This document shows positions 1 through 32,000 of a DNA stretch of 32,000 nt, in pieces (position 1 is the stretch's first letter; the number at the start of each line of letters is the position of its first letter). Under the pieces are notes generated by a model. It was not told the DNA's origin. It did no database searches and saw only the letters and a list, made by a program, of their open reading frames with translations. Where the stretch lies: assembly GCF_000148385.1 (NCBI RefSeq), contig NC_014537.1, positions 1,800,001-1,832,000 of the forward strand, read 5' to 3'. Position numbers and translations under genes: made by a program. This stretch comes from Vulcanisaeta distributa DSM 14429 (GTDB taxonomy: Archaea > Thermoproteota > Thermoprotei > Thermoproteales > Thermocladiaceae).

Positions 1-611
1 TTAATTATTAACTCACCATCCATATAGCACCGCCTGGCGTAGGTCACGGAATACCCATAATTCCTAAGTAGCGAGGCGACCCTGCCCATGTCCGCGTTCC
101 CCTTGAGTATTATTATCGTGTCGGCAAAGCCCATAGCCCTCATTAAGCCCTCGATGTCGTCACCCACGAGTATGACTATCGACTCATCACCAACCGCTAA
201 ATTAACACCGGCCCTGGCAGCGCACGCCATTATTGAGGAGACCCCAGGCACAATTATGGGTTCGTAATCGCAGTCAATGAATGGCTTAATCCTATAGAAG
301 GTACTGTATAGAGATGGGTCACCAAGTACCACAAATGCCGCACTACCATACCTACGTAACCCATCGCATATGGCCCTGGCATTCCCCATTAATACCTCCT
401 TACTTGGTTCCTTAATCATGGGAAAACCGAGGAACACCACCTGGGTGTCTGGGTCAATGTACTTACTGACTATGGTGTACGCCAAACTCCTATTGCTGCT
501 GGTGGAGTAGGGTATGAACACAAGCTTAACTTTACGAAGTACCTCGGCACCCATGACCGTGATTAATCCTGGATCGCCAGGCCCCAACCCAATGACGTAT
601 AGCTTAGGCAC
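1..611 (-). CDS. cbiL: cobalt-precorrin-2 (cobalt-factor II) C20-methyltransferase; the 3' end runs off the window
   Basis: Not in the ORF track because there is no stop inside the window. My minus-strand translation from GTG 611-609 reads VPKLYVIGLGPGDPGLITVMGAEVLRKVKLVFIPYSTS...VVFLGFPM...FVVLGDPSLYSTF...IVPGVSSIMACAARAG. This is a tetrapyrrole methylase fold with CbiL-like FPM and GDPSLYSTF segments. It is the last gene of the cbi operon. Confidence 0.75.
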   Translation of the reverse strand, partial: MPKLYVIGLGPGDPGLITVMGAEVLRKVKLVFIPYSTSSNRSLAYTIVSKYIDPDTQVVFLGFPMIKEPSKEVLMGNARAICDGLRRYGSAAFVVLGDPSLYSTFYRIKPFIDCDYEPIIVPGVSSIMACAARAGVNLAVGDESIVILVGDDIEGLMRAMGFADTIIILKGNADMGRVASLLRNYGYSVTYARRCYMDGELII

Positions 612-640
612 TTCATTACTAAGCTCTTTGCCCACTCTGA

Positions 641-1300
641 TCACCGCTGCTTAATGGCATCCTTAATGCTTACCACCGAGGATACCCGCCCACACATATT
701 CTTCTCGCCAGCTATTATGAATATTGGGTTTCTCGAGAGCATTACGGTGCCAACGCCAGTCCTCAGGCCCTTGGCTATAACGACTTCTGTGACCTCCACG
801 TTCACGAAGCCTAACTCGGCCATGGTCGCCAGGGCCAGCGATGCGTTCTCCAGGGTTATTGCATCAATTACTAGGCGGCCGCCCACGCTTAATTTACCAC
901 GCACGCCCACGATTATGTCCCTCAACTTACCACCACTACCACCTACGAACGCGGCATCCACCTCACCAGGCACTTGATTTAATGCCTCAGGTGCCTCACC
1001 ATGTATGACAATGACCCTATCACTCACACCAAACCTAATGGCGTTCCTCCGCGTGAGTTCCACGGCATTTTCATCACTATCAATGGCGTAAACGAGGCCT
1101 CTCCTCGCCATTAAGGCAGCCTCCACAGTCACTGAACCTGTTCCCGAACCTATGTCCAGCACCCTCGAGTCCTCCCTCAGCCTAAGCTTCGAAATCACTA
1201 ACGCCCTAACCTCCTCCTTAGTCATTGGGATTCCCTCGACACGTTCAAATAATTCGTCAGGTATTCCAGGGGTTACGTACCGCCAGAGGGGATTACTCAT
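641..1300 (-). CDS. cbiT: cobalt-precorrin-6B C15-methyltransferase (decarboxylating)
   Basis: The track ORF is 641..1330. Motifs: PGIPDELFER..PMTKEEVRAL, the SAM motif VLDIGSGTGSVTVEAA, and VGGSGG. I prefer ATG 1300 (MSNPLW), which overlaps the cbiD stop by 8 nt. ATG 1330 is the alternative. Confidence 0.85.
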   Translation of the reverse strand: MSNPLWRYVTPGIPDELFERVEGIPMTKEEVRALVISKLRLREDSRVLDIGSGTGSVTVEAALMARRGLVYAIDSDENAVELTRRNAIRFGVSDRVIVIHGEAPEALNQVPGEVDAAFVGGSGGKLRDIIVGVRGKLSVGGRLVIDAITLENASLALATMAELGFVNVEVTEVVIAKGLRTGVGTVMLSRNPIFIIAGEKNMCGRVSSVVSIKDAIKQR

Positions 1301-2345
1301 GGTCGCCAACCCTCGCGAGTACCTCACCATTATCGCTAAATATCACAATCTCGAGGGAAGCATTGCCCAGCTTCCTTAACCTGGTAAGTGCCCTCTCGGC
1401 TATTATCCCCATAACCTTACCCGCGGCATTGCCTAGGTAATGCAAGGCCTCGCCGACCGTTTTAGAGGAGGCTATCCTACGTAGGGTCTCACCATTAATC
1501 CCAGCCATTACTGCGGCCCAGGTGATTGTCTCGATTCTCGCATCACCAACTGAGCTGTGCGTGTTTAGTAAACCGGCCGCGAGCTTAACGGCCTTCCCTG
1601 GCAACAACGCCACGACTACCTTACGGAAGCCCAGCCCAATGGCCTCCCTAACCGAGGCGCCTACTAAATCGCCGACCTTGACCACAGATAGGTCGTAAAT
1701 GGCCTTGGCGAAGTTAACAGCCCTATTGCCTGAGGCGATCACCACACCATCACCATCCCTCCTCAAAGCCATTAATTGAGCCTTTATGTGTTGGATGAAG
1801 GATTCATCACTTACGGGCCACTCGATACCCATCGTCCCGAGTATGGATATGCCACCGATTATACCGACATCCTCATTCATCGTGAACCTAGCCAACTCCT
1901 CACCGTTGGGCACCTCAATGATTACCTCAACACCCGAGCTTACGACTTCCCTAACCGCATTCTCAATCATGAGCTTAGCCGTGGGGCTAATGGCCGACTC
2001 GCCCATAGGAATGCTTAAGCCTGGCCTCACGACCTTACCCACGCCACGCCCACCTACAATCCTTATTGTCCCTTCGCCTATTGGATGCACGCAGGCCCTG
2101 ATCACGGCGTTATCCAGCTTGTCGGGGTTATCACCGGCGATTTTACGCACATCAGCACATACATAGCCGCCCTCCGTGAAGACCCTATCGACGGCCACCT
2201 CAAGCCTGAGGCCGACGGGTGTTGGTATGGTAACACTATTGGGTGTTACGCCCTTAATTAATGCCATAACCGCCGCCTTCGCGGCCGCCGCGGCGGCAGC
2301 CCCCGTGGTTATACCAAAGCGTTTAAAGTAATCAATCACACTCAT
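1293..2345 (-). CDS. cbiD: cobalt-precorrin-5B C1-methyltransferase
   Basis: 350 aa. The N-terminus FGITTGAAAAAAAKAAV and the overall length are typical of CbiD. There is a 4-nt overlap with cbiH. Confidence 0.88.
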   Translation of the reverse strand: MSVIDYFKRFGITTGAAAAAAAKAAVMALIKGVTPNSVTIPTPVGLRLEVAVDRVFTEGGYVCADVRKIAGDNPDKLDNAVIRACVHPIGEGTIRIVGGRGVGKVVRPGLSIPMGESAISPTAKLMIENAVREVVSSGVEVIIEVPNGEELARFTMNEDVGIIGGISILGTMGIEWPVSDESFIQHIKAQLMALRRDGDGVVIASGNRAVNFAKAIYDLSVVKVGDLVGASVREAIGLGFRKVVVALLPGKAVKLAAGLLNTHSSVGDARIETITWAAVMAGINGETLRRIASSKTVGEALHYLGNAAGKVMGIIAERALTRLRKLGNASLEIVIFSDNGEVLARVGDHE

Positions 2346-3073
2346 ACCCTGTAGCCCCTTGGCGTTATCATGAACCCTCTGTAAACATAGGTTCTTGAGT
2401 TACCTATTATTAATGTCGTATTCATATCCACGGCCTCCAAATACCTCATCCAGCTACCTAGGTTTGTCGTTAGCACGAACTCACTATCCCTATAGGCATT
2501 CCTGACTATGCCTACTGGCGTTGATGCGCCTCTGAACATGGATATTAGGTTCATGGCCTTAACAAGCACGTCTTTACTGATCGGGTTATACAGGGCAATC
2601 ACGAAGTCGCCGCTCACGGCTGCCCTAATCCTCATCATAATCTCCTCATCACTAACCAATAGATTGCTTAGGTTTATGACTGCGAAGTCCATGTTGAGGG
2701 GCGCGCCTAATCTGGCGGCTGCCGCAAGGGCCGCTGTAACTCCTGGTATTATGGTAGGTCTCAGGTCGAGCCCCTCCTTACTTACTAACTCAAGGACGAG
2801 ACTCGCCAACCCATAGACCTGGGGATCACCACCACTCACCAGCGATACCACATGGCCGTTGAGGGCCTTCTCGATAGCTAGCCTAGCCCTCATGACCTCC
2901 TCATGCATTCTTGATTTAATAACCTCCTTGCCATTGATTAAATCACTGATTAGATTTACGTACGTATTATAGCCAATAACCACGTCACTCTCTCTGATGG
3001 CGTTAATTGCAGCCACAGTTCTTAGCTCAGGGCTTCCTGGCCCAATGCCGACTACGTAAAGCCTACCAACCAT
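2342..3073 (-). CDS. cbiH: cobalt-factor III / cobalt-precorrin-3 C17-methyltransferase
   Basis: 243 aa. Motifs: LYVVGIGPGSPELRT..., VVIGYNTY, VSGGDPQVYGLAS and IPGVTAALAAAARLGAPL. Confidence 0.88.
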   Translation of the reverse strand: MVGRLYVVGIGPGSPELRTVAAINAIRESDVVIGYNTYVNLISDLINGKEVIKSRMHEEVMRARLAIEKALNGHVVSLVSGGDPQVYGLASLVLELVSKEGLDLRPTIIPGVTAALAAAARLGAPLNMDFAVINLSNLLVSDEEIMMRIRAAVSGDFVIALYNPISKDVLVKAMNLISMFRGASTPVGIVRNAYRDSEFVLTTNLGSWMRYLEAVDMNTTLIIGNSRTYVYRGFMITPRGYRV

Positions 3074-4100
3074 GTCTCCTCCCTACCATGCTAATTAATT
3101 CATTGAATATGGCCACAGCCACATTACTACCCCCATACGTGCCCCTCACGACTATGCTTGGTATCCCGATTTTGATCAATTCCTCCTTAGCATCTGCTGC
3201 GTTGGTAAATCCTGGCGGTGTTGCAATTACCATGGGGACCTCGACGCCCTTCCTGATTAACCTAAGTACCTCAACGAGGGCTGTGGGTGAATTGCCAATA
3301 ATAGGTATTGCGGGTTTGTACCTACTTAGTGCTATCCTCATTGACGCCGCAGCCCTCGTGATGCCGAGCTCATTAGCTAACTTAGTGGTCTCTGCATCAT
3401 CTATTAAAGTCACCGTGTTGCCCCATCTAAGGCCTACCATCACCATTTTGGTATCGGCAACCACCGTGACGCCGTTATTTATTAATTCCTTAAACACGTC
3501 AGGCGTCCTTGGGTCGACATAGACGTACTTAACAAGGGCTGGATTGCCCGTGGCGAACACAGCCTTTGCCACTAGCCTAATGAGTACCTGATCATCAGTA
3601 TTAAGTTCCCTACGTACTAACTCAATCACTCTATTGATGCTGTTCCTTTCAATTTCTTCGGGACTCATGACGTACCTGGTCAAGTACGTGGGTATGTCCA
3701 GGGCATTGATTATTCTTAAAAGCAACGCCTCTCTAACGAGTATGGAGTCAATCAGTGGCTTGGTAACGTAGGCCTCAAATTCGTAACCACCCCATGATGC
3801 CCTAACCCACTTATTAAATTCCTGAATGTTTAAGGACCCCATTATGTCCCTAACCACGTGATTACCCGGGCCTAGGAATGCCAATGCGATGATTATGCGC
3901 TTAATACCACGGCTTAGGTGCTCCCTCAACACATCCCTCCAATTGGGGCTTGAGTATTCATTATGGGCAATACTTACATAAGTCATTAAACCCAAGCCAC
4001 TAAGTCGATTCTCAAGATAATTCTTTAGGTCATTAAACCAATCCAGGAATTCAGGTCTGCGGGATCCATGGGTTACTACGAGTATCGATGTAGGATCCAT
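3063..4100 (-). CDS. cbiC: fusion protein: N-terminal small CbiX-type sirohydrochlorin cobaltochelatase plus C-terminal cobalt-precorrin-8 methylmutase (CbiC)
   Basis: The N-terminal ~130 aa (ILVVTHGSRRPEF...IIIALAFLGPGNHVVRDI) follow the CbiX(S) pattern HGSR...G.H. The C-terminal ~200 aa (FATGNPALV...VVADTKMV...IGNSPTALVEV...VIATPPGFTNA...VRGTYGGSNVAVAI) are CbiC/CobH-like. The frame is single and uninterrupted. Confidence 0.8.
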   Translation of the reverse strand: MDPTSILVVTHGSRRPEFLDWFNDLKNYLENRLSGLGLMTYVSIAHNEYSSPNWRDVLREHLSRGIKRIIIALAFLGPGNHVVRDIMGSLNIQEFNKWVRASWGGYEFEAYVTKPLIDSILVREALLLRIINALDIPTYLTRYVMSPEEIERNSINRVIELVRRELNTDDQVLIRLVAKAVFATGNPALVKYVYVDPRTPDVFKELINNGVTVVADTKMVMVGLRWGNTVTLIDDAETTKLANELGITRAAASMRIALSRYKPAIPIIGNSPTALVEVLRLIRKGVEVPMVIATPPGFTNAADAKEELIKIGIPSIVVRGTYGGSNVAVAIFNELISMVGRRHGW

Positions 4101-4143
4101 ATCCTACTTAAAACCTGGATAAAAATCCTATTTAAAAGAGTTA

Positions 4144-4815
4144 CTAATCACGACTGCAGGGTGGTATCACCATGATCGTTAAATCACTAAACTCATTGCC
4201 TAGACTTATCATGCCTGAGGCCCTGGTCCTCGTAATCCTTTGATTATTGTATGTGGCTTTCTCGATTATTGTGACCTCGGGGTCGCAGCCCAGGTCTAGT
4301 AGTGCCTTAGCGATGAGCAGTGGGCCGTGTGGGTATGGGGGCGGTAATACAATTATGTACCTCCTCAGCACCCTTAGTATAGTTTTAAGCTCCTCAAGCC
4401 TATCGTCTAGAGAACCCCTCACATGTAGTGATATTAACACTGAGGAGTCCAGGTCGATACCAAGCATTCCTAATACCGCATTTACCGAGGAGACCCCAGG
4501 CACAACCTCGTAGGTAACTCCGTACTCCCTGCATAGCCACGTGACCTTCGCCATTAACTGCGACTCCGACACCGAGGGGTCCCCATGCATGAGCAGTGCC
4601 GCGTCTTCATTAACCGCGCTCGTTATCAATTCCTTAAGGCCCTCAGCCTCATCCCTATAGCTGAGCTTTATGACCCTCTTATTGATTAAGTACTCGCTGA
4701 ATCTATCAAGCACGCTGCCCCAGCCGGCCACCACGTTAACTGAGCGTAGTATGTTAAGGCCCTTAACCGTTATCAACTCCGGGTCACCAGGTCCCACGCC
4801 GATTATGTACAGCAT
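4144..4815 (-). CDS. cbiE: cobalt-precorrin-7 C5-methyltransferase (CbiE type)
   Basis: 223 aa. Motifs: MLYIIGVGPGDPELITVKG, HGDPSV, VPGVSSVNAV and ISLHVRG (the CbiE-like SxHG segment). It is too short for CbiF and diverges from it. Confidence 0.7.
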   Translation of the reverse strand: MLYIIGVGPGDPELITVKGLNILRSVNVVAGWGSVLDRFSEYLINKRVIKLSYRDEAEGLKELITSAVNEDAALLMHGDPSVSESQLMAKVTWLCREYGVTYEVVPGVSSVNAVLGMLGIDLDSSVLISLHVRGSLDDRLEELKTILRVLRRYIIVLPPPYPHGPLLIAKALLDLGCDPEVTIIEKATYNNQRITRTRASGMISLGNEFSDLTIMVIPPCSRD

Positions 4816-4847
4816 TCAAGCGTTGTTATATGCCCAGCTTTTAAGCG

Positions 4848-5846
4848 TTAGACCCTCGCTACGGCCACCGTGACCCTCCCAATAACTATCTTCCTAAGAA
4901 GCAGTGAGGTACCTCCAGCAGCTAATGCAGCGAGTTCGGCAACACCCCTAACGCCTAACCTCCTTAATTCGTCACTCGGCGGTGTGGCGCACCCATGATT
5001 TACCCTCTCCAATTCATCGGTACTTACTAACCTAAAGGGTAGGCCCAATGCCTTAGCCGCCTCGCCGACCCTCGGCTTTATTGAGGCTACGGCCAAGACC
5101 CTGTCGGCCCCAATACCGAGCCTATTCAATGTAGTTCTTATGGCCTTAATTACCTCATTAATACCGGCCTCATTCATAAGCCCAACCCCAATGATTACCT
5201 TATACGGCACACACCGCAGCATCCTAATGCCCTCTAACGATTGATGGGGTTCACCCACAGTGATGATGTACTCACACCCTGCATTAACCCCAATCACGTA
5301 GCTGCCCCTTACCTCCCTTGGCAATTCATTAATGCCAATGATGCATATGGGCTTATTACTAAGGAGCGCCGAGTAGAAGTTCGGCAATTCTTCGGTATTA
5401 ACAATGTCACAATGAAGAAGCCTAGCCAACTCCTCAATGCTTGTGACGCCCATGTACTCGGCGGCTGTGGTTATCACGGCCTCAGCCCCCATTAGCCTGG
5501 CAATCGCCTCAGCAACCTCATTGGCGCCCCAATGGGCGCTCAATATGGGTATTACGTACCTACCCCCATCATCAATCACAACCACTGCTGGATCCGCAAC
5601 CTTAGACTTAGCATACTTACAGACCAGCCTGACGGCACCACTCAACGCCATCACCAGGACTATGGCGTCAAAGCAGTCCCAGTACCTACCCAAATCACCG
5701 TCGTACTTGATCATCGCCGTCGGCACGCCAGTCCCCCTCAACAACCTAAATAGCCTATTGGCAGTATCAGCACCGGAATCGCTTGCATAAACAATGAGCA
5801 CACCCCTCCATAATCTCTCCAGGATAGACACGATATAGGATAGCAA
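4848..5846 (-). CDS. cbiG: cobalt-precorrin-5A hydrolase
   Basis: 332 aa. The C-terminal CbiG signature is ASIKPRVGE..ALGLPFRLVSTDEL...GVRGVAELAALAAGG. The track start is TTG 5846. GTG 5831 or GTG 5801 fit better with the TATA palindrome at 5852-5867. Confidence 0.82.
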   Translation of the reverse strand: MLSYIVSILERLWRGVLIVYASDSGADTANRLFRLLRGTGVPTAMIKYDGDLGRYWDCFDAIVLVMALSGAVRLVCKYAKSKVADPAVVVIDDGGRYVIPILSAHWGANEVAEAIARLMGAEAVITTAAEYMGVTSIEELARLLHCDIVNTEELPNFYSALLSNKPICIIGINELPREVRGSYVIGVNAGCEYIITVGEPHQSLEGIRMLRCVPYKVIIGVGLMNEAGINEVIKAIRTTLNRLGIGADRVLAVASIKPRVGEAAKALGLPFRLVSTDELERVNHGCATPPSDELRRLGVRGVAELAALAAGGTSLLLRKIVIGRVTVAVARV

Positions 5847-5851
5847 TCCTA

Positions 5852-5867
5852 TTTATAAGCTTATAAA
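5852..5867. promoter_or_regulatory. perfect 16-nt palindrome TTTATAAGCTTATAAA, presenting back-to-back TATA boxes
   Basis: The sequence equals its own reverse complement. It lies 6-20 nt upstream of the annotated cbiG start, consistent with a leaderless cbi mRNA starting near GTG 5831. It could also fire rightwards toward the GC-rich element. Confidence 0.55.
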
Positions 5868-5961
5868 TACACGCCGGAATTAATAGATAACGCCTAACTA
5901 CTCACTTACTATCATAACGCCTAAAGAACACGTAGTAAAGTACCGGATCAAGCAATGCTAT

Positions 5962-6112
5962 GCTACCGTTTGCCCGGGAGTGGTTTTGACCACCCTCGGG
6001 TTCATCACGGCTTTCCATCCCCTGCCCCCGCCTGCGGGAGCGTGGCTCCCATCGGCGAAGAGCGGTTCATGCCACGGTCCCCCTCACCTAGTTCATCGGG
6101 TTCATCCCTGCT
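5962..6112. ncRNA. candidate structured ncRNA of unknown class (GC-rich island in an AT-rich spacer)
   Basis: There is a sharp local rise in G+C, judged by eye. Hairpin 5973-5983/5990-6000 is 11 pairs including 1 GU and 1 mismatch. GGGAGC-GTG-GCTCCC lies at 6036-6050. An alternative pairing is CGTGGC 6041-6046 with GCCACG 6071-6076. The 11-mer TCGGGTTCATC occurs twice exactly 100 nt apart (5996-6006 and 6096-6106). A T5 run at 6123-6127 follows on the + strand. The TATA-like box at 6137-6144 is also correctly placed for minus-strand transcription, so the strand is unresolved. Confidence 0.45.
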
Positions 6113-6136
6113 ATAATATCACTTTTTACAGAAAAG

Positions 6137-6144
6137 TTTATAAG
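6137..6144 (+). promoter_or_regulatory. TATA box (TTTATAAG) for the mini-ORF/TnpB-like operon
   Basis: Context is AAAAGTTTATAAGTTTTT, with its start 43 nt upstream of ATG 6180. The same octamer occurs in the cbiG palindrome. Confidence 0.5.
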
Positions 6145-6179
6145 TTTTTCTGTAGTAATTTTTCGTGGTGTAGAGAATT

Positions 6180-6326
6180 ATGCCTGAAGAATACGTGTTT
6201 CACGCTAGGATTTCGAAAACGAGCCACGGACTGCTGTGCATATACATTCCGAAGGGGCTCAGCTCGAAGATGCAACATCTACATAGGAGAGAGGTGATAA
6301 TACGTGTCACAGTACCAGATGAGTGA
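6180..6326 (+). CDS. 48-aa SpoVT/AbrB-like (swapped-hairpin) DNA-binding mini-protein, putative
   Basis: Below the ORF-track size cut-off. My translation is MPEEYVFHARISKTSHGLLCIYIPKGLSSKMQHLHRREVIIRVTVPDE. The pattern (strand, G, hydrophobic strand, IPKG, then alternating basic/hydrophobic strands) resembles AbrB/VapB-type domains. Its 3' end overlaps the next ORF by 23 nt. Confidence 0.5.
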   Translation: MPEEYVFHARISKTSHGLLCIYIPKGLSSKMQHLHRREVIIRVTVPDE

Positions 6327-7377
6327 TGATGTGGTTGATGCAACACTACTTATAAAGTATGTTACCGTTATCGGTAGACTAGTCCCCATTTCGTCGGAGG
6401 ACTACATGAAGTTAGTTAGGCTGGCATATGATTTCAAGAAAGCGGTACTTTACGCCACAAGAATGATAGCCAAAGGCATAGATGCTAACTCTATCCTCAG
6501 GGAACTCAGGTCAATGCTTAACAAGGCTTATGGTGACTCAGCGTACAAGGTTGCAAAGGCAATTGTAGAAGGATGTGAATATAGCAATGGCAATCCAAGG
6601 CATATTAAGATAAAGAGGCTTTTCATTGTAAGCGATGGTGAAGCATCTAGGCTTGGAAACCGAAACATTAGGTTAGAGTCCGTAGGTGTAGTCAAGATTA
6701 AGTATCCCTACGATGGCTCGTGGCTCACCTTCAAAGCTTTATTCGGCAGAGAGTACTTACCGCTAGTTGCAGAACTGGTGGAGCTTGCTAGGCAGAAGAG
6801 GGTTAGCTATGGGGCTAGAATTGTTTTCAGAAGCGGGAGGATATACCTCCACATCTCAATACCACTAGAACTCTATCTAAAGCATTTTAAGAGGGGAGAG
6901 GCTGGGGGAAGCCTCGTTGCGGGATTCGACTTGAACAGCGATAGGATAAACATGGTGATAGTCGATAAGTACGGGAGGATAAGGGACACCAAGACCGCGT
7001 GGTTCCCGGAGGTGACATCACATGGATTCCCAAGAAACAAAGCCAAGACGAGGAGGCTTGAAGCACTCTCGAAATTGCTTAGGTATGCCTACTATCATGG
7101 TGTTGGTGTTGTTGTCTTTGAGAATTTGTTTGCCGTTAAAAAGAGAGTTTTTGGCAGGAATAGAATTGCAAATCGCAAGATAGCAAGATTTGCAAAAGGA
7201 GAATTGTTACGGCATGGCTTGGTTATGGCTATGAAGTACGGTTTCAGAGTGTATCTGGCAAATCCAAAGGGTACATCAAATTCTAGAGAACATGATGAGG
7301 TGATGAGGAGGTATGGGTTAGACAGACACACGGCATCAGCATACCTCATAGCCCTGAAAGGACTAAAACAACAATGA
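6304..7377 (+). CDS. TnpB-like (IS605 OrfB/Cas12-related) RuvC-fold protein lacking the zinc ribbon
   Basis: 357 aa. RuvC-I is VAGFD209LN, RuvC-II is VVVFE273NL, followed by ANPKGTSNS, and RuvC-III is GLD340RHTASAYLIALKG. Only 15 residues separate TSNS from D340, and there is a single Cys (C91) in the whole protein, so no CxxC..CxxC. A strong SD, GAGGTGAT at 6291-6298, lies 5 nt before GTG 6304. Confidence 0.75.
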   Translation: MSQYQMSDDVVDATLLIKYVTVIGRLVPISSEDYMKLVRLAYDFKKAVLYATRMIAKGIDANSILRELRSMLNKAYGDSAYKVAKAIVEGCEYSNGNPRHIKIKRLFIVSDGEASRLGNRNIRLESVGVVKIKYPYDGSWLTFKALFGREYLPLVAELVELARQKRVSYGARIVFRSGRIYLHISIPLELYLKHFKRGEAGGSLVAGFDLNSDRINMVIVDKYGRIRDTKTAWFPEVTSHGFPRNKAKTRRLEALSKLLRYAYYHGVGVVVFENLFAVKKRVFGRNRIANRKIARFAKGELLRHGLVMAMKYGFRVYLANPKGTSNSREHDEVMRRYGLDRHTASAYLIALKGLKQQ

Positions 7378-7734
7378 ACAACCTCAGTTGATAATAAATG
7401 AATGTAAAAAGATTTCTATTAACATGAAAAAGGATTCAGCCCTAGGATCATTGATAATGAAAACTCTGCATAATCCATTAACAAGCCTGCTATCGTGCTA
7501 CCCAGGCCATACGGAACCCTACGGACAAGCCCTGAGACTTAAATTTCTTGATTCTTGAAATTATTAAATTTCGTTTTTGAAAACTCATGGGCCTTGGGTG
7601 CGGTCTTGACAGTTAAACCTAGTCATTGCCCCTATTATCTTCTTTATTCTCTTAATGTTGTTTTCGTTTAATGTCTCCTCATACATACTTTTCAATACCT
7701 CGCAAACTAACGGCAAATTCGAAGTCTATATAAA

Positions 7735-9087
7735 TCAAGACGAGATAAATAAACACCCAGAGTTAATTACCAAGCGCCCTCTTAACCTAGCGTTAAAGCC
7801 AGCTTTTCTAAGTCTATCCTGGATCGCTACCGCATCCTCTAGCCTACTGCGCTTAATCCTTAACTCAACACGACCAGCATCTTTCACGTGCGTGTTCATC
7901 CATACGCCGCTAATGACCTCAACCATCGACCCACCCAACGGCTTAATCCTCGTTTTAGTTAGCTCGATTAAGTTCCTAAGCTTCTCCGCATCAGGCAGTC
8001 GGCTTAGATCTTCAATCAAAGTCCTAACCCTAGGTTCACTAAGCCAACTCTGAGCTAGAGTGACAGCTCTTGACGAATAGACTTTAATTTCTTTCTTATA
8101 CTTATTATCGTAATCCTTAAAGTTTAAATCCATCATTCTTTTGATGATGACTTTCCACAACTCATACTTTGATTTACCTAATATGAGCATAATTATCTTT
8201 TCCTTGGTGTTGATGCTACCATCACCTAATATTGCGAAGAGCAGAAACATTGTGAATCCATCGTTATTTAACGCGAGTACCTCCTTGGCAATCTTTACTT
8301 TACTCCCGAGCTTATGCCCGATAGCCATTAATTGCCACGTAATCTTCACATCGCTATTTTCATTAATGTTTAAGCTATGTATGCGCATATAATTTTTGCC
8401 AGGCCAAGCCATTAGCCAAGCAATGACCTGCCAGAGGTAGTTTGTGCCCATCACGGGATAGCCTCTTTCATGGATTGAACCATCCGTGAGCATTAAACCA
8501 TACTGCATTGGTCTAAGCAAATCATCAAAGAATCTCGGTATATCTATGTGAATACCTTTAAGGTTATTCAAGGTTAATCTAATTATTATACTACCTGACT
8601 TAGCGGTCCTTTTTACACTAATTGCTAGGTGTTCCGTGTATAGGTGTGCTATGAATGACTTAGCAGCGTTGATCGGATCTCCGCTTATTGCAATCTTCAC
8701 CTCACCGCTTCTTAACTTTTTAATTAATTCCTTAAGCTCTTTTCGATAAATCTTTAGCCAACCCTCCCTTGTTCGATTAACCAATTTAAGCATCTTCATG
8801 CCTATTTTATATACCGCCTTCCTCAACCTAGTAATATCATCATCACCTCTATTAGCCCTTGCCTTGATTTCCAGTAACCAATCACTCAGAGCATTAATCG
8901 CATAATCAAAGGGTGTGTTCTCGTCGTTTAATAACACGTCTCTGTACCTCTCGACTCGCGCTAAAAACTCATTAATTAATTTATTTACCTCCTCAATTAT
9001 TTTAGGGCCTTTGACCTCCTCACCGCATTTAAGTCTCTCCGAGCCCCTTGTCTTTTTACCCCAGCATATTCTTAAGCTGAGAGTCAT
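7735..9087 (-). CDS. free-standing double-motif LAGLIDADG homing-endonuclease-like protein with extra N- and C-terminal domains
   Basis: 450 aa. Motif 1 is MQYGLMLTD202GSI and motif 2 is FLLFAILGD289GSI, 87 residues apart, with both acidic residues present. The N-terminal ~190 aa are helical and charged. The C-terminal ~150 aa are a separate domain (…VELRIKRSRLEDAVAIQDRLRKAGFNARLRG). The coding region is AT-rich. Confidence 0.65.
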   Translation of the reverse strand: MTLSLRICWGKKTRGSERLKCGEEVKGPKIIEEVNKLINEFLARVERYRDVLLNDENTPFDYAINALSDWLLEIKARANRGDDDITRLRKAVYKIGMKMLKLVNRTREGWLKIYRKELKELIKKLRSGEVKIAISGDPINAAKSFIAHLYTEHLAISVKRTAKSGSIIIRLTLNNLKGIHIDIPRFFDDLLRPMQYGLMLTDGSIHERGYPVMGTNYLWQVIAWLMAWPGKNYMRIHSLNINENSDVKITWQLMAIGHKLGSKVKIAKEVLALNNDGFTMFLLFAILGDGSINTKEKIIMLILGKSKYELWKVIIKRMMDLNFKDYDNKYKKEIKVYSSRAVTLAQSWLSEPRVRTLIEDLSRLPDAEKLRNLIELTKTRIKPLGGSMVEVISGVWMNTHVKDAGRVELRIKRSRLEDAVAIQDRLRKAGFNARLRGRLVINSGCLFISS

Positions 9088-9556
9088 GGAAATATCTAAG
9101 TAATACTCACAACGTGATTAATAAGCCACTGATGAACCGGTACTGAATTAATTTAAGTACTTAATTGAAAGAAGCATGGAGTGCTTTAGTATTACCACTT
9201 AGAGGTACTTAATAGATAAATCAGAATAATTAGGAAGGGTAAAAGCACTAAGTAACGAGCCAAAGACCGTTAAGGTGAAGTGTATATGCGGAGATAAGTA
9301 AGCGAGTATGCTGTAACTTTGGACAGAGTAATAAGGTGCTTAATCGAGTTATTTAGCGAGTAATTATGTCATACTGTTACCACAGCACTAATCATTAACG
9401 CCATAAATATTACAAGTACATTAAAGCCGCTAATCCACATAATGAATCCATGAAACCACAGTGCTCTTAATCACCTAAACATTAACACTAAACTTTTTAT
9501 AAATTATAAATTTAATTATTATTATGAGCATATGAGCAAGAGTTAATATTGAATTA

Positions 9557-10027
9557 CTATGGACGAGGCACGGAAGCCAATACGAATGTGCCATGAATAA
9601 AGTTTCCTCGCGCATGGGCGTAGTAGTAGTTGTAGTAGTTAATGTTTAATACATTGCCGAGTGATGAGGTATATCGTGTTAATTTAATTTTGAAGCTAAG
9701 TAAACCGGCGCTTCCCGTGGCTGTGCCGAATACTGACGTTATGAAGAGTAGGGCCTTATTATTAGTGGTGCTGAAGATGGCCATGGAAATCACGAATAGG
9801 GTGGACATTATGATGAGGGCGTCTCTCCTACCTATTAAGTCACCGAGAAATCCAGAGGCAAGTACCAGGGTTGCTGAGGATATTGAGGCAACAAGGAAGT
9901 AGAGGCCGATGAGGGCTGCCGAGAATCCAATAGACTTTAAATACAGTGGTATTACGAAGGTTAAGTAACCAAAGGCCAGGCTCCTAATAGCCCTTGACGC
10001 AATTAGCAATGCAACATCTCTACGCAT
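9557..10027 (-). pseudogene. MFS transporter, 3'-truncated remnant (only about the first 3 TM helices are retained)
   Basis: Residues 1-108 are MFS-like (…LYLKSIGFSAALIGL…ASGFLGDLIGRRDALII…). After about nt 9700 the frame reads through low-complexity non-MFS sequence (NINYYNYYYAHARG) to a stop. A full-length MFS protein is about 380-400 aa. Confidence 0.65.
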
Positions 10028-10064
10028 TTAACATCACTTACGGGGATACTTATTAAAGGAGTGC

Positions 10065-10823
10065 TTAGTCGCATGCTGTGCATTCGCCGCCATCGATTAC
10101 GATCGTGTGCCCGGTTATGAATGATGAGTCATCGCTAAGCAGGAAAACCACTGCCCTAGCCACCTCCTCAGGCTTGCCCAGCCTACCCATGGGTATATAG
10201 TTGATCAATTTCCTAACCTCATCATTACTTAACCAATTAACCCAACCAGTCTCTATACTGCCGAGTACTACGGCATTTACCCTAATCCTAGGCGCCAGTG
10301 AGAGGGCCATGGACTTGGTGAGGGCTATTATACCCGACTTAGCGACCAAGTATGGGATGCCCGTGGTATCGCCAGTCCTTGCTGTTATCGAGGCCACATT
10401 AACTATGGAGCCACCATCCCTCATTAACTCAATACCAAATTTACTGCAGAGGAACGTACCTTTTAAATCGACTGTGATTACCTCCTCAAAATCGCTCCAT
10501 GTTAATTCACGGAGTCTCTTATTCCAGATTGTTGCGGAGCCATGGCCCGCGTTGTTAACCACACCATGTAGTACCCCGTAATCCCTTTCAATTAATTTAA
10601 ACATGGACTTAACCTCGTCCTCTCTGGATACGTCGGCTTTAATCACAGATGCATCAAAGCCACTCCTCCTTAACTCAAGCATTAATTCCTCGGCCTCCTT
10701 GGCTGAGGACCTATAGTTTATTATTACCCTGGCACCCTCCCCAGCAACCGCCCTGGCTATGGCCCTGCCGATACCCCGGGAAGCCCCCGTAACTAGTATA
10801 ACCTTATCCTTGAGCCTACCCAT
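10065..10823 (-). CDS. short-chain dehydrogenase/reductase (3-oxoacyl-ACP reductase-like)
   Basis: Motifs: TGASRGIGRAIA (a TGxxxGIG Rossmann motif), NNAG, and Y..AK (YLVAKSG). 252 aa. Confidence 0.85.
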   Translation of the reverse strand: MGRLKDKVILVTGASRGIGRAIARAVAGEGARVIINYRSSAKEAEELMLELRRSGFDASVIKADVSREDEVKSMFKLIERDYGVLHGVVNNAGHGSATIWNKRLRELTWSDFEEVITVDLKGTFLCSKFGIELMRDGGSIVNVASITARTGDTTGIPYLVAKSGIIALTKSMALSLAPRIRVNAVVLGSIETGWVNWLSNDEVRKLINYIPMGRLGKPEEVARAVVFLLSDDSSFITGHTIVIDGGECTACD

Positions 10824-10868
10824 TATTAATGAATTAACTGCAGCAGTAAAAGGGATTCCTCCCCCTTC

Positions 10869-11675
10869 TCACCTTTCTTGGTTCTTCCCGTACCTATCCT
10901 CTATCACTCTTTTTATCTCATTCAATTTATCAAGAACGCCCTCACGCCGAGCCCTATCAATTAGGTAATCCCAATCCACGTTACTCCACTGCGCGGCTAA
11001 AACCGCCGCGGCCCTTTCGCAGTCAGCGTCTGAAGACCAATAAACGCATGCATTCAGACTCGTAATCACGTTGTCCTCAGGCGACTCAATATAGACGTGC
11101 CCATCACCCACCCTCAACACCTTAACCCTACCCACGTATGTCACACCAACCACGTCTAGGGTTAACACACCAAAATAATCGCTGACCCATACCCTACCCT
11201 CCCTCCTAGCGTTTATGCTTCTTAACTCCTCATGGAGTATATCCATGGCTCTCTTGGAATCCCTGGAGTCAATAATTATATCAACATCCCCAGTCCTATA
11301 AACCCCGCCACTATACAGTTCTGAGGCAAAGCCGCCGACAATGATGATCCTACCCACACCCTCAGACTCAAGCCTATCATTAACCCTCGCAAGGAAATTG
11401 AGCAATGAGTTCCCCTGTCCGCCATCAACCTTGATACTCATTAATACGCAGTCATTATTAACACAATTAATGAGATAGCGGGTGAATAATGACCAGTCAT
11501 TCACGATCAGGTAATCATTGGTAATACGTACATAACCTCTCCCTGCTATGGCACGTGACAGATCAATAATCATCTCAAGTCTCTCCTTAACACGATCCGG
11601 CGGTAACCTACGTACACCCCTTCTACCAAATATTGATCTAACATTACGCATTATGCCACTACTATAGTGAATCAA
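10869..11675 (-). CDS. hypothetical protein with a putative minimal nucleotidyltransferase-fold C-terminal domain
   Basis: IIIVGGFASELYSGGVYRTGDVDIIIDS resembles the GG…(R)TxDxD motif of pol-beta-superfamily NTases. The following ESPEDNVITSLNA helix is typical of that family. The N-terminal ~110 aa are unassigned. Confidence 0.4.
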   Translation of the reverse strand: MIHYSSGIMRNVRSIFGRRGVRRLPPDRVKERLEMIIDLSRAIAGRGYVRITNDYLIVNDWSLFTRYLINCVNNDCVLMSIKVDGGQGNSLLNFLARVNDRLESEGVGRIIIVGGFASELYSGGVYRTGDVDIIIDSRDSKRAMDILHEELRSINARREGRVWVSDYFGVLTLDVVGVTYVGRVKVLRVGDGHVYIESPEDNVITSLNACVYWSSDADCERAAAVLAAQWSNVDWDYLIDRARREGVLDKLNEIKRVIEDRYGKNQER

Positions 11676-11746
11676 GGTGGGTAATAAAGCTGAGTTTCAA
11701 CTAATCATGGAATTACTTATTAAGGGATTATTGATTAGGCGCTATA

Positions 11747-12691
11747 ATGGATGCCGTATTGCTAAGGAGGAACAAAAGAGACCCGAGGGAAATTAGGGCT
11801 TGGTTCAGGGAGAGGTTGTCAAGACCCGGCATTGTTATTGCCCCAGGAGCTTTCGACGCATTTGTTGCCCTAATGATTCAACAACTTGGCTTCGAGGCAC
11901 TCTACGTCTCTGGTGCAGCCTTCAGTAGCTCCCTGGGCCTGCCCGACCTCGGTGTGTTCACGCTAGATGAGTTGGTTAGGTTTACTAAGTATATTACGGA
12001 TGCCGTGGACATACCCGTGATTGTAGATACAGACACGGGTTTTGGGGAAACCCTAAATGTGGTTAGGACGGTTAGGGAGTTCGAATCGATAGGTGCCTCG
12101 GCTATACAAATCGAGGATCAGGAATTACCTAAGAAGTGCGGTCACCTAAGCGGGAAGCACGTAGTACCTGCTGATGAAATGGTTAAGAAGATTAAGGCGG
12201 CTGTTGAGGCAAGGAGGGATGAAAACTTCCTAATAATTGCGAGGACCGATGCCCGAGGTGTTTATGGGCTTGATGAGGCCATTTGGAGGGCGCAGGCATA
12301 TGTGGAGGCTGGCGCTGACATAATATTTCCCGAGGCCCTGGAGAGTAAGGAGGAGTTTGCTAGGTTTGCCAGGGAGGTTAAGGCGCCATTGCTTGCTAAT
12401 ATGACAGAGTTCGGAAAGACTCCGTATATAACGGCTAAGGAGTTTGAGGAGATGGGTTATAAAATCGTGATATTCCCGGTGACAACCTTTAGGGTCGCCA
12501 TGAAAGCCGTTAAGGATGCATTGATTGAGCTTAAGGAGAAGGGTACCCAGAAGGATTTGCTTAATAAGATGATTAGTAGGCAGGAGCAGTACGAGGTTAT
12601 TCATTACTGGGATTATGAGAATTGGGATAAGGATCTGAATGAGAGGGTGAGTAAGGAGTTCGCAGGTAAACTAAGGCTTAAGAAGAATTAA
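11747..12691 (+). CDS. prpB: isocitrate lyase/PEP mutase family enzyme, 2-methylisocitrate lyase-like
   Basis: 314 aa. Motifs: PGAFDAF.A, VIVDTDTGFGE, IQIEDQELPKKCGHLSGKHVVP and IIARTDA. Confidence 0.7.
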   Translation: MDAVLLRRNKRDPREIRAWFRERLSRPGIVIAPGAFDAFVALMIQQLGFEALYVSGAAFSSSLGLPDLGVFTLDELVRFTKYITDAVDIPVIVDTDTGFGETLNVVRTVREFESIGASAIQIEDQELPKKCGHLSGKHVVPADEMVKKIKAAVEARRDENFLIIARTDARGVYGLDEAIWRAQAYVEAGADIIFPEALESKEEFARFAREVKAPLLANMTEFGKTPYITAKEFEEMGYKIVIFPVTTFRVAMKAVKDALIELKEKGTQKDLLNKMISRQEQYEVIHYWDYENWDKDLNERVSKEFAGKLRLKKN

Positions 12692-12746
12692 TACCACGCT
12701 GACATGGTAATGCTAAAATAAGCCCGAGTTAAAATCATGATTTAAT

Positions 12747-14735
12747 ATGTCGAGCTTGGGTATTAAGAGGGTCGCCGTACTGGGCGCCGGTACGATGGGT
12801 CATGGCATAGCCGAGGTATTTGCGATGGCGGGTTTCGAGGTTAACCTCATGGACATATCTGATGAGATCCTTAGGAACGCCCTTAACAGGATTCGGGATA
12901 GTCTCGAAAGATTAAGCAGGAGGGGTGAGCTGAGGGAGAGTGTTGACTTGATAATGCCCAGGATACACACAACCACCAAGGTTGCTGATGCCGTTAAGGA
13001 CGTAGATTTCTTAGTTGAGGCCGTGCCTGAAAACGCCGACTTAAAGAAGAACATATTCAGGGAGGCAGATCAGTATGCGCCACCCCATGCAATATTTGCG
13101 TCTAACACGAGTACCATACCAATAACCGAGTTATCGGAGGCCACGTCACGTAAGGAGAAATTCATTGGGATGCACTTCATGAATCCACCACCGCTCATGA
13201 AGCTCGTGGAGATAACCAGGGGTAGGTACACAAGTGATGAGACTGTCAACATAACCGTTCAATTAACTAGAATACTCAATAAGGAGCCCGTCGTTGTTAA
13301 TAAGGACGTACCTGGGTTCATAGTTAATAGGGTATTGTTTAGGGTCATGCTGGAGGCATGTCGTGAGGTGGTGCAGGAAGGCATTAAGATAATTGACCTA
13401 GACGCCATGGCGAGGAATGTGCTTGGTCTGCCAATGGGTCCCTTTGAACTTCTCGACTACATAGGCCTTGACACAAGTCTCTTCATAGTTAAGGCGATGA
13501 CCGAGAGGGGGTTTAAGGCTCATTCCTGCCCATTGCTTGAGGAATTAGTGAGTAAGGGTAAGCTCGGTGTTAAGTCTGGCGAGGGCTTCTACAAATATCC
13601 AGGCCCTGGTCAGTACGTAAAGCCTAAGGTATTACCTGAACAAGGCCTTGAGCTTGACCCAGTAAGGTTGATGGCCCCGGCCATTAATGAGTTGGCTTGG
13701 CTTGTTAGGGAGGGCGTGGCTACGGTAGATGATATCGATAAGAGCGTGGAGCTTGGCCTTAATTACCCATGGGGATTATCCGAGTTCGCTGATGAGGCTG
13801 GCATTGATAATATTGTCGATGCATTAACGCAACTTAAGGGCGTCAGTGGCTGGGAGGAGTATGAGCCAGACCCATTGCTGACTAACTATGTTAAGGAGGG
13901 TAGGTTAGGTAGAAAGAGTGGTAGGGGTTTCAGGGAGTACCCTGAGGTTGAGTTTAGGAAGTATGAAGAGATAATGCTTAGGATTGATCCGCCAAGTGCT
14001 TGGATAATTCTGAATAAGCCTGATAAATTGAATGTATTAACTCCGAAGATGGCTGACGAGATTGTCAATGCGCTGAGGAGTGTTGAGGATGATCCAAGGG
14101 TCAGGGTTGTGGTTATCACGGGTAGCGGTAGGGCATTCTGTGCGGGTGCTGATATTAATCAATTCCAGAATGCAACGCCAATGCAGATGTTCAAGGCAAT
14201 GAGGCATTACCACTCAATGACTCTGGAGATCGAGTACTACACGAAACCCGTGATAGCGGCGATAAATGGTTACGCCCTTGGTGGTGGCCTGGAGATCGCC
14301 ATGGCATGCGACATTAGGGTTGCCAGTGAGGATGCATTACTCGGCCAGCCCGAGATCAACCTGGGCATAATACCGGGTGCAGGAGGAACGCAGAGGCTGA
14401 CTAGGTTGACGAACCTAGGCATTAGTAAGGAGTTAATACTCACGGGCAAGCAAGTAAGTGCCAAGGCTGCTCTTGAGTACGGCGTCGTTAATAGGGTCGT
14501 GCCAAGGCACGCCCTTGAGTATGAGGTGATGAGGTGGGTTAAGGAACTAGCCTCAAAGCCACCACTAACGCTTATGCTCGCTAAGTACGCAATTAATTAC
14601 GGTTATGAGGCCCCAATATGGAGTGCATTAAGCAATGAGGCCTCATTATTTGGCGTGGCAATATCGACTAAGGATGCACAAGAGGGTGTCAGGGCTTTCC
14701 TAGAGAAAAGAAGGCCAAGGTTTACCGGTGAGTAA
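12747..14735 (+). CDS. bifunctional 3-hydroxyacyl(butyryl)-CoA dehydrogenase / enoyl(crotonyl)-CoA hydratase
   Basis: 662 aa. The N-terminus has the NAD motif VAVLGAGTMGHGIA and 3HCDH segments (ASNTSTI, HFMNPP). The C-terminal ~250 aa are crotonase (GSGRAFCAGADI, INGYALGGGLEIAMACD). The same fusion architecture is used in the archaeal 4-hydroxybutyrate CO2-fixation cycles. Confidence 0.85.
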   Translation: MSSLGIKRVAVLGAGTMGHGIAEVFAMAGFEVNLMDISDEILRNALNRIRDSLERLSRRGELRESVDLIMPRIHTTTKVADAVKDVDFLVEAVPENADLKKNIFREADQYAPPHAIFASNTSTIPITELSEATSRKEKFIGMHFMNPPPLMKLVEITRGRYTSDETVNITVQLTRILNKEPVVVNKDVPGFIVNRVLFRVMLEACREVVQEGIKIIDLDAMARNVLGLPMGPFELLDYIGLDTSLFIVKAMTERGFKAHSCPLLEELVSKGKLGVKSGEGFYKYPGPGQYVKPKVLPEQGLELDPVRLMAPAINELAWLVREGVATVDDIDKSVELGLNYPWGLSEFADEAGIDNIVDALTQLKGVSGWEEYEPDPLLTNYVKEGRLGRKSGRGFREYPEVEFRKYEEIMLRIDPPSAWIILNKPDKLNVLTPKMADEIVNALRSVEDDPRVRVVVITGSGRAFCAGADINQFQNATPMQMFKAMRHYHSMTLEIEYYTKPVIAAINGYALGGGLEIAMACDIRVASEDALLGQPEINLGIIPGAGGTQRLTRLTNLGISKELILTGKQVSAKAALEYGVVNRVVPRHALEYEVMRWVKELASKPPLTLMLAKYAINYGYEAPIWSALSNEASLFGVAISTKDAQEGVRAFLEKRRPRFTGE

Positions 14736-14736
14736 A

Positions 14737-15588
14737 TTACCAAAGCTTAAACTTGGTCGTCCCACCACTTATTAATTCAATCAGTACTATGATTATTATG
14801 GAGATTATTAACGATGCAGATGCATAACCAAGGGCTAAGGGCAGGCCGTAAACCTCGTATGTATACCAAATCAGTATTGGTAATGGATATACATAATTGA
14901 ATAATGGCGGATTAATTACGTAATAGGCTAGGATAACTATTGAACCAAACTCACTAATTGATCTACCCCACGAAAGCAGGAATGAGGATATTAACTCCCT
15001 CCGTGCCATTGGAATGACAACCCTCAAAAAGACACCCCACTGGCTGAGCCCCAGGGTTAAGCCCACATACTCATATACGGGATCAAGCCCATCAAATACC
15101 TGCCTGAGGGCGCCTATGGTTATTGGTGCTGAAACTATGAAGTACGCAGCCACTAAGCCCCATATGGTGTCCACGAATGGTAACCTACGTATTATGGGTA
15201 TTGGGGATATTGGCGATACGAGTATTAAAAGCGACAGACCAACTATCGTGTGAGGTATTGTTAATGGGCTCGTCAGAAGACCCCCAACAATATTGTCGAT
15301 AGGCCTCGGTATCAACCCACGGGATATGGCGTAAGCAGTCGGTAACCCGAGGATTAAGGTTAGTGCCGCGGCTATCATAGCGCCGAGTAGCGTCACCACA
15401 ACGCCCTCTATAAATAACGTACTTGTGAAGGCGCTTATTAAGTATCCATAGCCCTCATACAGTAGTACGACCATTGGCAATAACAGCATTAATGAGATGA
15501 GTATTATAAACGGTGTAAAGGCATGTCTCGAATTATCCAAACGAACCACCTCATTAACCACCGTACTTAAGTAATGAGGAATTGACAA
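14737..15588 (-). CDS. wtpB: ABC transporter permease, molybdate/tungstate (WtpB/ModB-like)
   Basis: 283 aa and polytopic. The EAA-type loop is SWGRSISEFGSIVILAYY. It overlaps the upstream binding-protein gene by 35 nt. Confidence 0.7.
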   Translation of the reverse strand: MSIPHYLSTVVNEVVRLDNSRHAFTPFIILISLMLLLPMVVLLYEGYGYLISAFTSTLFIEGVVVTLLGAMIAAALTLILGLPTAYAISRGLIPRPIDNIVGGLLTSPLTIPHTIVGLSLLILVSPISPIPIIRRLPFVDTIWGLVAAYFIVSAPITIGALRQVFDGLDPVYEYVGLTLGLSQWGVFLRVVIPMARRELISSFLLSWGRSISEFGSIVILAYYVINPPLFNYVYPLPILIWYTYEVYGLPLALGYASASLIISIIIIVLIELISGGTTKFKLW

Positions 15589-16660
15589 GAATCCTAATCA
15601 GTGGTGGTGCAGCGCTTACGTTGCCGTAAAATATCGCTGGCGTTAATGGCTCAATACCGAGCTTTTTCATTAATTCATGACCACCCGGCGTTAATAGATA
15701 TATTATCAATTCCTCAGCAAGCACCTTATTAGGTGCCTGGTTGGGTATTGTCAAGGCAAGCTGAATGGGCGCACCCTTAACCACTAGGTTTTGCCCATTA
15801 ACTACTATGGTGACGTAAGACTCACTGTAATAACTTGAGTATGCAGGGTCCCCTAAATTAACCTGAGGCGGCAGTGGGAAGTAGGGCAACCCAGCACTTT
15901 CGGCCGACGATTTGTAAATCGCGATGTCAAACCAAACCTTACCTGTCTCAACGGGACCAAACAACTCACTACCAGCAAGTACCTCGTAGACATTGCCCGT
16001 GCTGTTAGCATAATTGAATAGGTTAACGTAGTAATTCCTCCCTAACCCCCAGTAAATGCCGGTTAACTGAAGCACCATTAATGCCCTATAGCCCTCGGGA
16101 TCCGTATTCGGGTTAGACATGCCTATGGCATAGGCGCCGTAATCACGTGCCAAGTCAAGAGTTTTGTTTGAAAATATTAAGTCGAGGAATTCCCTAGTTA
16201 TGATCATGGCCTCGGTGTAATTACCATCCCTCAATGCCTCCTCCTCAGCCATTGTTAGGTTATTAACAGTATTCAGTAATGATTTAGGCATGTTAGGCGA
16301 GTACGCGATGACCATTTGATCACCAGCAATGGCTATGTACCAACTCGTTATATTACTTGGGTATAGAAGTGACGTTAATATGTACGGGTCTATACTCGCA
16401 TAGATTGAATAACCACTTGGGTTAAGTATAACCTGCCTTGCCGCCTGTACGGAGCCCATGCCGGTTACAACAACGTTAATCCCCAACTCCCTACCTGCCT
16501 CCCTAAATAACTGCGCATATAATGATGCAGTGATTACGCTTAGGGCTTGCTGCGTTACCGCCTTAGGTGTTTGAGATTGGTGAATTGATGGTATTGAATA
16601 CCCTATTAATAAGCCCACTAATAATGAGATCACCACTGATGCTATTACGCCGGCCTTCAT
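15554..16660 (-). CDS. wtpA: tungstate/molybdate substrate-binding protein (WtpA-like)
   Basis: 368 aa with an N-terminal TM/signal anchor. GMSNPNTDPEGYRALMVLQL, AIYKSSAESAGLPYFPLP and the C-terminal LTIPNQAPNKVLAEE…GIEPL segment parallel my recollection of Pyrococcus WtpA. Confidence 0.65.
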   Translation of the reverse strand: MKAGVIASVVISLLVGLLIGYSIPSIHQSQTPKAVTQQALSVITASLYAQLFREAGRELGINVVVTGMGSVQAARQVILNPSGYSIYASIDPYILTSLLYPSNITSWYIAIAGDQMVIAYSPNMPKSLLNTVNNLTMAEEEALRDGNYTEAMIITREFLDLIFSNKTLDLARDYGAYAIGMSNPNTDPEGYRALMVLQLTGIYWGLGRNYYVNLFNYANSTGNVYEVLAGSELFGPVETGKVWFDIAIYKSSAESAGLPYFPLPPQVNLGDPAYSSYYSESYVTIVVNGQNLVVKGAPIQLALTIPNQAPNKVLAEELIIYLLTPGGHELMKKLGIEPLTPAIFYGNVSAAPPLIRILVNSSLLKYGG

Positions 16661-16758
16661 TGAGTTACGGTACCTAATGCGCTTATTTTAAGATAGTTCT
16701 GCTAATTTATCATTAAAGTATTTTAAGTTAATTTATACAGTGATTATATTGTATAAGA

Positions 16759-17451
16759 ATGGTAAGGACGAACTTCGATGCGCGTAAGTCAATCTTCGTT
16801 AAGAGACTGATTGAGGAGAGTAATCAGCATAGGGTTGACTTTGACATTTATGACTTCCTGCTAACCTTTAATAAGTCGTTGAATGATTACTACACAACGA
16901 GTAGTTGCAGCGGCCGTATCGCCTTAGCCAAGGCTCCACGACTTAGCTACTCAAAGGGTTCAGGGCTTTTTAAATTCGTTGCTAAGTGGCATAGACCTGT
17001 TACCTACAGTGAGATAATCAACGTCATTAATGAGGTTGGTGATGGTGATGTGTGGTTACTTGTTAGGGCACCGATAATGCACTTTGTGGCCAGGGACCTA
17101 AATGGTGCATTAAGGATATTAAGGATCGCGAGGGAGGCTGGGTTTAAGCATAGTGGTATTTACTCCGTGACTCATGACGGAGTTGTGGTTGAGGTTCAAG
17201 GTGAGGATCGCTTTGAGGTTCCCATAGTAATTAATGGTAGGTTAATAGTGCCCACAGAGGAACTGAGGCGTATTGTTGATGTGGCCAATGAAACGTTAAT
17301 ATTTGGGAAGTTTAGGCTGGCGCACTTAATACGGTTAATAGAGGTTAAGTTGCTTGGTCGGACTGACCTGGGCGACATGCCTAGAACGTATTTCAGGGAG
17401 TCTTATAGAGAGTTTAATGTTGAAAATATAAGTATTGAGAATTCCATATAA
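16759..17451 (+). CDS. taw3: tRNA wyosine-derivative methyltransferase Taw3/TYW3
   Basis: 230 aa. Carries the hallmark YYTTSSCSGRI, plus WLLVRAPIMHF and GFKHSGI. Confidence 0.8.
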   Translation: MVRTNFDARKSIFVKRLIEESNQHRVDFDIYDFLLTFNKSLNDYYTTSSCSGRIALAKAPRLSYSKGSGLFKFVAKWHRPVTYSEIINVINEVGDGDVWLLVRAPIMHFVARDLNGALRILRIAREAGFKHSGIYSVTHDGVVVEVQGEDRFEVPIVINGRLIVPTEELRRIVDVANETLIFGKFRLAHLIRLIEVKLLGRTDLGDMPRTYFRESYREFNVENISIENSI

Positions 17452-17522
17452 TTACGTATTGAATTATCGTTAGGAATATTTCAGCGGAATAAGATTTTTA
17501 AATGAATTTTTCAATCGCCATC

Positions 17523-18316
17523 ATGGTGGGACAATTGCAACGGTAAAGGAACCAATCCTTGAGGTTATCGATGTTGGTTATAGCTACAAGACTGAGAAGG
17601 GTCCCATACCAGTCCTCAAGAACATAAATTTTAAGGTTCATTCTCACGAATTTGTATCCATAGTTGCACCGACAGGCACTGGAAAGACGACATTACTTAG
17701 GATAATAGCCGGCTTAAGGAGGCCAGATAGCGGTAAGGTGCTTCTTATGGGCGAGGAAGTTAAGGGACCAACGCCTAAGCTTGCCATGATATTTCAGGAC
17801 TTTGCCCTCTACCCCTGGCTTACGGCACTCGAGAATGTGGAACTGGCGCTACTTCATAGGAAGGATCTTAGTAAGGAGGTTAGGAGGGAAATTGCTCGGA
17901 AGTACCTCGAGCTGGTGGGCCTCGGTGGTTTTGAGGATTATTACCCAAGGGAGTTGAGTGGTGGTATGAAGCAGAGGGTGGCGATTGCAAGGGCGCTAGC
18001 TGCGCAGCCAGTGGTTTTGCTGATGGACGAGCCCTTCGCAAACCTAGACGCAATAACCGCCGAGGGCCTTAGGGCCGAGATATATAACATGGTTTTTAAT
18101 GAGGAGTCCACAGTAAGGGCCATCATAATGGTCAGCCATAACCTTGAGGAGGTCGTGGAATTGAGTGATAAGGTGATAATACTTGGTGGGAGGCCCGCGA
18201 GTATTATTGCCGAGGTCGAGATTAAGTTGCCAAGGCCTAGGAATACGAGGGATATAGAGTTCCAGGATTATCTAGATAGACTTTACTCCCTGCTGTCGAT
18301 AAGCCTTAAGGTTTAG
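17523..18316 (+). CDS. ABC transporter ATP-binding protein (NitT/TauT family) with a start-proximal frame problem
   Basis: The frame is open from 17474. Motifs: Walker A APTGTGKTT (17666-17692), Q-loop MIFQDFALYPW, signature LSGGMKQRVAIARAL, and Walker B VLLMDEPF. The first in-frame ATG/GTG/TTG is GTG 17738, downstream of Walker A. The promoter-proximal ATG 17523 (TATA at 17495-17503) is in a different frame and hits TAA at 17544. Confidence 0.75.
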
Positions 18317-18319
18317 GCG

Positions 18320-19990
18320 ATGGCTATGGGCATTTGGTCCATAGCCCTCATAGCGTTCTTGGCAACACTTGCTACATTTGGTAGGGTTACGCTAACGATA
18401 GTGCTTGGTATAGTGCTTGGTTGGTTCCTGGGTTACGCCGCGGCTAAGAGTGGACTCTTTGAGAGGGTATTCCTATCAATCACCCAGACACTTGAGGCCG
18501 TCCCGGTCATTACATTCTTCCCAATAGTCCTGGTATTCTTCGTCAAGTCAATAGGTGGTTACATAGGTACTGAATTAGCCGTAGACTTCCTGGTTTTCAC
18601 GGCTGTTGTTTGGAACATATGGGTCGGTGAGTATGAGGCCATAAAAACCGCGCCCCAGTCACTTGAGGATGCCGCTGAGATGTTTAACCTCAGCTTCTGG
18701 GGTAGGTTTAGGTACTTATATATACCGGTCACAATGCCCAGGGTCGCTGGTAACGTCTTAGTTAGCTTCGCTGATGCCTTATTCTACATAGTAGTTAGTG
18801 AGGTGATTACGCTGGGTACCACGCAGTACTCCGTCTTCGGCATAGGCGCGTTGATAGCCTCCTGGACGAGTAAGGGCGAGTGGGTACCCGCATTTGTAGG
18901 GTTAGGTATATTGGTCGTGATGGTAACCGCGGTACTCTTCGGGGTGCTTAGGCCATTCGTTAACTGGGCCGTTAAGTATAGTTACGACCCATTCATGGAG
19001 GTTACAAGGACGAGGATTAGGAGGCCCATAATAACAAGCCGCGTTAGATCACTGGCTGCTAGGAATATGAGGTACATAAGAAGGGTTGTGGCTGTTGAGG
19101 ATGCAATAATGCCGATATTCATAAGGGCGTCTAGCTATGCCGTTAGGCATAGACTATTAGTGAGGCCTAGGCCTAGAAACATAATAACCAGGACTGAGAA
19201 GTACATAGGCATAGGCGTGGCTACGGCTATTATCATTCTCTTGGCATACTTAATCTATAGTTCCTGGCAAGTGACATGGGTTCCAATAATAAATAACTTA
19301 TACGATCACGGTTTACTTTACCTTTATTACCTTGGACTTGATTGGTTAAGGATTGCCTTAGTTACCGCCGCCTCGATAATAACCGCGATCCCAATCAATT
19401 ATTTAATGGTTACGCATAGGAGGGTTGAGGCAATATTGCTACCAATACTTGAGGATTTGGCGTCAATACCGGTATCAGCTTACTTGCCATTAATTGCAAT
19501 ACCCTTCACGACATACGTAGCCACCACACTTGGGCTCCACGTATCTCTTGAGTTATTAGTATTCCTTGTGGCTTACCTAAGCACTGCCTGGTACGTGATT
19601 TATAACATGTATGTTGGTATGAAGACGATACCCAGGAGTCTGTGGGATGTGGCTGAGAACCTGAGGTTAGGGACGTGGCAGAAGCTCAGGAGGTTAGCCA
19701 TACCAGGCGCCATGCCCGCTACAATAACTGGGCTTGCCAGCACGATTGGCTCGACATGGGGAGGGCTTGAGGTTGCTGAATACATTCAGGGCCTTAATGG
19801 GCAGGTTTACATGGTCCATGGATACACCGCCCTAATGGATTACTACACGGCGGTAGGCAACGTGGTTGGTCTTGAGGCTATGAGCTTAATACTTGCCATA
19901 AACGTAATACTACTTAGTGTATTCCTCTGGAGGAGACTGTTTAAGTTGGCTAGAGAGAGATATAGGCTTGAAGGTGCAATAACCCTTTGA
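18320..19990 (+). CDS. ABC transporter permease, tandem-fused (two SsuC/TauC-like domains)
   Basis: 556 aa with two EAA-type loops (EDAAEMFNLSFWGRFRYLYIPVTMP and WDVAENLRLGTWQKLRRLAIPGAMP) separated by an Arg-rich linker. Confidence 0.8.
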   Translation: MAMGIWSIALIAFLATLATFGRVTLTIVLGIVLGWFLGYAAAKSGLFERVFLSITQTLEAVPVITFFPIVLVFFVKSIGGYIGTELAVDFLVFTAVVWNIWVGEYEAIKTAPQSLEDAAEMFNLSFWGRFRYLYIPVTMPRVAGNVLVSFADALFYIVVSEVITLGTTQYSVFGIGALIASWTSKGEWVPAFVGLGILVVMVTAVLFGVLRPFVNWAVKYSYDPFMEVTRTRIRRPIITSRVRSLAARNMRYIRRVVAVEDAIMPIFIRASSYAVRHRLLVRPRPRNIITRTEKYIGIGVATAIIILLAYLIYSSWQVTWVPIINNLYDHGLLYLYYLGLDWLRIALVTAASIITAIPINYLMVTHRRVEAILLPILEDLASIPVSAYLPLIAIPFTTYVATTLGLHVSLELLVFLVAYLSTAWYVIYNMYVGMKTIPRSLWDVAENLRLGTWQKLRRLAIPGAMPATITGLASTIGSTWGGLEVAEYIQGLNGQVYMVHGYTALMDYYTAVGNVVGLEAMSLILAINVILLSVFLWRRLFKLARERYRLEGAITL

Positions 19991-20070
19991 TCTTATTCTA
20001 CGCTATTTACCTCAATCGCGTGTAATAAGACTTATAAGTATTCTAATGCATACATGTAAATAGAAGTGCT

Positions 20071-20745
20071 ATGTCTAAGGAGGGCCAGGGGCAGGAGGGT
20101 GAGGAGGCGTACTCTAGAACCACTATTATGGTCCCTAAGAACATCGCATCCGAACTTTCACGAGTAGCTAAGACTAGGGGAAGGACATTATTCCATGTAG
20201 CTGGTGAGGGCTTAAGATTAACAACGGAGCTCATTAAGGATGGTTTCGAGCCGTCAGACCTAATTTACTTCTGGAGATTGTATAAAATCCTTAGCTCAAT
20301 GGATGTAATACCAATGCCCATGAAATTGATTGAGGAGGTGTGCACACACGTAACATCCGTATTAATAAATTTCTCCAACAATGAGAAGTTACCAGCTGAA
20401 TTTAGGGAGGAGGCGGGTAAAGCCGTGAATGAGCTATGGAATATTTATGAGAAATACGGGCATCAGGTGGGTGCGTTAATTAGGATGGAATTCGACAATC
20501 TTGAGGAGCTTCTTGAGGCGGTCTCGAGGGTTAGTCGATTATTGGCCGTTAGGCATGTCGAAGTTAAGAAGTTGGGTCCTAACACCATTGAGTTAATGGC
20601 GATAGGCCCCAGTGGGACTTCTGATATTGGTAATAAGGCGCTTTTATCATTTATTAGGGGATTCGTCACTCAATATGATTATGAGGTTGTCTCTGAGGAG
20701 GCGAGGGCCAACGTGCTCAGGGTAGTATTACAGAAGAAGGCCTAG
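20071..20745 (+). CDS. hypothetical protein, possible N-terminal ribbon-helix-helix
   Basis: 224 aa. TTIMVPKNIASELSRVAKTRGRTLFHVAGEGLRL has a strand-helix-helix pattern. The rest is unassigned. Confidence 0.4.
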   Translation: MSKEGQGQEGEEAYSRTTIMVPKNIASELSRVAKTRGRTLFHVAGEGLRLTTELIKDGFEPSDLIYFWRLYKILSSMDVIPMPMKLIEEVCTHVTSVLINFSNNEKLPAEFREEAGKAVNELWNIYEKYGHQVGALIRMEFDNLEELLEAVSRVSRLLAVRHVEVKKLGPNTIELMAIGPSGTSDIGNKALLSFIRGFVTQYDYEVVSEEARANVLRVVLQKKA

Positions 20746-20779
20746 TGCAGGGTTATTATCAATAATTTTCAGTTTTATA

Positions 20780-21214
20780 TCATATTATTATTGTTGCTAG
20801 GTTTGAGATGCCGGGCCACCTCAGGGCTGCCTCCATGGCCACTGGACCGTGTATCTCACTGCCCTTTGGTGCGCCGTTTTCATCGGTAATCACCACGGCA
20901 TTATCCTCAAAGGCTATCCAGGTACCGTCAGGTCTCCTATACGGTCTCCTCTGCCTAATGACAATGGCCCTAAGTATCTGCTTCCTAACCTCAGGCTTTC
21001 CCTCAACAACGCTAACAACGACCATGTCGCCAACAGAGGCCCCGGGTATCTCCCTATGAACAGGCTTCGCAGTATGCCCTATAATGCCTATGACCCTGAC
21101 CAGCTTAGCACCACTATTATCCGCTACAGGGACTAAGCTGTTTATGAATATACCTGGTGTCTTATGGAACCTCCAACTAACGCCTACTTGACGCGCACCG
21201 CCTCTTTTCGCCAT
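20780..21214 (-). CDS. rpl14: 50S ribosomal protein uL14
   Basis: Motifs: [51 protein letters not shown] and GPVA.EAA.RWP. I prefer ATG 21214 (MAKRGG) over the track's TTG 21226. Confidence 0.9.
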
Positions 21215-21254
21215 TGATAATGCCAACCACGCTTGCCTTATTAAACTTATCCAC

Positions 21255-23030
21255 CTATTCCCTAACGATTAATTGAAGACCCATTGACTTAGCGATCTCC
21301 GTTATTGATAACCTCCTTAAAACTGCATCATTAATTATCCTGATGACCTCACTTATGTTAACCCTAACCTGGGCCTTAGTATCCCTATCCCTAATCGTTA
21401 CTGTATTGTCAGCTGGGGTCTTATCATCTATTGTTATTGCGAAGGGCACGCCTATGGAATCATACTTAGCATACCTACTGCCTATTGTCCCATCATCATC
21501 GTAAACAGCCCTTATCCCAGCCAGCGATAATTCCTTAAAGATCCTCTTGCCAATACTCACATACTCCTGCTTCTTAATTATTGGTAAAACCACGGCCTTT
21601 ATTGGCGCAATGTCAGGCGGCAACCTAAGCAGCGGCTTCCCATTAACCTCCGTATATGCGTGTTCCAGGGTTACATAGACGATCCTATCGACGCCGAAGG
21701 AGGGCTCAACATCATGCGGAATAAACCTCTCAATATGCACTTTCCTCCTCTCCTCCTTAATGAAAACCATATCGCTCGTTATGGTATACCCCTCAATGAC
21801 GGCCTTACCCCTGCTAGCTAATTCACTAGCTAACCACCTTGGGTCAGCCCTACCGATGGCCTGCATGACCTTAGCCATCTCATTACCAAAGACCTCCCTA
21901 ATCCTCTGCGGGTTTGGGTAAACCCTAGCCTCAATAACCTCCTTTGGCGTGGCCAACCTCCTCTCAACTGTTAGGTCATAACCACTGTACTTAGCATGCC
22001 TACTGAGGTCGTAGTCGGTCCTATACGCATGACCGCTGACCTCAACCCAACCAAACCTCTCACTGTAAACCATCTGGTCAAAGCTAGCCGCTGAGTAGTG
22101 AGCTCTCTCCTCAGGTAATTTAGCGAGGAAGTACTGATGATCAAGCGGTACGCCAAGTTCGTTCATGTATATCGTGGCCAAGCCCATGAAGAACGCCATC
22201 CACTCATTAGGCACAACACCGTTCTCAACGGCCTCCTTAGGTCTAAACTCCCTGGGCTCCTTAACGCCAGCCGCAACGTCCCTCTCAGGTATTATCCTTA
22301 ACTTAACGTCCAACTCATCGAGGTATGGGCACTTGGCATTTTCTGGGTCAAAGAAGAACTCAATCTCCATCTGTGTGAACTCCCTAAGTCTAATTAAGCC
22401 CTGCCTGGGTGATATCTCATTCCTGCCGACCTTACCGATCTGGGCAATACCGAGTGGTAACTTCCTACCCATTAGATTAAATACCCTTGGGAATGACACG
22501 AACATTCCCTGGGCAGTCTCAGGTCTCAGGTAACCAATGTTATCGCTGTAAGGTCCTATTGTAGTTTGAAACAATAGGTTAAAGGGCTTAACATTACCCA
22601 ACTCGCCACCACAAACAGGGCATTTAATGCCATACTTCCTAATTAACCCGTCAAGCTCCTCAAGACTTAAACCCTCGGTCTTTATCGAAATGCCCCTCTT
22701 ACCAAGCTCCTCCTCTATCAAGTGATCAGCCCTGAACTTGCGACCACACTTGGTGCACTCAACGATTGCATCCGTAAAATGCTCAAGGTGTCCACTGGCC
22801 TCAAATACTATCTTCGGCATTATTATCGGCGTCTCAACCTCAACTATGAAGTCTTGGTATGGGTAAATGAAGACCCTACGCCACTTCTCAATGATGTTCC
22901 TCTTCAATTCAACGCCAAGTGGTCCATAATCATAGAAACCACCAACCTCAGCCTTACCCCTATAAATCTCAAAGCTCGGATAAAAGAATCCACCCTCGCT
23001 CATTAGCTCCAGGAATTTTTCGAAATCCAT
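21255..23030 (-). CDS. glyS: glycine--tRNA ligase (archaeal/eukaryotic class II type)
   Basis: 591 aa. Motifs: [29 protein letters not shown], the motif 2/3 regions, and the C-terminal anticodon-binding domain (PIKAVVLPI…). Confidence 0.9.
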
Positions 23031-23066
23031 TCGTCACGATAATTACTGGGCGTATTTAAATAATTT

Positions 23067-23972
23067 TCACAGGTAATTAAGTACGTCCAATATTAACTTG
23101 ATAATCGTTGGCAACGACATTAACCCTGGGTCATTGGGCGGTGAGTACTCAACGAGATCCACCGCCTTAACTCTGGAACCGCCATAGTCGAGAACAGCCT
23201 TAATAATCCTCAGTAGCTCGCCGTAGTTAAGCCCGAAACCCTCCGGGTTACCGACACCAGGCATTATCGAGGGATCAAGAACATCAACATCAATGCTGAG
23301 GTGTATTGGCCCAGGGTAACTATCAATCACACCTCTAATGAGAAGCCTAAGCTCGTGGTAATCCATGGACCTTATATCCCTAGTTGATAATAACGTGGAA
23401 TTCTCGAGACCCCTCACAAAATTAATTTCCTCCTTATCGTATGACCTAAACCCAAGGAAAACAAGTGACTGAGGCCTAACCTGATTAATTATGTGCCTTA
23501 CGAATGTGGCATGTGATAAAGACTGCCCCAGCGGCCACTCCTCCCTTGAATCCAAGTGCGCATCTACATGTATGTAAATGCCGTATGAACCCTGTGACTC
23601 CCTAACAGCCCTGGCAACACCAAGGCTTAGCGTGTGTTCACCACCTATATTGACTACCCTACCCCATGTATTAATGGCATCCTTAACCACTAAGTTGATC
23701 CTCTCTAGATTCTTGTCGGCCATGCCCTGCATTAACGATAAATCCCCCAAATCGCAGGCCTTCTCAAGTGGGTCAATGCCCAGATCCTCGGTAGGTGTAA
23801 ATTCGAAGTACTGGCTCCAGGTCCTAATAACACTGGGCGCGAATCGTGTTCCCGGTCTAAAACTGACCGTATCTTCCATGGGTATACCAAGTATTGGTAT
23901 ACCACGGCCACACTTGGGCACTCCGAATAATGTGTATTGGGGGACGACGTAGAAGTCGATATTATTGCTCAT
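23067..23972 (-). CDS. speB: agmatinase (ureohydrolase family)
   Basis: Mn-ligand motifs: GGEHTLSLG, IHVDAHLDS and SIDVDVLDPS. 301 aa. Confidence 0.85.
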   Translation of the reverse strand: MSNNIDFYVVPQYTLFGVPKCGRGIPILGIPMEDTVSFRPGTRFAPSVIRTWSQYFEFTPTEDLGIDPLEKACDLGDLSLMQGMADKNLERINLVVKDAINTWGRVVNIGGEHTLSLGVARAVRESQGSYGIYIHVDAHLDSREEWPLGQSLSHATFVRHIINQVRPQSLVFLGFRSYDKEEINFVRGLENSTLLSTRDIRSMDYHELRLLIRGVIDSYPGPIHLSIDVDVLDPSIMPGVGNPEGFGLNYGELLRIIKAVLDYGGSRVKAVDLVEYSPPNDPGLMSLPTIIKLILDVLNYL

Positions 23973-24357
23973 GGAAAATCACCTCCATAATCCTCTCCTT
24001 AATGGCTAAGAAACTTGAATACGTAACTTCCCAGGCACTAGCCTTATTATACTCATTTAAGTCATTACCTAACTTCTCGCCAGGCTTAACTACGTAAATA
24101 TTAACACCAGCCCTTCTAAGTATGAGGTATGAGGGATAACAAAGTGAGCCGTGTGGTGCTAATACCATCGTTGCATTAAGCTCGACACACCTCTTAGCGA
24201 CCGTTGGTCTCTTATTCACGGAGTTTAGAGCTGGGTTAACCTCCTTATGAATTATGACCCCATTCTTAATAAGGACTAAGTACTGAGCCCTAGAAAATAA
24301 ATCAAATGTTAAATCCTCATTAATCGTGGTACACACAACATCATCCTTTCCGATCAT
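23962..24357 (-). CDS. small NifB/NifX-like (MTH1175-type) domain protein, putative
   Basis: FSRAQYLVLIKNG…VLAPHGSLCYPSYLILRRAGVNIYVV loosely follows the FGRAxxFxIxD…G.G..a...L...GI.v pattern. ATG 24357 (MIGKDD) is preferred to the track's TTG 24366. There is an 11-nt overlap with speB. Confidence 0.4.
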   Translation of the reverse strand: MIGKDDVVCTTINEDLTFDLFSRAQYLVLIKNGVIIHKEVNPALNSVNKRPTVAKRCVELNATMVLAPHGSLCYPSYLILRRAGVNIYVVKPGEKLGNDLNEYNKASAWEVTYSSFLAIKERIMEVIFHEQ

Positions 24358-24502
24358 TAATACCAACAGCGTGCCTCAAATATATACCTTTAAAAACATT
24401 CGGAGTTAAGTCATAAGTTTTACCTTAAGTTAGATAATACGCGTGAATTACTTTACGAAAATCTATTTAAAGGAATTAGGTAATGAGAGCTTAGAGCCCA
24501 TA

Positions 24503-24588
24503 CCTGCCTTGCATTCACACCATTGGGTCACCCAACGACCCGGCAAAACCGGGCCGCTGGGACCCAATGGTGTGGGTGCATGCAGGGG
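24503..24588 (+). ncRNA. candidate ~90-110-nt rod-like hairpin sRNA of unknown class
   Basis: A perfect 14-bp stem pairs 24516-24529 with 24561-24574. It extends outward by UG, UG, AU, CG, GC, UA and further pairs with a bulge. It extends inward via CCAACG/CGCUGG to the apical CCCGG-CAAAA-CCGGG. Two GU pairs exist only on the + strand. The TATA-like TATTTAAA at 24464-24471 is ~25 nt upstream of the GC-rich start. Confidence 0.45.
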
Positions 24589-24730
24589 GCAAATCCTCAA
24601 TTACTTAATTGTCTTATAATCTTAAGTTAATAGTTAAATTAATATGTTACGTGTTTTCTCAATGCTTTATTTATGGAAATATAGAATAAAGGGTTTATAA
24701 AAGGGCTCTATAACGAGTCCTTGACCAAGA

Positions 24731-25291
24731 ATGAGCGCATCAACCATTGAAATAACGTTTTTCGGTAGGGGTGGGCAGGGCGCCGTAACCGCTGCTCAGA
24801 TAATTGCCCAGGCAGCGATTAGGCGCGGTTTATTTGCAAGTTCGTTCCCTGAGTATGGCGCTGAACGTAGAGGCGCGCCTGTTAGGGCCTACGTTAGGTT
24901 ATCCCGAGAGCCGGTATTAGCGAGGGAACCCATTGAGAGGCCGGATATTTCCGTGGTCTTTGATACGAGACTACTAAGTGTCTTCAATATACCGCAGATA
25001 ACGAAGAGCTATATAGTCATTAATGCGTTAAGTATCGACGATGTTAGGCAGTCCATAGGTAAGTTCAGTGGTAAGGTCGTTTATGTGAATGCGTATGAAA
25101 TATCCACGAAGCATCTAGGCAAGCCTATAGTCAACACAACGATGCTTGGCGCGTTACTTAAGGTTCTTGACTTAATAGACCTAGATACCGTTAAGGAGTT
25201 GGTTTTAGAAACCTTCGGTAAGAGACTCGGTAAGTCAAATGTAGACGCTTTAGAAGAAGCTTATAAGGCGGCTGAGGTGGTCGTGCTATGA
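24731..25291 (+). CDS. porG: 2-oxoacid (pyruvate/2-ketoisovalerate):ferredoxin oxidoreductase gamma subunit
   Basis: Motifs: GRGGQGAVTAAQI and FPEYGAERRGAP. 186 aa. First gene of the gamma-delta-alpha-beta order. TTTATAAAA at ~24695 acts as the promoter. Confidence 0.85.
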   Translation: MSASTIEITFFGRGGQGAVTAAQIIAQAAIRRGLFASSFPEYGAERRGAPVRAYVRLSREPVLAREPIERPDISVVFDTRLLSVFNIPQITKSYIVINALSIDDVRQSIGKFSGKVVYVNAYEISTKHLGKPIVNTTMLGALLKVLDLIDLDTVKELVLETFGKRLGKSNVDALEEAYKAAEVVVL

Positions 25292-25608
25292 TGAAGCAAT
25301 TAACCTGGAAGGATTTACCAATCGGTGGCGTAGTTACTGAGCCAGGTAATGCGCGTAAGAACCTAACCGGTACTTGGAGGACTGAGAGACCCGTTATTGA
25401 TCAAGATGCGTGCATTAGGTGTAGGATTTGCTGGATGTATTGCCCTGAACCGGCAATACTTGAGTTGAAGAAGCCTTATGTCACGAAGACGGGCAAGAAG
25501 TATGACTTAACTTATGAGATTGATTACGACCACTGCAAGGGCTGTGGGATATGTGCCCATGAATGCCCAGTCAAGGCAATAAAGATGGTGCCAGAGGTGG
25601 CTGGGTAA
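25288..25608 (+). CDS. porD: 2-oxoacid:ferredoxin oxidoreductase delta subunit (2x[4Fe-4S])
   Basis: Two Cys clusters: CIRCRICWMYCP and CKGCGICAHECP. There is an ATGA overlap with the gamma subunit gene. Confidence 0.88.
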   Translation: MMKQLTWKDLPIGGVVTEPGNARKNLTGTWRTERPVIDQDACIRCRICWMYCPEPAILELKKPYVTKTGKKYDLTYEIDYDHCKGCGICAHECPVKAIKMVPEVAG

Positions 25609-26840
25609 TGGCAGTCGCAAAGGCATTGAGCGTTAGGGAGGAAGTCGTTAAGGAAAGGCTTGGCTTAACATCAAACTACGCGGTGGCATACGCGGTTAAG
25701 GCCGTTGATGTTGACGTAATTGCGGCATACCCAATAACGCCACAGACTACAATAATAGAGAAGCTTGCCGAGTTCGTAGCCAACGGCGAGATAGATGCTG
25801 AGTATATACCCGTTGAGTCTGAGCATAGTGCCTTATCGGCCGTCGTGGGAGCGGCAGCGGCTGGTGCTAGGGTGTTTACTGCAACGTCAGCCCAAGGCCT
25901 TGAGTTCATGCATGAAGTACTCTACATAACATCCGGACTTAGGTTGCCGGTGGTCATGGCTGTTCCCGGTAGGGCATTGTCAGCGCCAATAAGCATTCAT
26001 GGTGATTACCAAGACATAATGAGTGCCAGGGATGCTGGCTGGATCATGCTCATTGCCTCCTCTGCTCAGGAGGTTTATGATTCGATTATTATGGCGTATA
26101 GGATTGCCGAGGATGGTAGGGTCCTGCTACCTGTCATGGTCGCGTACGACGGATTCCTAATGAGCCACACCACAGAACCCGTGGAGATCTATCATGAGGA
26201 GTATGTCAGGAAATTCACGCCAAGGAATCTAAACAGGTATAGGCTTGACCCAAGAAGTCCAATAACCATTGGCGTCATTACAAGCCCTGATTGGTACTAC
26301 GAGATCAAGTACCAAGCAATTAAGGCGCTTAAGGATTCAAAGGGCATCATTAAGGAGGTTCATGAAGAATTCAATAAGTCCTTCGGCACTAATTACGACA
26401 TAATCGAGAAGTACATGCTTGATGATGCGGATTACGTATTAATAACCTATGGAGGGGCATCAAGCGGCAATGCCAAGGAGGCTGCTAAGAGGGCTAGGGA
26501 AAGGGGGTTAAGGGCTGGTGTTTTAAGGATAAGGTTATTTAGGCCATTCCCCACGGATGAAGTGGTAAATGCTATTAAGGATGCCAAGGCGATAGCCGTT
26601 ATTGATAGGGCATTATCGCCGGGCAATACGTATGAGGGCCCTGTATTTAATGATGTGGTCTCGGCATTGTATAGTAGGGGTGTTGATAAGCCAGTCATAT
26701 CCGTGGTTCATGGGATTTCCCAAAGGACAATGCTTGTTGATGATTTCTACAACCTTTATAAAATGCTTGATGAATATGCAAAGACTGGTGAGTATCCAAG
26801 GAAGACAATATTTATGGGCCTGAGGGGTGGTGAGGAATGA
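25608..26840 (+). CDS. porA: 2-oxoacid:ferredoxin oxidoreductase alpha subunit
   Basis: Motifs: AAYPITPQT, ESEHSA, and the full-length alpha pattern. Start ATG 25608 (TAATG overlap) is preferred to the track's 25563. Confidence 0.88.
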   Translation: MAVAKALSVREEVVKERLGLTSNYAVAYAVKAVDVDVIAAYPITPQTTIIEKLAEFVANGEIDAEYIPVESEHSALSAVVGAAAAGARVFTATSAQGLEFMHEVLYITSGLRLPVVMAVPGRALSAPISIHGDYQDIMSARDAGWIMLIASSAQEVYDSIIMAYRIAEDGRVLLPVMVAYDGFLMSHTTEPVEIYHEEYVRKFTPRNLNRYRLDPRSPITIGVITSPDWYYEIKYQAIKALKDSKGIIKEVHEEFNKSFGTNYDIIEKYMLDDADYVLITYGGASSGNAKEAAKRARERGLRAGVLRIRLFRPFPTDEVVNAIKDAKAIAVIDRALSPGNTYEGPVFNDVVSALYSRGVDKPVISVVHGISQRTMLVDDFYNLYKMLDEYAKTGEYPRKTIFMGLRGGEE

Positions 26841-27784
26841 AGGTGTACTTCAGGACGATAAAGGACTTACCCGTGGATGAGTATTTCGGACCTGGACAAC
26901 TAACCTGCGCTGGATGCGGGCCTTCAATAGCCGTTAGGTGGTTGCTTAAGGCTGCTGCGCCAGACGTTATTGTGGTTAATGCCACGGGCTGTATAGAGGT
27001 GACCACAACTTCATACCCATACACGGCGTGGAGTGTTCCCTACCTACATGTGGCTTTTGAGAACTCAGCCGCGGCGGCGTCAGGCGTGGAGGCGGCGCTT
27101 AAGGTGCTTAGGAGGAAGGGTATACTAGATACTAAGGCTAAGGTCATGGTTATTGCTGGTGATGGTGGTACTTTTGATATTGGTTTGCAGTCTCTTAGTG
27201 GTATGCTTGAGCGTGGTCATGGTGTGCTCTACGTGCTTTATGATAATGAGGCTTACATGAACACCGGGATACAAAGAAGCGGAGGAACACCGCACTTCGC
27301 CTGGACAACGACTTCACCAGTGGGTAGTAAGTTAAGGGGTAAGGTTCAGAGGAAGAAGGACATCATGAGCATTGTCATTGGGCATCACATACCATATGCC
27401 GCCACAGCCAACATAGCCTATCCAATAGACCTGGCAAATAAGGTAAAGACTGCCCTTGACTACCTCGATGAGGGTCCTGCCTTCATACACGTACTAGCAC
27501 CATGCCCACCAGGCTGGCGTTACCCGGAGGATATGACCGTGGAGATTGCGAGGCTCGCCACAGAGACAGGCTACTTCCCACTATACGAGTGGGACCACGG
27601 CAGGATAAGGTTCAACCCACCAAGCAATGCCCACTTTGACAAGTCAAAGAGAAAGCCAATAATTGAGTACTTGAAGAGACAGGGTAGGTTTGCACACCTA
27701 ACTGAGGAGGATATTAAGGAGATTGAGAAGGAGATTGATGAGTACTGGGACTACCTAGCAAGGCTCGCTAAGGCCTTTGGTTAA
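26837..27784 (+). CDS. porB: 2-oxoacid:ferredoxin oxidoreductase beta subunit (TPP-binding)
   Basis: Motifs: CAGCG, ATGC, and GDGGTFDIGLQSL…YDNEAYMNTG (TPP motif). 315 aa. Confidence 0.88.
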   Translation: MKVYFRTIKDLPVDEYFGPGQLTCAGCGPSIAVRWLLKAAAPDVIVVNATGCIEVTTTSYPYTAWSVPYLHVAFENSAAAASGVEAALKVLRRKGILDTKAKVMVIAGDGGTFDIGLQSLSGMLERGHGVLYVLYDNEAYMNTGIQRSGGTPHFAWTTTSPVGSKLRGKVQRKKDIMSIVIGHHIPYAATANIAYPIDLANKVKTALDYLDEGPAFIHVLAPCPPGWRYPEDMTVEIARLATETGYFPLYEWDHGRIRFNPPSNAHFDKSKRKPIIEYLKRQGRFAHLTEEDIKEIEKEIDEYWDYLARLAKAFG

Positions 27785-27787
27785 AAC

Positions 27788-28234
27788 ATGAACTGCTTCT
27801 TAATGTCCTTAAAACCTCAATTCGCCGCAGAGATCCTAACAGGCCAAAAGAAATGCGAGGTAAGGACCTTCATTGGGCCAATAAATAAGGGCGACATGAT
27901 CCTCGTCTACTACTCAAGCCCAGTTAAGGCGGTTAAGGGATATTTCATAGCCGGTGATTCAACCATAGTAAGGCCAGGTGAGTTAATGAATGTGATAGGT
28001 AATAAGTGTGGAGATATTCCCAGGGATAACCTGGAGTACGTAATGACTAAGTACCTAGGGTCAAGGAGGAGGATACTCATACTTGAAGTGACAAGCCCAA
28101 CAATACTGCCAAACGCGGTGACAATAGAAGAATTAAGGAAACTGAACATAAAACCACCTAGAAGTTACATGAAGATAAGCAATAGAACCTGCCAGGAAAT
28201 AATAGCAAAAGCTTTAAATCGAAAAGCACAGTAA
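27788..28234 (+). CDS. ASCH/PUA-like domain protein
   Basis: MSLKPQFAAEILTGQKKCEVRT…GDMILVYYSSPVKAVKGYF…PPRSYM matches the ASCH pattern (hlK.ey...Il.G.K..E.R, GD.i.vY). 148 aa. Confidence 0.55.
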   Translation: MNCFLMSLKPQFAAEILTGQKKCEVRTFIGPINKGDMILVYYSSPVKAVKGYFIAGDSTIVRPGELMNVIGNKCGDIPRDNLEYVMTKYLGSRRRILILEVTSPTILPNAVTIEELRKLNIKPPRSYMKISNRTCQEIIAKALNRKAQ

Positions 28235-28242
28235 AAGAAAAC

Positions 28243-28344
28243 GCCGGGGTGGCCGAGCACGGTTAAGGCGCGGGACTCGAGAGCAAGGCCAAGGCATCCC
28301 GTCCCCGCAAGGGGGCCCGGGTTCAAATCCCGGCCCCGGCACCA
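28243..28344 (+). tRNA. tRNA-Ser (anticodon CGA), class II, with a 14-nt canonical-position intron and encoded CCA
   Basis: Hand fold: acceptor GCCGGGG/CCCCGGC; D arm GCC-GAGCACGGUUAA-GGC; anticodon stem CGGGA(28271-75)/UCCCG(28297-301); anticodon CGA at 28278-80; intron 28282-28295 after position 37; long variable arm UCCCCGCAAGGGGGC; T arm CCGGG-UUCAAAU-CCCGG; discriminator A plus CCA. Confidence 0.9.
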
Positions 28345-28501
28345 ACACGGATTATCCTTCAAATGTGATTCCTCCATGGGAAGGTTTCTCGGTAATCAGG
28401 TGGATGATAGGAAATCTTTCATCTTAATTATTGGTAATTTCCTTAGTAATGATTTATTTCATTGTAATTGATTTTTATATCAGGTAGTTTGTTAGTTATG
28501 C

Positions 28502-28813
28502 GTGTCCTGCAGTGTTTACCTGGATAGGAGGGCATTTTCGAGGGGTGAGCCCATTTATATTACGCTTATTAATCTAGGCAATACGCCTGTCATGATTGGT
28601 TCCTGGCAAATAATTGATGCCAATGGTAGGGTGATTTACTCGATTGAGCCTCCACAGATTACCATTAGCCCGAGTTCCTCCTTCGTTGTCGTTTGGTTTC
28701 AGCTTGATAATGATGGTAAACCCATTGATAAGGGTAGGTATAGGGTTGTTTGGCAGCCTATGGTTGATGGTAGCACCCTTGAGTGTTTCAGTGAGTTCTT
28801 CGATGTTTTATGA
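28502..28813 (+). CDS. hypothetical small all-beta protein
   Basis: 103 aa with a GTG start. The alternating hydrophobic pattern suggests an Ig-like sandwich. No recognisable motif. Confidence 0.35.
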   Translation: MSCSVYLDRRAFSRGEPIYITLINLGNTPVMIGSWQIIDANGRVIYSIEPPQITISPSSSFVVVWFQLDNDGKPIDKGRYRVVWQPMVDGSTLECFSEFFDVL

Positions 28814-29377
28814 CCGACCCTTTATTCTCGTTAGTAGGTATCTGGATATGACTATGTAAGTTACGGCGAAGATCACAAGGGCTGTAAATGGGTCTATTAG
28901 TGGTACTGTCATCATCGTTATTACGTAATAAATAGTAAATGATGCTAATAGGGATATTATTAGGAATATGAGTATCCACTTGATTAGGCTGTTCAATGCA
29001 TTGTTAACCTCATCTTTATCATAACCCTTACTACTGAATTCCCTCATATACCTCACGTAATTGTTATAGAGTTGGGACAATATTAATGAGTACTCTATGA
29101 TGATTATTGACCCATCAAATATGGTCAAGCCCTGGGGTTGAACAAGCACCACGTGAAATATGTATGGTACATAGCCCTGTGACGTTACCGATATTATCAA
29201 CGCCATTGTTAGGGCTATCCAGGACTCAACAGATAGATTACCCATGAGAAGTCCGATAAGCCCTATTGAGAGAGTTATGGCGATTAATATCAAGCTGATT
29301 GATGGGTTATTAGGCATTAACATTATGAAGGGGATCACAGGAAGTACTAGTGATAATACGGCTAGGACCTGCCTCAT
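28808..29377 (-). CDS. polytopic membrane protein, last gene of the MoxR-DUF58 operon
   Basis: 189 aa with ~5 hydrophobic helices and a central soluble loop. It starts 1 nt after the DUF58 stop. Confidence 0.5.
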   Translation of the reverse strand: MRQVLAVLSLVLPVIPFIMLMPNNPSISLILIAITLSIGLIGLLMGNLSVESWIALTMALIISVTSQGYVPYIFHVVLVQPQGLTIFDGSIIIIEYSLILSQLYNNYVRYMREFSSKGYDKDEVNNALNSLIKWILIFLIISLLASFTIYYVITMMTVPLIDPFTALVIFAVTYIVISRYLLTRIKGRS

Positions 29378-29378
29378 T

Positions 29379-30671
29379 TCATAACCACCTGCCTAGGTAC
29401 GTTGATATCTTGGCGATTAACGAGCCAATGCCCTCACAAGCTGGGTCCCAAGTAATTACCTTGGCATTCCTCGGTAATGCCTTATATAACCTCACTCTAT
29501 TCCTAATGACCCACTGATTACAGGGCAACCCCTTTACTAAACTCCTCATTAGTATTGTGTCGGGCACTATATCAATTATGAGAGCCCTTGATGGTAATTT
29601 ATTAAGTAGGGTAATAACCCTCTCGGCACTTTCTACGTTCATATTCGTCACAATAATTAATGCTGGGTTAGTCTCCTGTATCAACCTATAAAGGGCTGGG
29701 TCCATGATATAGCCCTTAATGGGCAATGCTCTTACAACCATTAACTCTCGCAATAACCTGTAGTACTGCGTGGTTCCCGAGCTGGGTATGACCCTTGGGC
29801 CGGTTGGTATTGTCCAAAGACCAACATTATAACCATACCTGAGTAATACCCTACTTAGGGATAGTATGAGTGATACTCCATACTCAAGGGGGTTATCCTC
29901 GGCGGTTCCATACCTCATCCACCAACCAACGTCTAGCAATATTATTGTTGTCCTAAGCCCCTCCCTCTCATACTCATTAACCATTACTTTACCACCAGGA
30001 TCCCTCGCGGTTGCCTTCCAATTAATGAACTTGTATGGGTCACCAGGCACGTAATTCCTCACGGACCTAAATTCCGTGGAGTATGGGCCAAGCCTTGATG
30101 GTGAGTACCTAGGTAATCCCTGTCTCGGCTTGACCATTCCGAGAACCCTCCTAACAATCTTGATCCTGGGTATTACCTGGACATTACCTCCAAGCTTTAT
30201 GGAACCCTTAATTGGTTCGTGTATTCCCAGGGCATTATAATACACATAATCAATACTACCCAATGAGTAATTACCCCTCTTAACAGCCTTTAATACATAT
30301 GTGAATCTCCTGTCCACATCGCCGAATCCCTTGAAGATTACGTGAACATTATTGCCCTTAACCAACTCAAAGCCCTCGGCCATTAACGTGTCAGGATTTG
30401 GCGGCGCCCTAATTATTAAAAGGCCGAAGCCGCCGTGGATTTTAACGTTTAATTCTATGTTTAATTCCTCATCAACGTACATAACGCTTTTATCGGCGTT
30501 GAGGGTTATCGATATCGTGGGCTTTTCGTCTAAGCTTAAAGCTATCACCAACGTGATTAGGGGGAAGAGTATGGGGAGTATGTACAACTTAGATGTTGTT
30601 AGTACTGCGGCCACGGCTATAATCATTGGAAGTATTATGAGGAGCAGGAGTATTTTCGAGAATTCCCTCAT
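29379..30671 (-). CDS. DUF58 (vWA-like) domain protein with N-terminal TM helices
   Basis: Hallmark FRSVRNYVPGDPYKFINWKATARDPGGKVMVNEYEREG, followed by TTIILLDVG (a vWA-like strand). 430 aa. Confidence 0.8.
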   Translation of the reverse strand: MREFSKILLLLIILPMIIAVAAVLTTSKLYILPILFPLITLVIALSLDEKPTISITLNADKSVMYVDEELNIELNVKIHGGFGLLIIRAPPNPDTLMAEGFELVKGNNVHVIFKGFGDVDRRFTYVLKAVKRGNYSLGSIDYVYYNALGIHEPIKGSIKLGGNVQVIPRIKIVRRVLGMVKPRQGLPRYSPSRLGPYSTEFRSVRNYVPGDPYKFINWKATARDPGGKVMVNEYEREGLRTTIILLDVGWWMRYGTAEDNPLEYGVSLILSLSRVLLRYGYNVGLWTIPTGPRVIPSSGTTQYYRLLRELMVVRALPIKGYIMDPALYRLIQETNPALIIVTNMNVESAERVITLLNKLPSRALIIDIVPDTILMRSLVKGLPCNQWVIRNRVRLYKALPRNAKVITWDPACEGIGSLIAKISTYLGRWL

Positions 30672-30680
30672 TAGTAATCA

Positions 30681-31634
30681 CTACCTGGGTATTGGTATCT
30701 TCTCAACATACTCCCTAACAATATCCTCACCACTAACCCCCTCCAGGGCGACCTCAGGCTTAAGCACAATTCTATGCCCAAGGGTTTCAATAATAACCCT
30801 CTTTATATCGTCGGGTATTACGTAGTCCCTGCCATCGATAACCGCCATAGCCCTACCCATACTCATCAATGCCATCAATCCCCTGGGGCTTGGACCAGCA
30901 AGTACCCTGGGATCCCTCCTAATAACGTTGAAGCTCACTACATACTTCATAACATCGTCACTAACAACAACGTTACTCTCCACGAAATTCCTAATCATTA
31001 ATAATTCATCACCACTTAATACAGTCCTTACCTGGGGTGTTGGGTCGTTACTACGCCATGAGATCCTACGCTTAAGTAACTCAACCTCATCCTTCGGATA
31101 TCCTAGTCTTATTCTTATCATGAATCTGTCTAGTTGTGCCTCTGGTAGTGGGTATGTTCCCTCGAGCTCTATGGGATTCTGCGTGGCGACTACAATGAAT
31201 GGCTGAGGGAGCTTAATCGTCTCACCCTCAATTGTTATCTGACCCTCCTGCATAGCCTCAAGCAAAGCAGACTGAACCTTAGGAGGAGCCCTATTAACCT
31301 CATCAGCAAGTACGAAATTTGCGAATATGGGGCCGAGCACCAACTCGAAACTACCCTTGTCAGGTCTCCAAACCTTAGTACCAATAATATCACTGGGTAG
31401 TAAGTCAGGCGTGAATTGAATTCTACTGAACCTAAGCCCGAGGACCTTAGCGAGCATTTTCGATAGGAAGGTCTTACCAGTACCTGGCACATCCTCAATG
31501 AGTATGTGACCGCCAGCAATAATCGAGGCTAGTATTTTTAATAGGATCTCTTCGTCACCGACAAAGTACTTGGTTATCTCGTTAATCACGGCCCTGACCC
31601 TCTCCGTTACATAACCAATGTCAACCTTACTCAT
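30681..31634 (-). CDS. MoxR-family AAA+ ATPase
   Basis: Walker A GHILIEDVPGTGKT, then IQFTPDLLPSDIIG, Walker B FANFVLADEVNRAPPKVQSALLEAM, and VVATQNP. 317 aa. Confidence 0.88.
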   Translation of the reverse strand: MSKVDIGYVTERVRAVINEITKYFVGDEEILLKILASIIAGGHILIEDVPGTGKTFLSKMLAKVLGLRFSRIQFTPDLLPSDIIGTKVWRPDKGSFELVLGPIFANFVLADEVNRAPPKVQSALLEAMQEGQITIEGETIKLPQPFIVVATQNPIELEGTYPLPEAQLDRFMIRIRLGYPKDEVELLKRRISWRSNDPTPQVRTVLSGDELLMIRNFVESNVVVSDDVMKYVVSFNVIRRDPRVLAGPSPRGLMALMSMGRAMAVIDGRDYVIPDDIKRVIIETLGHRIVLKPEVALEGVSGEDIVREYVEKIPIPR

Positions 31635-31668
31635 TACTAGCCTAAGTTGGTATTAAGAGTAAGGTAAA

Positions 31669-32000
31669 TTAAGTATTTTTGTTGCTCAATAATTCATTGA
31701 GTAACTCATTGATGAGGTTAATCCTATCCCTAACCTCCATTTCAAGGATCCTCCTATTAACCCTCTTACAGGTTACTACACTTGAGTAGTTAATTAATTT
31801 ATCAAGCTTATCAATAATCATCTTATAATCTAAGCCATCATTTGTTAATTCATGGACCAGGTATGCGATCAATTTATCCTTCTTACCGTTAACCACGAAC
31901 TCCCTAACAGCCTCCTCGAAAAGTGAGTACTCAGGTGATGGTACAACCTTAATCTCACGCCTATGTTTCTCATACAATTCCTCCTCGATACTCTCCACAA
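31669..32000 (-). CDS. hypothetical helical protein; the 5' end may extend past the window
   Basis: 109 aa from GTG 31998. Charged and helical. It is co-directional with and immediately upstream of moxR. Confidence 0.35.
   Translation of the reverse strand, partial: VESIEEELYEKHRREIKVVPSPEYSLFEEAVREFVVNGKKDKLIAYLVHELTNDGLDYKMIIDKLDKLINYSSVVTCKRVNRRILEMEVRDRINLINELLNELLSNKNT

Follow-up and report, generated by a model that had tools for sequence, protein, structure and literature searches.

A compact mobile element of Vulcanisaeta distributa with a 48-aa mini-gene, a zinc-finger-less TnpB-like gene and a conserved structured RNA at its left end

The locus

In the window, that is, the whole stretch of 32,000 nucleotides from Vulcanisaeta distributa DSM 14429 that was analysed, positions 5966-7442 hold one copy of a compact mobile element with two open reading frames (ORFs) and an RNA at the left end. 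Its features are as follows:

5966-7442: the element, ~1,477 nt (~1.48 kb), with two ORFs and the left-end RNA
5965/5966: left boundary, where near-identical copies diverge exactly; a purine in the flank, then CCGTT of the element (5966-5970)
5966-6117, minus strand (most likely): conserved structured RNA, a candidate guide or omega-like scaffold (covariance model R1, 71.6 bits, E = 8e-19)
6127-6154, no strand: palindrome TACAGAAAAG-TTTATAAG-TTTTTCTGTA, read as a symmetric BRE/TATA/BRE
6166-6171, plus strand: Shine-Dalgarno-like GTGGTG, 8-13 nt ahead of the start codon of the mini-ORF
6180-6326, plus strand: ORF of the 48-aa mini-protein, with an ATG start
6291-6298, plus strand: Shine-Dalgarno motif GAGGTGAT of the large ORF, 5 nt ahead of its GTG and inside the end of the mini-ORF
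6304-7377, plus strand: ORF of the 357-aa TnpB-like RuvC protein, with a GTG start (precomputed Pfam PF27229, SSO2105_N; clade RIIIr-4)
7378-7442, plus strand: right end and AT-rich 65-nt tail, ending ...CATGAAAAAGGATTCAGCCC; near-identical copies diverge directly after CAGCC(C)

The mini-ORF and the large ORF are the only ORFs in this 1.48-kb unit. The original prediction had the 48-aa ORF at 6180-6326, ending 23 nt inside the 357-aa ORF, and both the coordinates and the overlap are confirmed; the GAGGTGAT motif that it placed 5 nt before the GTG at 6304 is also found. This motif is conserved, though it also lies within coding sequence. In the case of the mini-ORF, a GGTG-type motif occurs at an equal distance from the start codon in other loci.

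The pairing of such a mini-gene with a zinc-finger-less TnpB is not new. Archaeal TnpBs without a zinc finger, located downstream of a small AbrB/MazE or ribbon-helix-helix (RHH) gene, were described in 2023 as clade RIIIr-4 (Altae-Tran et al. 2023, PNAS, PMC10691335), so the earlier statement that no described system has this pairing does not hold. The same work classed the clade as non-mobile, expected that a long 3′ untranslated region would contain its guide RNA and had already put forward a toxin-antitoxin idea for RHH/MazE-TnpB (PMC10691335). What is new with respect to PMC10691335 is that the system forms a discrete mobile element, that this element has a covarying RNA at its left end and that it lacks a comparable RNA at its 3′ end.

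The large protein

The large protein is placed by its AF2 model (pLDDT 87.9) in the TnpB/Cas12 fold class, as the model has a RuvC-like fold and a WED/REC architecture that resemble those of solved TnpB/Cas12f structures. In a Foldseek comparison with the PDB, Cas12f, Cas12k and TnpB are at the top (E from 1e-9 to 1e-4, probability 1.0, TMq 0.45-0.57), and the matches include 8iaz and 8bf8. Thus, structure prediction returns the TnpB/Cas12f fold that had been anticipated, with the zinc finger missing. At the sequence level, the PDB holds no homologue of the protein, and no Pfam-A model matches it at E up to 1, OrfB_IS605 and TNB staying below their thresholds. The NCBIfam matches are likewise below threshold, with 24.3 bits against a cut-off of 100 for NF040570 (guided_TnpB) and 23.8 against 32 for TIGR01766. 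There are 674 homologues, which form 527 clusters at 50% identity. Some relatives are labelled 'IS605 OrfB family transposase' by JGI.

The RuvC triad (D209, E273, D340) and the NPKGTSNS segment were noticed from the start, and the triad holds up among 72 homologues, in which D209 and E273 never vary and the conservation of D340 and H342 is at least 90%. In the RuvC-III motif, G-L-D340-R-H342-T-A-S-A-Y, the D and the H are therefore both conserved, and one plausible alignment to DxNAAxNI, made at the sequence level, places H342 at the position of the Asp. In the published RIIIr-4 proteins, the C4 zinc finger has been lost and the catalytic Asp of RuvC-III is replaced by His (PMC10691335). The large protein has no C4 zinc finger or TNB domain between RuvC-II and RuvC-III and contains a single Cys (C91), as had been claimed; where 15 residues had been given for this region, 12 residues are counted between NPKGTSNS and D340, modelled as one short helix (328-337). 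The window locus is placed in RIIIr-4 on account of the missing zinc finger, the conservation of D340-R-H342 and the mini-gene of AbrB-like or RHH type directly upstream. The large protein is a candidate RNA-guided nuclease.

The mini-protein

The reality of the mini-ORF, which the original prediction had left to conservation and dN/dS, is borne out. It is present in every subfamily-A locus for which upstream sequence is available, is 75-100% identical among them and starts with ATG, GTG or TTG. Its pN/pS is 0.12 in its own frame versus ~2 in the other two frames (55 unique sequences), which means that it is under strong purifying selection. The genome annotation of Vulcanisaeta souniana calls it as a gene, and its 26 database homologues are all named 'hypothetical protein'. 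In subfamilies A and A′, an AbrB-like ORF of 48 aa lies upstream of the nuclease gene, while in subfamily B (RHH type) a ribbon-helix-helix ORF of ~48 aa occupies the same slot. The mini-protein is a real, co-conserved partner of the large protein.

The label 'AbrB-like', by contrast, is weak, as an AbrB/MazE-like nature falls below threshold in every test. The Pfam model MazE_antitoxin (PF04014) matches two of 19 relatives at E of ~0.04-0.06 (13.8 bits versus a cut-off of 24.7) and does not match the mini-protein of the window itself. The AF2 model of the monomer (pLDDT 83) has a beta-loop-alpha-beta topology; its best fold match in the PDB is a dimeric DZBB barrel (8jvp, E = 0.7), and a monomer model cannot show a swapped dimer. 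Comparison with AbrB and MazE by hhalign is not significant (probability below 1%), and the PDB contains no sequence homologue. A role of the mini-protein as regulator or antitoxin is plausible. Consequently, the earlier reading of the pair as a toxin-antitoxin-like or regulator-controlled nuclease keeps its plausibility and loses its novelty, as it had been proposed in PMC10691335.

Ends and mobility of the element

Near-identical copies sit in unrelated flanks, and the similarity between them is confined to the element. The copies at loci L007 and L048 are 99.1% identical, those at L040 and L043 97.1% and those at L034 and L038 96%, each over ~1.5 kb alone; the aligned parts begin at -397 relative to the start of the large ORF and end about +40 to +63 past its stop codon. 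In addition, at locus L069 an element of 1,501 nt is nested in the large ORF of another copy, which is intact at L052. V. souniana has two diverged copies at different loci, and the second of these has homology to window positions 5979-7445 alone, its neighbours being different. The presence of 97-99% identical copies in unrelated flanks, one of them nested, and of two loci in V. souniana therefore identifies the unit as a mobile element. As the sharp ends and the nested insertion show, the RIIIr-4 clade is mobile now or was until recently. The copy in the window is syntenic in two Vulcanisaeta genomes and is therefore old. The neighbouring ORF of 450 aa (7735-9087) was considered as a member of the system and rejected, as it is not within the element and different neighbours flank the second V. 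souniana copy.

At the left junction, position -1 is A or G in all 36 distinct junctions, while positions further out are random, and no TAM or target motif beyond this purine can be defined from the junctions. Inspection of the junctions reveals neither consistent terminal inverted repeats nor consistent target duplications. The single comparison with an empty site, offered by the nested insertion (L069 versus L052), leaves a 3-nt overlap or ambiguity, AGG/CCT.

No copy of the element carries a transposase gene. For the window, the absence of a Y1 or serine transposase that had been reported agrees with a Pfam scan of its 20 ORFs of at least 140 aa, in which no transposase domain is found, and a Y1 TnpA, of ~135 aa, would be smaller than this limit. 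The cbi genes annotated at the syntenic loci have no transposase domain either, and no relative was found in IMG/VR contigs that would point to a viral origin. The suggestion that this may not be a plain insertion sequence has thus fared unevenly: a bounded unit of ~1.5 kb with 97-99% identical copies, one of them nested, is largely what was held to speak against it, yet the mobile element is not of the canonical IS1341 type.

A structured RNA at the left end

A canonical omegaRNA was sought at the 3′ end of the element and rejected. The last 150 nt of the large ORF together with the tail have no conserved structure (RNAalifold, -0.8 kcal/mol, 4 pairs), synonymous sites are not constrained towards the 3′ end of the ORF, along which third-position entropy is uniform, and conservation stops ~65 nt past the stop codon. 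Thus, such a 3′ RNA is absent.

Instead, the one non-coding structure that is conserved lies at the left end, where five or more covarying helices are spread over 150-215 nt, the length of the RNA. Covariation establishes this structure: the share of paired cells is 94.6% (69 distinct sequences) versus 40-54% with slid partners, compensatory changes occur in 29 of the 37 pairs, and the covariation score is 0.331 versus ~0.05. These results were obtained with a subgroup alignment and a covariance model, used instead of a MAFFT-only alignment of all RNA sequences, which gave a poor consensus of 12 pairs. The RNA-like element adjoins the gene in a constant orientation: nhmmer detects it in 79 of 99 sequences, and the covariance model yields 71 matches (fetched loci plus the window). 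A known RNA family was looked for in Rfam, and scans by gathering threshold and by E-value were empty. Even if it is not a guide, the left-end RNA represents a family of archaeal RNAs that has not been described before and has no entry in Rfam 15. The GC-rich stretch upstream of the coordinates of the original prediction, which overlooked it, is this structured RNA of the same element.

These helices bear on the possibility of a non-autonomous IS200/IS605- or IS607-type element (IS1341 group) that uses TnpA in trans, in which the left-end structure would be a recognition element in single-stranded DNA and the mini-protein a regulator of transposition. Such an element would likewise have defined ends without terminal inverted repeats and a TnpB-like ORF, would lack a transposase gene and would occur in multiple copies; target duplications are not clear in subfamily A, and the JGI names also fit. 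However, IS200/IS605 ends use single short hairpins, and here at least five covarying helices extend over 150-215 nt and fill exactly the space from the conserved promoter to the end of the element. Furthermore, G-U pairs are favoured on one strand, and no TnpA-bearing version occurs among the 100 loci fetched. Hence, this reading of the element seems quite unlikely.

The RNA is most likely transcribed from the minus strand, antisense to the genes. RNAalifold energies are -55/-29 for the minus strand versus -34/-21 for the plus strand, and the MFE z-scores are -1.97 and -0.79, respectively. When covarying pairs are read on the minus strand, 88 are G-U versus 48 A-C, a modest ratio of 1.8 to 1 that was counted on an alignment of related sequences fitted to the minus-strand model. 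The 5′ end of the RNA would then be near 6113-6117, and its 3′ end would lie directly at the left boundary of the element, with transcription continuing into the flank. Placed in this way, the left-end RNA could be the missing guide RNA.

A plus-strand RNA would be either an IscB-like 5′ omegaRNA with a 5′ guide or a translational leader, in which UCACCU masks the GAGGUGA ribosome-binding sites. The omegaRNAs of IscB and IsrB do lie upstream of the nuclease gene, as the structure does here, and several helices are predicted on the plus strand too. Nevertheless, the folds are weaker on this strand, A-C mismatches would outnumber G-U pairs, and TnpB/Cas12 enzymes use 3′ guides. Moreover, there is no conserved promoter upstream of the RNA because the element ends there, and the conserved TATA is downstream of it. 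Transcription from the plus strand is thus very unlikely.

The putative promoter between the RNA and the genes

The TTTATAAG box that had been pointed out ahead of the gene pair is indeed found at 6137-6144. It is the centre of the palindrome TACAGAAAAG-TTTATAAG-TTTTTCTGTA, which is kept in all AbrB-type loci. In relatives of the RHH type, its place is taken by two inverted TATA boxes arranged back to back, CTTATATA-N10-TATATAAG, so that the type of palindrome varies together with the type of mini-protein. This is the sole conserved promoter; it is symmetric and sits between the RNA and the genes. On the minus strand, the conserved RNA region starts ~27 nt from the centre of the TATA, as read from the sequence, a spacing that is interpreted on the basis of the usual archaeal distance from TATA to start. 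These features suggest that 6127-6154 is a bidirectional promoter and a candidate operator of the mini-protein, which would make the mini-protein a candidate autorepressor and/or antitoxin-like partner.

A palindrome over the promoter, together with a small gene of the DNA-binding type that overlaps the nuclease gene, is also what would be seen in a chromosomal toxin-antitoxin module, as hypothesised for this clade (Altae-Tran et al. 2023, PMC10691335). The nuclease would then be the toxin and the mini-protein its antitoxin and autoregulator, while the upstream structure would be incidental or regulatory, and the distribution would reflect ordinary horizontal transfer. AbrB-like and RHH proteins interchange in one slot here, and interchangeable antitoxin folds in one slot are typical of type II antitoxins. 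Still, the conserved unit exceeds the two genes, as it adds a covarying RNA of 150-215 nt and fixed ends, and its copies insert cleanly, even into another copy. As a full account of the locus, a toxin-antitoxin module is unlikely, although a toxin-antitoxin function and mobility are not exclusive and partly complement each other rather than compete.

A possible mode of operation

From the sequence, we infer the strand and the promoter of the RNA, its role as a guide, the role of the mini-protein as a repressor and the manner of excision and insertion, which together give the reading that is preferred here as somewhat probable: 5966-7442 is a mobile RHH/MazE-TnpB (RIIIr-4) element without a transposase gene, which would work as follows. 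The palindromic BRE/TATA region (6127-6154) would fire both ways. Rightward, one mRNA would encode the 48-aa mini-protein, which would bind DNA, and the zinc-finger-less nuclease, the latter made by translational coupling. Leftward, a structured RNA of ~150 nt, whose scaffold would stop exactly at the boundary of the element, would read into the flanking DNA; a TnpB/Cas12 guide RNA is arranged in this way, its scaffold at the 5′ side and its guide at the 3′ side, which here would be outside the element. Once loaded with this RNA, the nuclease would recognise the insertion site of the element itself and bring about homing or retention, as canonical TnpB does. Finally, the mini-protein, as a dimer bound to the promoter palindrome, would reduce the level of both transcripts, and it may also restrain the nuclease directly. 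A broader proposal can be made tentatively and with some doubt, namely that RIIIr-4 TnpBs in general form the central part of an RNA-guided transposon that regulates itself, with an inverted guide gene at the opposite end, a 48-aa repressor gating a bidirectional promoter and no transposase of its own, and are not immobilised toxins.

On the guide RNA of RIIIr-4 and the biological role of the clade, no experimental follow-up was found in the searchable literature. A delimited, covarying RNA provides a concrete candidate, and the nuclease with which to test it is small (~357 aa) and hyperthermophilic. That the element has sharp ends and occurs once as a nested insertion bears on the published reading of these systems as toxin-antitoxin modules or exaptations. 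Should the RNA prove to be the guide, it would be an example of a TnpB system whose RNA gene has been relocated and turned round within the element and placed under the control of a dedicated repressor.

Relationship to known systems

The closest resemblance of the element is to RHH/MazE-TnpB (RIIIr-4), with which it shares an archaeal host, the lack of a C4 zinc finger, a histidine in RuvC-III, conserved catalytic residues and a small AbrB/MazE- or RHH-type gene directly upstream, both types being seen here. In contrast to the published clade, which was called non-mobile, the element has sharp ends and near-identical copies elsewhere; its 3′ tail is 65 nt long and unstructured, and the RNA lies at the opposite end, probably in antisense.

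The canonical TnpB-omegaRNA systems of IS200/IS605 (for example, ISDra2 and ISFba1) and the tnpB-only IS1341 elements have a fold of the TnpB/Cas12f type, as is predicted here. They are also similar in that they can lack a transposase, have defined ends and no inverted repeats, and have an RNA scaffold that reaches up to one end, beyond which the guide is expected to lie. Unlike them, the element has no zinc-finger/TNB insertion, does not reach the thresholds of the Pfam and NCBIfam TnpB models and carries an extra mini-gene. Its RNA does not lie over the 3′ end of tnpB but upstream, probably on the opposite strand, on its own side of a putative bidirectional promoter.

In type II toxin-antitoxin operons with AbrB/MazE or RHH antitoxins, as in the element, a tiny gene of the DNA-binding type overlaps its partner gene, here that of the nuclease, a palindrome lies at the promoter, and antitoxin folds are swapped between relatives. 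The differences are that the 'toxin' would be a TnpB-like RuvC protein and that a structured RNA and transposon-like ends are present. In the omega systems of IscB and IsrB, too, the left end of the element encodes a structured RNA that precedes the nuclease gene. Nevertheless, their nuclease belongs to another family, as the RuvC of IscB has an HNH insertion and a PLMP domain, and their RNA runs in the same direction as the gene and carries its guide at the 5′ end, unlike the probably antisense RNA described here.

The gene pair and its published counterpart

The features of the window copy referred to below are the following.

5966-7442, about 1,477 nt: the element
6127-6154: promoter palindrome, TACAGAAAAG-TTTATAAG-TTTTTCTGTA, the only conserved promoter of the element
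6180-6326, plus strand: mini-ORF, ATG start, 48 aa
6304-7377, plus strand: large ORF, GTG start, 357 aa

Both ORFs lie exactly where the original prediction had placed them, with an overlap of 23 nt. The motifs that it named are present as well, namely GAGGTGAT at 6291-6298, 5 nt upstream of the GTG of the large ORF, and TTTATAAG at 6137-6144.

The large protein contains one cysteine in total, and only 12 residues separate its NPKGTSNS segment from D340. A local Pfam-A search yielded no match for either protein, and the NCBIfam models that match the large protein (TIGR01765, NF040570, and TIGR01766) are all TnpB models below threshold. Its AlphaFold2 model (pLDDT 87.9) gives full-length Foldseek matches to Cas12f, Cas12k, ISFba1 TnpB, and ISDra2 TnpB (E 1e-9 to 1e-4, probability 1.0); in this model, the zinc-finger/TNB insertion is replaced by a single short helix (328-337). 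Across an alignment of 72 sequences, D209 and E273 are invariant, while D340 and H342 are conserved in at least 90%.

Database relatives of the large protein number 674, all with the precomputed Pfam assignment PF27229 'SSO2105_N'. The top match, with 97% identity, is from Vulcanisaeta souniana, at a locus that is syntenic with the window (cbi genes to the left) and where the 48-aa ORF is annotated as a gene. The remaining relatives, with 55-80% identity, come from MAGs labelled Desulfurococcales, Staphylothermus, Thermofilaceae, Geoarchaeota, Bathyarchaeota, and Nezhaarchaeota, and from hot-spring and vent metagenomes; none was found in viral contigs. When 1.84 billion cluster representatives were searched with a profile, only 527 clusters were returned at E <= 1e-3. 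Judged by these sequence searches, the family is small and well apart from the mass of canonical TnpB.

An archaeal 'RHH/MazE-TnpB' system has been described in which the TnpBs, of major clade RIIIr-4, are devoid of the C4 zinc finger, carry a histidine in RuvC-III, and have a small AbrB/MazE or RHH gene upstream (Altae-Tran et al. 2023, PMC10691335). In that work, the clade was treated as non-mobile, its long 3′ untranslated region was noted as a possible location of a guide, and a toxin-antitoxin system was proposed. The present family matches the description on every protein-level feature. Thus, the pairing, which had initially been taken for undescribed, is already known, and the window copy is a not previously described member of a known, uncharacterised kind. 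No experimental follow-up of the system and no mention of 'SSO2105' or 'PF27229' were found in the searched literature. Three features go beyond the published description, namely the RNA at the left end, the proposed bidirectional promoter, and the signs of mobility; they make the open questions of the clade directly testable.

Conservation of the mini-ORF indicates that it is a real gene. It is present in every subfamily-A locus with upstream sequence, at 75-100% identity and with ATG, GTG, or TTG as start codon. Its substitutions sit at third codon positions, and pN/pS is 0.12 in frame versus about 2 out of frame. The product may tentatively be assigned to the AbrB/MazE type. Subfamily A′ (for instance, locus L084) has a divergent AbrB-like mini-protein, and in subfamily B (55-57% identity) the slot holds an RHH protein of about 48 aa (ILHVRIDDELEKRFRKKVLDVYG..KGALAKAVEEAIKLWLEKYE), whose RHH_3 matches are sub-threshold.

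At another fetched locus, L061, a different TnpB-like protein of 418 aa (5231-6487, minus strand) matches Pfam Cas12f1-like_TNB (E 5.5e-6, 26.9 bits against a gathering cut-off of 26.3), with OrfB_IS605 below threshold. An AbrB-like 60-aa ORF (6522-6704, plus strand; ..VYVFEGTVIKTGPKYLIYPPKEYQEKLRRLHGEKVKVIVV..) lies beside this gene, divergent to it and not in tandem upstream. Therefore, this type of mini-protein also accompanies other TnpB lineages.

Ends and mobility of the unit

When 99 loci were compared all against all, several pairs (e.g., L007/L048, L040/L043, L034/L038, and L025/L027) proved to be 96-99% identical over about 1.5 kb only, with unrelated flanks for more than 2.5 kb on each side. 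Near-identity starts about 397 nt (group 2) or 365 nt (group 1) upstream of the large ORF and stops 40-63 nt past its stop codon. The left end is (A/G)-CCGTT, where the hyphen marks the boundary, and the right end is ...ATGAAnACCGAAACAGCC(C) or a variant. A purine directly precedes the left end in all 36 distinct junctions (A 25, G 11), and positions farther out are random. As this outside base (window 5965) differs between 99%-identical copies (G in L007, A in L048), the purine looks like a target preference and not like a part of the element. A second V. souniana copy, at 1.84 Mb, has only 5979-7445 in common with the window, at 80% identity.

A clean empty site was also found. At L069:181-1681, an inverted 1,501-nt element of another subfamily, with an AbrB-type mini-protein (MSEVYVFKATLSKLGRGKSLGIYIPK...), is inserted in the large ORF of a copy whose uninterrupted form is found in L052 (3122-3124; GGCTTGCC-TGGAGC). 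Three nucleotides (CCT/AGG) occur at both junctions, a 3-nt ambiguity that could reflect a 3-bp duplication, a crossover core, or microhomology. No transposase gene was found inside the unit, nor among the 20 large window ORFs scanned. The suggestion that this may not be a plain IS holds only in part: the unit is mobile and bounded, at about 1.5 kb, though it is not a canonical IS1341 element.

A structured RNA at the left end

All three subfamilies share a conserved, GC-rich stretch of 150-215 nt that separates the left end from the promoter. By nhmmer, this RNA element is found in 79 of the 99 sequences, always adjoining the gene and in constant orientation; an Rfam scan gave no matching family. 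Its structure stays hidden in a simple global alignment. With subgroup alignment, 37 pairs emerged, of which 14 show compensatory changes; a covariance model was then built and 71 matches (69 distinct) realigned. In the resulting alignment, 94.6% of cells are paired (76% shuffled, 40-54% with partners slid), both partners have changed in 29 of the 37 pairs, and cells changed on both sides number 322 versus 40-66 in slid controls. The covariation score is 0.331 versus about 0.05.

Further covariance-model matches without adjoining mini or TnpB genes are located at L061:4785-5018 (plus), L081:2279-2458 (minus), L051:2978-3158, and L056:1768-1939 (plus). Those in L061 and L081 are truncated or degraded left ends, the former continuing into an unrelated ORF; gene-less matches of this kind could be remnants of the element or derivatives reduced to the RNA. 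In each copy, the left-end RNA region (window 5994-6106, plus strand) contains 4-6 occurrences of the hexamer GTTCAT or of close variants. In the RNA sense this is ATGAAC, and the structure prediction places (R)AUGAAC in loops and internal loops. The right-end tail of many copies (window 7398-7430) also contains ATGAA, oriented the other way. These repeats could be protein-binding sites or GA-rich RNA motifs.

A canonical 3′ omegaRNA was also considered. The last 150 nt of the large ORF and the tail have no conserved structure, and third-position entropy is flat along the ORF; thus, such an RNA is absent.

Strand, promoter, and proposed mechanism

The evidence favours a minus-strand origin of the left-end RNA, which would thus be antisense to the two genes. 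With RNAalifold, the minus strand folds at -55 and -29 kcal/mol and the plus strand at -34 and -21 kcal/mol. In 7/7 representatives tested, the minus strand also has the lower single-sequence MFE, and the window MFE z-score is -1.97 for the minus strand versus -0.79 for the plus strand. In the alignment, which was fitted to the minus-strand model, covarying pairs include 88 G-U versus 48 A-C. The promoter palindrome carries a purine-rich BRE-like arm on both sides. As read from the sequence, the distance on the minus strand from the TATA centre to the start of the conserved RNA is about 27 nt, and the conserved RNA exactly fills the space from promoter to element end. A promoter for a plus-strand RNA would have to be outside the element. 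In RHH-type elements, the palindrome is replaced by a pair of inverted TATA boxes spaced by about 10 nt (CTTATATA-N10-TATATAAG), which are hard to read as anything other than divergent promoters.

The reading with the most support is that of a mobile element of TnpB type that lacks a transposase gene, and for it we infer the following functional steps. Transcription would leave the promoter in both directions, yielding the joint mRNA of mini-protein and nuclease to the right and a scaffold RNA to the left. At its 3′ end, the scaffold RNA would continue into the flank, the same geometry as in TnpB/Cas12 guides, although the RNA gene would be relocated and inverted relative to that of canonical TnpB elements. 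The mini-protein probably binds the promoter palindrome, because the slot can hold either an AbrB-like or an RHH fold and the type of palindrome changes with the fold. Additionally, it may act as an antitoxin-like brake, as published (Altae-Tran et al. 2023).

Surroundings of the window copy

A cobalamin biosynthesis cluster (641-5846, minus strand; CbiD, CbiX/CbiC, CbiG, and TP_methylase genes) lies directly left of the element, which is 119 nt upstream of the cbiG start and beside a TTTATAAGCTTATAAATA stretch (5851-5868), the probable promoter of cbiG. To the right, a 450-aa ORF (7735-9087, minus strand) has no Pfam match. Its V. souniana orthologue is called as 500 aa and is split in the window into the 450-aa ORF and one of 33 aa (7585-7686), which suggests a frameshift or stop near the 3′ end of this neighbour, at a distance of 140-290 nt from the element's right end. 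Farther away, a tRNA gene of about 100 nt (28243-28344, plus strand; Rfam 47 bits), to which ARAGORN assigns no anticodon, is probably an intron-containing archaeal tRNA.
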